Part shown: piece after piece, positions 1 to 64,000 of the stretch | Layout of the letters: every line of letters starts with the position of its first letter | How positions within the stretch are numbered: the first letter of the stretch is position 1 | From: an uncultured Rikenellaceae bacterium | Lineage (GTDB): Bacteria; Bacteroidota; Bacteroidia; Bacteroidales; VadinHA17 | DNA length: 64,000 bases | Reading direction: 5' to 3' | Assembly (NCBI GenBank): GCA_964642615.1 | Contig: CAZXSW010000003.1 | Span: forward strand, 17,950-81,949 | The notes under the pieces: model-generated | The model's database searches: none | The model's input: only the letters and a program-made list of their open reading frames with translations | What the model was told of the DNA's origin: nothing | Position numbers and translations under genes: made by a program

Positions 1-309
1 GCGTTGGATTCATGTCCTCAGAGGAGGGGTGTATGTGTTAGGGTTTATACGACCACACCAAAGAAACCCAACTCAGCTATGAGGAAGGTGGCCAGGATAA
101 GGCTTACTAACCAGAAAGAAGTAAACGCTTATATTCCGGGGGAAGGACACAACCTCCAGGAACACTCCATAGTACTTATCAGGGGTGGCAGGGTTAAGGA
201 TCTGCCGGGCGTACGTTATCATCTTGTACGTGGAGCCCTTGATACCTCGGGTGTTGATGGCCGTACGCAGAGGCGCTCGAAATACGGAGCAAAAAGACCA
301 AAGAAGTAA
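1..309 (+). CDS. rpsL: 30S ribosomal protein S12 (5' end cut by window edge)
   Basis: Translation ...[20 protein letters not shown]...[21 protein letters not shown]... is the conserved C-terminal part of S12. The M at nt 4 in the ORF track is an internal TTG. Followed by rpsG-fusA as in the str operon. Confidence 0.95.
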
Positions 310-329
310 CACTTTAAAGTGACAGGATA

Positions 330-806
330 ATGAGAAAAGCAAAACCAAAGAAGAGGATTCTGTTACCGGATCCCAAGTACAAAGATCCGTATGTAACAAG
401 GTTTGTTAATAATCTTATGTATAGTGGTAAGAAGAATCTTGCTTTTAAGATTTTCTATGACTCTTTAGACATTGTTGGCGACAAGTTCAAGAATGAAGGC
501 AAGAGTCCCCTGGAGATCTTCAAGCAGGCTCTCGACAATATTACTCCCCAGGTAGAGGTTAAGGCCCGCAGGGTTGGTGGTGCAACATTTCAGGTTCCCA
601 TGGAGATCAGGGCCGACAGGAAGGTAAGTATCAGCATGAAGAACATGGTATTGTTTGCCAGAAAGAGGACCGGTCATTCGATGGCAGAGAAACTTGCTTC
701 GGAAGTGATGGCTGCATACAAGCTTGAGGGGGCTGCCTACAAGAAGAAGGAGGATACCCACAGGATGGCTGAAGCCAACAAGGCATTTGCACATTTCAGG
801 TTTTAA
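330..806 (+). CDS. rpsG: 30S ribosomal protein S7
   Basis: 158 aa with the S7-like core ...[20 protein letters not shown]...; sits between rpsL and fusA. Confidence 0.97.
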
Positions 807-837
807 TAATAAGAGCCCAGGAACAACAGAGTAAATA

Positions 838-2940
838 ATGGACAGCAACCTGAAAAATACCAGAAACATTGGGATCATGGCACATATTGATGCCGGAAAG
901 ACCACTACCACCGAACGGATACTGTTCTTTACGGGCCGTACCCACAGGCTGGGAGAGGTCCATGACGGCAATGCGCTGATGGACTGGATGGTTCAGGAAC
1001 AGGAAAGAGGAATCACCATTACCTCAGCTGCCACCACAACATTCTGGAAATTCAGGGGCGATGACTATAAGATAAATATAATAGACACCCCGGGGCATGT
1101 CGATTTTACCGTAGAAGTGGAAAGATCGCTCAGGGTCCTTGACGGTGCCGTTGCTGTTTTCTGTGCTGTCGGCGGGGTAGAACCCCAGTCGGAGACGGTA
1201 TGGAGGCAGGCAAATAAATATCATGTACCCAGACTGGCCTTTATAAACAAGATGGACAGGTCGGGGGCTGACTTTTTCAGTGTGGTTCAGCAGATAAAGG
1301 AAAAACTGGGTGCAAATCCCATTCCCATACATCTGCCGATCGGAGCTGAAGAGAATTTCAGGGGGATGGTCGACCTTCTTTCCATGAAGGCTATCATCTA
1401 CTATGATGATGATAAAACCGTTACCCGACCCGAGATAGAAGATATTCCGCCGGAGTTTCTTGCCGAGGCAGAGGAGCTCAGGGGTAAGATGATCGAATCG
1501 CTTGCCGATGTCGACGATACCCTTCTGGAGAGGTATATGGAGGATCATAATTCCATTACAGAGGATGAGATAAGGACGGCTATAAGGAAGTCGACTGTAC
1601 TTGGACTGGCAATTCCGGTTATATGCGGAAGTGCTTTCAAGAACAAGGGTATTCAGATTCTTCTCGACTCAGTTACATCGTATCTGCCTTCACCTGTTGA
1701 TATTGGGGCTGTAAAAGGCACCGATCCAAGGGACGGCAGTGAGATATTCCGTGAGCCTGATGATGAAGCTCCGTTTGCTGCCCTGGCGTTCAAGATAGCC
1801 ACTGATCCCTTTGTTGGAAGGCTTGTCTTTCTGAGAATTTATTCAGGAGTACTTCATGCCGGGGATACGGTTCTCAACATGCGGACAGGCAAGAGGGAAA
1901 GGATCAACCGCCTGTTCCAGATGCATGCCAACAAGCAGAATCCGAAAGAAAGCATCTCGGCGGGAGACATCTGTGCCGGGGTTGGGTTTAAGGATCTGAA
2001 GACGGGTGACACTCTTTGTGCCATACACAAACCAATTACACTGGAGTCTATGGATTTCCCCGAGCCTGTTATAGGTGTTGCAGTGGAGCCAAAGACCCAG
2101 GCAGATATAGACAAGCTTTCGCTTGCGCTTAGCAAGCTTGCTGAGGAAGATCCCACTTTCCAGGTAAAGACTGATCCCGACAGCGGGCAGACTATAATAA
2201 GCGGTATGGGTGAGTTGCATCTTGAGATACTTGTCGACCGGCTTAGGAGGGAGTTCAAGGTTGAATGCAACCAGGGAGCTCCGCAGGTTGCCTATAAGGA
2301 AGCCCTCACTACAGCAACTGAATTCCGCGAGGTGTTCAAGAAGCAGTCTGGCGGACGTGGTAAATTCGCTGACATCAGTGCCGGGATAATGCCGGCCGAT
2401 GAAGATGTGCACGGGCTTCAGTTTATAAATGAAATCAAAGGAGGAAACATTCCTAAAGAATATATCCCGGCTATCGAGAAGGGATTCCGTGAGGCCATGC
2501 TTAATGGTCCGCTTGCGGGATTTGCTGTCGAGAGCCTCAAGGTGATACTAAGAGACGGTTCGTACCATCCGGTTGACTCGGATGCACTCTCGTTTGAGAT
2601 CGCGGCTAAACAGGCGTTCAGGAAATATGCAGGGAAATGCAATCCTGTTATTCTTGAGCCTATTATGTCGACAGAAGTAGTTACTCCCGAAGAGTATGTC
2701 GGTGATGTAATAAGCGATTTCAACAGACGCAGGGGCAGGGTGGAAGGTATGGAATCGAAAGCAGGTGCAAGGGTTGTAAAAGCAAAAGTACCTCTGGCCG
2801 AGAAGTTCGGTTATGTTACAGTACTAAGAACCCTTACCTCCGGAAGGGCAACTTCAACTATGGAGTTTTCACATTACGAAGAGGTGCCTGCAGAAATAGC
2901 AAACAGAATTGTTGAAGTTACAAAAGGAAAAATTCTTTAA
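838..2940 (+). CDS. fusA: elongation factor G
   Basis: 700 aa; GTPase motifs [23 protein letters not shown] and NKMD; EF-G length and str-operon position. Confidence 0.97.
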
Positions 2941-2943
2941 AAG

Positions 2944-3249
2944 ATGAGTCAGAAAATTCGCATTAAACTGAAATCGTACGATCACAACCTTGTGGACAAG
3001 TCCGCAGAAAAGATTGTGAAAACAGTGAAATCGACGGGTGCTGTTGTCAGCGGTCCTATACCGCTTCCTACGCACAAAAAGATTTATACCGTTCTTCGTT
3101 CCCCGTTTGTCAATAAAAAGGCAAGAGAGCAGTTTCAGCTTTCTTCATACAAGCGGTTGCTCGACATCTACAGCTCGACTCCAAAGACAATCGATGCACT
3201 GATGAAACTTGAGCTTCCAAGCGGAGTAGAAGTAGAAATAAAAGTTTGA
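2944..3249 (+). CDS. rpsJ: 30S ribosomal protein S10
   Basis: 101 aa, [14 protein letters not shown]... is typical of S10; heads the S10 block directly after fusA. Confidence 0.97.
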
Positions 3250-3270
3250 AACCAGTAAAGTTATCAAGAC

Positions 3271-3894
3271 ATGCAGGGATTAATAGGTAAAAAGGTTGGA
3301 ATGACGTCCGTATTTGATGAAAACGGAAAGAATATTCCTTGTACGGTACTGCAGGCAGGTCCATGTGTAGTTACCCAGATAAAGACAAAGGAAAGGGACG
3401 GCTACTTTGCTGTACAGTTTGGTTTCGATGAGAAAAAGGAAAAGCATACTACAAAGGCTGAACTTGGCCATTTTAATAAGGTAAACACCACGCCCAAAAG
3501 GAAGCTTGTTGAGTTCCCGGGTTTTGAAGAGGGCCGTTTCAGTGAAGGCGAGGTGGTGACTGTCGACAGCGTTTTCGGCTCTGATGAATGGGTTGATGTA
3601 AGGGGCTGGTCGAAAGGAAAGGGATTCCAGGGTGTTGTAAAGCGTCACGGCTTCGCAGGTGTTGGCGGACAGACCCATGGACAGCACAACAGGGGCAGGG
3701 CACCAGGTTCGCTTGGAGCTTCTTCGTTCCCTTCAAGGGTGTTGCCCGGTATGAGGATGGCAGGAAGGATGGGAGGTAACCAGGTTATTTCCGAGAGTAT
3801 GAGAGTAATCAGGCTGATGCCCGAGAATAATATTTTAATAGTGAAAGGATCCGTACCGGGTCCCAGAGGTGGTTACGTAATAATTACAAAGTGA
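3271..3894 (+). CDS. rplC: 50S ribosomal protein L3
   Basis: 207 aa, ...[19 protein letters not shown]... L3 motif; operon order. Confidence 0.97.
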
Positions 3895-4523
3895 TGGAAT
3901 TATCTGTTCTGAATATTGATGGTAAAGAGACCGGAAGGAAAGTCAATCTCAATGATTCGGTCTTCGGCATTGAACCCAACGACCATGCCATTTATCTGGA
4001 TACAAAGCAGTACCTGGCGAATCAGAGGCAGGGTACTCATAAAGCCAAGGAACGTGGTGAGGTGTCAGGAAGCACCAGAAAGATCAAGCGTCAGAAGGGA
4101 ACCGGTACAGCACGCGCCGGCAGTATAAAGAGCCCTCTCTTCAGGGGTGGTGGTCGTATCTTTGGACCAAGACCAAGGTTTTATGGCTTCAAGCTTAACA
4201 AGAAGGTTAAGGAACTTGCAAGAAAATCAGCACTTTCCTATAAAGCTTCATCCAATAGTATTATTGTTCTGGAAGATTTCTCCCTGGAGACTCCTAAAAC
4301 AAAGGAGATGATAAGAATGGGAGGCAATCTGAATATAGCGAATAAAAAATTGCTTTTTGTTTTATCGGAACAAAATAATAATATATATTTGTCATCCCGA
4401 AATGTACAAGGGCTGGATGTTGTAACTGCTGGAGAATTAAGCACTTACAAAATTATGAAAGCTTCAACCCTGATCCTTGTCGAGAGTGCAGTTGACGTTT
4501 TGCAGGCAGCTTTTGAAAATTAG
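3894..4523 (+). CDS. rplD: 50S ribosomal protein L4
   Basis: ...[26 protein letters not shown]... is L4-like. The ATG at 3894 overlaps the rplC stop (TGATG); the GTG at 3891 used by the ORF track is an alternative start. Confidence 0.93.
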
Positions 4524-4536
4524 AAAATTTAAAGTG

Positions 4537-4827
4537 ATGAATATTTTGCTTAAACCAATAGTGACGGAAAAAATGACAAGCCAGGGCGACAAGTTCAACC
4601 GCTATGGTTTTGTTGTTACCAGAAATGCAAATAAACTGCAGATTAAGAAAGCGGTTGAAGAGCTCTATGGTGTAACCGTTGAGTCGGTCAATACGTTACG
4701 TTACGGAGGTAAGGTTAAGACCCGTAATACCAAGTCGGGCGTCCTGGTAGGAAAAACCGCAGCCACCAAGAGAGCGGTGGTTACCCTGGCAGAAGGTAAC
4801 AAGATAGATTTTTACAGCAATATTTAA
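4537..4827 (+). CDS. rplW: 50S ribosomal protein L23
   Basis: ATG at 4537 gives [13 protein letters not shown]..., a typical L23 N-terminus (96 aa). The ORF-track start at 4477 lies inside rplD. Confidence 0.93.
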
Positions 4828-4835
4828 GAACCTAT

Positions 4836-5660
4836 ATGGCAGTCAGAAAGATCAAACCTGTAACACCAGGTCAGAGACACAAGATCATCAGCGCTTTTGA
4901 TACGATCACAAGTGCTGTGCCGGAGAAATCCCTTCTCAGACCGCTGAGTAAATCAGGAGGAAGGAATGTTAACGGCAAAAGGACTATGAGGTACATCGGC
5001 GGCGGTCACAAGAAGATGTACAGGGTAATCGATTTCCTCAGGGAAAAAGACGGCATGAATGCTACTGTCAAGACAATTGAATATGATCCCAACAGGTCAT
5101 CGAGGATTGCGCTTGTAGTTTACGAAGACGGAGAGAAGAGATACATTATTGCGCCTGCCGGACTGCAGGTGGGGCAGAAGGTTCTGTCGGGAAAGGAGGC
5201 AGCTCCTGAGATCGGCAATGCTTTGTTCCTTAGTGATATTCCTCTTGGAACCATTGTTCACAACATTGAGCTCAAGCCTGGAAAAGGTGCAGCCATGGCA
5301 CGCAGTGCCGGTACTTATGCACAGTTGTCGGCAAGGGAAGGTAAATATGCCACCATCAAGCTTCCTTCGGGAGAGACAAGGCTGGTGCTTACCTCCTGCA
5401 GGGCTACAATTGGAACTGTATCCAATGGTGATCACAACCTTGAGAGATCTGGTAAAGCCGGACGTTCAAGGTGGCAGGGCCGCAGGCCAAGGGTCAGGGG
5501 TGTTGTTATGAACCCGGTTGATCACCCGATGGGTGGTGGTGAAGGAAGAGCTTCAGGAGGTCATCCAAGATCAAGGAAAGGTCTTCCGGCCAAGGGATAT
5601 AAGACCCGTGACAAGAAGAAATACTCCGCTAAACTGATTGTTGAAAGAAGGAAAAAATAA
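4836..5660 (+). CDS. rplB: 50S ribosomal protein L2
   Basis: 274 aa; ...[13 protein letters not shown]... and ...[13 protein letters not shown]... L2 motifs. Confidence 0.97.
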
Positions 5661-5670
5661 CTGATATATC

Positions 5671-5934
5671 ATGAGTAGATCAATTAAAAAAGGCCCTTTC
5701 ATTGAATTCAAGCTTGAGAAGAGAGTTCTTGGGATGAACGAGGGACAAAAGAAATCAGTGCTCAAAACATGGTCGAGAAGATCGGTTATATCGCCTGACT
5801 TTGTAGGACATACAATAGCAGTTCACAACGGGAACAAATTTATCCCCGTATACATTACCGAGAACATGGTAGGTCATAAACTCGGAGAGTTTGCACCTAC
5901 ACGTACCTTCAGAGGTCATTCCGGCAATAAGTAA
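5671..5934 (+). CDS. rpsS: 30S ribosomal protein S19
   Basis: 87 aa; ...[33 protein letters not shown]... Confidence 0.97.
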
Positions 5935-5964
5935 TCTGTAATGTAAACGGAAAAATTTTTACAC

Positions 5965-6384
5965 ATGGGTGCAAGAAAAAGAAATACAGCAGAACAGAGA
6001 AAAGAGGCTGCAAAGAAACGTTACAGTGCAGTACTCAGAAACTGTCCCACATCACCGCGCAAGATGAGACTTGTTACCGGTATGATCAGCGGAAAAGAAA
6101 TAAATAAGGCGCTTGATATCCTGCGGTTCAGTCCCCAGGAGGCATCACGCAAGGTGGAGAAGCTTCTCCTGTCGGCCATTGCCAACTGGCAGTCGAAGAA
6201 TGAGGGTGTCAGGGTTGAAGACAGCAGCCTTTATATTAAAGAGGTTAGCGTTGACGGAGGCCGTGTACTTAAAAGACTTCAGACAGCTCCCCAGGGGAGG
6301 GCTCACAGGATCAAAAAAAGATCGAACCATGTGACGCTGGTTCTTGACAGTATGAAAAAGGAAGTTGAAAATTCATCAAACTAA
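5965..6384 (+). CDS. rplV: 50S ribosomal protein L22
   Basis: 139 aa, basic; sits between rpsS and rpsC; ...RKMRLV...I.GK....AL.IL.F... pattern of L22. Confidence 0.95.
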
Positions 6385-6389
6385 ATTAG

Positions 6390-7088
6390 ATGGGACAGAA
6401 AGTAAATCCGATAGGTAACAGATTAGGTATAATCAAAGGTTGGGATTCGAACTGGTTCGGGGGCAAGGATTTCTCGAGCAAACTGGTTGAAGATACCAAA
6501 ATAAGGGAGTATCTGAATGCCAGGCTTGCAAAGGCCAGCATCTCAAAGATTGTTATCGAGAGAACTCTGAAGCTCATTACAGTAACTGTCAATACAGCGC
6601 GTCCGGGTATTATTATCGGGAAAGGTGGCCAGGAAGTTGACAAGCTCAAGGAAGAGCTCAAGAAGATTACAAAGAAAGAAGTTCAGATAAACATTTTTGA
6701 AGTAAAAAGACCTGAACTGGATGCAAATATTGTTGCCAATAATATAGCCCGTCAGCTTGAAGGAAAAATCTCGTACAGAAGAGCCATCAAGATGTCGATA
6801 GCCTCAACCATGAGGATGGGATCGGAAGGGATAAAGGTTCTTATTTCCGGCCGTCTTGGTGGTGCCGAGATGGCAAGAAGCGAGACCTACAAGGAAGGAC
6901 GTATTCCTCTTCATACTCTCAGGGCCGATATTGACTATGCTCTTGCCGAAGCCCATACCAAAGTTGGTCTGATTGGTATCAAGGTATGGATCTGCAATGG
7001 TGAAGTATATGGAAAGAGAGATCTCAGTCCTAACATCGGTGCAAGGAATGCCAAAAACAAAAGCCTTAAGAGGAAGGCAAAGAAATAA
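6390..7088 (+). CDS. rpsC: 30S ribosomal protein S3
   Basis: 232 aa; [14 protein letters not shown]... N-terminus, KH-like region and ...[11 protein letters not shown]... Confidence 0.97.
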
Positions 7089-7123
7089 GACTTAGTAGAA
7101 AACTATATAACATTATTTGAGCC

Positions 7124-7546
7124 ATGTTACAACCGAAAAGGACCAAGTACAGAAGAGCCCAGAAGGGAAGGATGAAAGGCAATGCACAGAGAGGCAACCA
7201 GCTTGCATTCGGATCTTTTGGTATCAAAGCACTTGAGGAGACCTGGATTACAGGAAGGCAGATAGAGGCAGCCCGTCAGGCTGTCACACGTCATATGAAA
7301 CGTGAAGGCCAGTTATGGATCAGGGTTTTTCCCGATAAACCAATAACAAAGAAGCCTGCCGAAGTACGAATGGGTAAAGGAAAAGGTGCTCCTGAAGGAT
7401 TTGTTGTACCAGTTACTCCCGGACGTATCCTTATTGAAGCCGAAGGTGTGCCTTTTGAAGTGGCAAAAGAAGCTCTGAGGCTTGGTGCACAGAAGCTTCC
7501 GATAACAACAAAGTTTGTTGTAAGACGCGATTACGTACAGGAATAA
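7124..7546 (+). CDS. rplP: 50S ribosomal protein L16
   Basis: 140 aa; [19 protein letters not shown]... canonical L16 start. Confidence 0.97.
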
Positions 7547-7559
7547 AAATTTGACAAAG

Positions 7560-7766
7560 ATGAAAACTTCAGAAATAAGGGAATTAAGTACACCTGATCT
7601 GCTCGAACGTATCGATACCGAACAGTCCATGATTGTCAGACTGAAGCTTAATCATGCGATTAACCCTCTTGATAATCCGCAGAAGCTAAAACACTCTAAG
7701 ACAGTTATAGCTCGTCTGCTTACTGAACTGCGCAGCAGGGAGTTGAATAAGAAATCAAATAGCTAG
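7560..7766 (+). CDS. rpmC: 50S ribosomal protein L29
   Basis: ATG at 7560 ([10 protein letters not shown]...), 68 aa. The TTG at 7551 in the ORF track is a less likely start. Operon order. Confidence 0.9.
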
Positions 7767-7773
7767 ATCACCA

Positions 7774-8028
7774 ATGGAAAGGAATCTCAGAAAAGAACGT
7801 GTTGGTATCGTTGTCAGTAATAAAATGGACAAATCCATCACAGTTGCCGTGAAAGGTAAAATCAAACATCCCATTTACGGGAAGTTCATTAATAAAACAA
7901 AGAAGCTGATGGCGCACGATGAAGAAAATTCATGCAATGTCGGCGATACCGTACGTATATCTGAAACCAGGCCGCTTAGCAAAAACAAAGCCTGGAGGTT
8001 AGTTGAAATCATTGAAAGAGCCAAGTAA
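7774..8028 (+). CDS. rpsQ: 30S ribosomal protein S17
   Basis: 84 aa; ...[16 protein letters not shown]...HP.YGK... S17 pattern. Confidence 0.95.
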
Positions 8029-8030
8029 TT

Positions 8031-8396
8031 ATGATACAGCAGGAGACCAGATTGACAGTAGCCGATAACTCAGGTGCAAAAGAAGTTCTGTGCATCCGTG
8101 TTCTTGGTGGCAGCAAAAAGAGATATGCCACTGTCGGTGACAGAATAGTTGTAAGTGTTAAAAGTGCACTTCCATCGGGTGACGCTAAAAAAGGAACTGT
8201 TAGCAAAGCAGTTGTTGTAAGAACTAAAAAGGAGATCCGTCGTCAGGACGGTTCATACATACGTTTCGACGACAATGCAGTTGTTTTACTTAACAACCTT
8301 AATGAAGTGCGTGGTACACGTATCTTCGGCCCCGTTGCCAGGGAACTACGTGATAAGTATATGAAGATCGTTTCACTGGCACCCGAAGTGTTATAA
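8031..8396 (+). CDS. rplN: 50S ribosomal protein L14
   Basis: 121 aa; [18 protein letters not shown]... canonical L14. Confidence 0.97.
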
Positions 8397-8412
8397 TGTT
8401 AATACAAACACA

Positions 8413-8736
8413 ATGCAGAAGAAAGTACATATAAAGAAGGGAGACACAGTTATGGTTATAGCTGGTGAATCCAAAGGTCAGAAAGGACGGGTCCTTGAGG
8501 TCGACAGGGCTAAGGACAGGGCTATTGTTGAAGGTGTTAACCTGGTATCGAAGCATACAAAACCCAATTCAAAATCACCGCAGGGCGGGATTCTGAAAAA
8601 AGAGGCCCCGGTACATATCTCCAACCTTATGCTTCTTGACCCCGCATCGGGAAAACCGACACGCATAGGCAGGAGACTCAATGATAAAGATAAATTAGTT
8701 CGTTATTCAAAAAAATCAGGAGAGGAGATCAAGTGA
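8413..8736 (+). CDS. rplX: 50S ribosomal protein L24
   Basis: 107 aa; ...[23 protein letters not shown]... KOW motif of L24. Confidence 0.95.
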
Positions 8737-9287
8737 TGTATACACCTGTGTTAAAAACGAAGTATAAAGACGAGATCGTCCCTGCATTATTTAAAGAGTT
8801 CGGTTATAAAACCGTTATGCAGGTGCCCAAGCTGGAGAAAATTGTTATCAGCCAGGGTGTGGGTCAGGCCATTGCCGACAAAAAACTGCTTGAGTTCGGA
8901 CTTAAGGAGGTATCAGATATTGCAGGACAGAAAGCTGTTCAGACATACTCAACCAAGGACATTTCAAACTTCAAGCTGAGGAAAAACATGCCCATCGGGA
9001 TTATGGTTACTCTCCGTAAGGAAAAGATGTATGAGTTTCTCGAAAGACTTATCTCGGTTGCTCTGCCCAGGATCCGCGACTTCAAGGGAATAAACTCCAA
9101 GCTTGACGGACGAGGCAATTATACTCTGGGAATAACCGAGCAGATCATATTCCCCGAGATAGACCTTGATAAAGTTGCCAAAATCATGGGTCTACAGATC
9201 ACTTTTGTCACCTCAGCTGAAAGAGATGAGGAAGCAATGGCACTGCTTAAACACTTTGGTTTACCTTTTAAAAACACTAAAAATTAA
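8736..9287 (+). CDS. rplE: 50S ribosomal protein L5
   Basis: ATG at 8736 overlaps the rplX stop (GTGATG; GTG 8733 is an alternative). ...PRIRDFKGI....[17 protein letters not shown]... L5 motif. Confidence 0.95.
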
Positions 9288-9292
9288 TCAGT

Positions 9293-9562
9293 ATGGCTAA
9301 GGAATCGATGATAGCCCGCGAAGTAAAACGCGCAAAACTGGCTGAAAAATATGCCGCCAAACGTGCAAAACTGAAAGCTGAAGGAGATTATATCGGACTG
9401 AGCCGCCTGCCCAGGAACTCAAATCCAAACAGGCAGAAAAACCGCTGCAAAATCACAGGAAGAGCAAGGGGTTATATGAGACAGTTCGGGATTAGCAGGA
9501 TTACTTTCAGGGAGATGGCATCATACGGTCTTATTCCGGGAGTGAAAAAAGCCAGTTGGTAA
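9293..9562 (+). CDS. rpsN: 30S ribosomal protein S14 (long form)
   Basis: 89 aa, ends ...[23 protein letters not shown]; spc-operon position. Confidence 0.95.
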
Positions 9563-9603
9563 TAATTAATTGAATATAAACTACTATAATTTACAATAAT
9601 AAG

Positions 9604-10002
9604 ATGACTGATCCAATTGCTGATTTGCTGACCAGAATAAGGAATGCCATAATGGCTGGTCATAAGGTTGTGGAGGCACCAGCATCCAATCTTAAGAAGG
9701 AAATTGCCAGGGTCCTGTTTGAAAAAGGATATATCCTTAGCTATAAGGTGGTTGAAGGTGATAACCCACAGGGTGTACTGAAGATAGCTCTCAAGTACAA
9801 CCCCAAAAGCAAGCAGCCTGCAATAAAAAGAATAATGAGGGTGAGCCGTCCCGGCTTAAGAAAATACACCGGAACCGAGGAAATGCCCAGAGTTCTTAAC
9901 GGACTGGGAATAGCTATTATTTCTACCTCGAAAGGACTAATGACCGACAAAGAGGCGAGAAAAGAGAAAATAGGTGGTGAGGTATTGTGTTACGTATATT
10001 AA
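9604..10002 (+). CDS. rpsH: 30S ribosomal protein S8
   Basis: 132 aa; MTDPIADLLTRIRNA... canonical S8 start. Confidence 0.97.
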   Translation: MTDPIADLLTRIRNAIMAGHKVVEAPASNLKKEIARVLFEKGYILSYKVVEGDNPQGVLKIALKYNPKSKQPAIKRIMRVSRPGLRKYTGTEEMPRVLNGLGIAIISTSKGLMTDKEARKEKIGGEVLCYVY

Positions 10003-10017
10003 TAGGAGGTAAGCTTA

Positions 10018-10572
10018 ATGTCACGAATAGGAAAATTACCTGTAAACCTGCCAGAGGGAGTCACTATAAGTATCAGTGATTCCAATGTGGTCAGTGTTAA
10101 AGGACCTTTGGGTGAGTTGGAACAGAAAATTGACAAAGACCTGAAGGTGGAAGTGGTCGACAATACTATTGTTTTGTCAAGACCGTCGGAATCGAAGAAT
10201 CATAAGTCTCTCCATGGACTCTACAGGGCACTGATAGCCAATATGGTTACCGGTGTTTCGCAGGGCTTCAGAAAACAACTTGAACTTGTAGGAGTAGGAT
10301 ACAGGGCCGAAGCCAAAGGGCAGCAGCTTGAAATGAGCCTGGGATTTTCCCATGAGATCATACTGGAGCTTCCCGAAGAAGTAAAGATAGAGACCAAAAC
10401 AGAAAGAAGAAGCAATCCTGTCATTACCCTTACAAGTATTGACAAACAGCTTATCGGACATGTGGCTGCAAAGATCAGATCACTCCGTCCGCCTGAACCT
10501 TATAAGGGGAAAGGAATCAAATTCGTAGGAGAACAGCTTAGAAGAAAGGCTGGAAAATCTGCTAGTGTTTAA
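10018..10572 (+). CDS. rplF: 50S ribosomal protein L6
   Basis: 184 aa; MSRIGKLPV..PEGV... and ...PEPYKGKGI.. L6 motifs. Confidence 0.97.
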   Translation: MSRIGKLPVNLPEGVTISISDSNVVSVKGPLGELEQKIDKDLKVEVVDNTIVLSRPSESKNHKSLHGLYRALIANMVTGVSQGFRKQLELVGVGYRAEAKGQQLEMSLGFSHEIILELPEEVKIETKTERRSNPVITLTSIDKQLIGHVAAKIRSLRPPEPYKGKGIKFVGEQLRRKAGKSASV

Positions 10573-10592
10573 TCTGGTAAAAGTTTAAAAAG

Positions 10593-10952
10593 ATGGCCTT
10601 AACCAAGTTGGAAAGAAGATCAAGGATCAGGATGAGGATCCGGAAAAAAATAAGCGGTTCGACAGAAAAACCGCGCCTTGCTGTGTTCCGCAGCAATAAA
10701 CAGATTTATGTCCAGGTAATTGACGACCTGAACAGGGTGACTCTATTGTCGGCCAGCTCGAAAGAGAAGGAATTTACCGGCAAGGAAGGCATCACGAAGA
10801 CTGAACAGGCTAAGCTTGTTGGACAGGCTCTTGCTGCCAGATGTAAGGAAAAAGGTATTGAAGATGTCGTATTCGACAGAAGCGGTTATAAATATCACGG
10901 AAGGGTTAAATCATTGGCTGATGCGGCTCGCGAAGGAGGATTAAAATTCTAA
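10593..10952 (+). CDS. rplR: 50S ribosomal protein L18
   Basis: 119 aa; ...[19 protein letters not shown]... and C-terminal ...[18 protein letters not shown]. Confidence 0.95.
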
Positions 10953-10958
10953 TCAATT

Positions 10959-11474
10959 ATGGCAAACGGTATAAGAAAAGTAAAAACCAGCGACCTGGAA
11001 TTAAAGGACAGACTTGTCAGCATCCAGAGGGTTACAAAAGTTACCAAAGGTGGTCGTACATTCAGCTTCTCGGCAATTGTTGTCGTGGGAAATGAGGATG
11101 GTATTGTCGGCCACGGACTTGGTAAGGCAAGTGAGGTGACCACAGCTATTGCAAAAGGTATTGAGGATGCTAAGAAAAACCTTATTAAGGTGCCGGTTAT
11201 AAACGGAACCATACCTCACGAACAGATTGCAAAATTCGGTGGGGCCAGGGTGTTCATAAAGCCAGCTTCTGACGGTACAGGTGTAAAGGCCGGAGGTGCC
11301 ATGCGCGCCGTTCTTGAAAGCGTAGGCGTTAAGAATGTGCTTGCCAAATCAAAGGGCTCTTCAAACCCTCATAACCTGGTGAAAGCCACGATGGCTGCCC
11401 TCCTCGAGGTTCGTGATGCATACACCGTAGCTGAGCACAGGGGTGTTTCGATGGATAAAGTCTTTAACGGTTAG
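10959..11474 (+). CDS. rpsE: 30S ribosomal protein S5
   Basis: 171 aa; ...[31 protein letters not shown]... S5 core. Confidence 0.97.
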
Positions 11475-11488
11475 AAAACTACATTACG

Positions 11489-11668
11489 ATGGCAAAGATT
11501 CGTGTAACCCAGGTAAAAAGCAAAAACGGAAAACCCGAGAGACAGAAAAGAACTCTTGAAGCATTGGGAATCCATAAATTAAATCATAGTGTTGAACATG
11601 AGGCAACACCTGCCATCCTGGGAATGGTGGAAAAAGTAAGACACCTTGTTAAGGTTGAGAATATTTAA
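11489..11668 (+). CDS. rpmD: 50S ribosomal protein L30
   Basis: Absent from the ORF track (59 aa). Hand translation from ATG 11489: MAKIRVTQVKSKNGKPERQKRTLEALGIHKLNHSVEHEATPAILGMVEKVRHLVKVENI, stop 11666-11668. Lies between rpsE and rplO as expected. Confidence 0.9.
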   Translation: MAKIRVTQVKSKNGKPERQKRTLEALGIHKLNHSVEHEATPAILGMVEKVRHLVKVENI

Positions 11669-11695
11669 GGTATTAACAGTATTATAAGTAAAGTT

Positions 11696-12142
11696 ATGGA
11701 TTTGAGTAACTTAAGACCTGCTAAAGGATCGGTAAAGAAAAGCAAGCGCGTTGGCCGCGGACAGGGTTCCGGTAGGGGAGGAACTTCCACCAGGGGCCAT
11801 AAAGGTGCCAAACAGAGGTCAGGTTATAGCAAGAAGATAGGCTTTGAAGGAGGCCAGATGCCCCTCCAGAGACGTGTGCCGAAATATGGTTTCAAGAATG
11901 TAAACCGCAGGGAATACAAGGGGATCAACCTGAGTACACTGCAGGATCTTGCTGAAAAAAATAATCTTGAAATGATTGACTTTGAGGTTCTCAGGGTTGC
12001 CGGACTTGTTTCAAAAAATGCTCTTGTAAAGATTCTTGCAAAGGGTACCCTCGAAAGAAAAATCGAGGTGCATGCCCATGCATTCAGCAAAGCAGCAGTT
12101 GAAGCAATTGAAGCCCGGATGGGAACTGTCGTAAAAATTTAA
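11696..12142 (+). CDS. rplO: 50S ribosomal protein L15
   Basis: 148 aa; ...RVGRGQGSGRGGTSTRGHKG... glycine-rich L15 N-terminus. Confidence 0.95.
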   Translation: MDLSNLRPAKGSVKKSKRVGRGQGSGRGGTSTRGHKGAKQRSGYSKKIGFEGGQMPLQRRVPKYGFKNVNRREYKGINLSTLQDLAEKNNLEMIDFEVLRVAGLVSKNALVKILAKGTLERKIEVHAHAFSKAAVEAIEARMGTVVKI

Positions 12143-12146
12143 GTTC

Positions 12147-13475
12147 ATGAGACTGATTCAGACTATAAAGAACATCTTTAAGATTGAAGATCTTCGTGCA
12201 AGGATAATCTATACCCTGGGTATAATTCTGTTATACCGTCTTGGGAAATATATTACCCTCCCGGGAATAGACCCCTCTCAGCTGGCTGGTCTGAAGAGCC
12301 AGACTTCACAGGGTATCATGGGACTGCTTGATATGTTTTCGGGCGGTGCATTCTCACAGGCTTCAATCTTTGCCCTTGGTATCATGCCATATATATCGGC
12401 ATCCATCGTCATCCAGCTTATGGGTATGGTATTCCCTTATTTTCAGAAACTCCAGAAAGAAGGAGAAAGTGGCAGACGCAAGATGAATCAGTATACAAGG
12501 TACCTGACTGTAGCTATCCTTGTCCTTCAGGCTCCAACCTATCTGGTAAACCTTTCAGCCCAGCTCCCAGCTTCGGCATTCATCCTTTCGGGATTCTTCT
12601 TTAAGTTCTCATCAGTGGTGATTCTTACAGCAGGAACCATGTTTGTCATGTGGCTCGGTGAAAAGATTACAGACAAAGGTATTGGAAACGGAATTTCTTT
12701 GATAATCATGATCGGTATTATTGCCAGGATGCCGGCCAACTTTGTGTTCGAGGCAGGAACCAGGCTCAACGGAGCTGGCGGACCGATAGCTCTCATAGTC
12801 GAAGTGGTGGTGCTCTTCGTTGTCATCCTCGGAACCATACTTCTTGTTCAGGGTACACGCCGAGTTCCGGTTCAGTATGCCCGCAGGATTGTTGGCAACA
12901 AGCAATATGGCGGAGTCCGTCAGTATATTCCCCTTAAAGTGAATGCTGCCGGTGTTATGCCCATCATCTTTGCCCAGGCAATTATGATGCTTCCCATAAT
13001 CGTGGCCGGATATTCAAACTCAAGTTCAGGTTTTGTAATAGCTTTTTCCAATATGTACGGGTTCTGGTATAACCTGGTTACCGCCATACTTATTATTCTC
13101 TTCACATACTTCTATACAGCGGTTACAATAAATCCGGTACAGATGGCCGACGATATGAAGAAGAATGGCGGATTTATTCCGGGTATCAAACCGGGAAGAA
13201 AAACGGTTGAGTTCTTTGATACCATAATGTCGAGAATTACCCTGCCGGGTTCCGTATTCCTTGCTATAATAGCCATACTTCCTGCTATAGCAGTCAAGGT
13301 TGGCATTACGCCGCAGTTTGCACAGTTCTACGGAGGAACATCCCTGCTTATTCTTGTGGGAGTAGTGCTTGATACATTGCAACAAATTGAAAGTCACTTG
13401 CTTATGCGTCATTACGACGGTCTGATGAAATCGGGCCGCGTCAAAGGCAGAACAGGAGCAACGACTTCTATATAA
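12147..13475 (+). CDS. secY: preprotein translocase subunit SecY
   Basis: 442 aa, about 10 hydrophobic segments; ...GIMPYISASI.IQL... SecY signature; follows rplO. Confidence 0.97.
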   Translation: MRLIQTIKNIFKIEDLRARIIYTLGIILLYRLGKYITLPGIDPSQLAGLKSQTSQGIMGLLDMFSGGAFSQASIFALGIMPYISASIVIQLMGMVFPYFQKLQKEGESGRRKMNQYTRYLTVAILVLQAPTYLVNLSAQLPASAFILSGFFFKFSSVVILTAGTMFVMWLGEKITDKGIGNGISLIIMIGIIARMPANFVFEAGTRLNGAGGPIALIVEVVVLFVVILGTILLVQGTRRVPVQYARRIVGNKQYGGVRQYIPLKVNAAGVMPIIFAQAIMMLPIIVAGYSNSSSGFVIAFSNMYGFWYNLVTAILIILFTYFYTAVTINPVQMADDMKKNGGFIPGIKPGRKTVEFFDTIMSRITLPGSVFLAIIAILPAIAVKVGITPQFAQFYGGTSLLILVGVVLDTLQQIESHLLMRHYDGLMKSGRVKGRTGATTSI

Positions 13476-13493
13476 TAAGGTTAACGTTCTTTG

Positions 13494-14270
13494 ATGTTGT
13501 ACACCAAAAGTGATGAAGAGGTAGGGTTGTTGAGAGAGAGCAATTTGCTTGTGTCGAAGACACTTGCTGAAATTGCCCGACATATACAACCTGGGGTTAC
13601 AACACTTTTCCTTGACAGTATTGCGGAAACTTTTATCCGCGACAATGGCGGCCTTCCGGGCTTCAAGGGATATGGTGGTTTTCCCAATACACTCTGTACA
13701 TCAGTGAATGATGAGGTGGTTCACGGAATCCCTTCAGATTATGTACTCCGCCCGGGAGATATTGTTTCGGTCGACTGCGGAGTAATACTGAACGGATTCT
13801 ATGGCGACAGTGCCTATACTTTTGAAGTGGGAGAGGCTGATCCGGCTGTAAAAAGGCTGATAGAATATACAAAGGCCTCACTTGAAGAAGGTATAAGGGA
13901 AGCTGTAGCCGGGAACCGGATCGGAGACATCTCCAACGCTGTACAGCGAAAAGCTGAAAGCGGAGGTTATTCGGTTGTTAGGGAACTTGTGGGTCACGGT
14001 TTGGGCAGGAGACTGCATGAGCCTCCCGAGGTACCTAACTACGGACGACGAGGATCGGGTCCGAAAATGGATAAGGGACTTGTAATATGTATTGAGCCGA
14101 TGATAAACCTGGGGAGAAAAGAGACTATGCAGATGAGGGATGGCTGGACTATCAGGACAGCTGACGGAAAGCCATCGGCTCATTTTGAATATGCGGTGGC
14201 CGTTGATAAGGGAAAAGCAGACGTTTTAACGACTTTTAAATTCATTGAAGAAGTATTAAATAAAAAGTAG
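13494..14270 (+). CDS. map: type I methionine aminopeptidase
   Basis: ATG at 13494 (TTG 13491 in track). ...VVHGIP....L..GDIVSVD.G... and ...GHG.G...HE.P.V.NY... metal-ligand motifs. Follows secY. Confidence 0.95.
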
Positions 14271-14274
14271 ACGT

Positions 14275-14493
14275 ATGTCTAAACAAGCATCAATAGAACA
14301 GGACGGAACCATAATCGAAGCCCTCTCAAATGCAATGTTCAGGGTGGAGCTTGAAAACGGGCATGTTATCACCGCTCATATATCGGGCAAGATGAGAATG
14401 CACTATATCAAGATACTCCCGGGCGACAGGGTGAAAGTTGAGATGTCGCCATACGACCTTACAAAAGGAAGAATAACGTTCAGATACAAATAA
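14275..14493 (+). CDS. infA: translation initiation factor IF-1
   Basis: 72 aa; ...[41 protein letters not shown]. Confidence 0.97.
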
Positions 14494-14505
14494 AGTAATA
14501 TAGTA

Positions 14506-14622
14506 ATGAAAGTACGAGCATCTATAAAAAAGCGCAGCGCCGACTGCAAGATCGTCAGACGGAAGGGTCGCATTTATGTTATTAACAAGAAAAATCCCAA
14601 GTTCAAACAGAGACAGGGATAA
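14506..14622 (+). CDS. rpmJ: 50S ribosomal protein L36
   Basis: Absent from the ORF track (38 aa). Hand translation: [38 protein letters not shown], stop 14620-14622. Lies between infA and rpsM. Confidence 0.92.
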
Positions 14623-14628
14623 TTTGAT

Positions 14629-14636
14629 TAATTTTG
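14629..14636 (+). promoter_or_regulatory. candidate internal Bacteroidetes -7 box (TAATTTTG) ahead of rpsM
   Basis: Exact match to the TAnnTTTG primary-sigma -7 consensus of Bacteroidetes, 23 nt upstream of the rpsM ATG. No clear TTTG -33 partner seen. Confidence 0.3.
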
Positions 14637-14658
14637 CAACTTATTTAAGAAAAGTTAT

Positions 14659-15036
14659 ATGGCACGTATTGTTGGTGTTGATTTACCAAGAAACAAAAGA
14701 GGCGAGATAGGCCTGACTTATATCTACGGAGTAGGAAGAAGTACTGCACAGAAAGTACTCGATGAAGCCGGTGTTGACAGGAATGCCAAGGTGCAGGACT
14801 GGAATGATGATCAGATAAATGCGATCCGCCGGATACTGAATGATAACTTTAAGCTTGAAGGTGAACTTCGTTCTGAGACCCAGATGAACATCAAAAGGCT
14901 TATGGATATTGGCTGCTACCGCGGGGTACGGCACAGACTTGGCTTACCGGTTCGCGGACAGAGTACCAAGAACAACGCCAGAACACGTAAGGGAAGAAAG
15001 AAAACAGTTGCAAACAAGAAGAAAGCTACCAAATAA
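14659..15036 (+). CDS. rpsM: 30S ribosomal protein S13
   Basis: 125 aa; [11 protein letters not shown]......LTYIYG.G...A... Confidence 0.97.
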
Positions 15037-15043
15037 TTAGAAT

Positions 15044-15433
15044 ATGGCAAAGAAAAGCGGAGCACAGAAGAAGAGGATCGTAAAGGTCGAACCTAACGGC
15101 CATGCTCACATACATTCATCATTCAACAATATCATTGTTACCCTTACAAATAATTCGGGACAGGTGATATCATGGGCATCAGCCGGCAAGATGGGATTCA
15201 AAGGCTCAAAAAAGAACACTCCCTATGCTGCGCAGATGGCATCTGAAGAGTGCGGAAAAACTGCCTATGATCTTGGACTGAGAAAAGTGAAAGTGTTTGT
15301 CAAAGGCCCAGGGTCAGGACGTGAATCAGCAATCAGGTCAATCAACAACGTCGGAATAGAGGTTACCGAAATAGTCGATGTAACTCCTATGCCCCACAAC
15401 GGATGCCGTGCACCTGGAAGAAGAAGAGTTTGA
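15044..15433 (+). CDS. rpsK: 30S ribosomal protein S11
   Basis: 129 aa; ...[15 protein letters not shown]...G......SAG..GFKGS.K.TP.AA... Confidence 0.97.
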
Positions 15434-15477
15434 TATTTTACTTTATCGATTGTTAACAGAAAAAAATTACTAGCACA

Positions 15478-16086
15478 ATGGCAAGATATATTGGCCCAAA
15501 ATCAAGAATCGCAAGGAAATTTGGTGATCCCATCTACGGCCCCGACAAAAACCTCGACAGGAAGAATTTTCCTCCCGGACAGCACGGAGCCAACAAGAAA
15601 AGAAAGAAGACTTCTGAATATGGTATTCAGCTTAGAGAGAAACAGAAGGCAAGATATACCTATGGTATTCTCGAAAGACAGTTCCGCAATACCTTTGAAA
15701 AAGCTTCAAAATCAAAAGGTGTAACCGGTCAGGTTCTGTTGCAGCTTCTTGAATCAAGGCTCGACAATGTGGTATACCGCTTCGGTATAGCACCCACACG
15801 GGCTGCAGCACGCCAGTTGGTATCTCACCGGCATGTTACCGTTAACGGTGATGTTGTAAACATACCCTCTTTCCAGCTTAAACCCGGCGATATAGTGGGC
15901 GTAAGGGAAAAATCAAAGTCACTCGAGACCGTTGTCGACTCGCTTTCAACAAGGAGATACTCAAAACTACCCTGGCTCGAGTGGGATGATGCACAAATGG
16001 CAGGTAAATACATGAGCATGCCTGAACGTTCTGACATACCTGAAGATATCAGGGAACAGCTTATAGTTGAATTATATTCCAAGTAA
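15478..16086 (+). CDS. rpsD: 30S ribosomal protein S4
   Basis: 202 aa; [12 protein letters not shown]... and an S4 RNA-binding domain (...[30 protein letters not shown]...). Confidence 0.97.
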
Positions 16087-16104
16087 TTATATAAGATTAA
16101 TTCT

Positions 16105-17097
16105 ATGGCCATTTTATCATTTCAGAAGCCTGATAAGGTTATAATGCTTGAAGCCAACGCCAGGTACGGAAAATTCGAATTCCGCCCCCTGGAACCCGGA
16201 TACGGTATTACTGTGGGTAATGCACTGAGGAGAATTCTGCTCTCCTCTCTCGAGGGCTTTACCATTACTACGGTTAAAATTGAAGGCATTGACCACGAGT
16301 TCTCAACCATCACAGGTGTAATTGAGGATGTTACTGATATTATCCTTAACCTGAAACAGATACGTTTTAAAAGGATAGTTGATGATGTGGATAATGAAAA
16401 GGTGATTCTGAAATTAGCGGGACAGGATACATTCAAAGCTGGTAATCTCAACTCAGCAATGACAAGCTTTGAAGTTCTCAACCCCGACCTCGTGGTCTTC
16501 AGAATGGAACCCGATGTGAAACTTCAGATCGAATTCACTATAAACAAGGGAAGAGGTTATGTGCCTGCTGAGGAAAATGAACCGGACGATGCCGAATTCG
16601 GAGTTATTGCCATCGATTCCATTTTCACTCCTGTCAGGAATGTCAAATATACTGTCGAAAACTACCGCGTTGAGCAGAAAACCGACTACGAAAAGCTTGT
16701 TCTCGAAATAGAAACTGACGGGTCAATACATCCCAAAGAGGCTCTCAAAGAGGCAGCCAAGATACTTATTTACCATTTCATGCTTTTCTCCGATGAGAAG
16801 ATAACTCTCGATTCGGATGACAAACTGGCCAATGAGGAATTTGACGAGGAAGTATTACATATGAGACAGCTGCTTAAGACAAAACTGATAGACCTTGACC
16901 TTTCTGTCAGGGCCCTCAACTGCCTTAAGGCTGCTGAAGTTGAAACACTGGGTGATCTTGTAAGATTCAATAAAAATGATCTTCTGAAATTCAGAAATTT
17001 CGGAAAGAAATCACTTACTGAACTTGACGAATTACTCGACTCCATGAGCCTTTCATTTGGCATGGACGTTAGCAAGTATAAACTGGAGAAAGATTAA
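16105..17097 (+). CDS. rpoA: DNA-directed RNA polymerase subunit alpha
   Basis: 330 aa; ...[19 protein letters not shown]... N-terminal domain and C-terminal ...[22 protein letters not shown]... HhH domain. Confidence 0.97.
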
Positions 17098-17124
17098 TTA
17101 GAAACTGGTTAAGGATATATAGAA

Positions 17125-17673
17125 ATGCGACATCAAAGAGTTATTAACCATTTAGGTAGAACTAGTTCACACAGGAAGTCGATGCTCTCAAATATGGCAT
17201 CATCACTTATCCTTCATAAAAGGATTGCTACCACAACGGCAAAGGCAAAGGCACTTAGAACCTTCGTTGAACCCCTCATCACCAAATCTAAAGAGGATTC
17301 AACCCATTCCAGAAGAGTGGTATTCAGTTACCTTAAGGATAAGGACGCAGTGTCTGAACTGTTCAGGGAAGTCTCTCCCAAAGTGGCTGAGAGACCTGGA
17401 GGCTATACACGAATTCTCAAGACAGGCAACAGGCTGGGCGACAATGCAGATATGTGCATTCTCGAACTGGTTGACTATAATGAAGCCATGCTTGGAAAAG
17501 AAACAACAGTCAAACAGAAACCTTCAAGAAGAAGAAGACCCGCAAAGAAAACAGCCACTGATAAGGCTGAAACCAAAGCGCCTAAGGCAGCTACAGAGAA
17601 AAAAGCCAAAGCTCCTGAGGGAAAAGCAGAAAAATCAGCTGCAGAACCTGCTGAAGAAGGAGATAAGGAATAA
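17125..17673 (+). CDS. rplQ: 50S ribosomal protein L17 with Lys/Ala/Glu-rich C-terminal tail
   Basis: [35 protein letters not shown]... is the canonical L17 core. About 55 aa of low-complexity tail follow ([36 protein letters not shown]...). Confidence 0.95.
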
Positions 17674-17692
17674 AAGAATTAATTTTAAGAGA

Positions 17693-17728
17693 AGGGATAT
17701 AGTCAAAAGGCATATCCCTTTTTTTTGT
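17693..17728 (+). terminator. intrinsic terminator after rplQ
   Basis: AAGGGATAT (17693-17701) pairs with ATATCCCTT (17713-17721), followed by a run of T. Confidence 0.7.
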
Positions 17729-17758
17729 ATATTGCATCATTGTTTAATCTAAAAATAA

Positions 17759-19042
<1,284 letters not shown>

Positions 19043-19091
19043 TGCGGAACTGATAAGATCAGGCCAACCCACAGACCTACAGTTTTTTTTT

Positions 19092-19124
19092 GCAACACAG
19101 GGCAATCCCCTGTGTTGCTTTTTT
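19092..19124 (+). terminator. intrinsic terminator after eno
   Basis: GCAACACAGGG (19092-19102) pairs with CCCTGTGTTGC (19108-19118), then TTTTTT. Confidence 0.8.
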
Positions 19125-19242
19125 ATCTCTGCCCCTCATCTGAAGAGAGTTTCGGGAGTTATTAACAATTGTTGATATCTTTTGTTTATATCATGTGTAG
19201 AACTATGAGCCACAGACTCTTGGATTCAATCCTCATTTATAT

Positions 19243-19250
19243 TAAATTTG
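19243..19250 (+). promoter_or_regulatory. candidate -7 box (TAAATTTG) ahead of the structured non-coding block
   Basis: Exact TAnnTTTG match in an AT-rich stretch immediately 5' of the GC-enriched hairpin-dense region. Confidence 0.35.
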
Positions 19251-19256
19251 GTATAT

Positions 19257-19748
19257 CAGGTGAGCGATAAAAGACTGCTCAAAAGATGTGGGATCGGAAA
19301 CTTTTTCTTAAGTGAGAAACAATCTGGTCCGATCAGACCCTCGGGTCTGCGCATCAGAAGAGCCGAAGCCTGGGCCGGGAAACTTCGGTTTCCTATGTCC
19401 GGCAAGTCAACGAAAACCGGAAACGTTCTTTCAGCGACTGAGTCTCAGGGCAACAGAGAAATCCGACTCCGGTCGGATACAATCTGATCCGGAAACCATA
19501 TCCTTCGGGAAATGACAACGGAGCCTGAATGACGCTTCTTCCCGGAAGTCCGCCTTAGAAACGGACAAAAGGAAAGCCGGAAGGCAATGCCGTAAAAGGC
19601 ATAGCCCAAAAGCCATGGGTTGCAAATCCAGATCTGGTATCAGGAAATGCAGCCGGTCACAATAACAGTAACCTGACGCTGCCTGCAGCCTCGGTTGCAT
19701 CCAGCGAATGGGAACTAATCCTCGGAATAGTTCCCATTATTGTTTTGT
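19257..19748 (+). ncRNA. candidate large structured ncRNA, family not recognised
   Basis: Dense series of perfect short helices with UUCG, UCCG, GGAA and CUCG loops, all sensible on the + strand (coordinates in findings). An 11-bp terminal hairpin at 19707-19738 is followed by ATTGTTTTGT. There is no credible ORF. GC is higher than in other spacers. 5' end not determined: 19257 is a guess from the -7 box. Confidence 0.45.
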
Positions 19749-19894
19749 ACCCCTCTGCCATTCAAACCGGAGTCCTGCACTTTTCACCACCCCATACCTT
19801 CAACACGGCCACATGCCTCACCATAACCCAAGCCCGCTAACCCCTCCCTGTGTCTGCATAATTGCTATCTTTATAACTGAAAAACAAAAAGCAT

Positions 19895-21811
19895 ATGGCT
19901 TACTCAGGACTTGCCGGTTTTATCAAGACTCTCGCAGAAAAGGATGAACTTCATATTATTGAATCCTTTGCCGACCCTGTCCTTGAAATAACCGAGATAA
20001 CCGACAGGATAACAAAAAGCAGGGGAAAAGCCCTGCTTTTCAAAGATACAGGAACCCCTTTCTCCCTGCTCATCAATGCCTATGGCTCCCCTGAAAGAAT
20101 AAGCCTGGCCCTCGGAGGCGATCCTGCCACCACAGCCGCAGGTATACCTGAGCTGCTAAGGGATTTCTCCTCCGCCGGCACATCACTGGCCGGAAAACTG
20201 ACTGCATTGCCAAAGCTGGCCCGCCTGGCCGGCCTGCTGCCTTCAAAAACAGGTGGCCGGGGGAAATGCCAGCAGGTAGTGATAATGAACCCCGACCTTT
20301 CAATATTGCCTGTACTGAAGTGCTGGCCCTACGATGGAGGAAGATATATAACACTTCCCGTCGTACACACTGTACATCCCGTAACAGGAAACGTTAATGC
20401 CGGTATGTACAGGATGCAGATCCTCGATAATAAAACAACTGCCATGCACTGGCAGAGACATAAAACCGGAGCATCACATTTTGAGGCATGGAAAAAAACC
20501 GGCCGAAGGATGCCCGTGACTGTTACCCTGGGAGGCGACCCCGTATATGCCTGGGCCGCCACCGCCCCCCTCCCTGAAAATATTGATGAGTATATCCTTG
20601 CCGCCTGGCTGAGGAAGAAAAAGGTAAGCATGGTCCGCTGCCTTACAAACGATTTGTACGTCCCCTCCGATGCCGATATAGTCATTGAGGGATATGTAGA
20701 CCCCTCCGAAGACCTTGTATGGGAAGGTCCCTTTGGCGATCACACAGGCTTCTATTCCCTGGCCGACTGGTACCCCCGGTTCCACGTTACATGCATCACA
20801 CACTCCCGCGACGCCATCTATCCCGCTACTATTGTAGGTATACCTCCGCAGGAGGACGCATGGATAGCCGAAGCTACCGAACGTATATTCATTGAGCCTG
20901 TCAGGCTGGCTATACAACCCGAGGTCGAGGATTTCCATATGCCTCCCGCAGGTATTGCCCATAACCTGCTTATTGTTAAAATAAGAAAATCATACCCCGG
21001 CCAGGGCATGAAGGTAATCAGTTCGCTGTCGGGAGCCGGACAAATGATGTTTACAAAATACTTCGTTGTAGTAAGCGGAGATACAGATATAAGGGACTAT
21101 GACATGCTCGCACGTCATGTCTTTGAGAACTTTGACCCCCGCCACGATATTATGTTGTTCAAAGGGCCTCTTGATGTCCTTGACCATTCGGCCACGGCAA
21201 TGTCGTTCGGGGGAAAGGCTGGCATAGATGCCACAGTCAAATATCCCGAGGAAATTAAAGACAGGGAGCATTCTAATGACAGTACCTCACCCGGCACTAA
21301 AAGCCTTACTCCCTCCTCCTTTAAACCCAGTAACCTGTACGGAAACTATAACAGTAGTCTGACCCAGGCTGGCCTGCCTGTCCTGGTTGTTTCGTCAGAC
21401 ACTGAACCTGCCTCTACAGATGTTGAAGCCATCAGGTTAGCCCTGGCCGGAGAAGAATGCATAAACAGCTTCCGTCTGGTTCTTCTTGTCGATAAAATGG
21501 TTGACGTAAATAACCTTCACATGGTGGCCTGGCAGTTGCTGGGTAATTCAGACCCTGTGAGGGATCATTATTTTCCTGCACCGCAGGTTTTGTTGATTGA
21601 TGGTACCTCAAAGGCCCGCAGAAAAGGAGCTTTCCCTGAGAGATGGCCCAATGTGGTCACCATGGATGCTGAGACAAGCGCAAAGGTTGATAAGAAATGG
21701 AAATCCTATGGCTTCAGTGAGTTCATACCTTCTCCCTCCCTGGCCTACAGAACACTTATTCAGGGTTCAGGTGAGCAGGCTGATGGCCGTGGCACAGTGA
21801 AGGTGGAATGA
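19895..21811 (+). CDS. UbiD-family (prenyl-FMN-dependent) decarboxylase, menaquinone-biosynthesis-decarboxylase-like
   Basis: 638 aa. N-terminus ...FIKTLAEKDELHIIE...DP.LEITEITDR..., ...GGRYITLP..., ...MYRMQ....T.MHWQRHKTGA.H... and ...VVVSGDTDIRDYD......FDPRHD... resemble UbiD as I remember it. Confidence 0.8.
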   Translation: MAYSGLAGFIKTLAEKDELHIIESFADPVLEITEITDRITKSRGKALLFKDTGTPFSLLINAYGSPERISLALGGDPATTAAGIPELLRDFSSAGTSLAGKLTALPKLARLAGLLPSKTGGRGKCQQVVIMNPDLSILPVLKCWPYDGGRYITLPVVHTVHPVTGNVNAGMYRMQILDNKTTAMHWQRHKTGASHFEAWKKTGRRMPVTVTLGGDPVYAWAATAPLPENIDEYILAAWLRKKKVSMVRCLTNDLYVPSDADIVIEGYVDPSEDLVWEGPFGDHTGFYSLADWYPRFHVTCITHSRDAIYPATIVGIPPQEDAWIAEATERIFIEPVRLAIQPEVEDFHMPPAGIAHNLLIVKIRKSYPGQGMKVISSLSGAGQMMFTKYFVVVSGDTDIRDYDMLARHVFENFDPRHDIMLFKGPLDVLDHSATAMSFGGKAGIDATVKYPEEIKDREHSNDSTSPGTKSLTPSSFKPSNLYGNYNSSLTQAGLPVLVVSSDTEPASTDVEAIRLALAGEECINSFRLVLLVDKMVDVNNLHMVAWQLLGNSDPVRDHYFPAPQVLLIDGTSKARRKGAFPERWPNVVTMDAETSAKVDKKWKSYGFSEFIPSPSLAYRTLIQGSGEQADGRGTVKVE

Positions 21812-21832
21812 TATAAAGACAGACCTGACGTT

Positions 21833-23299
21833 TTACGGGAACAGACTCTTAATCTTGTCTATAAGCTGTGAAGGCTGGAATGGTTTGCTTATATAGTCGT
21901 CGATGCCGGCCGAAAGACATTCTTCCTTATCGCCCAGCATAGCATTGGCTGTAATGGCTATTATCGGTACATGCAAATCAGTGCCTGCCTCACTTTCCCT
22001 AATTCTTGATGCAGCCTCAAGTCCGTCCATAACTGGCATCTGGATGTCCATAAGAATAAGATCATATCTGGTTGAGGCACATCTCTCAAGTGCTTCCTTT
22101 CCGTTCGAAGCAGTATCTATTTCACTTACAAGCGGCTTAAGCGAGAGCAGGGTTATCTTCTGGTTTATCAGATTATCTTCAACAAGCAGGACCTTCACAT
22201 TTTTAAGATCTGTCCCCTGAGCCGGTGAAGCCTTGCCCGAGTCGGGGACTGAGTAGATAACAACGGGCCCGGTATCGGTACTGGCGTATTTGAAGGGCAT
22301 AAGAAACTTGAGAACCGACAGGTTATTCCCGAACTCCTGAGAATAATGTCCCCGCCCCGATGAAATAAGCCTGGCAGCAAGATTTCTCTTCTGGTGTTCT
22401 TCATCGATAAATACTATTCTTTTATCGGTCTGAACCCTGAAAGATACATGCATCTCCGAATCAGTCATCTTTTCCCTGGTGAGGTTTATCGTGACTTTGG
22501 TGGGACTGCCTTTTTCATGTTTTTCGATTGTATGAAAGAGGTCGAGAAAGATCTGTTTAAGAATGATAGGGTCGCCCGAGCAATAGAAATCACGCGGGTC
22601 CTTCCTGTTAAGTATGAAGTCGATACCGGAGCCATCCTTGAGGTTGTAGAGCTCGATGGTGTTCCTGATGGTGGTAAGCAGGTTGAATTTTATATTTCTC
22701 CTTTTCTCATAGCTTACATCATCAGCCGATTGCATAGTCAGCTCATTGACTGTTGTAACCATATTGCTGGTCGAAGCCACGAAGGTTCCTATAAGTTCTT
22801 TCTGTCGTGCAGGAAGATCAGACGACATCATGATATCGGAAAGAACAACAAGGTTATTAAGAGGTTCCCTGATCCTGTGGGAGAAATCAGTTATTACATT
22901 TTCCTTCTTCCTGTTCTGGTTTTTCAGATCATCAAGATCTCCTGATAAGACAGCCAGAAGACGGGAGTATTTTTTAAGTACCATAGTGAAAAGCAGGGCC
23001 CCGGCAATAACAAGCAGACCGGCCGGAAGAAACAGTTTGAAGGTTATCAGTATAAGTCCGGCAATAAGACAAAGAAAAGCTATGACTGAAAGGTTTCCGG
23101 CTTTCTTCAGATCAGCGGCAAAAGGCTCATCATTCTTATCTTCATTTAAACCGGGAGAAGTTAATTTTGGTTCAATCTGTCTCATCTTCTGATTCCTGTT
23201 TTGCAGATATGTAAAAATAAACAAAATAAGCATTGAATATACATTTACCTTTAGTAAGCTCCTTTTAAGTAAATGGTTATTTTTGTCTTTATGGTACAA
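21833..23299 (-). CDS. hybrid sensor histidine kinase/response regulator with a degenerate ATPase domain
   Basis: Two hydrophobic helices (about aa 70-108), H-box FSHRIREPLNN, then a kinase-like region lacking clear N/G1/G2 boxes. C-terminal receiver: KVLLVEDN, LILMDIQMP, ISKPF. First codon is TTG; ATG alternatives at 23233 and 23185. Confidence 0.8.
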   Translation of the reverse strand: MYHKDKNNHLLKRSLLKVNVYSMLILFIFTYLQNRNQKMRQIEPKLTSPGLNEDKNDEPFAADLKKAGNLSVIAFLCLIAGLILITFKLFLPAGLLVIAGALLFTMVLKKYSRLLAVLSGDLDDLKNQNRKKENVITDFSHRIREPLNNLVVLSDIMMSSDLPARQKELIGTFVASTSNMVTTVNELTMQSADDVSYEKRRNIKFNLLTTIRNTIELYNLKDGSGIDFILNRKDPRDFYCSGDPIILKQIFLDLFHTIEKHEKGSPTKVTINLTREKMTDSEMHVSFRVQTDKRIVFIDEEHQKRNLAARLISSGRGHYSQEFGNNLSVLKFLMPFKYASTDTGPVVIYSVPDSGKASPAQGTDLKNVKVLLVEDNLINQKITLLSLKPLVSEIDTASNGKEALERCASTRYDLILMDIQMPVMDGLEAASRIRESEAGTDLHVPIIAITANAMLGDKEECLSAGIDDYISKPFQPSQLIDKIKSLFP

Positions 23300-23332
23300 T
23301 ATTTGAGACAGGAAAATAAAACCTTTGCCAAT

Positions 23333-23437
23333 ATGAAACCCACATGTATTTCATACACGAACACCCATGTATTTAATTGTCATACATATGGGTTATCCCA
23401 CTTATGCGGGAACCTGAAAAATTAAAATTATAAACGG
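23333..23437 (+). repeat. copy 1 of a three-copy upstream cassette (ATGAAACCCACATG...CATATGGGTT...ACCT-A-rich-ATG)
   Basis: Shares its ends and tail with 32492-32385 (-) and 49678-49588 (-); runs up to the ATG at 23438. Confidence 0.7.
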
Positions 23438-24193
23438 ATGAAAAGCACGTTGAGATTGATTGACGTAGTTCTTGTACTGGTGGTTTTGTCATTTCCGGTA
23501 ATGCTTCTGGGGCAGGAGGAGAAGGCTATGGTGAAATACACTCCTGATTTCAGGTTCAGGGACGGTATTTACCTGAATTTTGACCAGGTCAGGCTCAATG
23601 ACCCGGTCCCCAAAGCCAAAATACTGACATCAGCAGACTACAACGACAAGGAGTTTTTCAAAGATCTCTTTGAAAATGACAAGATCTATTTTTACGATAG
23701 TATGGGCTTGAGGCAGGAGGTCGACAAGAGTAATATATGGGGTTATGCCAGGAACGGGATCCTGTATATCCAGCTCCAGGGTAATTTCAACAGGATAACC
23801 TTTGTCGGCAGCATAAGCCATTTTGTAGCCGATGTAATTTCGTACGACAGCAGATATAATTCACCCTACGGTTATTATGATCCCTACTATTCCCCGTTCT
23901 ATTCGCCCTATTATAATCCGTATTCGTACGGGAGTTATTATCCCTACGGATCGTATTATTCTCCCTACCGTCAGAACTCAGCCCGGTCGGAGGTAAAACA
24001 GTACCTTATCGATTTCGAGAGCGGAAAGATGACTGAGTTTGACCTTGAGAGCACGGAGTTGTTTCTTATGAAAGACGGAGAACTTTACGAGGAATTTGTG
24101 CAGCTGCCAAGGAAAAAGAAAAAGGAGATGATGTTCGTTTTTGTCCGTCGTTTCAACGAAAAGAATCCCTTGTATATTCCTGAAAATAAATAA
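23438..24193 (+). CDS. hypothetical exported protein with a Tyr/Pro/Ser-rich low-complexity insert
   Basis: 251 aa with a hydrophobic N-terminal signal-like segment. Internal YDSRYNSPYGYYDPYYSPFYSPYYNPYSYGSYYPYGSYYSPY. No family recognised. Confidence 0.6.
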   Translation: MKSTLRLIDVVLVLVVLSFPVMLLGQEEKAMVKYTPDFRFRDGIYLNFDQVRLNDPVPKAKILTSADYNDKEFFKDLFENDKIYFYDSMGLRQEVDKSNIWGYARNGILYIQLQGNFNRITFVGSISHFVADVISYDSRYNSPYGYYDPYYSPFYSPYYNPYSYGSYYPYGSYYSPYRQNSARSEVKQYLIDFESGKMTEFDLESTELFLMKDGELYEEFVQLPRKKKKEMMFVFVRRFNEKNPLYIPENK

Positions 24194-24199
24194 ATTGAT

Positions 24200-25048
24200 A
24201 TGAGATATCTAAGTCTGCCTGTTCTCCTGGTCCTCTCTGTACTGTCAGTTGCGGCCCAGCCCCCTTTCCCGGGTCGTGAAGATATTGCAAACTTCATGAA
24301 ATCAACGACCTGTGTGGTCCTTGAGGATGATGCTTTTTCGGCATACAACATACTCATTAAGGAAGCAGTAACCGAATTCTGGGATATAAGGCCCTATGAG
24401 TTTATTGATGAGGATGAATTTGAAGAGAGAAGGAGGGACCCTTCCTTTTCTTTCATTGTGCTTACTGAGACAACCTACGACAGGGATAAATCAGGTTCGG
24501 CCTATAATAACCTTAACCTTCTGCAGGGGAAGAAGGTGAGCAACATAAATCAGATGCCTGAGATCTGTGCCATCCCGCTGTCGTCCTCTTCTGAGGAGGA
24601 TATAGATTACGGATATAAGACCGGTGCGGTACTGAGATTCATTCAGAAGCATGCACTTATGATTTCAGAGGCCCCTTCAGTAACAGGAAGAAGATATCTG
24701 AGGTATTATAATAAGAATATACCCTCGATAGCACAAAAGACGATTCTTGCCAGGGAGTCTGACATGGCACCTTCAGTGAACACTATTGAAAAGATTAAGG
24801 CTTTATACAGTAACCAGTTCAGTATTGTTAAGGAAGAAGAGATAATAAAGGCCATTGATGAAAGGAGGCCCGGTACCCTTGTTTTGCATAAGGTGGGACC
24901 TGTTGATGATTCCGGAACAGGTTACTGCTTCAAGATGCTTATTGGAACCGACGATTCGGAGATGTACTACTACAATCAGCACCTTATTGACGCTGGTAAT
25001 CCCAACGGACTTCTTCCCTCCGATCTTAAACGTTTGATGAGATATTGA
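24200..25048 (+). CDS. hypothetical exported protein
   Basis: 282 aa with a signal-peptide-like N-terminus (LSLPVLLVLSVLSVAAQ). Starts 6 nt after the preceding gene. No family recognised. Confidence 0.6.
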   Translation: MRYLSLPVLLVLSVLSVAAQPPFPGREDIANFMKSTTCVVLEDDAFSAYNILIKEAVTEFWDIRPYEFIDEDEFEERRRDPSFSFIVLTETTYDRDKSGSAYNNLNLLQGKKVSNINQMPEICAIPLSSSSEEDIDYGYKTGAVLRFIQKHALMISEAPSVTGRRYLRYYNKNIPSIAQKTILARESDMAPSVNTIEKIKALYSNQFSIVKEEEIIKAIDERRPGTLVLHKVGPVDDSGTGYCFKMLIGTDDSEMYYYNQHLIDAGNPNGLLPSDLKRLMRY

Positions 25049-25095
25049 TGCAGCAAATCCTGCAAAGGTCCGTCTTTATGTAAACAAACTAAGTC

Positions 25096-25452
25096 ATGAA
25101 AGCGATCATAGAATTATCAGAGAGTGAAAGGAACTGGGCAATGTTATGTCATCTTTCTGCATTTGCCGGATTCTTTTTTCCGTTCGGAAGTATTATTGGT
25201 CCCCTCATCTGCTGGTTGTCGAGGAAGGATGAATCGCAGTGGGTTGACCGTAATGGCAAGGCGTCGATGAACTTTGAAATGTCTATACTTCTCTACACTG
25301 TTCTTGCAGTACCTCTTTGTTTTATTATTGTCGGTATTCCGATAATCATAACACTGGTGGTTCTCAAGGTCATCTGCATAATTATTGCAAGTGTACGGGC
25401 ATCAAAAGGCGAAGATTTCAAATATCCTCTTTCCATTCCCTTTATCCAGTAA
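25096..25452 (+). CDS. small membrane protein, DUF4870-like
   Basis: 118 aa; ...ERNWAMLCHLSAFAGFF.P.G.IIGPLI.WL..KD.S..VD..GK...NF..S...Y... is the pattern I associate with DUF4870. Two to three TM segments. Confidence 0.6.
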   Translation: MKAIIELSESERNWAMLCHLSAFAGFFFPFGSIIGPLICWLSRKDESQWVDRNGKASMNFEMSILLYTVLAVPLCFIIVGIPIIITLVVLKVICIIIASVRASKGEDFKYPLSIPFIQ

Positions 25453-25518
25453 TGACGCTCCTGTTATGTAACAGGCAGTGGAAACCAGTCATCGTGAAGT
25501 AATTGCAGGCTGAATTAT

Positions 25519-25558
25519 AAAAGATCAGGCATAAAATGTTGTGCCTGATCTTTTATTT
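25519..25558 (+). terminator. intrinsic terminator
   Basis: AAAAGATCAGGCA (25519-25531) pairs with TGCCTGATCTTTT (25542-25554), followed by a T-rich tail. Confidence 0.75.
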
Positions 25559-25570
25559 AACTTTATCTTT

Positions 25571-25578
25571 TACTTTTG
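25571..25578 (+). promoter_or_regulatory. candidate -7 box (TACTTTTG) for hisS
   Basis: Exact TAnnTTTG match, 33 nt upstream of the hisS ATG. Confidence 0.4.
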
Positions 25579-25610
25579 TCTTTTCACCATAATGTTTAAT
25601 ACAGCTTTCA

Positions 25611-26972
25611 ATGTCTTCCAAACCCTCAATACCAAAAGGAACCCGGGATTTCACAACTGAAGAGGTCCTGCGAAGGGATTATATTTTCACTACCATAAAA
25701 AATGTATTCAGTCTTTTTGGATATCAGCCCATTGAAACCCCTGCTATGGAAAACATAAGCACCCTCATGGGGAAATACGGGGAGGAAGGCGACAGGCTTT
25801 TATTCCGTATTCTTAATTCGGGTGATTATCTTTCTGCGGTTTCAGATGAAGATCTGGCAGGGAAGGATAGCCTGTCAGTTGCTTCGCGTATATCTGAAAA
25901 GGGCTTAAGGTATGATCTTACTGTTCCCTTTGCCCGCTTTGTGGTTCAGCATCGCGATGCTATAGTCTTTCCTTTCAGGAGGTATCAGATACAACCTGTT
26001 TGGAGGGCCGACAGGCCTCAGAAAGGGCGCTATCGTGAGTTTTTTCAGTGCGATGCCGACATTGTTGGAAGTGATTCGCTGCTTAATGAATATGAACTTG
26101 TTAGGATAATAGATGAAGTATTCTCACGGCTTAAACTGCAGGTTCTCATAAAGATAAACAACAGAAAGGTGTTGGCCGGAATTGCTGGATACATTGGTGA
26201 GGATGCCCGGATCACTGATATTACAATAGCCATCGACAAGCTTGAGAAGATAGGTATCGGGGGAGTGAATCTCGAACTTGCTGCAAAAGGGGTTTCAGGT
26301 TCAGCCATTGATAAGCTTCAACCGGTGCTGGGTCTGAGTGGCGACACCTCTTCAAAACTTGAAGAACTTGAAAGGATATTATCACTCTCAGAGACAGGGA
26401 GAAAGGGAGTTTCCGAACTCCGTACTCTGTTTGGACTGATTGAAAGTGCAGACCTGGCCAATACCGTTGAACTGGATCTTACTCTTGCAAGGGGATTGAA
26501 CTACTACACAGGCGCTATTATTGAGGTTAAGTCGAAAGATATGGCCATAGGCAGTATATGCGGTGGGGGCAGGTATGATAACCTCACCGGAGTCTTCGGT
26601 CTGGATGGCGTTTCAGGGGTTGGCATCTCATTCGGAGCCGACAGGATATATGATGTCCTTTCCAATCAGAACATGTTTGAAGGAATGACAGGCTGGGGCA
26701 CAAAGGTACTTATTATTAACTTTGGTGAGAAAGAACTGCCATATGCTCTAAGACTTACTGAACTCATACGGGATAACGGAATAAGTACTGAACTTTACCC
26801 CGATGCGGTTAAGCTCAAAAAGCAGTTGTCGTATGCCGCCTCAAAGAAGATCCCTTTTGTCGTTCTTGCAGGAGAGGATGAGATTGCCGGCAACGAGGCA
26901 ACAATACGAATGATGGAAACAGGCGACCAGGAGCGTGTGCCTCTGTGTGAGCTTGGGCACCGTTTGAAATAA
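25611..26972 (+). CDS. hisS: histidine--tRNA ligase
   Basis: 453 aa; class II motifs ...[12 protein letters not shown]..., ...REF.Q.D.D..G... and ...GGGRYDNL... Confidence 0.95.
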
Positions 26973-27065
26973 AGCCAGTGGTGCAGGAGCTAAAGCACAT
27001 CGTGAGTGTTGATGGCCAGACTGCTTACTTTTAGATGGGATGTGAAATATAAAATCTGATAAATA

Positions 27066-28163
27066 ATGGCTCTGCAGTGCGGAATAACCGGTATTACCAA
27101 TGTGGGCAAGACCACAATATTTAATTGTATTTCAAATACAAAGGGAGAGACTAACGCTTTTGCCTTCAGCGGTACCAAATCAAATATAGGCGTTGTACAG
27201 GTGCCTGATCCACGACTTTACGAGCTTGAAAGGCATCAGGTTACAGAAAAAATAGTGCCGACCACGGTGGAGATAGTAGATATCCCGGGTCTTACAAGGG
27301 GTTCAAACAAAGGTGAGGGTGTCGGTAATAAGTTTCTTGGCGATATCCGTAACACCGATGCCCTTATTCATGTATTACGTTGCTTTGATAATGAGGCACT
27401 TCCTCATATTGACGGTTCTGTTGACCCCGTACGCGATCTCGAGACCATTGACTTTGAACTTCAGGTTAAGGATCTTGAGTCGGTTGAAAAGAAGATTCAG
27501 AGGCTTGAGAAAGCTGCCAGAACAGGTGATAAGGACGCAAAGCACGGATGTGAGGTTCTTGAACTGTACAGGGCTCATATAGGCAACTTCAATAATGCCC
27601 GTACCCTTGATGTGAAGGAAGAAGACAGGAAATATGTTGATGATCTGTTCCTTCTAACCATGAAACCCGTGATATTTGTATGTAATGTCGACGAGAAGTC
27701 GGCTGTCGCGGGTAACAGCTATGTTGACGAGGTAAGGAAGTATTTTTCGGACGGGGATGCCGAGATACTTGTAATAGCAGGGGCCGTCGAGGCTGAGATA
27801 GCTGAGCTTGAGAGCAGGGACGACCGTTTAGCCTTTCTCAAAGATGCAGGTCTTGAGGAACCAGGAGTTGACAAGCTGGTAAGGGCTGCTTACAGGATGC
27901 TTAACCTTCAGACCTTTTTTACAGTTGGTCCGAAGGAGATAAAGGCCTGGACCATAAAAAAGGGTATGACAGCTCCCCAGGCTGCAGGGGTTATTCACAG
28001 CGATCTTGAAAGAGGTTTTATAAGGGCTGAGGTGATGAAGTATGATGATTTTGTCACACTTGGGTCGGAGCATGCCTGCAAGGAAGCAGGGAAATTCAAT
28101 ATAGAGGGAAAGAATTATGTAGTCAGTGACGGGGATATACTGCATATAAGATTCAATGTATAG
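27066..28163 (+). CDS. ychF: redox-regulated ATPase YchF
   Basis: 365 aa; P-loop GITGITNVGKTTIFN, ...VDIPGL..G...GEG.GN.FL..IR..DA..HV.RCF... and TGS-like C-terminus ...IH.D.ERGFIRAEV... Confidence 0.93.
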   Translation: MALQCGITGITNVGKTTIFNCISNTKGETNAFAFSGTKSNIGVVQVPDPRLYELERHQVTEKIVPTTVEIVDIPGLTRGSNKGEGVGNKFLGDIRNTDALIHVLRCFDNEALPHIDGSVDPVRDLETIDFELQVKDLESVEKKIQRLEKAARTGDKDAKHGCEVLELYRAHIGNFNNARTLDVKEEDRKYVDDLFLLTMKPVIFVCNVDEKSAVAGNSYVDEVRKYFSDGDAEILVIAGAVEAEIAELESRDDRLAFLKDAGLEEPGVDKLVRAAYRMLNLQTFFTVGPKEIKAWTIKKGMTAPQAAGVIHSDLERGFIRAEVMKYDDFVTLGSEHACKEAGKFNIEGKNYVVSDGDILHIRFNV

Positions 28164-28169
28164 ATATCC

Positions 28170-29870
28170 ATGGCCAGGCTGTATAAGATACTTGCTTTGG
28201 TCCTGGCCCTCGCGCCTGTTTTCTCTTCTGCCCAGAAGGGGAACAGGGATGAGATACTGAGAGATCAGGTCAGACTGGTGGGACAGGCTGAAGTATCTGT
28301 GCCATGGCCGGGAAGCAAGATGACAGATGAGCTGGCCACCAACTTCTCTGTCTCATCAGCAGGCCGGGAAGCTATCTTTATCAGACTGTCGCCACTTACT
28401 ATTGACAGGTTCATATCAATGAATCTGGACTATACTATCGTTGAAAGAGAGGCCCTCAAGGGACCACTGTCTGCAGAAACCACTGCAAAGGCCATGGAGT
28501 GGCAAAGCTATCCCACCTGGCAGCAGTATGATTCAATACTTAATTATTTATGCGACAGCTATCCCACGCTCTGTCGCCTCGACACCATCGGAACAAGTGT
28601 AATGGGAAGGGCAATTTATGCTCTTAAAATTTCGGATAATGCAGGTTACGACGAAGATGAACCCGAAGTGTTTCTTACCTCAACCATACATGGAGATGAG
28701 ACTGCCGGGTTTATACTTCTTCTGAGACTTGCCTCCCATCTGCTTGAAAACTACCAGGTGCGCGAGGATATTGGGAGTATGGTCGACGGACTGGAGATAT
28801 GGATCAATCCTCTGGCCAATCCCGACGGGACATATACTGACGGAGACGAGATAACACTTCCAGTGAGATTCAATGCAAACGGTTATGACCTTAACCGTAA
28901 TTTTCCCGACCCTGAATCACAGACAACCGGGATACAGAAGGAGACTGCTGAGATGATTGCTTTTCTGAAGGAGAGGAACTTTGTACTATCTGCCAATCTG
29001 CATTCAGGCGCCGAAGTTATCAACTATCCCTGGGACAGATGGGAAAGACTTCATCCTGATGATGAATGGTTCAGGGCAATAAGCAGGAGGTATGTTGATA
29101 CCGTACATTTATATAGTGAGCCCGGGTACATGACTGATCTTGATAACGGTATAACAAACGGCTACCAGTGGTATAAGGTTTATGGCGGCAGACAGGATTA
29201 TGTAACCTGGGAGCTTGGGGGCCGTGAAGTTACAATTGAAGTGCACAGGAGTTATGTCTCGCCAGTTGAACAGCTTGAATTCATCTGGGAGGCGAATTAC
29301 AGGTCTCTTGAGGCTTATCTGCAAAATGCGCTTACCGGAATACACGGAAGGGTCAGGGACAGGATTACAGGCTTGCCGCTTGTTGCCTCTGTAGTAATTG
29401 ATAATCACGACAGGGATAACTCACAGATAGAATCCGACACGCTTACAGGAAGTTTTATAAGGATGATAGCCCCGGGTTCATGGTCCCTGAAATTTGCTGC
29501 CAGGGGATACAGGGATACTGTGATAACGGTCCAGAGTCTCGTAAATGAAAAGACTGACCTTGAGGTTGAGATGCATCCTCTGATAAATGAGGTGGATACC
29601 CTTGATCCCGAAACTCCGTTTCTTTATCCCAATCCGGCCTCAACATATATAAAGGCTGTATTACCATCAGCACTGAGGGGTGAACTCAGGGTAGCCATCT
29701 TTTCAATCTCCGGGAAGAAGGAAATTGAATACGAAACAGTGGTCTCAGGTGATTATCCCTTAACAACTGACATCAGCAGGCTTCGCAGGGGTGTTTATAT
29801 AATCAGTTTTACAAATAAGACAAGCCGGTTGTCGTCGAAGGCTGTCTTTATGATTGCCAGGCACCCCTGA
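28170..29870 (+). CDS. M14-family zinc carboxypeptidase with T9SS C-terminal sorting domain
   Basis: 566 aa with a signal peptide. ...STIHGDETAG... zinc-ligand motif and ...SANLHSGAEV.NYPWD... C-terminus LYPNPASTYIKAVL...GVYIISF is typical of Por/T9SS CTDs. Confidence 0.85.
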   Translation: MARLYKILALVLALAPVFSSAQKGNRDEILRDQVRLVGQAEVSVPWPGSKMTDELATNFSVSSAGREAIFIRLSPLTIDRFISMNLDYTIVEREALKGPLSAETTAKAMEWQSYPTWQQYDSILNYLCDSYPTLCRLDTIGTSVMGRAIYALKISDNAGYDEDEPEVFLTSTIHGDETAGFILLLRLASHLLENYQVREDIGSMVDGLEIWINPLANPDGTYTDGDEITLPVRFNANGYDLNRNFPDPESQTTGIQKETAEMIAFLKERNFVLSANLHSGAEVINYPWDRWERLHPDDEWFRAISRRYVDTVHLYSEPGYMTDLDNGITNGYQWYKVYGGRQDYVTWELGGREVTIEVHRSYVSPVEQLEFIWEANYRSLEAYLQNALTGIHGRVRDRITGLPLVASVVIDNHDRDNSQIESDTLTGSFIRMIAPGSWSLKFAARGYRDTVITVQSLVNEKTDLEVEMHPLINEVDTLDPETPFLYPNPASTYIKAVLPSALRGELRVAIFSISGKKEIEYETVVSGDYPLTTDISRLRRGVYIISFTNKTSRLSSKAVFMIARHP

Positions 29871-29919
29871 TGGCATATATGAATTAGCCTGTTAGTATTG
29901 TATCTAATTTTAAAAAAAT

Positions 29920-29927
29920 TACTTTTG
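29920..29927 (+). promoter_or_regulatory. candidate -7 box (TACTTTTG)
   Basis: Exact TAnnTTTG match, 49 nt upstream of ATG 29976. Confidence 0.35.
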
Positions 29928-29975
29928 CCCTTGGTTGGTTTTATTGTTGAATAGTTAAGGCATGGGGTTAATCAT

Positions 29976-31646
29976 ATGAAGAAGTTGGCATTTGCAGCAA
30001 GGGCATGTTTTGTTCTGATTATAATATTTTGTTTTTCAAAGGATCTTTCAGGCCAGGGAGCTTACCTTCCTCCTGACAAGCCAAAGCTTGTAATAGGCAT
30101 TGTCGTTGAACAGTTACGGTTTGATCTGGTTGAGAAATTCAGGGACAGGTTATCAGAGAACGGTATCAGAAGGTTCCTGAATGAAGGGACCTACTTCAGA
30201 AATGCTTCCTATGAGTATATCCTTACCCAGGCAGCACCGGGTTTTGCCACCATAGCATCTGGCACCGAGCCAGCTTATCATGGTATTACATCCGACAGCT
30301 GGTATGTTCCGCTTAAAAATGAACTTATCTATTGCACAAGTGATGTCAGTGTCAATCCTGTAGGCGGAAGTTATGAAGCAGGGCTCCATTCTCCCGTAAA
30401 CCTTCAGGCATCAACCTTTTCAGATGAACTCAGGATATCGTCAGGAGGCCGATCTAAGGTCTTCGGGGTAGGAGTAAAGGAAAGTACAGCCATACTCTCG
30501 GCAGGCCACTCAGCCAACGGAGCGTTCTGGTTTGACAATATATCAGGCACATGGATGTCGTCGACATATTACATTAATTCTCTTCCGGCATGGGTTAATG
30601 ACTTTAATTCGATGCGTTATTCAGATGATTATTTATCGGAACCCTGGACTCTTCTCAGGTCAAAGGAAATCTATGCCGACTGTCTTCCCGATTCAAATAA
30701 ATATGAATTCGGTTTCAACGGAGTTAATTACTTCCCGTATGATTTCAGGAAGATGGGGCAGAAACAGGGAAGGAATGAACGTCCCGACTTCTCACTGCTA
30801 AGGGAAAGTCCTGCTTCCGACCGTCTCACTACTGATTTTGCTATAAGGCTTATTGAAAAGGAAGAGCTGGGAGTTGATGATATAACTGATTATTTGTCAA
30901 TATGTTATTCTTCGATGGACTATATTGGTCACCGTTTCGGACCCTCATCAGTTGAAACAGCAGATGCATTTCTGAGGCTCGACAGGAATATTGAGACCTT
31001 AATTACATATCTTAATGAAAAGCTTGGGAAGAGGAATGTGCTTATATATTTCACTTCTGCGCATGGTGTATCTGAGTTGCCTCCTGTGCTTGAGAGTCAC
31101 AGGATACCTTCAGGTTATTTCAGGCAGAACCAGGCTTTGCAGTTGCTCAGGAGTTATATGAATGCGGTTTACGGTGAGGGTGACTGGGTAAAGGGTTACA
31201 ATGAAGGTCAGATTTTTCTTAACAGGACTTTGATTGAGGATTCGAGGATAGCGCTTGAGGAGATTCAGAAAAAGGTAGCCCGTTTTCTGATTCAGTTTAC
31301 GGGGGTAGCCGCCGCCTATCCCTATTCAGCATTTGAAGCCAATGATTTTGGCAACGGGAATCTAAGGAAGATAGTAAATAATTTCAGTCCCCAGCGTTCA
31401 GGCGATGTAATTGTTATTCTCAATCCGGGGTGGATTGACAGGACTGGTGACCAGGTGACGAATCATAATTCACCTTATGAATATGACACTCATGTGCCGC
31501 TTATCTGGTATGGATGGAGTGTAAACAGGGCTGTGGTAAACAGGAAGGTTAATATAACGGATATTGCTTCGACGCTTTCGGCTTTGTGCAGGATTCCCTA
31601 TCCCAATGCGTGCACGGGTGAGCCTATGTATGAGTTGTTCAGGTAA
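29976..31646 (+). CDS. alkaline-phosphatase-superfamily protein (type I phosphodiesterase/nucleotide pyrophosphatase-like)
   Basis: 556 aa with a signal peptide. Layout with ...GIVVEQLR.D..., ...MDYIGHRFGP.S... and ...SAHG... resembles AP-superfamily metal/nucleophile blocks. Assignment is from memory. Confidence 0.65.
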   Translation: MKKLAFAARACFVLIIIFCFSKDLSGQGAYLPPDKPKLVIGIVVEQLRFDLVEKFRDRLSENGIRRFLNEGTYFRNASYEYILTQAAPGFATIASGTEPAYHGITSDSWYVPLKNELIYCTSDVSVNPVGGSYEAGLHSPVNLQASTFSDELRISSGGRSKVFGVGVKESTAILSAGHSANGAFWFDNISGTWMSSTYYINSLPAWVNDFNSMRYSDDYLSEPWTLLRSKEIYADCLPDSNKYEFGFNGVNYFPYDFRKMGQKQGRNERPDFSLLRESPASDRLTTDFAIRLIEKEELGVDDITDYLSICYSSMDYIGHRFGPSSVETADAFLRLDRNIETLITYLNEKLGKRNVLIYFTSAHGVSELPPVLESHRIPSGYFRQNQALQLLRSYMNAVYGEGDWVKGYNEGQIFLNRTLIEDSRIALEEIQKKVARFLIQFTGVAAAYPYSAFEANDFGNGNLRKIVNNFSPQRSGDVIVILNPGWIDRTGDQVTNHNSPYEYDTHVPLIWYGWSVNRAVVNRKVNITDIASTLSALCRIPYPNACTGEPMYELFR

Positions 31647-31664
31647 AATAAGAGGTATGCTGTC

Positions 31665-32384
31665 TTAGTTGCGGAGGTCTCTTATCCGGCAGGCTTCCCT
31701 GAGGAAGCCGGGATCTTCTTCACAGCCGTTCCCGACTATAACCAGGTCGGCACCTGCAGAGTAGGCGTTTTCAATGTCCTTCCCGTTTTTAAGTCCTCCC
31801 CCAACGGCCAGGGGAACAGTTATACTTTTTCTGACAGAAGAGATAAGAGATGGAGGAATACATGTCTTTGCCCCGCTTCCTCCCTCGAGGTAGATCATTC
31901 CCAGTCCGAGCATCTCACCTGCCAGGGCAGTTGCTAAGACCAGTTCATCCTTGTCGGGAGGTATCGCCACCGTCTGGCTCATATATTCGACAGAGGTTTT
32001 GGAGCCACATCCCACAAGGATATATCCTGTTGGAATCAGTTTTTCCCTGATGTCAGAAAGGTAGGGGGCAGCAATGACATGATTACCGATAAGCAGTTCG
32101 GGGTTTCGTCCAGATATAAGTGAAAGCAGAAGGATAAAGTCGGCTCTTTTGCTCATCTGAAGCAGGTTTCCCGGGAATAGTACTACCGGGATGTTGCAGA
32201 GTTTCTTAATCTCGCCTATAAGAAGGTCGGTATCATTGAAAGTAAGGCTGCCTCCTGCAAGGATATAGTCGGGCCGGACTTCGGAAGCTATTTTCATCAG
32301 GACCGGCAACCGGTTGTCGGTGACCTTGTCGGGATCAATCAGTAATCCAAGGCTCCGTCGCGCCGGGAAGTCATATCTTTTCAT
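31665..32384 (-). CDS. geranylgeranylglyceryl-phosphate synthase family protein (PcrB/GGGPS-like)
   Basis: 239 aa TIM-barrel-like protein. ...LIDPDK..., ...GGS......, ...FPG.........AD..L..SL.SGRNP..LIG.H..., ...YLEGGSGA... and ...VGGGL... match the GGGPS/PcrB pattern. Confidence 0.8.
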   Translation of the reverse strand: MKRYDFPARRSLGLLIDPDKVTDNRLPVLMKIASEVRPDYILAGGSLTFNDTDLLIGEIKKLCNIPVVLFPGNLLQMSKRADFILLLSLISGRNPELLIGNHVIAAPYLSDIREKLIPTGYILVGCGSKTSVEYMSQTVAIPPDKDELVLATALAGEMLGLGMIYLEGGSGAKTCIPPSLISSVRKSITVPLAVGGGLKNGKDIENAYSAGADLVIVGNGCEEDPGFLREACRIRDLRN

Positions 32385-32492
32385 CCGTATATATTTTTTT
32401 TAAGGTCCCGCATCTGCGGGAGAACCGCACATGATTGATAATGAACAAGATTCATACTTGTTTGTGATTTGGTTCAATCATGTGGGTTTCAT
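32385..32492 (-). repeat. copy 2 of the three-copy upstream cassette
   Basis: The minus strand reads ATGAAACCCACATGATTGA...TCAATCATGTGCGGTTCTCCCGCAGATGCGGGACCTTAAAAAAAATATATACGG, then the ATG of the GGGPS gene. Overlaps the last 13 codons of the PPTase ORF. Confidence 0.7.
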
Positions 32493-33132
32493 AATTCTTT
32501 TTTGTCCAGACGATTGAATAATCTTTATACCTTGTATAGAAAAGGTCGAAGGAGTCGTTTATCTTTTTTGTATGGACTTTACCCTTTATCTCTCCCGATT
32601 CTTTTACCTCAAAAGGCTCGATGGTTATATTTCTTCTTAAGCTGATACCCTCTTTGTCGCATATTTTGTAAAGAGCTTCTTTTGCGCACCAGTGAAGGTA
32701 GAGATGATATTTCCTCTTATCGGGTTCCCTGGTTATCTTTTCCCTGCGGTTAATAAACTTGAATGATATGGCTCCTATGTTTGAGCTCATATATTCAAGG
32801 TCGATACCCACCTTCTCATTTGTGCTGCAGAGTATTGCAGTAAGCTTATTTGAGTGTGATATGGATATGAATCTTGATCCGTCCCTGAGGAAAGGTTTGT
32901 TATTCTTATTATATACTATTGAAGCTTCCTTACCAAGCAATTCGGCAAGCAGGGCTCTGACGCTCAGGAATTCGAGTTTTCTGGAGGTGCTCGAGAAGCT
33001 TTTGTATTTCTTCCTGTCTTCCGTGCCGAGGCTTACCATCTCCTCCATGGTTTTAAGGTCCTCTTCTATTTTCCAGACGCCGAGGATGGAATATTCGTTG
33101 AGAAAATGTTTCGTAATACAGCCCATCAGCAA
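32452..33132 (-). CDS. 4'-phosphopantetheinyl transferase family protein (Sfp-type)
   Basis: 226 aa; ...GIDLEYM... and ...WCAKEALYK... PPTase motifs. The C-terminal approx. 13 aa are encoded by repeat copy 2. Confidence 0.8.
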   Translation of the reverse strand: MLMGCITKHFLNEYSILGVWKIEEDLKTMEEMVSLGTEDRKKYKSFSSTSRKLEFLSVRALLAELLGKEASIVYNKNNKPFLRDGSRFISISHSNKLTAILCSTNEKVGIDLEYMSSNIGAISFKFINRREKITREPDKRKYHLYLHWCAKEALYKICDKEGISLRRNITIEPFEVKESGEIKGKVHTKKINDSFDLFYTRYKDYSIVWTKKNYETHMIEPNHKQV

Positions 33133-33140
33133 GGATTAAA

Positions 33141-33755
33141 TTAGTTGTTTCTCCATCTGAGTGTCTCAACAAGATGTACTACGTCTTCCCTCAGGAAATC
33201 GATAACCGGAGCAAGTGAATCAGCATTTGGAACCGCATCGAAGTACAATGATCCTCTCAGGTAATTCGTGGTGCTGTCGGTGACATAGAACTGGACAGCG
33301 GTAGCTGTATTACCCTTAAGGTTATAAAGGACACCATAGATTTTTTCAGCATCGTTACGTATCAGCTTTTCATCGATGGCATCGGCCCGGGTTATATGGT
33401 TTTTAACGTTCATCGTATATGTCTGCTCTATAAGTTCAGGCAGATCGTTGTCAATTGCCTTGTAAGTGAGGTAGATCTTTGCCCTGAAGCGGGGGAAATC
33501 AATATTATACCATCCGTTGCGGTCGGGGCCCTCAGTGACGGGTCCGGGTACTGAGTACACCGGATATTCAAACGAAAAGGGAATATTATGTCTGGCGAAC
33601 AGTGAATCACCGCCGCTTGTATATTCCCTGGAGGGAAGGCTGATCCTGAAGTGTCCTCTGGGCCTTGGTACTATCACCTCCCTGCAACCCGCGAATGACG
33701 GGAGCAGTGCAAGCAATATAAGTATCTTAATTGTCTTTTGAAGTGCCATCATCAT
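33141..33755 (-). CDS. gldD: gliding-motility lipoprotein GldD-like
   Basis: 204 aa with lipobox LLPSFAGC. ...PRPRGHFRISLP..., ...YLTYK..., ...LRGSLYF...PNADSLAPV... match my recollection of GldD. Sits immediately downstream of the gldE-like gene, as in Flavobacterium. Confidence 0.7.
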   Translation of the reverse strand: MMMALQKTIKILILLALLPSFAGCREVIVPRPRGHFRISLPSREYTSGGDSLFARHNIPFSFEYPVYSVPGPVTEGPDRNGWYNIDFPRFRAKIYLTYKAIDNDLPELIEQTYTMNVKNHITRADAIDEKLIRNDAEKIYGVLYNLKGNTATAVQFYVTDSTTNYLRGSLYFDAVPNADSLAPVIDFLREDVVHLVETLRWRNN

Positions 33756-35070
33756 CCTTTATTTCAACCCTGATCTCCTTTATCCTTCTCTTGTCGGCCG
33801 ATTCAATCCTAAAGGTAAAATTTCTGTAATTTATGGTCTGGCCCTTCTGAGGTATTTCCCCTGTGAGTTCCAGAATGAGTCCTGCGAGAGTTTCTGATTC
33901 TCCCCTTACTTCTTCAAACGGGTCCTCGTCTGTTTCGATTATCTTAAAGAAATCGTTAAGCAGGATCTTTCCTTCAAAGACGAAGGTGGTGTCGTTTATC
34001 TTCCTGTACATGGTCTCATCCTCATCGCTTTCGTCGGTTATTTCTCCCACTATTTCCTCGAGGATATCTTCGAGTGTGATTATTCCGCTTGTGCCTCCGT
34101 ATTCATCAATAACGACTGCCATATGGATTTTTTTCATCTGAAACTCTTTAAGCAGTTCGTTTATTTTTTTTGTTTCGGGTACGAAGTATGGTGGTCTGAC
34201 CAGAGACTGCCACTTGAAGTTATCGGGGTTTCCTGTATAGGGCAGGACGTCTTTGGCGTAGAGGATTCCCTTTACTGAGTCGAATGATCCTGAGTAGACA
34301 GGGATTCTCGAGAAGCCTGATTCGATAAGGAGACTGATTATGGTGCTGAAACCTGATTTTATATCAACGGCAGTGACATCTATTCTGGGGCACATTATCT
34401 CGTTGACATTGGTGTTTCCGAAGTTTACTATTCCTTTAAGAATCTTTTCGTCTTCTGTGATATCGTCTGAAGCAAGTTCGAGAGCACTTGAGAGGTCATC
34501 AAGGCTCAGGTTGGAGCGTCTGGCCGAGTTCCTTTTTCTTACAAACGAAGTGGAAAGGATGAGCAAAGAAGAAAGTGGTCTGAATATCTTTTCCAGGAAG
34601 ATAAGAGGTCCGGACATCAACATCGAAACTCCCGTATGGTTCCTTGTGGAGTAAACTTTTGGCATTATTTCCCCGAAGAAAAGGAGTATAAATGTAATTA
34701 CAACTGCTTCGACAATGAAACCCAGAGTAGGGTTTGCAGAGAAGTCGAAAAGTCTTGAACTCAGGAAGGCCGATAGCAGAACGATGGCTATATTGACTGT
34801 GTTGTTGGCTACAAGGATGGTGCTGAGGAGTTTTTCGGGCATACTGTATAATCTGATCACCCTTGCAGCTTTTTTTGATCTGGATGTCCTGAGTTTTTCA
34901 ATGTCCTCGGGTCTGAGGGAGAAGAAAGCCACTTCTGAACCAGAAATCAGGGCTGACGAAACAAGAAGCAGTACCAGAATGGAGAAGCCGGTAATAAGAG
35001 TCGGATCAGGAGTGTGTATTTCTCCTGCCATGAATGGAAAAAAGAAAGCAATAGAATATGCAGGTTCCAA
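33727..35070 (-). CDS. gldE: GldE-like CNNM/CorC-HlyC family membrane protein (DUF21 + CBS pair + CorC_HlyC)
   Basis: 447 aa with four N-terminal TM segments, a CBS pair region and a C-terminal transporter-associated domain. ssb-gldE-gldD order matches Flavobacterium. Confidence 0.75.
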   Translation of the reverse strand: MEPAYSIAFFFPFMAGEIHTPDPTLITGFSILVLLLVSSALISGSEVAFFSLRPEDIEKLRTSRSKKAARVIRLYSMPEKLLSTILVANNTVNIAIVLLSAFLSSRLFDFSANPTLGFIVEAVVITFILLFFGEIMPKVYSTRNHTGVSMLMSGPLIFLEKIFRPLSSLLILSTSFVRKRNSARRSNLSLDDLSSALELASDDITEDEKILKGIVNFGNTNVNEIMCPRIDVTAVDIKSGFSTIISLLIESGFSRIPVYSGSFDSVKGILYAKDVLPYTGNPDNFKWQSLVRPPYFVPETKKINELLKEFQMKKIHMAVVIDEYGGTSGIITLEDILEEIVGEITDESDEDETMYRKINDTTFVFEGKILLNDFFKIIETDEDPFEEVRGESETLAGLILELTGEIPQKGQTINYRNFTFRIESADKRRIKEIRVEIKDDDGTSKDN

Positions 35071-35092
35071 AATTCAGTACATTAAATGCAAC

Positions 35093-35551
35093 CTAAAAAG
35101 GAAGATCGTCTTCACTCTCAGGCTGGTAGCCTGAAGGAGGTTCATTGAATTCTTCCCCGGTAACTGGTTTCTCCTTATTTCCGTCCGTGGATTCCTGTTT
35201 TTCCTTAGGATAACTGGCAGCCGGTTTTTTATCGAGGACCAGAAGAGTATCTGCCAGGATCTCCGTAATATATTTATTGTTACCATCCTTATCAACGTAG
35301 GAACGGGTTTTGATCTTGCCGACTATGTAGACCTGTGCGCCTTTTTTTACACTTTTCTCTGCCACTTCGGCCAGGGCCCGCCACAGAACTATGTTGTGCC
35401 ATTCAGTTGTAGTAATTGACTCTCCCTGCTGATTGGTATATGACTCGCTGGTTGCCAGAGGAAATGTAGCTTTTGCAACACCCTTGTCGAAATAGCGTAC
35501 CACCGGGTCTTTCCCGACATTACCGACAAGTATGACCTTATTGATTGACAT
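35093..35551 (-). CDS. ssb: single-stranded DNA-binding protein
   Basis: 152 aa; MSINKVILVGNVGKDP.VRY... OB fold, ...TEWHNIV.W...AE... and acidic tip ...DDLPF. Confidence 0.95.
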   Translation of the reverse strand: MSINKVILVGNVGKDPVVRYFDKGVAKATFPLATSESYTNQQGESITTTEWHNIVLWRALAEVAEKSVKKGAQVYIVGKIKTRSYVDKDGNNKYITEILADTLLVLDKKPAASYPKEKQESTDGNKEKPVTGEEFNEPPSGYQPESEDDLPF

Positions 35552-35822
35552 GTGGTTGAGTGTTTATTGTTAAATAAGGGTTATAAAATGTAAAGGTAAG
35601 AAAAAAACAGCTCGTTGCAACGCTGCAGATTGTTTTGGAGATATTCCATATTTTCAATTCATTACAAAACCTTCAGTTAAACAGTGTTTTATTCAGTTAA
35701 AAAATGGCAAGCCCGGCAGGCTTCATGCTTCTTTTATCTATATCATTGGAATTAAGGCAATAATAAAAACAGAAAAAAAAATATTATTATGTAAGTGTTT
35801 CTTTTTAAACAAATAATATTTT

Positions 35823-35830
35823 TATATTTG
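35823..35830 (+). promoter_or_regulatory. candidate -7 box (TATATTTG) for the HU gene
   Basis: Exact TAnnTTTG match, 59 nt upstream of ATG 35889, within a 337-nt very AT-rich spacer. Confidence 0.35.
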
Positions 35831-35888
35831 CACAGTTGAAAAAAATGAAAAACTCAAAATAATTTGTTGAATTTTAAACTTCACGAAA

Positions 35889-36176
35889 ATGACTAAAGCA
35901 GACATTGTTAATGAAATTGCCAAAAACACTGGTATAGAAAAGGTGACGGTTCAGAAAACTGTTGAGGCCTTAATGGAAACTATAAAACATTCGATGGTAA
36001 GCGGTAATAACGTATATCTCAGAGGTTTCGGAAGCTTTATTGTAAAGAAAAGGGCCAAGAAAACTGCCAGAAATATATCAAAGAACACTACTATAATTAT
36101 TCCTGCTCATAATATTCCTGCTTTTAAGCCGGCGAAATCATTTATAAATAAAGTCAAATCACACCCAAAGAAATAA
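35889..36176 (+). CDS. hup: HU-family DNA-binding protein
   Basis: 95 aa; MTKADIVNEIAK.TG......V.....E........G..V.LRGFGSF.VK.RA.K.ARN....T.IIPA...P.FKP.K.F. Confidence 0.92.
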   Translation: MTKADIVNEIAKNTGIEKVTVQKTVEALMETIKHSMVSGNNVYLRGFGSFIVKKRAKKTARNISKNTTIIIPAHNIPAFKPAKSFINKVKSHPKK

Positions 36177-36182
36177 TATTCT

Positions 36183-36272
36183 ATGCCAAGCGGTAAAAAA
36201 CGAAAAAGACATAAGATGGCCACTCACAAACGCAAAAAGCGTTTGAGAAAGAACAGACATAAGAAGAAGTAA
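36183..36272 (+). CDS. 29-aa highly basic peptide, bS22-like small ribosomal protein candidate
   Basis: Absent from the ORF track. ATG 36183: MPSGKKRKRHKMATHKRKKRLRKNRHKKK, stop 36270-36272. Starts 6 nt after hup. Composition and spacing resemble the approx. 30-aa protein bS22 as I recall it. Confidence 0.55.
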   Translation: MPSGKKRKRHKMATHKRKKRLRKNRHKKK

Positions 36273-36302
36273 AGATCACTGAGCGGTCATAATCGGATAA
36301 CT

Positions 36303-36337
36303 AAACCTAAAGGTCTGACGATCTTTAGGTTTATTGT
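36303..36337 (+). terminator. candidate terminator hairpin
   Basis: AAACCTAAAG (36303-36312) pairs with CTTTAGGTTT (36323-36332), then ATTGT. The T tract is weak. Confidence 0.45.
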
Positions 36338-36390
36338 ATTAATATGTCGGCTGGAGTTGATAATATATTAATTCAGATTAATATAGTGAA

Positions 36391-37950
36391 GTGGTAAACA
36401 AGGATCTAGTCATTGATGCGGGTGATTCCGAAGTTTCTATTGCCCTGCTTGAAGAAAAGCAGCTCATTGAACTGAACAAGGAAAAACGCAATGTAAAATT
36501 TTCTGTCGGAGATATTTACCTGGGAAAAGTTAAAAAGATCATGCCCGGGTTAAACGCGGCATTTATTAATGTTGGATATGAACGGGATGCTTTTCTGCAT
36601 TATCTCGATCTGGGAGCCCAGTTCAGGTCACAACATAAATACTATTCGCTGGCGCTCCAGAAACAGGGGAAAGTACCGCCTGTAAGCAAATTCAAAAACG
36701 AGGCAGATATTGACAAGGATGGGAAAATTGCTGACGTTCTTGCTGTAGGCCAGACTGTTATTGTTCAGATAGCCAAGGAGCCAATCTCAACAAAAGGACC
36801 CAGACTTACTTCGGAGATCTCGCTGGCAGGAAGGAATCTGGTTCTTATGCCTTTTTCAGACAAGGTTTCAATATCTTCAAAGATTGAAAGCCAGGAAGAG
36901 AAAAACCGTCTCAAGACCCTGCTGCACAGCATTAAGCCAAAGAACTACGGAGTTATTGTAAGAACTGTTGCAGAAGGTAAAAAGGTAGCAGTTCTGGATG
37001 CCGAACTTCGTGAGCTTGTCAACAAGTGGGAGACTGCTTTTATTGCGCTTCGCAAGGAGACCAAGGCCGCTAGGCTCTTTATAGGTGAGATGAACAGGAC
37101 CTCTACTATCCTTAGAGACATGCTTAACGGAACTTTCAGCAATATTCATGTAAACGATGCTTCGATATCAGATGATATAAGGAGGTATATAAAAGAGATT
37201 GCTCCGGAAAAGGAAAGGATAATAAAGTTATATAAAGGATCACTTCCCATTTTCGATCATTTCGGGATCAATAAGCAGATCAAGGCTCTCTTTGGTAAGA
37301 CCGTATCATTCAAACATGGCGCTTATCTGATTATCGAGCACACCGAAGCTTTTCATGTCATTGATGTTAACAGTGGCAACAGGTCAAGGTCGGGAAATGA
37401 CCAGGAAGCAAATGCCCTGGAAGTAAACCTTGAAGCTGCGACTGAGATAGCGCGACAGCTCAGGTTGCGTGATATGGGAGGAATTATAGTCGTCGACTTC
37501 ATTGATATGCAGTCGAACGAGAACAAGCAACAGCTTTTTGACAGGATGAAGGAAGTAATGGCTGGTGACCGTACAAAACACAACATCCTCCCTCTGACAA
37601 AATTCGGGCTCATGCAGATTACCAGGCAGAGAGTGAGGCCCGAGATGCATATGGTTACAAACGAGAAATGCCCCGCCTGCCAGGGAACAGGGGAAATACG
37701 CCCCACCATTCTTTTCACAGACGAATTGGAGCGGGATCTCTCATTTATTGTAGGCAAGATTAAGACAAGGAAGATAGTCGTCAACGTCCATCCCTTTGTT
37801 GCTTCCTACCTTAAGAGAGGGATTTTTCCGCTTTTCAGAAGATGGAATTTCAAATACAGGATCATGCTTAAGGTTCAGGCTGTGACCTCGTATCACATGC
37901 TTGAATATCATTTCTACGATCGTGATGGAAATGAGATAGATCTGACCTGA
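36391..37950 (+). CDS. rng: ribonuclease E/G family protein (RNase G-like)
   Basis: 519 aa with a GTG start. S1 domain ...GDIYLGKVKKIMPGLNAAFINVG..., ...HVIDVNSG... and ...DMGGIIVVDFIDM... catalytic blocks. Confidence 0.9.
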   Translation: MVNKDLVIDAGDSEVSIALLEEKQLIELNKEKRNVKFSVGDIYLGKVKKIMPGLNAAFINVGYERDAFLHYLDLGAQFRSQHKYYSLALQKQGKVPPVSKFKNEADIDKDGKIADVLAVGQTVIVQIAKEPISTKGPRLTSEISLAGRNLVLMPFSDKVSISSKIESQEEKNRLKTLLHSIKPKNYGVIVRTVAEGKKVAVLDAELRELVNKWETAFIALRKETKAARLFIGEMNRTSTILRDMLNGTFSNIHVNDASISDDIRRYIKEIAPEKERIIKLYKGSLPIFDHFGINKQIKALFGKTVSFKHGAYLIIEHTEAFHVIDVNSGNRSRSGNDQEANALEVNLEAATEIARQLRLRDMGGIIVVDFIDMQSNENKQQLFDRMKEVMAGDRTKHNILPLTKFGLMQITRQRVRPEMHMVTNEKCPACQGTGEIRPTILFTDELERDLSFIVGKIKTRKIVVNVHPFVASYLKRGIFPLFRRWNFKYRIMLKVQAVTSYHMLEYHFYDRDGNEIDLT

Positions 37951-37955
37951 ACATC

Positions 37956-37985
37956 ATGGCCGTTGAACCAGGGGCCATCTTTTTC
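37956..37985 (+). terminator. intrinsic terminator after rng
   Basis: ATGGCC (37956-37961) pairs with GGCCAT (37973-37978), followed by CTTTTT. Confidence 0.55.
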
Positions 37986-38035
37986 CGTTTATATATATTG
38001 ATTTATTATTTTTACATAAAATCAATACGGATAAT

Positions 38036-40057
38036 ATGCTGAAGAAGATAAAATTTCATGTTTTACTGCTGATTGCTGTAACAGGAGCTTTAAATGCATC
38101 CGCCCAGATCTTTGATCCTGCCACCTGGGAGTTCTCGTATGAGAAGACAGGTGATGACAGTTATGAGATTGTCATAAAGGCAGAAATTGAAGCCGGTTCG
38201 CATATCTACTCCATGGAGGTACCCGAAGGTGGCCCCATTCCGACATCAGTGGTTTTCGACTCTCTTCCCGGATATGTTTTTGAAGGAGATCCCTGGGAGG
38301 TTACCACTCCTGAGGAGGCTTTTGATGAAGCTTTCAGAATGAATATCAGGAGCTTCAGCAGATTTGCCGAGTTCAGGCAGAAGATAACAGCTGTTGATGA
38401 GGGTTTTACAGTGAGGGGTGTGGTCAACTACATGGCCTGTAATAATGTTACATGTTCTCCACCCAAAGACGTTGAATTTGAGTTGAATATAGGCAGCCCC
38501 CTTTCAGAGGCCAGGGCACCGGACCCCATGGCTGAAACAGAATCATCTGCACCGGTCAGACAGGGAGGAAAGCTCCTGGGATTCTTTCTTATCTCCCTGC
38601 TTGCAGGTTTTGCAGGTATTGTTACTCCCTGTGTCTTTCCTATGATACCGATGACTGTTGCCTTTTTCTCGCAGGGAAGCGAGAGCAGGGGCAAGTCGGT
38701 GATAAGGGCCCTGGTTTTCGGTCTGTCAATAGTATTGATTTATTCGCTTCTGGGGGTTATTGTATCGCTTACCAGTGCCGGTGCGGGAGTAGCGAATGCC
38801 CTCAGCACACACTGGATCCCCAACCTCCTTTTCTTCCTGCTTTTTGTTCTTTTTGCCGTTTCTTTCTTCGGGGCTTTTGAGATAATCCTGCCTAACAGAT
38901 GGGTTACAGGAGCTGATTCGAGGGTTGACAGGGGGGGATTGCTTGCTTCATTTTTCCTCGGACTGACAACGGTCATTGTTTCATTTTCCTGCACTGGGCC
39001 AATTATAGGTGTACTGCTTGTCGAGGCAGCCAGCGGTGACGTGCTGAGGCCGACTATCGGTATGTTTGGTTTTGGGCTCGCATTTGCACTGCCCTTTACC
39101 ATCTTTGCACTCTTCCCCTCGGTGATGAACAGGATTCCAAAATCGGGAAGCTGGCTGAATTCAGTCAAGGTTGTACTTGCATTCATTATGCTGGCCTTCA
39201 GTCTGAAATTCCTTCTCACCATCGATACGGTATATTCATTCAGGCTTCTTTCGAGGGATATTTACCTTGCTGTATGGATAGTGCTTTTCTCCCTGCTTGG
39301 GTTTTATCTGCTGGGAAAGATAAAGTTTGCTCACGACAGTGATCTTCCGCATATAGGCACCTTCAGACTGTTTACGGTTATTGCAGTTTTTACTTTTACT
39401 ATATACCTGGTAACCGGACTTTTCGGTGCACCTCTTACGGGATTGTCGGCAATGCTGCCATCTCCTTCTGACACAAGGTATATTTCATCTTCCCAGGCTC
39501 CTGTACAGAACAGTCAGGCTGATGGTTTCATTGTTTCTTCAATATTCGGGAGCGATCTTTGTTCCGAACCCAAACATGCCGACAGGTTTACCATGCCCCT
39601 GGGTCTGAAGGGATATTTTGATTATGAACAGGGACTGGCCTGTGCGAGGGAACAGGGTAAGCCGGTTCTTCTCGACTTTAAAGGACATGCCTGTGCAAAT
39701 TGTAAACTTATGGAAGCCAGGGTGTGGTCCGACCCCGGGGTTTTTGCACGGCTGAGGGATAATTTTGTCATTGTTTCCCTGTACGTTGATGACCGTACCC
39801 AGCTTCCTGAAGAAGAATGGGTTAAGTCGGCTATTGATGGCAAGATAAAAAAGACAATAGGTAAGGTCAACGAAGATCTGGAGATTTCGAAATTCAAAAC
39901 AAACGCACTTCCCCTGTATGTAATTACTGATCATCAAGGTAATCCGGTAAATGATCCCATGGGTACCAATATGAAAGCCGGTGAATTTGCCCGGTGGCTC
40001 GATGAGGGTCTGGCAGGCTTTGCTGAAAAGACCAAGCCTGTTGAATTCTCCTTTTGA
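38036..40057 (+). CDS. dsbD: thiol:disulfide interchange protein DsbD-like
   Basis: 673 aa. N-terminal periplasmic domain, multi-TM core with ...TPCVFPMIPMT..., and a C-terminal thioredoxin fold with GHACANC (CxxC). Confidence 0.88.
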   Translation: MLKKIKFHVLLLIAVTGALNASAQIFDPATWEFSYEKTGDDSYEIVIKAEIEAGSHIYSMEVPEGGPIPTSVVFDSLPGYVFEGDPWEVTTPEEAFDEAFRMNIRSFSRFAEFRQKITAVDEGFTVRGVVNYMACNNVTCSPPKDVEFELNIGSPLSEARAPDPMAETESSAPVRQGGKLLGFFLISLLAGFAGIVTPCVFPMIPMTVAFFSQGSESRGKSVIRALVFGLSIVLIYSLLGVIVSLTSAGAGVANALSTHWIPNLLFFLLFVLFAVSFFGAFEIILPNRWVTGADSRVDRGGLLASFFLGLTTVIVSFSCTGPIIGVLLVEAASGDVLRPTIGMFGFGLAFALPFTIFALFPSVMNRIPKSGSWLNSVKVVLAFIMLAFSLKFLLTIDTVYSFRLLSRDIYLAVWIVLFSLLGFYLLGKIKFAHDSDLPHIGTFRLFTVIAVFTFTIYLVTGLFGAPLTGLSAMLPSPSDTRYISSSQAPVQNSQADGFIVSSIFGSDLCSEPKHADRFTMPLGLKGYFDYEQGLACAREQGKPVLLDFKGHACANCKLMEARVWSDPGVFARLRDNFVIVSLYVDDRTQLPEEEWVKSAIDGKIKKTIGKVNEDLEISKFKTNALPLYVITDHQGNPVNDPMGTNMKAGEFARWLDEGLAGFAEKTKPVEFSF

Positions 40058-40119
40058 AATATGGTATTAATAATTGGATTTTGTCGCCGGAACAGTTATT
40101 TTTACAGATGCCTTAAGTA

Positions 40120-40611
40120 ATGATTGTGAGATATCTGTTAACATCTGTTCTGTTGTTTTTTTTCTGTGCGGCAGTTGCCCAGCAACCTGTTCAGGAAAGG
40201 ATTTCCAGTGCCGGGGGTAATTACGTCGGCAGGGGTGTTGCACTTAACTGGTCGCTGGGAGCTACGGTGGTTCCGACACTCAGGGCGGGGGAAGGGAAGC
40301 TTGTGCTTACCCATGGTTTTCAGGAGAAGATTACAGTAACACCCATTGATGAGAATATAGTTATAAAATCAGGCATTGTTGTCTATCCCAATCCGGCCTC
40401 TGAAACACTTAAGATCCGTTTTTCCGAACCTCCGGAAGGAAGGATAGGGATAGTGATCACGGATAATGAGGGCAGGGTAGTGAAAACTGATCAGTCAGAA
40501 GGATTTGAAGATATTATTGAGGTTGACCTGCAGTCACTTTCACCCGGATTATATTTCCTGCGTCTTAATAAGGGCAATGGTACCAATGTATATAAGGTGA
40601 TAAAACTTTAG
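40120..40611 (+). CDS. small secreted protein with T9SS C-terminal sorting domain
   Basis: 163 aa with a signal peptide. ...VVYPNPASETLKIRF...GLYFLRL...VYKVIKL is a typical Por secretion tail. Confidence 0.75.
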   Translation: MIVRYLLTSVLLFFFCAAVAQQPVQERISSAGGNYVGRGVALNWSLGATVVPTLRAGEGKLVLTHGFQEKITVTPIDENIVIKSGIVVYPNPASETLKIRFSEPPEGRIGIVITDNEGRVVKTDQSEGFEDIIEVDLQSLSPGLYFLRLNKGNGTNVYKVIKL

Positions 40612-40615
40612 CCAG

Positions 40616-40647
40616 TGCTTTTTTCTCTCCAAAAGGCACATTTTTTA
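40616..40647 (+). terminator. intrinsic terminator (first of a tandem pair)
   Basis: GTGCTTTT pairs with AAAAGGCAC (one bulge), followed by ATTTTTT. Confidence 0.55.
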
Positions 40648-40661
40648 TTATTTTCATGGCT

Positions 40662-40690
40662 GCCCCTGATATTTAAATCAGGGGCTTTTT
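40662..40690 (+). terminator. intrinsic terminator (second of a tandem pair)
   Basis: GCCCCTGAT (40662-40670) pairs with ATCAGGGGC (40677-40685), then TTTTT. Confidence 0.75.
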
Positions 40691-40765
40691 CACTGTTAAA
40701 ATGTGTTAAATAAGGTAGTTCCATATGGAATTTGAGCACAAAACTGAGTATATTGCCGCCTTAAA

Positions 40766-41989
40766 ATGTGCAAGGAACAGATGAGAAATTTAGCCGGATA
40801 TTTATTAATAATAGTGTTGTTTTCCGGTTGTCAGGGGGATGAGGAGCGCTTTTTGAGGAAAGCAGACAGTCTGCATAAATCCCTGCTTACTGTCGACACC
40901 CACTGTGATACTCCGATGTATTTTGAGGATCCGGGGTTTGATCTTGGGGTAAGGCAGGATGAAGTTTGTGTTGATTTTCCCCGCATGAAGGAAGGGGGGC
41001 TTGATGCCGAATTCTTTGCTGTGTTTATTGCCCAGGGACCGAGGAATGATTCGGCATATAGCGTTGTTCACAACAAGGCGCTTGGCATCTTTAAAGACAT
41101 CCGTAACAATGTAGCCAAAAACAGCAGTATGGCTGGGCTGGCCCTTACTCCCGATGATGCCCTGAGGCTTAAGAAGGAAGGCAGGATTGCGGCTTTCATC
41201 GGACTCGAGAACGGGTATCCGGCCGGAAAGGATCTGGGAAGAATCGGGGAATATTATGACCTGGGAGCAAGATATATAACTCTATGTCATTCAACTAATA
41301 ACGATATATGCGATTCATCAGGCGATCCGAAGGGACCTGAGCATAACGGACTTTCAGCATTTGGACGTGAGGTTATCAGGGAGATGAACCGGATAGGGAT
41401 GATGATAGATGTCTCCCATGTCTCGGATAAATCGTTTTATGATGTTATTAGTCTTTCAGAGGCTCCTGTCATTGCCTCCCATTCATCATGCAGGGCTCTT
41501 TGTTCGAGTCCCCGTAATATCACCGACGATATGTTGCTTTCGCTTAAGGAGAACGGTGGAGTGGTCCAGATTTGTATTCTAAGCAGTTACATCAAGACGC
41601 CTGAGCCTAATCCCGAGCTTGAAGAAAAGATGACTGAGCTTACCGGACAGTATGGTGAGTATTCTTCTCTTACGGATGAAAAGAAAGCAGCTTTCAGGGT
41701 TGAGTACAGGAAGATTCAGGAAATATACAGGAAGTACGCTACTGTTTCGGATGTAGTTGATCATATTGATCATGTTGTTCAGGTAATAGGGATTGACCAT
41801 GTGGGTATAGGCACTGATTTTGACGGAGGCGGTGGTGTAGAGGGCTGCATGACTGTTTCAGAGATGAAGAATATCACCATTGAGATGTTGCAAAGGGGTT
41901 ATACCCGCCGCGACCTGGAAAAGGTATGGGGCGGCAATCTTATGAGGGTCTTCAGGGAGGTGGAAAGTATAAGGTCAGCAAAGGTCTGA
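40766..41989 (+). CDS. membrane dipeptidase (peptidase M19 family)
   Basis: 407 aa; ...VDTHCDTP..., ...GLENG..., ...DVSH.S... and ...SHS... metal-ligand blocks. Lipoprotein-like LFSGC. An alternative ATG at 40781 gives MRNLAGYLL... Confidence 0.85.
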   Translation: MCKEQMRNLAGYLLIIVLFSGCQGDEERFLRKADSLHKSLLTVDTHCDTPMYFEDPGFDLGVRQDEVCVDFPRMKEGGLDAEFFAVFIAQGPRNDSAYSVVHNKALGIFKDIRNNVAKNSSMAGLALTPDDALRLKKEGRIAAFIGLENGYPAGKDLGRIGEYYDLGARYITLCHSTNNDICDSSGDPKGPEHNGLSAFGREVIREMNRIGMMIDVSHVSDKSFYDVISLSEAPVIASHSSCRALCSSPRNITDDMLLSLKENGGVVQICILSSYIKTPEPNPELEEKMTELTGQYGEYSSLTDEKKAAFRVEYRKIQEIYRKYATVSDVVDHIDHVVQVIGIDHVGIGTDFDGGGGVEGCMTVSEMKNITIEMLQRGYTRRDLEKVWGGNLMRVFREVESIRSAKV

Positions 41990-42022
41990 ACCTCTTACAT
42001 CCTCTTAAGGCCGACAGTCAGT

Positions 42023-43102
42023 TCAGGAGGGTTTTACTCTCGAGAACCTTAGGGCTTTAAGCATCCACGACGGAAGGGACTTCCGGGGATCGCGTTTTCT
42101 GAGGTCGAGAGACCATCCCAGTTTCTTTAAAAGTGGCAGTTTATGGGTCTCAACAAATTCGATAAGCACTCCGTCGGGATCTTCGATGTATGAAAAATGT
42201 CCTGCCGCATCGCCCATGTCAAAAATATCTCCTTCATGGCTTTTCTTGCTGTCGACAATGAAAGGGAAGCTTTTGCTTTCGCAGTATTTCTTGAGTTCAT
42301 CCATACCTCTCATATCGTAGCAAAGATGAATAAATCCGGGGTCGCCCCAGAACCGTCCGTCATAGGCTCTCTGTCCGGGGTTGTCAACAGGAGATATCAG
42401 TTCAATAAGGCTGTTGCCGAAAACCTTGCTGAAAGGGCCGGCAAAGGGTTTGGTTCTTGACAGCAGAATCCTCCGGCACTTTATGTCACCTCCCGGCAGG
42501 CCTGCAAGGTCGTTGAAGACGGCTGTTTTATCGTAGAGTACCTTGTCGTATCCCAGAATGTCGGAATATACAGTTACAGATTTTTCAATGTCAGACACGC
42601 CGATAATGGCCCCGAAGGCTCCTCCTGTTGGTTTATTCTCCTTCATGAACCAGTCGGAGGCCTCAACGATCTGAAATAAATTTCCGAAGGGATCTTTAAG
42701 GAAGAAACTTAAATTACCGGCTGGGTCGGGCAGGGCCTGGCCAAGAAGGCTGACACCTTGTTCTGAAAAAGTATCGATGGTCCGGGCAATATTTCCGGTT
42801 TTTATTTTGCATACCAGGATACCGAAGTCTCCGATTCGCAACTCCTCTTTTTTATGTACGGGTTCCCTTCTTTTGTATTGCCATATTTCGAACCCCCCTC
42901 CGCTTTGAAGGTTGAGGGCCAGAACAGCGTGCCGGTTTTGTGGTTTTCCTCCTGTGTAGGGGAGCATCAGTTTTGCTTCAGCCTCTTCCTCAAAGATACG
43001 GCAGTCCATTCCGAAATGTTTTATATACCAGTTCCAGGCATCTTTAACATCAGTGACACCAATTCCCACCTGCTGGATTCCGCTAATAACATACTCTTTC
43101 AT
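42023..43102 (-). CDS. VOC (glyoxalase/bleomycin-resistance/dioxygenase) family protein, multi-domain
   Basis: 359 aa with repeated beta-alpha-beta-beta-beta modules (...GIQQVGIGVTD..., ...IIGVSDIEKS...). Family-level call only. Confidence 0.65.
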   Translation of the reverse strand: MKEYVISGIQQVGIGVTDVKDAWNWYIKHFGMDCRIFEEEAEAKLMLPYTGGKPQNRHAVLALNLQSGGGFEIWQYKRREPVHKKEELRIGDFGILVCKIKTGNIARTIDTFSEQGVSLLGQALPDPAGNLSFFLKDPFGNLFQIVEASDWFMKENKPTGGAFGAIIGVSDIEKSVTVYSDILGYDKVLYDKTAVFNDLAGLPGGDIKCRRILLSRTKPFAGPFSKVFGNSLIELISPVDNPGQRAYDGRFWGDPGFIHLCYDMRGMDELKKYCESKSFPFIVDSKKSHEGDIFDMGDAAGHFSYIEDPDGVLIEFVETHKLPLLKKLGWSLDLRKRDPRKSLPSWMLKALRFSRVKPS

Positions 43103-43121
43103 TCCACTCAGTTTTTTCCTT

Positions 43122-43928
43122 TCAGGTTGATTTTATTTTATCTGCAATTCTGAAAAACAGCCATGGCAGATATCGTCGTATAAACAGCATGAGTAATTCA
43201 CTGCTTCCAACAAGTATTTCCCTCTTGTTCTTTATTATACCTTTCATAATTATTCCGGCAGCCTTGTCGGGTGTTATACCCCCGGCCTGCCCATCGTCCA
43301 TTTTACCGTGTTCTTTCCCTTCTGAATCGAGGGCATGAAGTGATATATTTGTCCTTACCCTTCCTGGTATAATAACGGATGTTTTTATATTGTATTTTTT
43401 ATTTTCGAGATATAGGGTTTCAAAAAAACCATGAAGGGCTTGTTTTGAGGCCGAGTAGGCTGATCTGAGAGGGAACCCGAATCTTCCTGTTATACTGCTT
43501 GTTGCCAGGATATGGCCTCCCTTGTTACGCATCATATACGGAAGCACTGCCTTGGTCAGAGCAATGGTTCCGAAGTAATTGATCTCAAAGATTTTCCTGT
43601 CGAGCCAGAGAGGAGTCTCCTCTATCCGTGCCCTCTGGCTTATACCTCCGATATTGAGGAGAAAGTCAATTTTCCCTGTCTCGGCCAGAACGTTTTTTGT
43701 CAGTTCTTCGATGCGGGAAGTATCGAGGAGGTCGAAGGGGACCAGCTTAAGCCTGTCACCTGCATTATCTGATGCAGCTTTCAACCTTTCCAGTCCGGCT
43801 TTATCGTTTGAAGAAGCAATGACAGATGCGCCGTGTCTGAGGAAGCGATATACGAGTGCTTCGCCTATGCCTGAAGATGCCCCGGTGATCCAGGCTGTCT
43901 TGCCTTCGAAGAAATCTTGTCTGCTCAT
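43122..43928 (-). CDS. SDR-family oxidoreductase with hydrophobic C-terminus
   Basis: 268 aa; TGASSGIGEA cofactor motif, NIGG and YSASK catalytic motif. Starts 1 nt after the upstream acyltransferase gene ends. Confidence 0.88.
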   Translation of the reverse strand: MSRQDFFEGKTAWITGASSGIGEALVYRFLRHGASVIASSNDKAGLERLKAASDNAGDRLKLVPFDLLDTSRIEELTKNVLAETGKIDFLLNIGGISQRARIEETPLWLDRKIFEINYFGTIALTKAVLPYMMRNKGGHILATSSITGRFGFPLRSAYSASKQALHGFFETLYLENKKYNIKTSVIIPGRVRTNISLHALDSEGKEHGKMDDGQAGGITPDKAAGIIMKGIIKNKREILVGSSELLMLFIRRYLPWLFFRIADKIKST

Positions 43929-43929
43929 C

Positions 43930-45258
43930 TCAAAGGCTCCTTGTAAGGCTTAACAGTTCATCGTAGTTTTTTCTCAGGTCAAGGTATCCGGCATCTCCTT
44001 TTCTGATCAGCTTTCTTAACCTGAATCCCCCGGTTATCCTCCTGAAAAGCAGGTAGTAGTTCCATGCAAAGAGTCCGGTAACAGGTATTAACAGGAAGAT
44101 TGCTAGGGCTATCCACCACCTGGCAAACACGAGGAGACAAACGGCCAGGAAGATTGGAAGAAGGATGAAGGCAAGAAGCAGGGAGAGTCCGTAACGGACA
44201 GAGCTGTGGAATTGTTTGTCTTTTATCTGTCTGATCTTGAACTCAGGCAGCCCAAGGAAAGTAAGGTTGAATATATTCCCGAAGAGGAACAGGGGAAAGG
44301 TGACCAGGAGACCTGCCATTCCTGCGATAAGCCATCCAGAGGTGTGTTTTTTCTTATCAAGGAGCTTGTAGGATGTATTCAGGCGTTTTGTTTTTTCCCT
44401 GACAAGCAGGCTTAGAGAACAAATCTTATTGTAAAGGTTGTTGTCGGTACTCTGGATAGCGTTTAGTTTATCTATAAGCTCCCTGTCTCTGAGTATCTTG
44501 GGTTTTTTAATATCATCACTGAAGCGGCCGTTTACAATACTCCTGAGTTCATCAATGGCTTCATAGTCATCTTTTGATTCGATGTGGACCATTATATTTT
44601 TCATCTCAATGGCCAGTCTTTTTTTCAACTCATTCATAGCCATATCCGGATTTGTACGGTACAGTTCAGTATAAGCGGATACTTCGATAGGTTTTCCATA
44701 GACGACCGATAGTACCGGTCTTATCCTTGAATAGCTTGAATATTCAATTCCGACAGGAATAATCTTAATATTAAGGCTGTAGCCTGTTGCCTCTTCTGCC
44801 TGGAAGGCTATTCTGCATATACCTTTTTTGAGCTGTCTGAGTCTTCTGAAGCCAGCATGATCACCTTCGGGAAGGATTACAAGACCGCTTTTGTTTCTGA
44901 GAATATCGACAGTCTTATGAAAGATTTCGTCGTTGGCTTTGAGGTTGCTGTAACCGTCTCTTATGCGGTAAACGGGCAGGATTTTAAGGAAGTAGAGAAT
45001 GGAGGCTATTATTTTTTTTCTGAAGATATCAGCTCTTCCAAGGAATACAGGCTGCCCTTTGTGTGTAAAGAGGACGGCGAGGGCATCCATAAGTGCATTC
45101 TGGTGATTGGGAGCATATATAATAGTATCCCCGGGATCTATATTCTCAAGACCCATAACAATAATCTTCCTGTAGAAGATCTTATCGTGCCAGAAACCGG
45201 CGACCCGCTTCAGAAGGGCATAGCCGGCCGAGTATTTTTCAATAGTATTTCTCCCCAT
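43930..45258 (-). CDS. glycerolipid acyltransferase (PlsC/GPAT-like) with C-terminal TM region
   Basis: 442 aa; HX4D block APNHQNALMD, ...VILPEG... block. Three or so C-terminal hydrophobic helices. Confidence 0.8.
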   Translation of the reverse strand: MGRNTIEKYSAGYALLKRVAGFWHDKIFYRKIIVMGLENIDPGDTIIYAPNHQNALMDALAVLFTHKGQPVFLGRADIFRKKIIASILYFLKILPVYRIRDGYSNLKANDEIFHKTVDILRNKSGLVILPEGDHAGFRRLRQLKKGICRIAFQAEEATGYSLNIKIIPVGIEYSSYSRIRPVLSVVYGKPIEVSAYTELYRTNPDMAMNELKKRLAIEMKNIMVHIESKDDYEAIDELRSIVNGRFSDDIKKPKILRDRELIDKLNAIQSTDNNLYNKICSLSLLVREKTKRLNTSYKLLDKKKHTSGWLIAGMAGLLVTFPLFLFGNIFNLTFLGLPEFKIRQIKDKQFHSSVRYGLSLLLAFILLPIFLAVCLLVFARWWIALAIFLLIPVTGLFAWNYYLLFRRITGGFRLRKLIRKGDAGYLDLRKNYDELLSLTRSL

Positions 45259-45409
45259 TTAAATTCCAGTCTAAGGTAATTCTCCGGTATGATGTTATTT
45301 TATGTCAGGTTGAGTGCAAGTTATTAAAATATGAAATCGGCCCTGCCTCTTTTGTTTTACTTTCTTTATGGCAGAGGAAATTATAAGTCTTTTTACCACC
45401 GGTAATATT

Positions 45410-45805
45410 TCAGAAAAGATCTTCCCTGAGTCTGTCGATGCTTCTTCTTTCCTTTTTTGTAGGCCGGCCGCTTCCTTTTTCCCTGAACCCTGAGGCAAAT
45501 GATGGTCTGAGTTCAAGTTTCATTTTCTCTTCCTCGGGAGTAAGGTCTTCGATATAGTTACTGACAAGTCTGGCCCCTATTCTGTTTTCAAGTGTGGCAA
45601 TAACCCGGAAGCTCAGTATAACGGGTGGTCTTTTAATGTTGAGTATCTCTCCGGCTGTTATCATTCTTGAGGGTTTGACCTGGACCCCGTTTACAGAGAT
45701 TCTTCCCTTGAGGCATTCCTGGGAGGCAAGGCTTCTTGTTTTGAAGAGCCTGACGGCATAAAGAAATTTGTCTATCCTTACAGCTTTGTTTTCTGTGGTC
45801 TCCAT
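45410..45805 (-). CDS. hslR: S4-domain RNA-binding protein (Hsp15/HslR-like)
   Basis: 131 aa; ...VRIDKFLYAVRLFKTRSLA.......GRISVNG..VKPSR... S4 fold. Adjacent to pth. Confidence 0.8.
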   Translation of the reverse strand: METTENKAVRIDKFLYAVRLFKTRSLASQECLKGRISVNGVQVKPSRMITAGEILNIKRPPVILSFRVIATLENRIGARLVSNYIEDLTPEEEKMKLELRPSFASGFREKGSGRPTKKERRSIDRLREDLF

Positions 45806-45832
45806 GCCTCATTGTTTTGGATTAGCCGTTGA

Positions 45833-46441
45833 TTATTTGTTCCCTTCCTTTTGTTCGCCTGAGGGAGGGAGTTTTTTCCCGGCTTTGTTGAAGGCAGTCA
45901 TGGTAAGTTCGACTCCGGCTGTTACAAAGGATCTGATCATATCGATGACCAGGTCCATTTTTTCGTCAATAGTTTTGTTTTCTTCGTCAGAGAAGTCTCC
46001 AAGGACATAGTTGACCTGGCTGCCTTTGTGGAAGCCGTTACCTATACCGATTCTTATTCTTGCATATCCGGTGGTCTCCAGTACCGTGTTTATGTGACTC
46101 AGTCCGTTATGGCCTCCGTCCCCGCCTCCGGATCTCATTCGTATGCTGCCTGTGGGAAGGGCAATATCATCGACAATAACGCAGAGGTTCTCAACCGGGA
46201 TCTTTTCCTTTTTGAGCCAGTAACTGACGGCATTACCGCTTAGATTCATAAAAGTAGAAGGTTTGAGAAGGAAAATGGTGCGGCCCTTATACCTGGTTTC
46301 ACAGACCATCCCATACCGTTTGTCTGAAAAAGAGATGTTGGATGCCATGGCAATGGCATCCAACACCCTGAAACCAACATTATGTCGTGTATCCTTATAT
46401 TCGTTGCCTATGTTACCCAGGCCAACTATGAGATATTTCAT
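45833..46441 (-). CDS. pth: peptidyl-tRNA hydrolase
   Basis: 202 aa; MKYLIVGLGNIGNEY..TRHNVGF... and ...GGHNGL.. motifs. Confidence 0.95.
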   Translation of the reverse strand: MKYLIVGLGNIGNEYKDTRHNVGFRVLDAIAMASNISFSDKRYGMVCETRYKGRTIFLLKPSTFMNLSGNAVSYWLKKEKIPVENLCVIVDDIALPTGSIRMRSGGGDGGHNGLSHINTVLETTGYARIRIGIGNGFHKGSQVNYVLGDFSDEENKTIDEKMDLVIDMIRSFVTAGVELTMTAFNKAGKKLPPSGEQKEGNK

Positions 46442-46476
46442 TGTGCCTGTAAGAATTTAGGGTAAAGATACCCCTG

Positions 46477-47100
46477 TTATTTCTTATCTTCTGAAGCTTC
46501 AGCAGATGAACCTGCTTCGGCAGCTGCTTCGGTCTCTTCTTCACCACCTTTTTGTACTACACGCGATGTGGCGATTGTAAGTATAGTGGTAATACCAGGA
46601 TCGAGGAATTCGATTTTATCAAATGAAAGGTCACCTACTTTAACTGAGTGGTGGATTTTAACATTTGTGACATCAATGGTAATATAATCAGGAATATCAT
46701 TAACGAAACCCCTGACTTTGAGGTTTCTTTTCTTGATCCTAAGTTTACCACCTGCCTTAACACCTAATGAATCGCCAACCACCTTGATGGGCAGTGATAT
46801 AACAACTGGCTTGTCATCAGACACTTCGATGAAATCCATGTGTAAAATCTTGTCGGTGACGGGATGAAACTGAATATCCTTAAGAACGGCTTTATATTCC
46901 TTTCCTTCGAGATTAAGTTTGACCAGGTGGGCGTCGGGAGTATAAATCAGGTTTATAAAACTATTTTCATGAGCATGGAAATGGATGTTCGTGTCCTTTT
47001 CGTAAATGACGCAAGGCACATCTCCTGCTTTCCTGAGCTTCTTCGAGCTTTTCTTTCCAAGATCAGTCCTGATCGACCCACTGATTTCAATTGTCTTCAT
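46477..47100 (-). CDS. rplY: 50S ribosomal protein L25/general stress protein Ctc
   Basis: 207 aa; ...LRK.G.VP.V.Y......H..........L........L.L.G......LKD.Q.HPV.D.ILH.DF... with an acidic tail. Confidence 0.92.
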   Translation of the reverse strand: MKTIEISGSIRTDLGKKSSKKLRKAGDVPCVIYEKDTNIHFHAHENSFINLIYTPDAHLVKLNLEGKEYKAVLKDIQFHPVTDKILHMDFIEVSDDKPVVISLPIKVVGDSLGVKAGGKLRIKKRNLKVRGFVNDIPDYITIDVTNVKIHHSVKVGDLSFDKIEFLDPGITTILTIATSRVVQKGGEEETEAAAEAGSSAEASEDKK

Positions 47101-47203
47101 TTTAAATAAATTATTGTGCTACTCAGAGTTACTAAACAGTTAACTCCCCATTACACGTTTGACACTAGTAAAAAAATCGGCGTGCAAATATATTACAAAT
47201 GAA

Positions 47204-48142
47204 TCAGAATACAAAATATGAACTTATGGATCTGTTTTCGTTAACGGCCTGAATTGTTGTGGCGAAGATATTCGCTATGGAAAGCACTTTTATTTTTTCA
47301 GATTTGTTGACGAAAGGCACCGAGTCGGTAACCACCAGTTCTTCAATTGGAGAGTTATTGATTCTTTCTATTGCATTTCCCGAGAGTATCGGATGGGTTG
47401 CGAAGGCTCTTATGCTTTTGGCTCCCTTTTCCTTCATTTTTTCAGCGGCAAGGACTATTGTTCCGCCGGTATCTATCATGTCGTCGATTATGACGACGTC
47501 ACGTCCTTCAACATCTCCTATTATTGACATTTCCTCCACCACGTTTGGTTTCTTTCTCAGTTTGTAGCAGAGAACCATTTCACACTTAAGGTGTCGGGAG
47601 TATGCATTTGCTCTTTTTGATCCGCCCATATCGGGGGCTGAAACAGCAAGGTTTTCGAGATGAAGGTTCTGGATGTAGGGGGTAAAGATTGCTGAGCCGA
47701 AGAGGTGGTCGACCGGCACATCGAAGAAGCCCTGGATCTGATCGGCATGCAGGTCCATAGTAATTACCCTGTCGACGCCTGCAGTGCTGAGCAGGTCGGC
47801 TGCCAGCTTTGAGCCTATCGACACTCTTGGCCTGTCTTTGCGGTCCTGCCGTGCAAAACCGTAGTAAGGTATTATGGCTATCACCTTATAGGCCGAAGCT
47901 CTTTTCGCAGCATCGATCATAAGGAGAAGTTCGAAAATATTGTCGGCAGGCGGGTTTGTAGACTGGACTATAAAGACCATCTGTCCCCTTACCGATTCAT
48001 CATAACAAGGTTGAAATTCACCGTCACTGAATTCAGTGACAGAACTCTTTCCGAGTTCAATTCCAAGTTCATCAGCTATTTTCTGTGCCAGTACCCTTGA
48101 GGCCCTGCACGAAAAAAGCTTCATAGGCGCCTTCCCATACAT
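47204..48142 (-). CDS. prs: ribose-phosphate pyrophosphokinase
   Basis: ATG at 48142 gives 312 aa (the ORF-track start 48178 is a TTG). ...DLHADQIQGFF... and ...VIIDDMIDTGGT... PRPP-binding loop. Confidence 0.93.
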   Translation of the reverse strand: MYGKAPMKLFSCRASRVLAQKIADELGIELGKSSVTEFSDGEFQPCYDESVRGQMVFIVQSTNPPADNIFELLLMIDAAKRASAYKVIAIIPYYGFARQDRKDRPRVSIGSKLAADLLSTAGVDRVITMDLHADQIQGFFDVPVDHLFGSAIFTPYIQNLHLENLAVSAPDMGGSKRANAYSRHLKCEMVLCYKLRKKPNVVEEMSIIGDVEGRDVVIIDDMIDTGGTIVLAAEKMKEKGAKSIRAFATHPILSGNAIERINNSPIEELVVTDSVPFVNKSEKIKVLSIANIFATTIQAVNENRSISSYFVF

Positions 48143-48199
48143 TATCCTGCTGTTTTGGTAATAAAAATCAGAGTACAAAATTATAAAATCCCAGCTATA

Positions 48200-48808
48200 T
48201 CATACGGTGTTTGAAAAATTGTTCAAAGATTCTTCGATATATGCCAGTATTTCTTCTTTTCCTCCTGGTCTGACAGCAGAGGTAAAGAAGGTCGGAGGCA
48301 GTGATTCCCAGTCTTCAAGCATTGCTTCATCGCAAAGCCTGACTGTTTTTTCAAGTTCTGCCCCGGAGATCTTGTCGGTTTTTGTAAAAACCCTGCAGAA
48401 AGGGACCTGGCTGTTTCCAAGTAATCTCATAAAGCTGATATCTGATTTCTGAGGTTTAAGCCGTGAATCGATAAGGACGAACAAGCTAACGAGGTTATCC
48501 CTTTTAAGGATATATTCCTCGGAGCTTCGTGTCCAGTCCTTCCTGAGTTTCTCAGGCACTTTTGCATAACCATAACCGGGCAGGTCGACAAGATACCAGC
48601 TTTCATTAATAAGGAAATGGTTTATGCTCCTTGTTTTTCCGGGTTGACCCGATGTTTTGGCAAGCCTTGAAAAGCCTGTGAGCATGTTGATAAGCGATGA
48701 TTTCCCGACGTTCGACCGTCCGATAAACCCGAACTCGGGCTTGTCGGGGGCGGGACACTGTTTAAGAGTGGGGCTGCTTGTTACGAAAACTGCTGACCGG
48801 ATTATCAT
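48200..48808 (-). CDS. engB: ribosome biogenesis GTP-binding protein YihA/EngB
   Basis: 202 aa; G1 GRSNVGKSSLIN, G3 DLPGYGYA, G4 TKTDK. Confidence 0.92.
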   Translation of the reverse strand: MIIRSAVFVTSSPTLKQCPAPDKPEFGFIGRSNVGKSSLINMLTGFSRLAKTSGQPGKTRSINHFLINESWYLVDLPGYGYAKVPEKLRKDWTRSSEEYILKRDNLVSLFVLIDSRLKPQKSDISFMRLLGNSQVPFCRVFTKTDKISGAELEKTVRLCDEAMLEDWESLPPTFFTSAVRPGGKEEILAYIEESLNNFSNTV

Positions 48809-48816
48809 CCTGAAGC

Positions 48817-49587
48817 TTATTTCAGATCATTATACGGGAGATCGATCCTTCTATAGCCCAGGTGTTTGTTCCCGAAGTCTGTAATTTTCTCTGAGATGAC
48901 GCCTATATAATTCTCACCGGGGGTCCCTGATTTCTTAAGGACAATGGAACCTTTCCCTTCGGTTGTCTTTATAGGCTCGATAAGGGTAGTGTCAAACCTG
49001 CCGTTACTGAACTCTCCCCGGTAGAATTTTGCCTGTTTTGAGTCATCCGACAATGAGAGATCTATCCTGTAACTTCCCCTGGTGTTGTAATCATCGGTGA
49101 TGTTTACCACTATTTCGGGATATCCCTGTATTTTCCTGCCTTTTCTGTCATATTCCTCCAGGAATGGTGTCCGCAACCCCTTTTCATATCCTAACATGGC
49201 TTTCTTCTTCCCGTCTCTGTAGTACTGGACCTGTATGCCGTCGATGGTGTCATTTTTATAGGGTGTTGATCTGAAGAGCTGTCCCTCGGTGTAGTACCAT
49301 TTTGAACTGTCCTGGCGTATCCCGTTTTCGTACCAGAAGGTAACACGAAGCTGGCCTCCCTGGTAAAAGCCTTTTGTCAGGCCCTGTCTGACACCATTCC
49401 TGAAGGTGACCTCCTGGAATAGCTTTTCGTTGCTGAAGTATTGCTTTATCCCTGTAAATCCGGTGTCGGGAACGGTAACTGTATCAGCCGGGTTTACCTG
49501 GTCATTGTTAGCTGTGCCCCTGCCGGCACAGGCGGCAAAAAAACCGGCAATAGCCAGGGTAATCAGAGTGTTGTAAAAAATTTTCAT
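48817..49587 (-). CDS. lipoprotein with MORN-variant (YwqK-like) repeats
   Basis: 256 aa with lipobox-like AGFFAAC. Repeated ...Y.NG....G....YY..G.L.... units. Confidence 0.6.
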   Translation of the reverse strand: MKIFYNTLITLAIAGFFAACAGRGTANNDQVNPADTVTVPDTGFTGIKQYFSNEKLFQEVTFRNGVRQGLTKGFYQGGQLRVTFWYENGIRQDSSKWYYTEGQLFRSTPYKNDTIDGIQVQYYRDGKKKAMLGYEKGLRTPFLEEYDRKGRKIQGYPEIVVNITDDYNTRGSYRIDLSLSDDSKQAKFYRGEFSNGRFDTTLIEPIKTTEGKGSIVLKKSGTPGENYIGVISEKITDFGNKHLGYRRIDLPYNDLK

Positions 49588-49678
49588 CAGTAAAAAATTT
49601 TGATTTTAAAGGTCTGATGTAACCCATATGTTTGAAGATTATATACATGCTTGTTTGTTTCTTACATGTGGGTTTCAT
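49588..49678 (-). repeat. copy 3 of the three-copy upstream cassette
   Basis: The minus strand reads ATGAAACCCACATGTAAGAAACAAACAAGCATGTATATAATCTTCAAACATATGGGTTACATCAGACCTTTAAAATCAAAATTTTTTACTG, then the ATG of the MORN lipoprotein gene. Confidence 0.7.
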
Positions 49679-49693
49679 GATAGATGAAATGTG

Positions 49694-50692
49694 TTAATGA
49701 ATTCGGGTTGTATCAATATATATTTCAAGTATCCGGGCTGAAGGTAAAGGTTCAAGAATCACTTCCCTGATATGTGCAGGAAGAAGCACAGTCTCACCTC
49801 TTGTGACCATTTCGGCCTTGCCGTCCCATTTTATCATGAATTGTCCTTCAATACAAAAATAAACAATAAAAGAATCAATTAGGTTATAATCGCGTGCAAT
49901 ACTTTTATTAAAGAGAAGGCCATTTGTTGTGAAATAATCGCAGTCCACCAGTTTTTCGGTCTTGTTTTCTGCGTGATCCTTCCTTATTTTAACCTGACCT
50001 GCGGCTGTGAAGTCGATGGCATCCAGTGCCAGATCGGTGTGTAGCTCACGGGTCAGGCCATCCTTGTCTTTCCTGTTCCAGTCGTAAATCCTGTAGGTGA
50101 TGTCAGATGTTTGCTGTATCTCTATAAGTGTGACTCCTGCACCTATCGAATGAACTCTGCCGGCCGGAGTGAAGAAGATATCCCCGGCACTTGCTTTTTC
50201 AGCATTCAGAAGGCCTGCAACCTTGTCTTCCCTTAAGGCGTTGAGATACTGTTCCCTGGTAACGGTCCTGTTAAATCCGGTGTAGATAACTGAATTCCCG
50301 GCCGCTTCAAGTATGTACCACATCTCAGTTTTGCCATAGGCACCATGCCTCTCACGGGCAAGAGCATCGCCAGGATGAACCTGAATTGAGAGGTCATCCC
50401 GGGCTTCAATGAGTTTGATTAGCAGGGGGAACTCGATACCGAACTTTTCATATACCGTCTCGCCGCATATATCGCCAAGGTAAACCTCAATGAGTTCCTC
50501 GATGTTGTTGCCTGCAAGAAATCCGTTGGAAACGACCGACTGGTGATCTGAAACACCCGACAGTTCCCAGCTTTCCCCGATCAATAAATCAGGATTTCCT
50601 TTCTTGCCGTAGTGTGAAACCAGCTTGCTGCCTCCCCATAGCTTTTCCCTGAGAACGGGTTCAAATTTGAGTGGATAAAGATCTGACATCAT
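49694..50692 (-). CDS. manA: class I mannose-6-phosphate isomerase
   Basis: 332 aa; ...LYPLKF.P...EK.WGG..L..., ...QVHP.D..A... and cupin metal-ligand blocks. Confidence 0.85.
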   Translation of the reverse strand: MMSDLYPLKFEPVLREKLWGGSKLVSHYGKKGNPDLLIGESWELSGVSDHQSVVSNGFLAGNNIEELIEVYLGDICGETVYEKFGIEFPLLIKLIEARDDLSIQVHPGDALARERHGAYGKTEMWYILEAAGNSVIYTGFNRTVTREQYLNALREDKVAGLLNAEKASAGDIFFTPAGRVHSIGAGVTLIEIQQTSDITYRIYDWNRKDKDGLTRELHTDLALDAIDFTAAGQVKIRKDHAENKTEKLVDCDYFTTNGLLFNKSIARDYNLIDSFIVYFCIEGQFMIKWDGKAEMVTRGETVLLPAHIREVILEPLPSARILEIYIDTTRIH

Positions 50693-50764
50693 TTTCTCAT
50701 TGTCTGCCTGAACACCTTAAATCTTTTTACTGCGACATGTAAAAAAGGCTCAGACAATTTTTAC

Positions 50765-50772
50765 TATTTTTG
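50765..50772 (+). promoter_or_regulatory. candidate -7 box (TATTTTTG) for udk
   Basis: Exact TAnnTTTG match, 32 nt upstream of ATG 50804. Confidence 0.4.
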
Positions 50773-50803
50773 GTCTAAGTTAACAAAACAAAATTATAAA
50801 TAA

Positions 50804-51427
50804 ATGCTTACAGTAGGAATTGCCGGGGGGACAGGGTCAGGAAAAACAACCGTTGTCAGAAAAGTCATGGAAGCTTTTCCAAATAGCGAAGTGGTTGTAA
50901 TCCCGCAGGATTCATATTACAGGGATAACTCCGGTATTCCGCTTTCGGAGAGGCAGCTTATTAATTTTGACCATCCGGCCTCCGTTGAATTCAGCCTGCT
51001 CACCGCTCATCTGAAAGAGCTTAAGCAGGGGAGGAATATAAGGATGCCTGTTTATTCCTATCTCACCTGCCTCAGATCGGAAGAGACCGTGCCCATTGCT
51101 CCTTCACGGGTGGTTCTGGTTGAGGGGATTCTTATACTTACCGATCCCGGTTTGCGTGATATGCTTGATATTAAGGTGTTTGTTGATGCTGATGCTGACG
51201 ACAGGCTGGGTCGTGTTATCCAGAGGGATATGTTGGAGCGCGGGCGAACCCTGATGATGGTTCTGGATAGGTATCACCTTACTGTAAAACCTTCCCATCT
51301 GCAGTTCATTGAACCTTCAAAGCGTTACGCCGATATAATTATTCCCGGAGGCGGAGAAAACCTGGTAGGGATAGAAGTTCTGATATCAATAATTGAAAAA
51401 CATCTTCTTAAAGAAAAAAACAACTGA
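50804..51427 (+). CDS. udk: uridine kinase
   Basis: 207 aa; P-loop GIAGGTGSGKTT, ...NFDHP...... and ...RD...RGR... Confidence 0.93.
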   Translation: MLTVGIAGGTGSGKTTVVRKVMEAFPNSEVVVIPQDSYYRDNSGIPLSERQLINFDHPASVEFSLLTAHLKELKQGRNIRMPVYSYLTCLRSEETVPIAPSRVVLVEGILILTDPGLRDMLDIKVFVDADADDRLGRVIQRDMLERGRTLMMVLDRYHLTVKPSHLQFIEPSKRYADIIIPGGGENLVGIEVLISIIEKHLLKEKNN

Positions 51428-51431
51428 ACCC

Positions 51432-52154
51432 ATGCCCGAAAACATCAGACCGGAAGACATTTTGTTTCTTGATATTGAAACGGTTCCTGCAGTACCCTCC
51501 TTTGATATGCTCGAAGAACATTTAAAGGAGTTGTGGGAGAAGAAGTCTACCCAGTTCAGGACAGGCGATCAGACTGCCGGAACTGTTTATGACAGGGCGG
51601 CTATCTATGCCGAATTCGGAAAGATAATATGTATCTCAGCCGGAGTTATTACAGGAAGGGATCCTTTCAGCTTCAGGTTGAAATCCTTTTTCGGTGATGA
51701 TGAGAAAGCAATTCTCTCAGATTTCTCACTTATGCTTAACCGCTTTGCAAAGAGCAGAGAATCACAACTGTGTGCCCATAACGGCAAGGAGTTTGATTAT
51801 CCGTATATTGCCCGTAGGATGGTCATCAACAGGCTGGTGATACCTGAGATCCTTAATATTGCAGGGAAGAAGCCCTGGGAGGTCAAACTGCTTGATACTA
51901 TGGAGCTCTGGAAGTTTGGCGATTTCAGGAGTTTTGTATCCCTCGATCTGCTGACCTCTGTTCTTGGCCTGCCATCTCCCAAGGACGATATCAGGGGCAG
52001 CGAGGTGGGAGAGGTGTACTGGAACTCGCATGATATAACCAGGATTGTTACCTATTGTGAGAAGGATGTGCTTGCAGTGGCAAGGATACTGCTAAGGATT
52101 ATGAATCTGGGTGAGATTGATGATGCCAATGTGGAGTCGGTCACTAATCACTGA
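51432..52154 (+). CDS. DEDD-type 3'-5' exonuclease-like (RNase H-fold) protein
   Basis: ATG at 51432, just after the udk stop (the ORF-track start 51393 overlaps udk). Exo motifs FLDIET, HNGKEFDYPY and YCEKDV. Confidence 0.7.
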   Translation: MPENIRPEDILFLDIETVPAVPSFDMLEEHLKELWEKKSTQFRTGDQTAGTVYDRAAIYAEFGKIICISAGVITGRDPFSFRLKSFFGDDEKAILSDFSLMLNRFAKSRESQLCAHNGKEFDYPYIARRMVINRLVIPEILNIAGKKPWEVKLLDTMELWKFGDFRSFVSLDLLTSVLGLPSPKDDIRGSEVGEVYWNSHDITRIVTYCEKDVLAVARILLRIMNLGEIDDANVESVTNH

Positions 52155-52159
52155 TTCGG

Positions 52160-52951
52160 CTATCCGGCAAGGCTGAACAGGTGATTCAGCACATCCCCGG
52201 GTCTTTCCGTATGTATCCAGTGGCCCGCCCCTTCGAGGCTGATGATCTCTGAGGCAGGGAACAGCCTTTCAATAAACCTGATGTCACTTTCGGGCAGGTA
52301 ATCAGAGAGTGTGCCTCTCAGAAACACGACCGGGAAGCCGGTGACCGGGTAGATTTCGTCGCGGCCGAAGCCGTCGATTATCTTCTTTATATTGTTATAC
52401 AGCGCATCCGTATTAAGTTTCCATCTGAACCCGTTACCCCTTACTCTTTCGAGGTTCTTGAGCAGCATAGACCTTATCTTTTCTGAGTCAATTTGTTGCG
52501 AAAGAAGGGCATCAGCTTCATTCCTTGTTTTTACTGATCCTGCATCCACCGACCTGATGGCTTTAAGTATAAGCATATGCTGCTTATAGAATTCGTCGTA
52601 ACCTGTCAGTGGGGTGAAGGGAGAGATATCAGCAACAAGCAGGCCCTTTATCATTCCTGGCCATTTAACAGAGAAGCTTACTGCAGTTTTCCCTCCCATG
52701 CTGTGACCTGCCAGGAAAAATTCCTTCAGTCCAAGGTCAGTTGTCAACTCATGCAGATCGGCGGCCATAGTATCGTAGTCGTGGATGCTGTCGTGGGGCG
52801 AATGGCCATGGTTGCGGGCATCGGGAAGATAAACCGTGAAGCGTTCAGCAGCTTTTCCTGCAATGCTTATCCAGTTGTCGGATGAACCGTATAGTCCGTG
52901 AAGAATGACAAGCGGGGGGCCCGAGCCGTATTTCCTGAAGAATAGTTTCAT
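52160..52951 (-). CDS. alpha/beta hydrolase
   Basis: 263 aa; HG oxyanion motif (ILHGLYGS), nucleophile elbow GHSMGG, C-terminal ...GHW.H... Confidence 0.85.
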   Translation of the reverse strand: MKLFFRKYGSGPPLVILHGLYGSSDNWISIAGKAAERFTVYLPDARNHGHSPHDSIHDYDTMAADLHELTTDLGLKEFFLAGHSMGGKTAVSFSVKWPGMIKGLLVADISPFTPLTGYDEFYKQHMLILKAIRSVDAGSVKTRNEADALLSQQIDSEKIRSMLLKNLERVRGNGFRWKLNTDALYNNIKKIIDGFGRDEIYPVTGFPVVFLRGTLSDYLPESDIRFIERLFPASEIISLEGAGHWIHTERPGDVLNHLFSLAG

Positions 52952-52953
52952 AA

Positions 52954-53670
52954 TCAGCCGCTTATTTGTCTCCTGTACATCTGGATAGTATTCTCAAGTC
53001 CAAGGTACAGGGCGTCTGAAATAAGGGCATGGCCTATTGAGACTTCATCGAGCCAGGGTATGCTCTGGCAGAAAAAGTGAAGGTTGTCAAGGTTAAGATC
53101 GTGACCTGCGTTAAGGCCGAGTCCCGATTCACGTGCCACCATGGCAGCTTCAACGAAAGGTTTTACTGCTGCGGGTGCGTCGTGACTGAATTCTGTGGCA
53201 TAGGGTTCAGTGTAAAGCTCAACTCTTTCCGCACCTGTAAGGGCAGCATTTTCGATGAAAACAGTTTCAGTTCCAACAAATATTGATGTCCTGATGCCAG
53301 CCTTTTTCATCTCGGTAACGATATCAGTCAACAGTAGTTTGTAACGAACCGTGTCCCATCCTGCATTGGAGGTGATAGCATCGTGGGTATCGGGTACAAG
53401 GGTTACCTGGTCGGGTCTTGATGAAAGAACGAGATCCATGAATTTATCAGAAGGATAGCCTTCGATGTTGAATTCGGTTTTTATAACAGGCCTTATCTCA
53501 AGAACGTCGGCATAACGGATATGACGTTCGTCGGGACGAGGATGAACGGTAATTCCGTCGGCTCCGAAAAGCTCACAGTTTATTGCTGCAGCCTTTATAT
53601 TAGGAATATTTCCCCCTCTTGCGTTGCGAATGGTGGCGATCTTGTTAATATTTACACTTAACTTTGTCAT
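52954..53670 (-). CDS. pdxJ: pyridoxine 5'-phosphate synthase
   Basis: ATG at 53670 gives MTKLSVNINKIATIRNARG..., a typical PdxJ start (the ORF-track start 53679 is a TTG). ...HPRPDERHI... and ...NAGHDLN... Confidence 0.93.
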   Translation of the reverse strand: MTKLSVNINKIATIRNARGGNIPNIKAAAINCELFGADGITVHPRPDERHIRYADVLEIRPVIKTEFNIEGYPSDKFMDLVLSSRPDQVTLVPDTHDAITSNAGWDTVRYKLLLTDIVTEMKKAGIRTSIFVGTETVFIENAALTGAERVELYTEPYATEFSHDAPAAVKPFVEAAMVARESGLGLNAGHDLNLDNLHFFCQSIPWLDEVSIGHALISDALYLGLENTIQMYRRQISG

Positions 53671-53711
53671 TATTGTCAATATTTGAATTCACGCAATTTT
53701 ATATTGCTGCG

Positions 53712-53719
53712 CAAAAATA
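53712..53719 (-). promoter_or_regulatory. candidate -7 box (TATTTTTG on the minus strand) for pdxJ
   Basis: The reverse complement of 53712-53719 is TATTTTTG, about 42 nt upstream of the pdxJ ATG. Confidence 0.35.
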
Positions 53720-53777
53720 CAATATGTGACTTTTTTTTTACTATTTTAGATTAAAATTAAGATATTTCAGATACTTA

Positions 53778-54443
53778 ATGTTAGCAATAGACCTTATATC
53801 TGATGTGATACCACCTCTCCGGACTTCGGATTCGGGGCAGACGGCCCTCAACTGGATGGAGATTTTCAGGATTTCGCATCTTCCTATAGTCAATAACCAG
53901 GATTTTCTGGGATTGATATCTGACAATGATATTTATGATATGAACCGGCCTGAGGAGCCCATAGGCAATCATGAGCTTACTCTTCTTAAACCGTATGTCA
54001 CCACCGGCCAGCACCTCTTTGAGGTTATTGGTCTTGCAGCACGGCTTCATCTCTCGGTTGTCCCTGTTCTCGATAATAAGGACCACTATAAAGGAGTTAT
54101 AACAACCAACGATCTTGTGAGGCATATAGCCGGTATTTCATCAATGGATCAGCCGGGAGGGATCATTGTCCTGGAGCTTATCGAGAGGGATTATTCCCTG
54201 TCGCAGATTGCCCAGATAATTGAAGGAAACAATATAAAGGTACTCAGTCTGTATATTACATCTCCCAGGGATTCGACCAGGCTCGAGATAACCATCAAGG
54301 TTAATTCAGGTGATCTTGCTTCGGTCATCAGGACCTTTGAACGTTATAATTATGAAGTCAGGACCTGGGTAACGACAGATGATACTATGGATAGTTTTTA
54401 TTCAGAGAGGTTTGATCTTTTAATGAAGTATCTCAATATATAG
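53778..54443 (+). CDS. CBS-domain protein
   Basis: 221 aa; two CBS-like repeats followed by a small ACT-like C-terminal domain. Sits between pdxJ and nadK. Confidence 0.7.
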   Translation: MLAIDLISDVIPPLRTSDSGQTALNWMEIFRISHLPIVNNQDFLGLISDNDIYDMNRPEEPIGNHELTLLKPYVTTGQHLFEVIGLAARLHLSVVPVLDNKDHYKGVITTNDLVRHIAGISSMDQPGGIIVLELIERDYSLSQIAQIIEGNNIKVLSLYITSPRDSTRLEITIKVNSGDLASVIRTFERYNYEVRTWVTTDDTMDSFYSERFDLLMKYLNI

Positions 54444-54446
54444 CTT

Positions 54447-55325
54447 ATGCTGGGGAAGATTGCCATATACAGCAAGGATTCGAACCAGAAGACCATTGAA
54501 GGGGTTAATGACCTTATAAGGGGATTCTGCAGGAGGGGTATTGAGATAGCTCTTTACCAGAAAGCAGCAGGCACGGTTGAATGTCATAAATTTGAAAAAG
54601 CCGAAAGGTTTTCAGATATACATGATCTCACAGTACTTCCCGATCTTGTTTTAAGTGTTGGCGGTGACGGAACCTTTCTGGAGACAGTTATGAAGGTCAG
54701 GGATTCGGGGATTCCTATAGCAGGAGTGAATACAGGCAGGATGGGTTTTCTGGCCAATATTTCAAGAGAAGAGATAGACAACTCAATTGAACTGCTGTGC
54801 AGGGGAGAGTACAGCCTTATTGAGAGATCGCTTCTTGAGATTGTCAGTCCTGGGAGTCTTTTCGGTCAGGGTTTGTCAACAGCACTTAACGATATTACAA
54901 TTCAAAAGGCTGATCCCGGTATGATCACCATTAATGTTTATGTTGATGATTCATACATAAATACTTACTGGGCTGACGGACTGATATTCTCCACAGCTAC
55001 CGGATCAACTGCCTATAATCTGAGTGTAGGGGGGCCTATCTTATCACCCGAGGACGAAAGTATAATTATTTCACCCATCTCACCTCATAATCTGACTATC
55101 AGGCCCATTGTGATTTCAGGTGAAAGTGTACTGAGGATGGTGATGGAAGGAAGAAGTGATGAATATATGGCAACATGTGATTTTAATTCTGTAAGGCTGC
55201 CTTTTACTGAAGAGATCCGGATCAGGAGGTCGGCTTTCAAGCTTAAGACTGTAATGCTGAAGGGAACCGATTTTTTCGGGACACTGAGAAACAGGCTTAT
55301 GTGGGGAGCCGACAGAAGGAACTGA
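54447..55325 (+). CDS. nadK: NAD kinase
   Basis: 292 aa; ...SVGGDGTFLE... and ...GSTAYNLS.GGPI..P... motifs. Confidence 0.93.
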   Translation: MLGKIAIYSKDSNQKTIEGVNDLIRGFCRRGIEIALYQKAAGTVECHKFEKAERFSDIHDLTVLPDLVLSVGGDGTFLETVMKVRDSGIPIAGVNTGRMGFLANISREEIDNSIELLCRGEYSLIERSLLEIVSPGSLFGQGLSTALNDITIQKADPGMITINVYVDDSYINTYWADGLIFSTATGSTAYNLSVGGPILSPEDESIIISPISPHNLTIRPIVISGESVLRMVMEGRSDEYMATCDFNSVRLPFTEEIRIRRSAFKLKTVMLKGTDFFGTLRNRLMWGADRRN

Positions 55326-55344
55326 GGCTTCGGGAGAAGTTGCT

Positions 55345-55376
55345 TATATTTGTTTTATATTTGATTATTATATTTG
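55345..55376 (+). promoter_or_regulatory. three tandem TATATTTG -7-box motifs
   Basis: TATATTTG at 55345-55352, 55356-55363 and 55369-55376. The last is 26 nt upstream of ATG 55402. Confidence 0.4.
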
Positions 55377-55401
55377 TAAAAGCAATTTAAAAATAGTCGC
55401 A

Positions 55402-56142
55402 ATGAAACGGTTCCTCCTTCTTGTCATGGTTCTGTGTGTCACTGCACCATTTTCATCAGCCCAGCTGTGGAAATGGAAGAGATGGGAGACCTCTCTGGGG
55501 GTAGGGCCTTCGTTTTTCTTTAATGATATCGGTGGCTATTCCAGGTCAAAGAACCTGCTTGGCTTCAGAGATATAAGTTACAGACAGACAATGTTTAACG
55601 TAAACGGTAACATTAAATACCGTCTGACCAGAACTCTTAATGCCAGAATCAGCGGAACGGCAGGGATGCTGCACGGAATTGACACATGGGGGTCGAATGA
55701 GGGGAGAGCAATGGAGGCTACAACCATTATTCTGGAGCCGGCTCTGATGGCTGAGTATTATTTTATAAAGAACAGGTCGGAAAGCAGCTACCTCTTTCTC
55801 AGGGGAAGGGGCTTCTGGAAATTGCTGTCTTCACTTGACTTCTATGCCTTTTCGGGTTTCGGGGGAGTATACTACGATGTTAACGGCAACCAACCCCTTG
55901 TTGATTATGGAATGAAGGAAAGCGGGTTAGCCGGCCTGATACCGGTCGGGCTGGGTGCTTCACTTATTTATACCCCAAATATTAATTTCGGACTGGAACT
56001 GGGGGGCAGATATACTTTCACTGACTTTATTGACGGCTATACCTCACAATATTCGACCGCGAACGACGTTTACTATTTTTTGAATTTCACCATTACCTAT
56101 AAGGTAAAGACAGGTCCTCGCGGACTGCCATCTTTCAGATGA
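55402..56142 (+). CDS. outer-membrane beta-barrel protein (DUF6089-like)
   Basis: 246 aa with a signal peptide, alternating-hydrophobic beta-strand pattern and an aromatic C-terminal residue (…PSFR). Paralog of the next gene. Confidence 0.6.
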   Translation: MKRFLLLVMVLCVTAPFSSAQLWKWKRWETSLGVGPSFFFNDIGGYSRSKNLLGFRDISYRQTMFNVNGNIKYRLTRTLNARISGTAGMLHGIDTWGSNEGRAMEATTIILEPALMAEYYFIKNRSESSYLFLRGRGFWKLLSSLDFYAFSGFGGVYYDVNGNQPLVDYGMKESGLAGLIPVGLGASLIYTPNINFGLELGGRYTFTDFIDGYTSQYSTANDVYYFLNFTITYKVKTGPRGLPSFR

Positions 56143-56163
56143 TAAAGAGCCGGATTCAGTTTA

Positions 56164-56850
56164 ATGAAAAAAGTATGTTGGATTTTTTTGCTAATTGGTT
56201 TATCGCAGGCCGTTTCCGGCCAGCGACAGGCTGACTTTGGTCTCTTTGTTGGAACCTCCTCATATTTCGGGGATATAAATCCTTCCCGTTTCCTGTATTC
56301 TCCGGGTCCTGCTGCCGGAGTATTTTACAGGTACAATTTCCACCCCAGGCATTCACTGCGTACAAATATATATATTGGCAGCCTTAGCGGGGATGATCTT
56401 GACTTCAGTAATGAATTCCAGACCTTGAGAGCAGGTTCCTTCTCAGGAACCATAGGAGAGTGGGCACTTCAGTTTGAATTCAACTTCCTGCCTTATTCCA
56501 CCCAGGGAAAAAAGTGGAATTATACTCCCTACATGGCAGCCGGTGCCGGAATAGTCTTTATAAACACTGTAGCGACAACCTACACTCCGGTTATTCCTTT
56601 TGCCCTGGGATTTAAGGTCAACATTCATAAAAATCTGGGTTTGGAAGCCGAGTATGGTTTTCGTAAAACATTTTATGATAACTTTGACGGCCTTGAAGAT
56701 GATGTGGGTTATATTGACCGGGCTGATAAGTCCTGGATTCATAATAATGACTGGTATTCATTTGCCGGCATAGCTTTTACCTGGAAGTTTTTTAACAGGA
56801 TGGTTGGATGCCCGGCATATAATGATGTGGATAAAAAAAGAAAAAGATAG
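56164..56850 (+). CDS. outer-membrane beta-barrel protein (DUF6089-like)
   Basis: 228 aa with a signal peptide and beta-strand periodicity. Position upstream of uppS-bamA matches the conserved Bacteroidetes arrangement as I recall it. Confidence 0.6.
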   Translation: MKKVCWIFLLIGLSQAVSGQRQADFGLFVGTSSYFGDINPSRFLYSPGPAAGVFYRYNFHPRHSLRTNIYIGSLSGDDLDFSNEFQTLRAGSFSGTIGEWALQFEFNFLPYSTQGKKWNYTPYMAAGAGIVFINTVATTYTPVIPFALGFKVNIHKNLGLEAEYGFRKTFYDNFDGLEDDVGYIDRADKSWIHNNDWYSFAGIAFTWKFFNRMVGCPAYNDVDKKRKR

Positions 56851-56852
56851 GT

Positions 56853-57599
56853 ATGTCTCTTATTTCTCAGATTAACCGCGATAAAATACCCTCGCATGTG
56901 GCTATAATTATGGATGGGAACGGAAGATGGGCCCAGCAGAGAGGAATGGAGAGGATATTCGGACACAGGGAAGGAGTTGAAGCCGTAAGACGTGTTGTCG
57001 AAGCAGCTGTGGAGCTCAATGTCCGCCATCTGACCCTTTATGCTTTTTCAACAGAAAACTGGGGCCGGCCCGATGATGAAGTTTCAGCACTTATGGGTAT
57101 AATGGTACAGTCGCTTACAAATGAAAAGGGGACACTTATGAAGAACAACATAAGGCTCTCAGCCATCGGCGATGTGAAAAGGCTTACAGAAGATGTAAGG
57201 GAGAAGCTTGAGGAAACCATCAGACTGACTTCAGGGGCAAGCGGACTCAATCTTATTATTGCAATGAGCTACAGCTCACGCTGGGAGCTTACAGAGGCTG
57301 CCCGGCGGCTGGCTGCTGAGGTAAGGGAAGGTACACTGGATCCGGATAACATTGACGAGAAAATGTTCGGAGACTACCTGACTACCTCCCATATACCTGA
57401 TCCTGAGTTGATGATAAGAACCAGCGGGGAGCTGCGCCTGAGCAATTTTCTGCTCTGGCAGCTGGCCTATGCTGAATTGTATTTCCCTGAAGTACTTTGG
57501 CCTGATTTTGGTAAGGAGGAATTCTACGAAGCAATAATAGAGTTCCAGAGACGAGAAAGAAGATTTGGAAAGACGAGTGAACAGCTATTGGAAAATTAA
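56853..57599 (+). CDS. uppS: isoprenyl transferase (undecaprenyl-diphosphate synthase)
   Basis: 248 aa; ...HVAIIMDGNGRWA... and ...RTSGE.RLSNFLLWQ.AYAE... motifs. Confidence 0.95.
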   Translation: MSLISQINRDKIPSHVAIIMDGNGRWAQQRGMERIFGHREGVEAVRRVVEAAVELNVRHLTLYAFSTENWGRPDDEVSALMGIMVQSLTNEKGTLMKNNIRLSAIGDVKRLTEDVREKLEETIRLTSGASGLNLIIAMSYSSRWELTEAARRLAAEVREGTLDPDNIDEKMFGDYLTTSHIPDPELMIRTSGELRLSNFLLWQLAYAELYFPEVLWPDFGKEEFYEAIIEFQRRERRFGKTSEQLLEN

Positions 57600-57602
57600 G
57601 AA

Positions 57603-60116
57603 ATGATGTTTTTGAGAACTAGTAAAGGAATCATTGCTGCTTTTTGCCTTATGATGACAATCCTGGAGGCTGGCGGACAGGAACCACAAGGAATTGCCGA
57701 CTACGCCAGACCCGATGACTATGTTATCGGAGGAGTATCGGTTTCAGGTATAAGGTTTCTGGATATAAATGCCCTCGTCAGCATCTCAGGGCTCCGGCCG
57801 GGTCAGACTGTCACCATACCGGGAGAATCAATAACCACGGCAGTTGAGAAACTATGGAAGCAGGGACTGTTTTCGGATGTACGGATAAGCATAACCAGTG
57901 TGCGTTCAGATACAGCTTTCCTCGATATCTTCCTGCAGGAGAGGCCAAGGATCTCTTCTGTGAATTTTACAGGCCTGAAGAAAAGTGAGATGCAGGATCT
58001 GAATGAGAAAATAAGCCTTCCTGTCGGTTCGCAGCTTACCTCCTATCTTCTCAGTAATGCAGAAAAAATAATCACCGAACATTTTGTTGAAAAGGGATTT
58101 CTTAATGCTAAGGTCGACTTTGTTCAGAAGGATGATCCGGATCAGCCTAATAATATTCTTCTGACAATCAATGTTGACAAGATGGAAAGGGTCAAGATTG
58201 CAGAGATAATGTTCGAGGGTAATGAGAATTTTGATGATAAGAGACTGCGCCGTTCTTTTAAGAACACGAAAAAGAAAAACATCAATTTCTTCAAGGCATC
58301 CAAATACATAGGGGACAAGTTTGATGAAGACAAAGATAACCTTCTTACTTTCTATAACGATAACGGGTTCAAGGATTTCACTATCCTTTCCGACTCGGTA
58401 TACCCCGTTTCTGAAGACAGGGTGGCCCTTGTCATTAAGGTTGATGAAGGAACGCAGTATTATCTCAGGAATATTGACTGGGTTGGAAACAGTGTTTATG
58501 ACAGGAAAGACCTGGAAAGAGTTCTTAATATCGAACCAGGTACCGTATATAACCAGTCTCTTCTCAGTGACAGGCTCAATGGTACAGCCGGAGCCCAGGA
58601 TGCCGTAAGTTCTCTTTACCAGGATTACGGCTACCTTTTTTCGAGACTTACACCTGTTGAGGCAAATATAGAAGGTGACTCTATAGATCTTGAAATAAGG
58701 ATTTTCGAGGGAGACCAGGCATATCTCAATAATATAATTATTTCAGGAAACACCAGGACCAATGAACATGTCGCCCGGCGTGAACTATACACACTGCCAG
58801 GGGATCTGTTCAGCAAGGACAAGATCATAAGGTCGATCAGGCAGCTTGGCGTTCTCGGGCACTTCGATCCTGAAAAGATCAATCCCCTTCCTCTTCCTGA
58901 TCCAACCAACGGTACCGTAGATCTTCTGTACCAGCTCGAAGAAAAAGCCAATGATCAGTTCGAGGTGTCGGGAGGCTGGGGAGCAGGTATGCTTGTGGGA
59001 ACCGTTGGGGTTAGGTTTAACAACTTTGCCATGCGCAACTTCTTCAAGCTTAACGAGTGGAGGCCTTATCCTTCGGGTGACGGACAGTCACTTAGCATAA
59101 GGGCCCAGTCGAATGGCCGTATTTACCAGTCGTACAACATGTCATTCTCTGAACCCTGGCTTGGAGGAAGAAAGCCAAATTCATTCACTCTGTCGGTTTA
59201 CAGGTCGCTTATGACCAACGGCAAGAAGAAGAATGAGGACGGAAGACAATCCATGATAATAGACGGAGCAACAGTCGGACTCGGGAAAAGACTCGAATGG
59301 CCCGACGACTTCTTTTCAGTATACGGAGAGGTTAACTACCAGAGATATAACCTTGATAACTATAATGTATACAAATTCCTTTTCGAGAACGGATCTTCAA
59401 ACCTGCTCAGCGTAACGGGACGACTGACAAGGTTCTCGACAAGTCCGAACCTTATTTACCCGCGCGAAGGCTCTTCATTCACCCTTTCCCTCCAGGCTAC
59501 ACCCCCATATACTCTCATAAGCGGAAGGAATATGATCAATGCTGAAGATGAGATCAAATACAACTGGATAGAGTTCCACAAATGGAACTTCAAGGCTGAC
59601 TACTATTATCCCGTTTCGCGCGACAAAAAGCTTGTCCTTAATACCCGGTTTGCATTCGGGTACCTTGGGTACTACAATAAGGACATTGGGCCCTCTCCCT
59701 TCGAGAATTTCTACATCGGAGGTGACGGGATGACCGGCTACAGCTTCTACGGGAGAGAGGTTATAGCACTCAGAGGTTATGAAAACGGCTCCCTTACTCC
59801 GACAGTAAACGAAGTCTCGTCGGGGAACGTCTATTCAAAGATTACCTTCGAACTGAGGTATCCTATATCACTTAACCAGCAGGCAACAATTTATGGTCTG
59901 GCCTTTCTCGAGGCAGGCCGTGCCTGGTATTCACTAAAGGAGTATAATCCTTTCAGAATGAACAGATCGGCTGGTATTGGCCTGAGGGCCAACCTCCCTA
60001 TGTTTGGTATGCTTGGTGTTGACTGGGGATACGGGTTTGATGAAGTTCCCGATCCCACCCAGTACAGGGATGCTAACAAATCACAATTCCATTTTGTCAT
60101 TGGTCAGCAGTTCTAA
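57603..60116 (+). CDS. bamA: outer membrane protein assembly factor BamA
   Basis: 837 aa with a signal peptide, POTRA repeats, and a C-terminal Omp85 barrel ending ...HFVIGQQF. Confidence 0.92.
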   Translation: MMFLRTSKGIIAAFCLMMTILEAGGQEPQGIADYARPDDYVIGGVSVSGIRFLDINALVSISGLRPGQTVTIPGESITTAVEKLWKQGLFSDVRISITSVRSDTAFLDIFLQERPRISSVNFTGLKKSEMQDLNEKISLPVGSQLTSYLLSNAEKIITEHFVEKGFLNAKVDFVQKDDPDQPNNILLTINVDKMERVKIAEIMFEGNENFDDKRLRRSFKNTKKKNINFFKASKYIGDKFDEDKDNLLTFYNDNGFKDFTILSDSVYPVSEDRVALVIKVDEGTQYYLRNIDWVGNSVYDRKDLERVLNIEPGTVYNQSLLSDRLNGTAGAQDAVSSLYQDYGYLFSRLTPVEANIEGDSIDLEIRIFEGDQAYLNNIIISGNTRTNEHVARRELYTLPGDLFSKDKIIRSIRQLGVLGHFDPEKINPLPLPDPTNGTVDLLYQLEEKANDQFEVSGGWGAGMLVGTVGVRFNNFAMRNFFKLNEWRPYPSGDGQSLSIRAQSNGRIYQSYNMSFSEPWLGGRKPNSFTLSVYRSLMTNGKKKNEDGRQSMIIDGATVGLGKRLEWPDDFFSVYGEVNYQRYNLDNYNVYKFLFENGSSNLLSVTGRLTRFSTSPNLIYPREGSSFTLSLQATPPYTLISGRNMINAEDEIKYNWIEFHKWNFKADYYYPVSRDKKLVLNTRFAFGYLGYYNKDIGPSPFENFYIGGDGMTGYSFYGREVIALRGYENGSLTPTVNEVSSGNVYSKITFELRYPISLNQQATIYGLAFLEAGRAWYSLKEYNPFRMNRSAGIGLRANLPMFGMLGVDWGYGFDEVPDPTQYRDANKSQFHFVIGQQF

Positions 60117-60139
60117 TTGTAAAATTTAAAAGTATTAAA

Positions 60140-60655
60140 ATGAAAAAATCAGGCGTAATATTGGCGATGTTCTTATTGACATCTGCTTTTACCTTTGCCC
60201 AGAAATATGCCTTTGTCGATTCTGATTACATCAGAAAAAATATACCTGCGTTCAACACCGCCCAGGAACAACTCGACAACCTTTCAAAGCAATGGGAAAA
60301 AGAGATTTCAGACGGATATGCTGTCGTTGAACAGATGTTCAAGGCCTATCAGAGTGAATCGGTACTTCTTTCCCAGGATATGAAAACCAGGAGGGAAGAG
60401 GCTATAGTAAACAAGGAAAAGGAGATCAAGGATCTTCAGAATAAGTATTTCGGAATGGAAGGAGAACTCTTTAAGAAAAGGGAAGAACTTATAAAACCTA
60501 TTCAGGATGAAATACTAAAGGCGATAAAAACTATTGCTGTTGATGGCAGCTATGCAGTCATCTTCGACAGCTCGGCAGGAGGCAATATCTTATTTGCAAA
60601 TCCGAAATTTGATATAAGCGATCAGGTACTTGAAACATTAGGTTATAAGAATTAA
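60140..60655 (+). CDS. OmpH/Skp-family periplasmic chaperone
   Basis: 171 aa with a signal peptide and a coiled-coil-rich K/E/Q composition. Immediately downstream of bamA. Confidence 0.88.
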   Translation: MKKSGVILAMFLLTSAFTFAQKYAFVDSDYIRKNIPAFNTAQEQLDNLSKQWEKEISDGYAVVEQMFKAYQSESVLLSQDMKTRREEAIVNKEKEIKDLQNKYFGMEGELFKKREELIKPIQDEILKAIKTIAVDGSYAVIFDSSAGGNILFANPKFDISDQVLETLGYKN

Positions 60656-60692
60656 ATAATTACTTTTGCACCAATTATTAAAACAGGAAAAA

Positions 60693-61214
60693 ATGAAGAA
60701 AATAATAAGTTTAGTGGTTTTTGTCATTATTTGTTCATTCTCAGCACAGGAGGTGAATGCCCAGAGCCTCAAATTCGGACATATCAACAGGACTGAGCTC
60801 ATACAGGCAATGCCTGAATACGAATCAGCCAATATTGAGCTTCAGAATTTTAGGGACGAACTTATAAATGCACTCGAACTTCTGACAGTTGAGTTCAATA
60901 ATAAAAATGATGCCTACACAAAGGAAGCTCAGAACTATACTGACATTGTCAGGCAGACAAAGGAGCAGGAACTTTATGATATGAACCGCAGAATCCAGGA
61001 GTTTCAGGAAAAAGCTTCCATGGATCTTCAGAACAAGCAGGCTGAACTCTTCCAGCCCATCACTGTTAAAGCAGATACGGCTATCCAGAGTGTCGGAAAG
61101 GAAAATGGGTTCGTGTATATTTTTGATGTCTCGTCCGGCCAACTCGCTTATTTCGACGAATCCTTAAGCTCTAACGTGATTGCTCTTGTAAAGACCAAAC
61201 TTGGTATAAAATAA
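60693..61214 (+). CDS. OmpH/Skp-family periplasmic chaperone (second copy)
   Basis: ATG at 60693 gives MKKIISLVVF... with a signal peptide (the ORF-track start 60666 is a TTG). Composition as the previous gene. Confidence 0.88.
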   Translation: MKKIISLVVFVIICSFSAQEVNAQSLKFGHINRTELIQAMPEYESANIELQNFRDELINALELLTVEFNNKNDAYTKEAQNYTDIVRQTKEQELYDMNRRIQEFQEKASMDLQNKQAELFQPITVKADTAIQSVGKENGFVYIFDVSSGQLAYFDESLSSNVIALVKTKLGIK

Positions 61215-61233
61215 ATTTTCTTAAAATATCCGG

Positions 61234-61264
61234 TGACCATCCTTAGCGGGATGGTCATTTTTTT
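61234..61264 (+). terminator. intrinsic terminator after the skp pair
   Basis: TGACCATCC (61234-61242) pairs with GGATGGTCA (61249-61257), then TTTTTTT. Confidence 0.8.
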
Positions 61265-61278
61265 AATACCTTACTAAG

Positions 61279-62079
61279 GTGAAAAACAGACCAATCGGGA
61301 TATTTGATTCTGGAGTCGGCGGACTCACGGTCGCCCATGCTGTTAAGCAGCTGCTCCCCGGAGAAAGCATTATCTATTTTGGTGACACGGCCCATCTGCC
61401 GTATGGTGACAAATCGGCGGAGGCAATTCAGTTCTATTCGGCCAGGATCACAGAGTTTCTCCTTACCTTCGATGCCAAAGTGGTACTGGTTGCATGTAAT
61501 TCGGCTTCTGCCTCCGCCTTCGCAACGCTCAGAAAGGAATTCAGCGATAAGACAATCCTGATAGATGTGATCGATCCGGTAGTCGAATATACAGGCACAA
61601 GGAATTTCTCGAGGATAGGTGTCATAGGAACAAAAAGAACAATAAGTTCAGGGACTTATGAACAGAAACTAACTGAAAAAAATCCTGCCACCACTGTAGT
61701 CTCAATGGCAACTCCCCTTCTTGTTCCGATGATTGAAGAGGGTTTTATATTCGACGATATAAGCAATGCCATAATAAGGACATATCTTTCAAACGAAACC
61801 CTAAGGGGAATAGAAGCCCTTATTCTGGGCTGCACTCACTATCCCATAATAAGAAATCAGATAAACAAGTATTTCAATTTTAATATTGAAATTATTGATT
61901 CGGGCAGAAGTGTTTCTGAAATCCTTAAGCAGACCCTTGAAAGAAACAACCTTCTCAGCGACAGGGAAAGGGGTGATGATCAGTTCTTTGTATCAGACTA
62001 TACTCCTTTCTTTGAAAAGATAGCAAGGATGTTTTTTGAAAGGGAGATAAACCTCAGGAAAGCCGATATCTGGAGCTGA
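61279..62079 (+). CDS. murI: glutamate racemase
   Basis: 266 aa with a GTG start; ...GIFDSGVGGLTV..., ...ACNSASA... and ...GCTHYP... catalytic Cys motifs. Confidence 0.93.
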   Translation: MKNRPIGIFDSGVGGLTVAHAVKQLLPGESIIYFGDTAHLPYGDKSAEAIQFYSARITEFLLTFDAKVVLVACNSASASAFATLRKEFSDKTILIDVIDPVVEYTGTRNFSRIGVIGTKRTISSGTYEQKLTEKNPATTVVSMATPLLVPMIEEGFIFDDISNAIIRTYLSNETLRGIEALILGCTHYPIIRNQINKYFNFNIEIIDSGRSVSEILKQTLERNNLLSDRERGDDQFFVSDYTPFFEKIARMFFEREINLRKADIWS

Positions 62080-62249
62080 AAGCCTGTATTCTCATTCGTC
62101 GTTTTGACTGATGATAGTTATTATTTGATTATCATTGATATATGTTTATACGGCCTTGCCTGGCATAAAGCAGATTGTTAAAACGGACAAATATGATCAA
62201 TATCATAAGCCAAATCTGTTTTTTATACGAATTTGCGGCTTTAAAAAGG

Positions 62250-62257
62250 TAATTTTG
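62250..62257 (+). promoter_or_regulatory. candidate -7 box (TAATTTTG) for korA
   Basis: Exact TAnnTTTG match, 44 nt upstream of ATG 62301. A TTTG at 62232-62235 is closer than the usual -33 spacing. Confidence 0.35.
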
Positions 62258-62300
62258 AGCAAAATAAGAATCCCAAAGGTAAGGGTAATCATAAGGAATT

Positions 62301-64000
62301 ATGAATAGAAAAACTGAGATTATTGTCAGGGAAGAGGTTGTGATCAGGTTCTCGGGTGATTCAGGTGATGGCATGCAGCTGACGGGGACTCTTTTTTCAG
62401 ATACCGCTGCCCTGTACGGGAATGATCTTACGACCTACCCCGATTATCCTGCTGAGATAAGGGCCCCTCAGGGTACTGTCGGAGGGGTTTCGGGTTTTCA
62501 GGTTCACCTTGGGCATTCACAGGTCAACACTCCCGGCGATTATGCCGATGTACTTGTGGCAATGAACCCAGCTGCCATTAAGGCTAATGCCAGGTGGGTC
62601 AGGCCGAAAGGTATTATTATCTATGATGAGAACAGCTTTACAGAAAAGAACATAAAGAAGGCTGGGTATGAGGAAGACCCTGTAAAGGAGGAAAAACTTG
62701 ATAACTGCAATATAATAGCGGCCCCTATATCGTCGATGGTTAAGGAGGCGCTTAAGGATTTCGGACTCGATCCGAAGTCGGTTCTCAGGACCAAGAATAT
62801 GTTTGCCCTGGGAATGGTTTACTGGTTGTTCAACAGAAAACTGAAGCATACCGAGGAGTATTTTGAGAAGAAATTCGGGAAGAAGCCTGATATTGTTAAA
62901 GCCAACAAAAAGGCACTCAGGTCAGGATATTACTATGCTGAGACCATTGAAGCCTTAAACCCGGTTTACAAGATACTTCCTGCCCCCATTGCTCCCGGAA
63001 ACTACAGGAATATATGCGGTAACCTGGCAACAGCCTGGGGTTTTCTGGCAGCTGCTGAGAAGTCGGGTCTGGGTCTTTTTATTGGTTCCTACCCTATAAC
63101 CCCGGCTACCGGTATCCTTGAAGAACTGGCCGCGCGTAAGGATCTGGGAGTTATCAGTTTTCAGGCCGAGGACGAGATAGCAGGTATCTGTGCAGCCCTG
63201 GGAGCCAGTTTTGCAGGTAAACTGGCTGTAACCTCAACATCGGGTCCGGGTATGGCACTTAAATCAGAAGCCATAGGTCTGGCAGTGATGGCCGAGTTAC
63301 CAGTGGTTGTTGTCGATGTCCAGAGAGCCGGCCCCTCGACCGGATTACCTACCAAAACAGAACAGTCAGACCTTTTTCAGGCCCTTTACGGGCGTAACGG
63401 TGAAAGTCCGGTTGTAGTTCTGGCAGCAAGTACTCCGGCCAACTGTTTCCATTTTGCCTTTGAAGCCGCCAGAATAGCGGTCGAACATATGACCCCGGTA
63501 ATACTTCTTACCGACAGCTACCTTGCCAACGGTACCGAACCATGGCGTATCCCCCCGGCAGACGAGCTTCCTGTCATAAATCCCCCGTTTGCCGATCCGG
63601 CAGAGACACCATTTCTTCCCTACAGGCGTGATGAGGATAAACTGGCAAGAAAATGGGCTGTCGCCGGAACACCCGGACTTGAACACAGGATAGGAGGACT
63701 GGAGAAAACCATCCGTGGGACAGTTTCCTATACGCCGGAGAATCACGAAGAGATGGTAAGGATAAGAGCTGAAAAAGTAGAACGTATTGCCCGTGATATT
63801 CCTGATTTAAGTGTTCAGGGTGAAGAATCGGGCGACTTGCTTGTTGTCGGCTGGGGAGGCAAATATGGTTATCTTATAACTGCCGTAAGGGAGCTTCAGG
63901 AAGAGGGAAGAAAAATAAGCCTTGTGAATTTCAACTATATAAATCCCCTTCCTCAAAATGTAAAGGAAGTGTTCCGCAGGTTCAGAAGGATCCTGGTATG
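62301..64000 (+). CDS. korA: 2-oxoacid:ferredoxin (acceptor) oxidoreductase subunit alpha, 3' end beyond window
   Basis: Absent from the ORF track because no stop occurs before the window end. Hand translation from ATG 62301: MNRKTEIIVREEVVIRFSGDSGDGMQLTG...PDYPAEIRAP.GT..G...GSYPITPAT...EDEIAG...TSGPGMALK... This is typical of KorA/OorA-type alpha subunits. Confidence 0.88.
   Translation, partial: MNRKTEIIVREEVVIRFSGDSGDGMQLTGTLFSDTAALYGNDLTTYPDYPAEIRAPQGTVGGVSGFQVHLGHSQVNTPGDYADVLVAMNPAAIKANARWVRPKGIIIYDENSFTEKNIKKAGYEEDPVKEEKLDNCNIIAAPISSMVKEALKDFGLDPKSVLRTKNMFALGMVYWLFNRKLKHTEEYFEKKFGKKPDIVKANKKALRSGYYYAETIEALNPVYKILPAPIAPGNYRNICGNLATAWGFLAAAEKSGLGLFIGSYPITPATGILEELAARKDLGVISFQAEDEIAGICAALGASFAGKLAVTSTSGPGMALKSEAIGLAVMAELPVVVVDVQRAGPSTGLPTKTEQSDLFQALYGRNGESPVVVLAASTPANCFHFAFEAARIAVEHMTPVILLTDSYLANGTEPWRIPPADELPVINPPFADPAETPFLPYRRDEDKLARKWAVAGTPGLEHRIGGLEKTIRGTVSYTPENHEEMVRIRAEKVERIARDIPDLSVQGEESGDLLVVGWGGKYGYLITAVRELQEEGRKISLVNFNYINPLPQNVKEVFRRFRRILV

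Follow-up and report, generated by a model that had tools for sequence, protein, structure and literature searches.

The gap between the enolase gene (eno) and a UbiD-like gene very probably contains a free-standing gene, at ~19255–19747 of the + strand, for a highly structured non-coding RNA (ncRNA) of ~490 nt whose family lies outside Rfam 15 and was not found in the literature. Coordinates refer to the window, the whole 64,000-nucleotide stretch of DNA analysed here. The RNA is conserved in more than 100 genomes of Bacteroidales from wetland, sediment and sludge, every carrier being uncultured, a breadth that is biased, like the ‘invariance’ of the anchor blocks in loci L081–L200, by the exact-match pattern used to gather the family; it therefore looks like a new large bacterial RNA. 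On sequence grounds, our verdict is that it represents a real, previously uncatalogued large family, which would act in trans as a stable RNA. An earlier note on this DNA had proposed a discrete structured transcript of ~0.5 kb with its own promoter, and every part of that proposal that can be tested in silico holds, namely conservation, covariation, the −7 box and a 3′ hairpin that leads into a U tract.

Eno ends at 19042 and, as already described, has its own terminator, which a terminator scan places at 19092–19118 plus a T run; the UbiD-like gene starts at 19895. The block between them was singled out for its location and its GC enrichment relative to the spacers, and both stand: GC is 0.50–0.52 over 19300–19700 vs 0.38–0.42 in the spacers on either side, and the + strand folds with a minimum free energy of −192.6 kcal/mol against a shuffle mean of −149.6 ± 6.3 (z = −6.83; 0 of 100 shuffles as good). 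Folding of the − strand gives z = −3.77. The RNA was placed by nhmmer, by a 135-pair consensus structure, by its non-coding character and by the lack of an Rfam match; its 5′ end is set from the promoter and the first P1 pair, and its 3′ end from the U tract:

19255–19747, + strand: the RNA itself, about 493 nt

Searches with nhmmer against 23 GTDB loci returned E-values of 1e-60 to 1e-108. At the nucleotide level the RNA stays about 75% identical even where the neighbouring UbiD protein is only 55–67% identical; identity falls steeply outside 19150–19760, and conservation collapses past 19760. An alignment of 101 non-redundant copies (A3), built from sequence alone, yielded a multi-branched consensus of 135 pairs in 29 helices, closed by the long-range helices P1/P2. 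In this consensus, 93.9% of cells are paired vs 27–44% when the partners are slid, double compensatory changes occur in 90 of 135 pairs vs 45–60 in the slid controls, and the covariation score is 0.262 vs 0.054–0.085 in the controls, with 0 of 500 shuffles as good. RNAalifold, applied to 25 loci gathered without reference to the RNA sequence, recovered 109 pairs, 50 of them compensatory. Pairs are thus kept by compensatory substitutions, as in a structured ncRNA, on both the 101-sequence set and the unbiased 25-locus set; conservation and covariation in relatives, which the earlier note had named beforehand as its test, are found across more than 100 homologues. The strongest mutual-information pairs all fall inside the model, and when pseudoknots or tertiary contacts beyond the nested model were sought by the same measure, the few columns that gave a signal (160, 191, 377/378) did so at clade level and unconvincingly. 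Among paired cells, G-U (8.9%) is commoner than A-C (2.1%), which therefore assigns the RNA to the + strand; the predicted promoter and U tract lie on that strand too, and the initial + strand reading is borne out.

It is scarcely credible that protein coding, by a gene or by small ORFs, or an element acting only as DNA accounts for the conservation. ORFs of 67–89 aa do exist, and one homologue is stop-free from end to end in one frame. Against this, 658 of 755 pairwise indels (87%) have lengths not divisible by 3, the three codon phases are about equally conserved (identity 0.700, 0.722 and 0.703) with no 3-nt periodicity, and the window’s two longest ORFs are open in just 7 and 23 of the 101 homologues. 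Conserved frame, indels by three and third-position periodicity are all missing, and the ORFs are rightly regarded as noise; compensatory helix substitutions and the G-U/A-C asymmetry are, in turn, not expected of a DNA-level element.

Four DNA features, conserved to differing degrees, precede the structured RNA:

19158–19179, no strand assigned: conserved 22-bp palindrome GTTATTAACAATTGTTGATAtC, which lies about 80–100 bp ahead of the RNA start and hardly varies among 25 aligned loci
19184–19193, no strand assigned: conserved TGTTTATATC block adjoining the palindrome (columns 44–56 of alignment A1)
19220–19222, + strand: TTG, candidate −33 element, 20 nt upstream of the −7 box, present in most, not all, homologues
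19243–19250, + strand: Bacteroidetes-type −7 box TAAATTTG (exact TAnnTTTG), conserved in all aligned homologues

The Bacteroidetes promoter consensus is TTTG / TAnnTTTG, on which basis the TTG is named a −33 element, and the predicted promoter has the Bacteroidetes sigma-A arrangement of a −7 TAnnTTTG with a TTG about 19–21 nt upstream. The −7 box had been noticed just upstream of the block, and it proves invariant across homologues: its T, A, T, T, T and G are each fully or at least 90% conserved in 25 loci, and divergent variants likewise carry a TAnnTTTG box, about 11 nt ahead of GAGCGATAAA. The first base of the closing helix lies 5–6 nt past this box, and the helix begins at the predicted transcript start. 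The conserved upstream element at 19158–19193 had escaped the earlier note. Its palindrome occurs once in the 64-kb window, where 0.02 matches are expected by chance, and accompanies the RNA where the surrounding genes are unrelated (L175, L108, L143 and L159). Because three homologues (L016, L018 and L003) keep its left half and have lost the right, the palindrome is best seen as a DNA site, and its reading as an RNA hairpin of a longer transcript was rejected. It is a candidate operator, which would bind a dimeric regulator, or a candidate upstream activating element.

The consensus model divides the RNA into the following parts:

19256–19276, + strand: 5′ strands of the long-range closing helices P1 (19256–69 with 19663–76) and P2 (19273–76 with 19655–58)
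19277–19363, + strand: 5′ domain, enclosed by P3 (19277–80/19360–63); helices 3–7 of the model
19285–90/19350–55, 19291–97/19324–30, 19303–07/19314–18 and 19334–39/19344–49, + strand: inner helices of the 5′ domain
19365–19538, + strand: central domain, closed by 19365–69/19534–38; helices 8–20 of the model
19370–19402, 19405–39, 19464–75 and 19501–10, + strand: central-domain hairpins of varying length
19539–19658, + strand: 3′ core; helices 21–25 of the model, then the P2 3′ strand
19539–42/19571–74, 19548–52/19562–66, 19576–77/19612–13, 19583–90/19599–606 and 19618–23/19649–54, + strand: helices of the 3′ core
19661–19676, + strand: invariant AAUAACAGUA, then the P1 3′ strand, from conservation and the consensus model
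19677–19706, + strand: penultimate hairpin of variable sequence with a UUCG-type loop; helices 26–28 of the model
19707–19738, + strand: terminal hairpin AAUGGGAACUAAUC / GAAUAGUUCCCAUU, stem sequence invariant
19739–19747, + strand: U-rich tract AUUGUUUUG, presumed tail of an intrinsic terminator and end of the transcript, with UGUUUU at least 97% conserved

P1 and P2 pair the first bases of the RNA with a segment about 410 nt downstream and so close the multi-domain fold. Their column pairs covary: 6–551 is A-U in 80 sequences and G-C in 20, 8–549 is G-U in 46, G-C in 44 and A-U in 11, and 22–534 is A-U in 52, G-C in 32 and G-U in 14. Both helices were overlooked in the earlier note. In the 5′ strand region, GAGCGAUAAA (19262–71) is invariant in the set gathered independently of the RNA sequence, and it and AAUAACAGUA make up an A-rich internal loop, or an irregular helix, of invariant sequence adjoining P1.

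The 5′ domain shows double changes in 21 of the 27 pairs of helices 3–7. The loop of 19303–07/19314–18 holds an invariant CUUA, and that of 19334–39/19344–49 is UUCG-type. A self-complementary CUUAAG loop (19307–12) was considered as a kissing-loop dimerisation site and rejected, other members having the non-palindromic CUUAGUUG or CUUAAAUG. In the central domain, compensatory changes are many (pair 253–260, for example, is G-C in 59 sequences and A-U in 38), and the 3′ core is similarly supported (405–431: C-G 58, U-A 29, A-U 9; 407–429: G-C 40, C-G 37, U-A 7), as is the penultimate hairpin (562–578: G-C 44, A-U 28; 556–585: C-G 60, U-G 22, U-A 14).

Eight short helices had been picked out in the block beforehand, and six of them belong to the covariation-supported consensus: 19334–39/19344–49, 19379–82/19389–92, 19464–67/19472–75, 19548–52/19562–66, the core of 19587–19602 and the terminal hairpin 19707–38. 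The other two do not. The 5′ arm that had been matched to 19328–34 (19291–97) instead pairs with 19324–30 (CUGGUCC), A3 column pair 43–77 being A-U in 38 sequences and C-G in 36; and a GCC-GGAA-GGC hairpin is unsupported, since 19576–77 pairs with 19612–13 and 19583–90 with 19599–606.

The terminal hairpin differs in the nature of its evidence. Its AUGGGAAC and GUUCCCAU are identical in 24 of the 25 unbiased loci (the exception is L014) and in 101 of 101 rows of A3, where the invariance is partly biased by the search pattern. The stem shows no variation and hence no covariation, and its pairing is predicted. The hairpin (19707–38), followed by AUUGUUUU, is conserved and is not flagged by a simple terminator scan. 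It would double as an intrinsic terminator; its conservation in sequence implies some further role besides termination. With the inner stem GGGAACUA/UAGUUCCC the loop is 10 nt long, or shorter if an A-A mismatch is accepted.

RNA lengths range from 275 to 602 nt around a common core of about 270 nt, composed of P1/P2, the A-rich GAGCGAUAAA / AAUAACAGUA junction, the 3′ core helices, which are present in every size variant, and the two 3′ hairpins. The 5′ domain is wholly missing from the 275-nt variant L175; the central domain is 30–50 nt larger in copies from other genomic contexts, is replaced in the 600-nt variants and is reduced to one hairpin in L175. On this comparison, the 5′ and central domains are read as lineage-specific elaborations. 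As collected here, the family is confined to one Bacteroidales group. Its carriers include the ‘fen_9xx’ MAGs, which come from Stordalen Mire, a site with metatranscriptomes, and the Mb-scale contigs CAWGJX010000004 and OW818650. A profile search of the RNA-negative loci L029–L080 found no RNA. The RNA is single copy in each locus, and neither it nor the palindrome recurs within the 64-kb window.

In the main clade, the RNA always lies upstream of ubiD on the same strand, even where eno is absent (L005, L097, L145 and L188) and where an insertion of 1 kb separates eno from the RNA (L016 and L019). Because the position is so constant, a functional link or read-through into ubiD is possible. UbiD-family decarboxylases are quinone-biosynthesis or prFMN-dependent enzymes, and one could imagine such a gene controlled in cis by a very long leader that works as a riboswitch-like sensor and carries a terminator: the RNA sits 50–430 nt upstream of ubiD on the same strand in about 100 loci, this adjacency outlasts eno loss and upstream insertions, and the final hairpin with its U tract could serve as an expression platform. 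We consider this reading very improbable. UbiD has its own predicted, conserved −7 box, TATCTTTG/A, downstream of the terminal hairpin in 26 of 26 related loci and in the window, placed 23–30 nt ahead of the ATG in 24 of the 26 and in the window and farther upstream in the other two, and the spacer between hairpin and ubiD is not conserved and varies in length. Sister genomes, more distantly related, keep the eno-ubiD synteny, with the genes only 120–150 nt apart, and lack the RNA; L024 and L029–35 are among the RNA-less sister lineages. Conversely, in about 17 metagenome loci the RNA occurs, with the same promoter and palindrome, in unrelated contexts, such as between a fucosidase gene and convergent argS, before convergent lpxA or after citrate synthase; a convergent gene (argS or lpxA) follows in at least nine of these, and no gene is common to all contexts. 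Nor did a mutual-information scan reveal an alternative antiterminator pairing with covariation. UbiD is thus apparently not transcribed from the RNA’s promoter, and the downstream genes are not constant. Since ubiD has its own predicted downstream promoter, eno-ubiD occurs without the RNA and the RNA occurs elsewhere, these comparisons support an RNA gene independent of ubiD, as the earlier note had merely implied, and not a ubiD leader.

The occurrence of the whole cassette of promoter, palindrome and RNA in several genomic contexts would suit an ncRNA that is part of a mobile element or a defence element (omega RNA, bridge RNA, retron ncRNA or phage RNA, for instance); the comparable large RNAs GOLLD, ROOL and HEARO are often tied to phages or transposons. 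Such an origin is very improbable here. The RNA is single copy in the window and per locus; its neighbours are housekeeping genes, and the contexts have no transposase, reverse transcriptase, integrase or nuclease gene in common. Neither 2.9 million viral contigs, scanned with the family pattern, nor plasmids, searched by BLAST with the region, gave a match; flanking repeats are absent, and synteny is stable across a clade in which UbiD identity is only 55–67%.

Membership in a known family was checked with all 4227 models of Rfam 15, which gave no match at gathering score in the 64-kb window. At E ≤ 10 on 19050–19900, the hits were sub-threshold junk (Six3os1, a snoRNA, an HCV element and similar) and ncS54 on the eno terminator; at E ≤ 0.1, four divergent variants (L175, L108, L027 and L168) had no match, and ARAGORN found neither tRNA nor tmRNA in the window. 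The earlier conclusion that the RNA fits no recognised family is sustained, the classes listed for checking (RNase P, tmRNA, 6S, GOLLD, ROOL, HEARO, OLE and raiA) being without a match, as are RNase P type B, SRP, Bacteroidales-1 and Bacteroides-1/2. The literature searched, including the 26-genome and 50-genome GC-IGR papers as covered by term searches, does not describe the RNA. A highly divergent housekeeping or ornate RNA missed by the models (RNase P, tmRNA, 6S, SRP, OLE, GOLLD, ROOL, raiA, HEARO or Bacteroidales-1) has, in our estimate, an equally low probability to that of a mobile-element RNA. Its appeal lies in the size, the core-plus-periphery modularity, the strong conserved promoter and the single copy, all as in stable housekeeping RNAs, and in AGGAAAGCCGG (19570–80), a string reminiscent of AGGAAAGUCCGG, the CR-I motif of RNase P. 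However, beyond junk hits to eukaryotic and viral models, no Rfam family matches the region even at E ≤ 10, and the gathering-score, divergent-variant and ARAGORN searches were equally negative. The architecture is also unlike that of 6S, tmRNA and RNase P, being multi-branched with two extra hairpins past P1; the rod-like, mostly double-stranded form with a central bubble that typifies 6S is not seen. The CR-I assignment of AGGAAAGCCGG was rejected, as most homologues read GGACAGCC and no RNase P model scores, and typical Bacteroidales have an ordinary type-A RNase P RNA.

An uncatalogued ncRNA of this kind is of interest because bacteria have few ncRNAs that exceed about 400 nt and also fold in an intricate, conserved way, and those solved functionally are mostly ribozymes or central RNP components; OLE, GOLLD, ROOL and raiA have lately revealed unexpected RNA-only assemblies. 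The present family is a well-delimited example, with more than 100 distinct sequences, a testable structure model, a natural 275-nt minimal core and a dedicated, apparently regulated promoter, in lineages that earlier RNA-discovery screens would probably have sampled poorly. It offers a new target for structural biology and, for microbiologists, a marker of a lineage-specific cellular process. We conjecture that GNRA and UUCG loops would stabilise a compact tertiary fold of the core, and that the invariant junction and 3′ hairpin would form the contact surface for a conserved partner, for which a protein (making an RNP) seems likelier than a small ligand or substrate. Tentatively, and with more doubt than belief, the RNA might found a new functional class, a lineage-specific, catalytic or self-assembling RNA-only or RNP machine, with the A-rich P1-proximal junction as active or binding site and a dedicated regulator at the palindrome; if true, it would be a Bacteroidales counterpart of OLE, ROOL or GOLLD with a new fold and a new job.

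The RNA resembles OLE, GOLLD and ROOL in its length of several hundred nucleotides, many covarying helices, GNRA and UUCG loops, conserved junction nucleotides and non-coding character, and OLE also in occurring mainly in anaerobic or environmental lineages. OLE is found in an operon with the gene of a partner protein, and GOLLD and ROOL commonly in prophages or near tRNAs; unlike these, the new RNA comes from a chromosomal gene, present once, that has a predicted promoter of its own, without an associated protein gene, without viral matches and without a sequence or structure match to their Rfam models. Bacteroidales-1 (RF01693), an ncRNA specific to Bacteroidales, starts at a promoter of Bacteroidetes type, ends at an intrinsic terminator and lies downstream of a gene for a ribosomal protein; the two RNAs share the order and, as predicted for the new RNA, this type of boundary; Bacteroidales-1 is smaller, lies beside the ribosomal protein L20 gene rather than eno/ubiD, and does not match the new RNA by cmscan even at E ≤ 10. 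With RNase P RNA and housekeeping RNAs, the new RNA shares a conserved core, a lineage-specific periphery, a closing helix P1, a single copy and a strong conserved promoter; it differs from RNase P RNA in lacking CR-I to CR-V, a detected P4 pseudoknot and a model match, in its two hairpins beyond P1 and in its restriction to one Bacteroidales group vs universal occurrence. OLE, GOLLD and ROOL form homo-oligomers (PMC12286853), and raiA RNA, of about 200 nt, occurs in Firmicutes and Actinobacteria (PMC12968392). Like raiA, the new RNA is multi-stem, steadily linked to one downstream gene, provided with its own predicted promoter and terminator, probably trans-acting and strongly conserved at junctions; it differs in its length of 275–602 nt, its Bacteroidales hosts and the absence of a raiA model match. 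At more than about 400 nt, non-coding and with many conserved helices and junctions, the RNA falls among the large ornate bacterial ncRNAs, a descriptive class and not a homology group.

Between eno (17765-19042, +) and the UbiD-family gene (19895-21811, +), whose product carries Pfam UbiD_N, UbiD and UbiD_C domains, lie 852 nt that include a block (~19250-19750) with a GC content of 0.50-0.52, against 0.38-0.42 in the adjoining spacers. Its + strand reaches a minimum free energy (MFE) of -192.6 kcal/mol, compared with -149.6 +/- 6.3 for dinucleotide shuffles (z = -6.83); the - strand folds with z = -3.77. The GC-enriched, hairpin-dense block of the earlier note was recovered, together with the eno terminator (found at 19092-19118), an exact TAnnTTTG box and a terminal 3' hairpin.

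Using the UbiD protein as bait, 80 GTDB loci (L001-L080) were collected, all in Bacteroidales MAGs; their UbiD proteins share 47-67% amino-acid identity with that of the window. A search of these relatives for homologous regions, by nhmmer with the intergenic DNA, returned full-length matches directly upstream of ubiD in 23 loci (E 1e-60 to 1e-108); matches in L026, L027 and L028 were weaker, partial or split, and that in L006 was truncated by a contig edge. Identity to the window is 0.6-0.96 over 19240-19760, also high in an island at 19160-19199, and 0.1-0.35 just outside, making this non-coding DNA more conserved than the flanking UbiD gene. The homologue alignment has the following anatomy:

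Upstream of the RNA: 22-bp palindrome GTTATTAACAATTGTTGATAAC, then TGTTTATATC
Between TGTTTATATC and the -7 box: ~45 variable nt, with TTG in most sequences
19243-50, +: -7 box (TAnnTTTG), invariant
5-6 nt past the -7 box, +: start of the RNA body, with AUCAGGUGAGCGAUAAAAG
19707-38, +: invariant hairpin AAUGGGAACUA...UAGUUCCCAUU, then AUUGUUUU
From AUUGUUUU to ubiD: unconserved spacer

In that spacer, L023 (~4900-4958) and L025 (~4830-4888) alone have a GTCATTGCGAG...GACGAAGCAA element, which may be a small repeat or insertion.

Three invariant blocks, combined into a search pattern, yielded at least 120 further metagenome loci (L081-L200) and no match in viral contigs. Because the pattern requires exact matches, the anchor blocks of L081-L200 are invariant partly by design, and more divergent members go unseen; in the UbiD-baited set these blocks are essentially invariant too, apart from one exception each in L012, L014 and L027. 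An anchored regular expression cut out at least 125 full-length copies, at least 107 of them <95% mutually identical. The carriers, all of them uncultured, are MAGs or metagenome contigs; they come from fen, sediment, groundwater, activated sludge and, in one case, a marine sample.

Covariation was assessed in two sets. For 25 sequences gathered independently of the RNA sequence, RNAalifold gave 109 pairs, 50 with compensatory changes, and long-range helices linking the 5' end to a segment ~410 nt downstream. The second set, 101 copies belonging to the main size class, was aligned by MAFFT on sequence only; here a 135-pair model showed standard pairs in 93.9% of 13,528 cells, against 27-44% when the 3' partners were slid by 1-3 columns; changes on both sides in 90 pairs, against 45-60; and a covariation score of 0.262, against 0.054-0.085. 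None of 500 column shuffles matched any observed measure. The top mutual-information column pairs all lie within the model, and the same scan revealed no convincing pseudoknot. Examples from the 101-copy alignment are:

Columns 22-534: A-U 52, G-C 32, G-U 14
Columns 43-77: A-U 38, C-G 36
Columns 253-260: G-C 59, A-U 38
Columns 405-431: C-G 58, U-A 29, A-U 9
Columns 407-429: G-C 40, C-G 37, U-A 7

Among paired cells, 8.9% are G-U and 2.1% A-C, which indicates that the structure is read from the + strand. Mapping the consensus onto the window confirmed six of the eight helices drawn in the earlier note and corrected the other two.

A protein-coding region was ruled out: of 755 pairwise indels, 658 have lengths not divisible by three, conservation in the homologue alignment has no three-base periodicity, and the window's two longest ORFs, which to the earlier note looked like noise, are open in just 7 and 23 of the 101 homologues. 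By these comparative criteria, the alignments demonstrate a conserved, covarying, non-coding and strand-specific structure. As had been suspected, it falls in no recognised family. Rfam 15 (4227 models) gave no match at gathering score in the whole 64-kb window, only irrelevant sub-threshold matches on the RNA region at E<=10, and none in four divergent variants at E<=0.1. ARAGORN gave no match; the window has no tRNA, though it includes the end of the ribosomal-protein/rpoA cluster. Full-text literature searches found no description of the RNA. The family is without detectable relative in Rfam or the searched literature.

The main clade has the order rpoA-rplQ-eno-RNA-ubiD-(histidine kinase, - strand), which raised the possibility that the RNA is a ubiD leader. 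Several observations led us to reject this. Past the terminal hairpin, ubiD has its own, strikingly conserved -7 box, TATCTTTG/A, seen in all 26 related loci (among L001-L030) and at 19866-73 in the window; in 24 of the 26 the ATG follows 23-30 nt later, implying that the ubiD leader is very short and that ubiD and the RNA have separate promoters. In more distant genomes (e.g. L024, L029, L031, L033-35, L041), eno and ubiD are 115-160 nt apart, without the RNA. Finally, about 17 metagenome loci among the matches listed carry the RNA in unrelated settings, with its -7 box unchanged and a similar palindrome upstream:

L098, L105, L147, L156, L200: between an alpha-L-fucosidase gene and convergent argS
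L091: fucosidase side only, where the contig ends
L108, L143, L199: ahead of convergent lpxA
L125 (TARA marine contig): after citrate synthase
L118: between an epimerase gene and an acetyl-CoA hydrolase gene
L168: after a carboxynorspermidine-decarboxylase-like gene

No protein gene is common to every context compared. The distance from terminal hairpin to ubiD ranges from 49 to 434 nt, and neither the window nor any of the loci has a second copy of the RNA. These comparisons show independence from the neighbouring genes and support a free-standing RNA gene; that the RNA keeps its place beside ubiD, on the same strand, throughout the main clade may simply reflect inherited synteny. This adjacency is retained in L005, L097, L145 and L188, where the stretch from rplQ to the RNA gives no tblastn match to eno, and in L016 and L019, where ~1 kb of extra sequence separates eno from the RNA.

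The RNA occurs in several sizes:

275 nt: L175
333-405 nt: L027, L028, L159
476-515 nt: main clade
530-548 nt: copies in other contexts
~600 nt: L108 (1061-1662), L143 (3271-3868)

Every version keeps the closing helix P1 (19256-69/19663-76) and P2 (19273-76/19655-58), GAGCGAUAAA, the 3' core helices, AAUAACAGUA and both 3' hairpins; what differs is the 5' domain (19277-19363) and the central domain (19365-19538), which are enlarged, exchanged for other sequence or missing. For the 275-nt variant, MFE folding alone yields the same core (z = -4.3). The ~600-nt variant (L108, L143, L199) has a larger, completely different middle section, its recognisable likeness to the main form being limited to the 5' ~40 nt and 3' ~100 nt.

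Conserved promoter-like and terminator-like signals sit exactly at the ends of the structure, and the earlier proposal of an own promoter agrees with the -7 box at its 5' end. A discrete, stable RNA of ~490 nt would be transcribed from the block and act in trans. Its most conserved elements are the irregular A-rich junction adjoining P1 and the terminal hairpin of unchanging sequence; terminator stems normally drift in sequence. Both elements are therefore likely functional contact sites, and the role we prefer for the RNA is that of an RNP component or scaffold working with a conserved protein partner. A ribozyme is a live alternative, as is, by analogy, a self-assembling RNA like ROOL, GOLLD or OLE (PMC12286853). 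By description, the RNA belongs with the few bacterial ncRNAs that are large, ornate and of unknown function; we consider it rather unlikely to found a functional class of its own.

The palindrome, GTTATTAACAATTGTTGATAtC followed by TGTTTATATC (19158-19193), precedes the RNA start by ~80-100 bp, occurs once in the 64-kb window and accompanies the RNA into unrelated genomic contexts. It has the look of an operator bound by a dimeric regulator, or else of an upstream activating element belonging to a stable-RNA promoter, and suggests that transcription of the RNA may be regulated or strongly activated. As for the neighbouring UbiD-family protein (638 aa), its Pfam domains finish near residue 446, and the C-terminal ~190 residues outside them are kept in length in 80 relatives, in which matches reach residues ~620-637.

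Follow-up and report, generated by a model that had tools for sequence, protein, structure and literature searches.

Three genes in a 64,000-nucleotide stretch of an uncultured Rikenellaceae genome (the window, meaning the whole stretch analysed) are preceded by the same cassette, which the initial annotation read as a shared cis-regulatory or 5′-UTR module, possibly of a small regulon of envelope-related genes. We asked whether this cassette is an inherited regulatory module or a repeat that has inserted at these genes. The 14-mer ATGAAACCCACATG that marks it occurs exactly three times in the window (23333-23346 on the plus strand; 32479-32492 and 49665-49678 on the minus strand), against a chance expectation of ~0.65 matches with up to two mismatches. 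The inverted arms, including their copy-specific extensions, were borne out by the sequence and the predicted fold in all three copies (AACCCACATGTAT / ATACATATGGGTT in copy 1, AACCCACATGATTGA / TCAATCATGTGCGGTT in copy 2 and AACCCACATGT / ACATATGGGTT in copy 3). As had been noted, every copy ends on the ATG of an ORF: a 251-aa signal-peptide protein with no match in a Pfam search (23438-24193, plus strand), a PcrB/GGGPS-family protein (31665-32384, minus strand) and a MORN-repeat lipoprotein (48817-49587, minus strand). The similarity between the tails of copies 1 and 2 is real, and both copies have an extra small hairpin (CCCAC..GCGGG and CCCGC..GCGGG). The features of the three copies are as follows.

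23333..23443, plus strand: copy 1, medium form of ~111 nt, from the orphaned left ATGAAA to the gene-starting right ATGAAA (nhmmer, 65 bits; covariance model R1, 63 bits)
23333..23338, plus strand: left ATGAAA of copy 1, the native start codon, now orphaned (empty-site alignment)
From 23333, plus strand: mini-ORF of copy 1 from the left ATG, 30 codons, MKPTCISYTNTHVFNCHTYGLSHLCGNLKN (mini-ORF table)
23337..23394, plus strand: main hairpin H1 of copy 1, arms 23337-23349 and 23382-23394 (sequence, predicted fold)
23397..23410, plus strand: optional small hairpin Hx of copy 1 (CCCAC-ttat-GCGGG), between H1 and the tail (sequence, predicted fold)
23411..23437, plus strand: A/T-rich tail of copy 1, ending in ACGG right before the start codon (sequence)
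23438..23440, plus strand: element-borne ATG of copy 1, start of the 251-aa signal-peptide protein (ORF, empty-site alignment)
32379..32492, minus strand: copy 2, an old, degenerate member of the "ACATGATTGA" subfamily (nhmmer, 28 bits)
32487-32492, minus strand: left ATGAAA of copy 2 (sequence)
32474-32488 and 32423-32438, minus strand: H1 arms of copy 2 (predicted fold of copy 2, −36.7 kcal/mol, z −3.9)
32407-32420, minus strand: Hx of copy 2 (sequence, predicted fold)
32382-32384, minus strand: right ATG of copy 2, start of the PcrB-family gene (ORF)
32452..33132, minus strand: PPTase-family ORF upstream of copy 2, with its last 12 codons and stop inside copy 2 (ORF, family match)
49582..49678, minus strand: copy 3, short form of 97 nt (covariance model R1, 102 bits)
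49673-49678, minus strand: left ATGAAA of copy 3 (sequence)
49664-49674 and 49621-49631, minus strand: H1 arms of copy 3 (predicted minimum-energy fold)
49614-49619 and 49585-49590, minus strand: junction-helix strands CATCAG and CTGATG of copy 3 (predicted minimum-energy fold)
49585-49587, minus strand: right ATG of copy 3, start of the MORN lipoprotein gene (ORF)

The cassette has three copies only within the window. The source genome (G000; a 2.7 Mb, 98.6% complete MAG of 214 contigs) contains 22 exact and 40 one-mismatch matches to ATGAAACCCACATG (reversed control, 0), and an nhmmer profile recovered 84 non-overlapping copies. We observed that 63 of these end exactly on the ATG of an ORF (56 at ORFs of at least 100 aa, 5 at ORFs open to a contig end and 2 at ORFs of 40-59 aa), and 9 further copies end on the next unit of a head-to-tail array. 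Start codons hold 56/66 decidable copies, above the 39.5% expected given 348 ATGAAA at starts and 532 at intergenic positions that are not starts (P = 4e-14). All copies are co-oriented with ATGAA, and 41/50 copies have G or T at −1 of the left flank, compared to 48% at unoccupied ATGAAA starts. The insertion site is shown to be (G/T)ATGAA(A), used in one orientation and in practice the Met-Lys start of a gene. By N-terminal resemblance, the genes after the copies include leuA, aspartokinase, asnS, tdh, gcvT, ilvN and carB; an esterase and many exported proteins are also among them.

These counts do not fit a small envelope regulon of three genes: the 84 copies precede unrelated genes, and the window sites are empty in relatives. 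The strict co-orientation of cassette and downstream gene was upheld. The initial annotation had proposed a profile scan of the genome in which random orientation would be the sign of a REP/MITE-like repeat; the copies turned out to be strictly oriented yet mobile, so orientation could not separate the regulatory from the mobile reading.

The copies are 95-145 nt long and fall into three length classes, and six of them are 100% identical over 103 nt. Head-to-tail arrays occur at C12, C15, C23, C43, C76, C110 and C135, with units that are divergent from each other. Five of the eight youngest copies lie directly after an older, divergent unit (P = 0.01). Tail-only units are rare in the genome. 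We considered larger elements behind the hairpin-only matches in G021 and G017, which proved to be the medium form with the extra hairpin. An autonomous parent in this genome was likewise rejected, as the partial matches were long forms or decayed copies rather than gene-flanking ends.

Comparison with congeners showed what an insertion leaves behind. The copy 1 and copy 3 sites are each empty in 14/14 congeners examined, with a single ATGAAA in place of the element. At the site orthologous to copy 2, only the source genome and G004, the genome closest to it, have the element, and 10 other congeners show one ATGAAA or a close variant; at these empty sites the upstream PPTase-family ORF ends in ...YE(R/K)x* and overlaps the downstream ATG. 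Empty sites in congeners at all three window positions mean that the copies arrived by insertion and were not inherited as a regulatory module. The proposed 5′-UTR or cis module stands as a description of position (a 5′ leader for copy 1, between cistrons for copies 2 and 3) but not as inherited regulation.

The copy at C61 separates what the element brings from what was already there. G004 has an empty site there, ATGAAT; the filled site of G000 has the hexamer ATGAAA on the left and ATGAAT on the right. The sixth base on the left differs from the empty site, so that base, and by extension the right ATG, is element-borne. Two findings are new here: the repeated hexamers at the flanks are no genuine 6-bp duplication of the target, and the element brings its own ATG, stranding the native start upstream. 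An insertion is shown to leave the original start codon, with the signals ahead of it, at the left edge of the element, and the element's last bases (NNG-ATG) become the new start. As this start keeps the register of the second codon, the coding sequence of the gene does not change. Among classical MITE features, terminal inverted repeats were not found; the ends are direct (5′ (ATG)AAACCC and 3′ CTGATG(AAA)), the inverted repeat is internal, and the flanking repeat is constant in sequence without being an exact duplication.

A promoter-like block upstream of the left ATG of copy 1 is conserved in all congeners, and copies 2 and 3 both lie between co-oriented genes. Judging from conserved promoter blocks and operon context, the element would be transcribed within the leader or intercistronic RNA, where its unstructured A/U-rich tail may act as a new Shine-Dalgarno-less initiation region.

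Within the genus, copy number ranges from 0 to >70, and an order-wide sample gave matches in 14/201 genomes and 13/167 genera. Long-read Bacteroidales MAGs such as JAXGLU01, JAXGYS01 and CAVTPT01 have the repeat as well. Copy 3 is fixed: 7 contigs from other samples carry it unchanged. We saw no presence/absence polymorphism within the species, as every other-sample contig at copies 1 and 3 carried them, and so did those at two of the youngest copies, which gives no sign of current activity. Runs that yielded such contigs include SRR8925788, SRR8925803 and SRR21159525. Collections of phages, plasmids and viral contigs gave no match to the element, and a limited full-text literature search found no published description of a start-codon hairpin repeat in Bacteroidales. 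The unrelated genes, the empty sites, the range of 0 to >70 copies and the six identical copies together are the signature of a mobile or duplicative repeat and not of an inherited operator.

From its left edge, the element has the long hairpin H1 (AACCCACATGT...ACATGTGGGTT), then in some copies another hairpin, and then an A/T-rich tail of 23 nt. The cells of H1 are ~90-97% paired, and in the G036 lineage three H1 pairs have changed on both sides. This supports the earlier description of a hairpin-forming module whose pairing is kept despite sequence change. The H1 stem resembles a double-stranded target, with ATGAAA opposite TTMCAT and a conserved mismatch. Unrelated hairpins occupy the Hx position in other copies of the element.

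A second, 6-bp helix is a new finding. The segment just 3′ of H1 (CATCNN) pairs with the last bases of the element (NNGATG), and the top two mutual-information column pairs of the whole element (69-95 and 70-94) fall in this junction helix. It is 97% paired in 65 copies from 11 other genomes, where one pair is AU in 53 copies and CG in 11, and the second is GC in 43 and UA in 18. Across the source genome and these 11 others, the helix covaries in three forms whose variants are spread over different H1 backgrounds, a covariation that is not fully independent as subfamilies share descent and covariance-model alignment leans toward the given structure. Inspection of listings by eye showed no correlation between junction-helix class and the left flank (−3 to −1), which argues that the covariation is internal to the element. 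Both helices are present in the predicted minimum-energy fold of copy 3, and at the RNA level the predicted fold allows the small helix to mask the AUG. From the covariation we infer that TTMCATCNN just 3′ of H1 can pair with the left or the right (NN)GATGAA, a pairing that would join the two ends or, in a circular or tandem form, extend H1 to ~18 bp.

Reading from the left ATG, 14/23 distinct ungapped units (8.3 expected) stay open until a TGA that overlaps the following ATG, and the length variants 95, 98, 119 and 137 keep this mini-ORF frame. The main subfamily has a frame of 31 codons that begins at the old ATG and whose UGA overlaps the new AUG (UGAUG), an arrangement that may couple translation. 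A mini-ORF relay is not universal: in a widespread subfamily that includes copy 2 of the window, the frame stops at codon 5 (MKPT*), and the lengths of many copies break the frame. Conservation of the element tracks base pairing, not codons. An Rfam search of the whole window at gathering thresholds gave no match, and none was found around copy 1 up to E = 1.

We searched for an enzyme that could mobilize the repeat. Y1_Tnp (PF01797) had no match in G000 or G021; G017 had only a fragment, and the matches in G223 and G139 were weak and partial. The same family is present in element-free congeners (e.g. G009, G012, G014 and G022), and across genomes the Y1 enzymes (IS200/IS605/RAYT) showed no association with the element. 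A Y1 gene of G004, 2 kb from an element copy, was rejected as a candidate, being a RAYT with its own unrelated GTAG-type REPs. No small single-domain GIY-YIG protein (cd10448-type, Ssn) was found among the matches individually listed for G000, G013, G017 and G021, which have only two GIY-YIG matches each; those listed are in frames of 550-617 aa, and the one listed for G000 is in a UvrC-sized frame (614 aa). The integron integrase TIGR02249 was never above cut-off in 41 genomes of the genus, and the integron core sites GTTRRRY/RYYYAAC were not found in the element, whose arms read GATGAAAC / GTTMCATC. Reverse transcriptase RVT_1 is absent from G000, G005, G013, G017, G019 and G021, and no multi-copy protein gene is assembled in G000. 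Judged by local GC skew, the element showed no replication-strand bias (top strand G-rich at 23 loci, C-rich at 25; 54% among control ORFs), a signal that is weak in a fragmented 214-contig MAG.

Taken together, these data argue strongly that the cassette is a mobile, start-site-targeting and gene-sparing repeat, and it is very likely a non-autonomous mobile DNA repeat of uncultured Bacteroidales without a gene of its own. The rival reading as a regulon, in which a protein or ligand binds the hairpin as an operator or 5′-UTR switch and co-regulates the genes behind it, would account for the strict co-orientation, the fixed distance to the start codon, the conserved hairpin pairing and an AUG that the small helix could sequester. 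It is nevertheless very improbable: the downstream genes are unrelated in function, the same genes work without the element at the empty sites of congeners, the identical copies and the range from none to >70 per species indicate bursts, divergent units stand in head-to-tail arrays, and Rfam gave nothing even at E = 1. We consider it scarcely credible that the copies are small peptide genes of one multi-copy family (MKPTCIADTNTYVYNFQTCGLHQTIKIKIIY) whose translation is coupled to that of the gene downstream. The excess of open frames with the TGA/ATG overlap and the four frame-keeping lengths would suit such a family, but the early stop in the subfamily of copy 2, the many frame-breaking lengths, the conservation of pairing rather than codons and the insertion of copies beside unrelated genes speak against it.

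How such a repeat would spread is less certain. Movement by recombination of a folded strand or circle is our tentative preference, held at somewhat under even chances. The element would move as a folded single strand or small circle, and a candidate trans-acting enzyme would recombine this intermediate with ATGAA sites, with the crossover predicted inside TGAA. An IS200/IS605-type miniature element (PATE) or REP-like repeat, mobilized by a trans-acting Y1 HUH transposase (TnpA/RAYT) in a single-strand process of "peel and paste" with a guide by the hairpin foot that pairs with the cleavage sites, would share the oriented insertion by a fixed 4-5-nt motif without true target duplication (as at C61) and a hairpin-adjacent segment that pairs and covaries with the element end, like the IS608 guide and cleavage site. 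This origin seems quite improbable given that the element-rich G000 and G021 encode no intact Y1_Tnp while element-free congeners do, that the Y1 near the G004 copy serves other repeats, that there is one main hairpin instead of two subterminal ones, and that no orientation bias relative to local GC skew was seen (23 versus 25 loci, itself a weak signal). Enzyme-free spread by host replication and repair is also improbable. Here a nascent strand whose end reads ATGAA would switch template at the ATGAA bordering a copy, replicate the unit and switch back, and homologous exchange between tails would add array units. It would agree with the lack of Y1, small GIY-YIG, integron integrase and reverse transcriptase genes in G000, with short direct repeats at the unit's bounds that are identical to the target, with the preference of the youngest copies for sites already bearing a unit, and with a target G at −1 and A at +7 that match the element's own end (GATGAAAA). 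A double switch on 5-7 nt of homology should be rare, yet ~20% of ATGAAA starts have been reached and bursts of identical copies occur; helices that are conserved and covary across distant lineages suggest a recognized structure, and the patchy occurrence in 13 genera implies transfer between lineages.

Returning to recombination of a folded strand or circle, a bolder version of it would posit a new class of mobile DNA in bacteria, one that finds translation starts through nucleic-acid pairing. In this doubtful extension, an "anti-start" TTMCATCNN at the hairpin foot would pair with ATGAA at the target and at the element's own end. A ~95-nt folded single-strand circle would recombine between the first and second codon of Met-Lys genes, rebuild the start from its last bases and relay translation from the old start, and the catalyst would be an enzyme family without a prior link to transposition or a host housekeeping recombinase.

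Several known repeats share parts of this organization. Like PATEs, IS200/IS605 elements and RAYT-moved REPs/REPINs, the element is small, gene-less and hairpin-based, inserts in one orientation by a short fixed motif without real target duplication, and has a hairpin-adjacent internal segment that pairs with its end. Here CATCNN, beside the hairpin, shows pairing and covariation with NNGATG at the right end, and could pair with the left ATG too. IS200/IS605 elements have two subterminal hairpins, whereas this element has one main hairpin plus the junction helix; it also differs in that G000 has no Y1 transposase, that the target is a start codon and that it has no GTAG head of the kind seen in REPs. 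Mycobacterial interspersed repetitive units (MIRUs) are short units, often head-to-tail, that are intercistronic in operons and have small frames overlapping flanking stop and start codons, which preserves expression. MIRUs are not known to have a long hairpin or to lie on a defined hexamer. The likeness lies in short intercistronic units, often in arrays, with small frames overlapping flanking gene ends; the element here provides the start codon itself, also at first genes behind promoters. MIRUs were reportedly described by Supply et al. in 1997.

The termini of the element are direct (5′ AAACCC ... CTGATG 3′) and its junction is sequence-fixed, in contrast to the Correia elements of Neisseria, whose ends are inverted repeats and which duplicate TA, as is typical of DDE-type MITEs. 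Correia elements and REP2 repeats are ~100-150 bp, gene-adjacent and co-transcribed, are able to supply expression signals and show patchy, lineage-specific expansions. Rickettsia palindromic elements are similarly palindromic repeats whose insertion keeps genes functional. They insert in frame inside coding sequences and are translated within the protein, whereas the element described here lodges between codons 1 and 2 and makes the start anew. Integron attC sites and the CTX-phi (+)ssDNA hairpin are folded single-strand recombination substrates. They share with the element an imperfect hairpin whose stem mimics a double-stranded target and head-to-tail arrays with one core common to neighbouring units, and the junction seen here is consistent with small-circle integration. 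The element differs in having no integron integrase or linked recombinase, no GTTRRRY/RYYYAAC core and hundreds of gene starts as targets rather than one attI or dif site. Ssn GIY-YIG single-strand nucleases recognize NTS/SRM hairpin repeats as single strands, and these repeats are present in hundreds, oriented and gene-clustered, with no location on start codons reported (Chenal et al. 2025, PMC11893778). Oriented hairpin repeats near genes are common to both systems; the repeat sequence is unrelated.

If our reading holds, ~3% of the organism's genes carry a foreign 100-nt structured leader between their native signals and coding sequence and are still functional, among them, by N-terminal resemblance, the housekeeping genes aspartokinase, leuA, asnS and carB. 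It is unusual for a repeat to target the start codon, to avoid harm by a carried replacement start and to have no recognizable transposase. The element may be a natural, portable, Shine-Dalgarno-less translation-initiation cassette for Bacteroidota that could be put to further use. For annotation, the repeat yields false "conserved micro-ORFs" and false "regulons", and gives upstream genes altered C-termini, copy 2 being an example. Short-read assemblies are interrupted by it right at the starts of genes; we observed that other-sample contigs at two of the youngest copies break inside the repeat.

The 14-mer ATGAAACCCACATG was found exactly three times in the window, where the initial annotation had placed it: in copy 1 (23333, + strand), copy 2 (32492, − strand) and copy 3 (49678, − strand). 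The layout, inverted repeat and start-codon endings described there for the three cassettes were all reproduced. Read in gene sense, each copy begins with ATGAAA, continues through a long inverted repeat (AACCCACATG(T)... / ...(A)CATRTGGGTT) and an A/T-rich stretch, and ends in AC(G/T)G-ATGAAAA; copies 1 and 2 carry a small second hairpin after the long inverted repeat. The last ATG was an ORF start in all three cases. The copy 1 product had no Pfam match and its N-terminus reads as a signal peptide, while Pfam identified the copy 2 product as a PcrB/GGGPS-family protein and the copy 3 product as a MORN-repeat lipoprotein.

We observed that these copies are insertions. The element inserts in one orientation at (G/T)ATGAA(A), leaves the coding sequence intact and provides an ATG of its own; its spread comes in lineage-specific bursts. 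For each window copy, orthologous regions from as many as 15 congeners were aligned. The copy 1 site was empty in 14 of 14 congeners (...CCATT-ATGAAA-AAGGCG...), including G004, the closest relative of the window's genome, G000 (80% protein identity). A promoter-like block at this locus, TT(A/T)AATTTG-N-GGTACAAT(A/T)TTTGA, was kept in all congeners aligned, and in G000 it lies upstream of the left ATGAAA. The copy 3 site was also empty (14/14 congeners), with the stop of a mannose-6-phosphate isomerase gene followed by a 25-40-nt spacer and a start codon, mostly ATGAAA. At the copy 2 site, 10 congeners had a single ATGAAA or close variant overlapping the end of the upstream phosphopantetheinyl-transferase gene, and G002, G006 and G008 had a short unrelated spacer. 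This site was filled only in G000 and G004, and the element was degenerate in both. The phosphopantetheinyl-transferase-family ORF upstream of copy 2 (− strand) now ends 40 nt inside the element with a new C-terminus. Its last 12 residues (THMIEPNHKQV*-like; window 32452-32492, − strand) are element-encoded, and the native end found in congeners, ...YE(R/K)x*, is lost in G000; the copy 2 insertion thus rewrote the C-terminus of a neighbouring protein.

In contigs from other samples, we saw no polymorphism within the species for copies 1 and 3 and two of the youngest copies, because copies 1 and 3 were fixed (identical in 7 and 3 contigs) and the contigs for the two young copies break inside the repeat's tail. 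Short-read contigs of the window's species (L269-L274; Logan contigs from SRR8925803, SRR8925789, SRR21159530, SRR21159525 and SRR8925788) end 19-23 nt upstream of the ATG in genes with the identical canonical unit. Gene starts are exactly where the repeat systematically interrupts assemblies.

The window's assembly is a 2.71-Mb MAG of an uncultured Bacteroidales (214 contigs, 98.6% complete). In this MAG the 14-mer occurred 22 times exactly and 40 times with one mismatch (reversed control, 0), and a search with a profile built from 19 copies identified 84 non-overlapping units. The "three copies" of the initial annotation hold for the window only. The canonical unit is (T)GATGAAACCCACATGTATTGCAGACACAAACACGTATGTATATAATTTTCAGACATGTGGGTTACATCAGACCATTAAAATTAAAATTATATACTGATGAAA(A), and six copies were 98-100% identical over 103 nt. 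By length the units formed three classes: the shortest was ~103 nt, the middle one (112-122 nt) carried one more small hairpin beyond the right arm, and the longest (~144 nt) had a larger insert. Gene starts were taken from ORFs, not from a gene caller.

What lies at the 3' end of the 84 units in the window's genome
56/84 units: exactly the start ATG of an ORF ≥100 aa long
5/84 units: an ORF open to the contig end
2/84 units: a 41- or 59-aa ORF, small lipoprotein- or membrane-protein-like
9/84 units: the next unit, head to tail
2/84 units: a gap
10/84 units: no ORF; mostly decayed copies

Among decidable units, 56 of 66 were at starts, compared to 39.5% expected for any intergenic ATGAAA (P = 4e-14). 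The genome has 3476 ATGAAA occurrences, ~2513 of them inside ORFs; outside ORF interiors, ~348 are long-ORF starts and ~532 are non-start intergenic. About one-fifth of all ATGAAA starts are occupied. Neither the position nor the orientation of the units was random. In 41 of 50 single copies, G or T preceded the left ATGAAA, versus 48% at unoccupied ATGAAA starts, and this excess indicates that the preferred site is (G/T)ATGAAA(A).

A 6-bp target duplication by the flanking ATGAAA pair was ruled out by the hexamers at contig C61 and by hexamer variation. At C61, the gene and the empty G004 site both begin ATGAAT, and the left hexamer in G000 is ATGAAA. Across 137 copies from 12 genomes, the ATG of the right hexamer was invariant and position 6 variable; the left hexamer varied mostly at position 1 (TTG, GTG, CTG). 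On the simplest reading, the element would be AAACCC...NNGATG, or would have at most TGAA/ATGAA in common with the target. It would sit between codons 1 and 2, with the old start staying on the left and an element-borne ATG replacing it on the right.

The main hairpin (H1) was paired at ~90% per position in G000 and 97% in 65 copies from 11 other genomes. In G036, from another family, three H1 pairs were changed on both sides (AACAUCCAUGU / ACAUGGAUGUU). Opposite the first A after ATG, the right arm has a conserved mismatched C or A, and the optional second hairpin has a constant position and at least two unrelated sequences. The two top mutual-information column pairs of the whole element join the segment 3' of H1 to the last bases before the right ATG. 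These form a 6-bp junction helix, CAUCNN / NNGAUG, whose three forms (AG/CT, AT/AT, CG/CG) were found on differing H1 and length backgrounds. In the 65 copies from other genomes it was 97% paired in a covariance-model alignment, which is biased towards the given structure; one base pair was AU in 53 copies and CG in 11, the second GC in 43 and UA in 18, counted as sequences and not as independent events. This covarying helix is new here, and its covariation argues that the two unit ends function side by side. The CATC segment can pair with the left or the right GATG, and in a circle or tandem array the junction helix becomes an extension of H1 to ~18 bp. RNAfold minimum-energy folds contained both helices in a canonical copy (−22.8 kcal/mol, z −2.6) and copy 3 (−18.0 kcal/mol, z −2.4). 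Wobbles on the gene-sense strand (G.T 24 versus A.C 9) are weak evidence that this may be the folding strand, because 9 of the 24 G.T came from one subfamily.

The H1 loop of the canonical unit (e.g. G000:C43:14185-14195) contains TAATTTTC, one base off TAnnTTTG, the Bacteroidota −7 promoter box. The C7 copy (G000:C7:16973-17074) has a perfect TAATTTTG ~50 nt upstream of the right ATG, and the loop may hold a putative internal outward promoter. At G000:C59:2265-2420, a full unit is followed by one without exactly the hairpin (GATG|CCATCAGAC...ACGGATGAAAG), and the real start of a carB-like gene lies 7 nt beyond the hairpin-less unit. This arrangement suggests that precise hairpin deletion may occur and leave a tail-only short form behind.

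In the canonical subfamily, the frame from the left ATG has 31 codons and its TGA stop overlaps the right ATG (TGATG). The frame was open in 14 of 23 distinct ungapped units versus 8.3 expected from random substitutions, and the register is also preserved in variants with lengths of 95, 98, 119 and 137 nt. A peptide gene family is one rival explanation of the element. The mini-ORF stops at codon 5 in the widespread 'ACATGATTGA' subfamily, copy 2 included; a translational relay may thus exist in part of the copies and does not define the element. A true regulatory module is another rival, and the initial annotation had proposed one for envelope genes. The genes downstream of the 84 units were not a functional set: by N-terminal sequence they include leuA, aspartokinase, asnS, tdh, gcvT, ilvN and carB, one is an esterase (Pfam-confirmed), and many encode exported proteins. 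The element would be transcribed together with the gene, because the conserved promoter and the upstream cistrons are found on its left side. Its unpaired A/U-rich tail would allow initiation without a Shine-Dalgarno sequence, a mode that Bacteroidota use.

Within the genus, genomes had 0 to >70 candidate copies. Of 201 genomes drawn evenly across the order, 14 had matches, several of them with bursts; these 14 represent 13 of the 167 genera sampled and about a dozen families. In a scan of named genomes, the MAGs with the hairpin bore the labels Bacteroidales, Paludibacteraceae, Rikenellaceae and Lentimicrobium, and their isolate names refer to samples from anaerobic reactors, biofilms and other environments. 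Phage, plasmid and viral-contig collections gave no match. Neighbouring units within arrays were divergent, and arrays therefore grew by successive insertions. An older unit immediately precedes five of the eight youngest units (P = 0.01). This preference for already occupied sites is new here, and the data suggest that the element's own tail may improve the target.

In the mechanism we propose, a folded single strand or a small circle would be the mobile form of the unit. Its stem would show ATGAA opposite TTMCAT, mimicking the target, and a trans-acting recombinase would exchange strands within TGAA. Y1-type peel-and-paste, a rival, was weakened by the enzyme search: Y1_Tnp was absent from G000 and G021, had fragmentary or weak matches only in G017, G223 and G139, and was present in element-free congeners. 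The Y1 gene near one G004 copy was rejected as mobiliser; it encodes a RAYT that has GTAG REPs of its own. For small (Ssn-type) GIY-YIG enzymes, G000 gave only two GIY-YIG matches, the individually listed one in a UvrC-sized 614-aa frame. No integron integrase match exceeded the family cut-off within the genus, reverse transcriptase was absent from six element-rich genomes, and ordinary tyrosine recombinases, present everywhere, allowed no discrimination. We found no assembled multi-copy protein gene in G000 and no orientation bias relative to local GC skew, whose signal is weak in a 214-contig MAG. No known small-repeat mobiliser was supported, and this absence is not proof because insertion sequences and plasmids may be missing from a MAG. 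Enzyme-free template switching is the rival in which the element spreads with no recombinase.

The element partly resembles PATE/REP elements (a single-strand hairpin at a fixed motif, without duplication), MIRUs (units between cistrons, with frames overlapping stops and starts) and attC or CTX-phi substrates (target-mimicking hairpin, arrays with one common core). It fails testable defining features of the PATE/REP and integron attC families; of the MIRU features, head-to-tail arrays occur and the overlapping frame is open in part of the units. A full-text search for a start-codon hairpin repeat in Bacteroidales found no published description; added here are three empty-site proofs for the window, a boundary test and four negative enzyme tests.

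Small GIY-YIG genes were observed in two other genomes as six and seven head-to-tail copies (G003:C7:206769-208687 and G045:C14:2072923-2075317, respectively), with frames of ~84-157 aa and a period of ~343-364 nt; the G045 array lies ~1.6 kb from a Y1_Tnp gene (2076934-2077278). At locus L039 (G004:C4:1035500-1042500, local ~2360-3830), a tRNA gene is followed by ~11 tandem units of ~135-140 nt, each consisting of the tRNA 3' half (GGGTCGTCTGTTCGAGTCAGATCACCCCGAC) and a terminator-like hairpin. A RAYT-like Y1 gene (local 4067-4525, − strand) with GTAG-type REP sequences lies beside them. These units might be integration scars stacked on one another, or the tRNA end might have seeded a repeat array.
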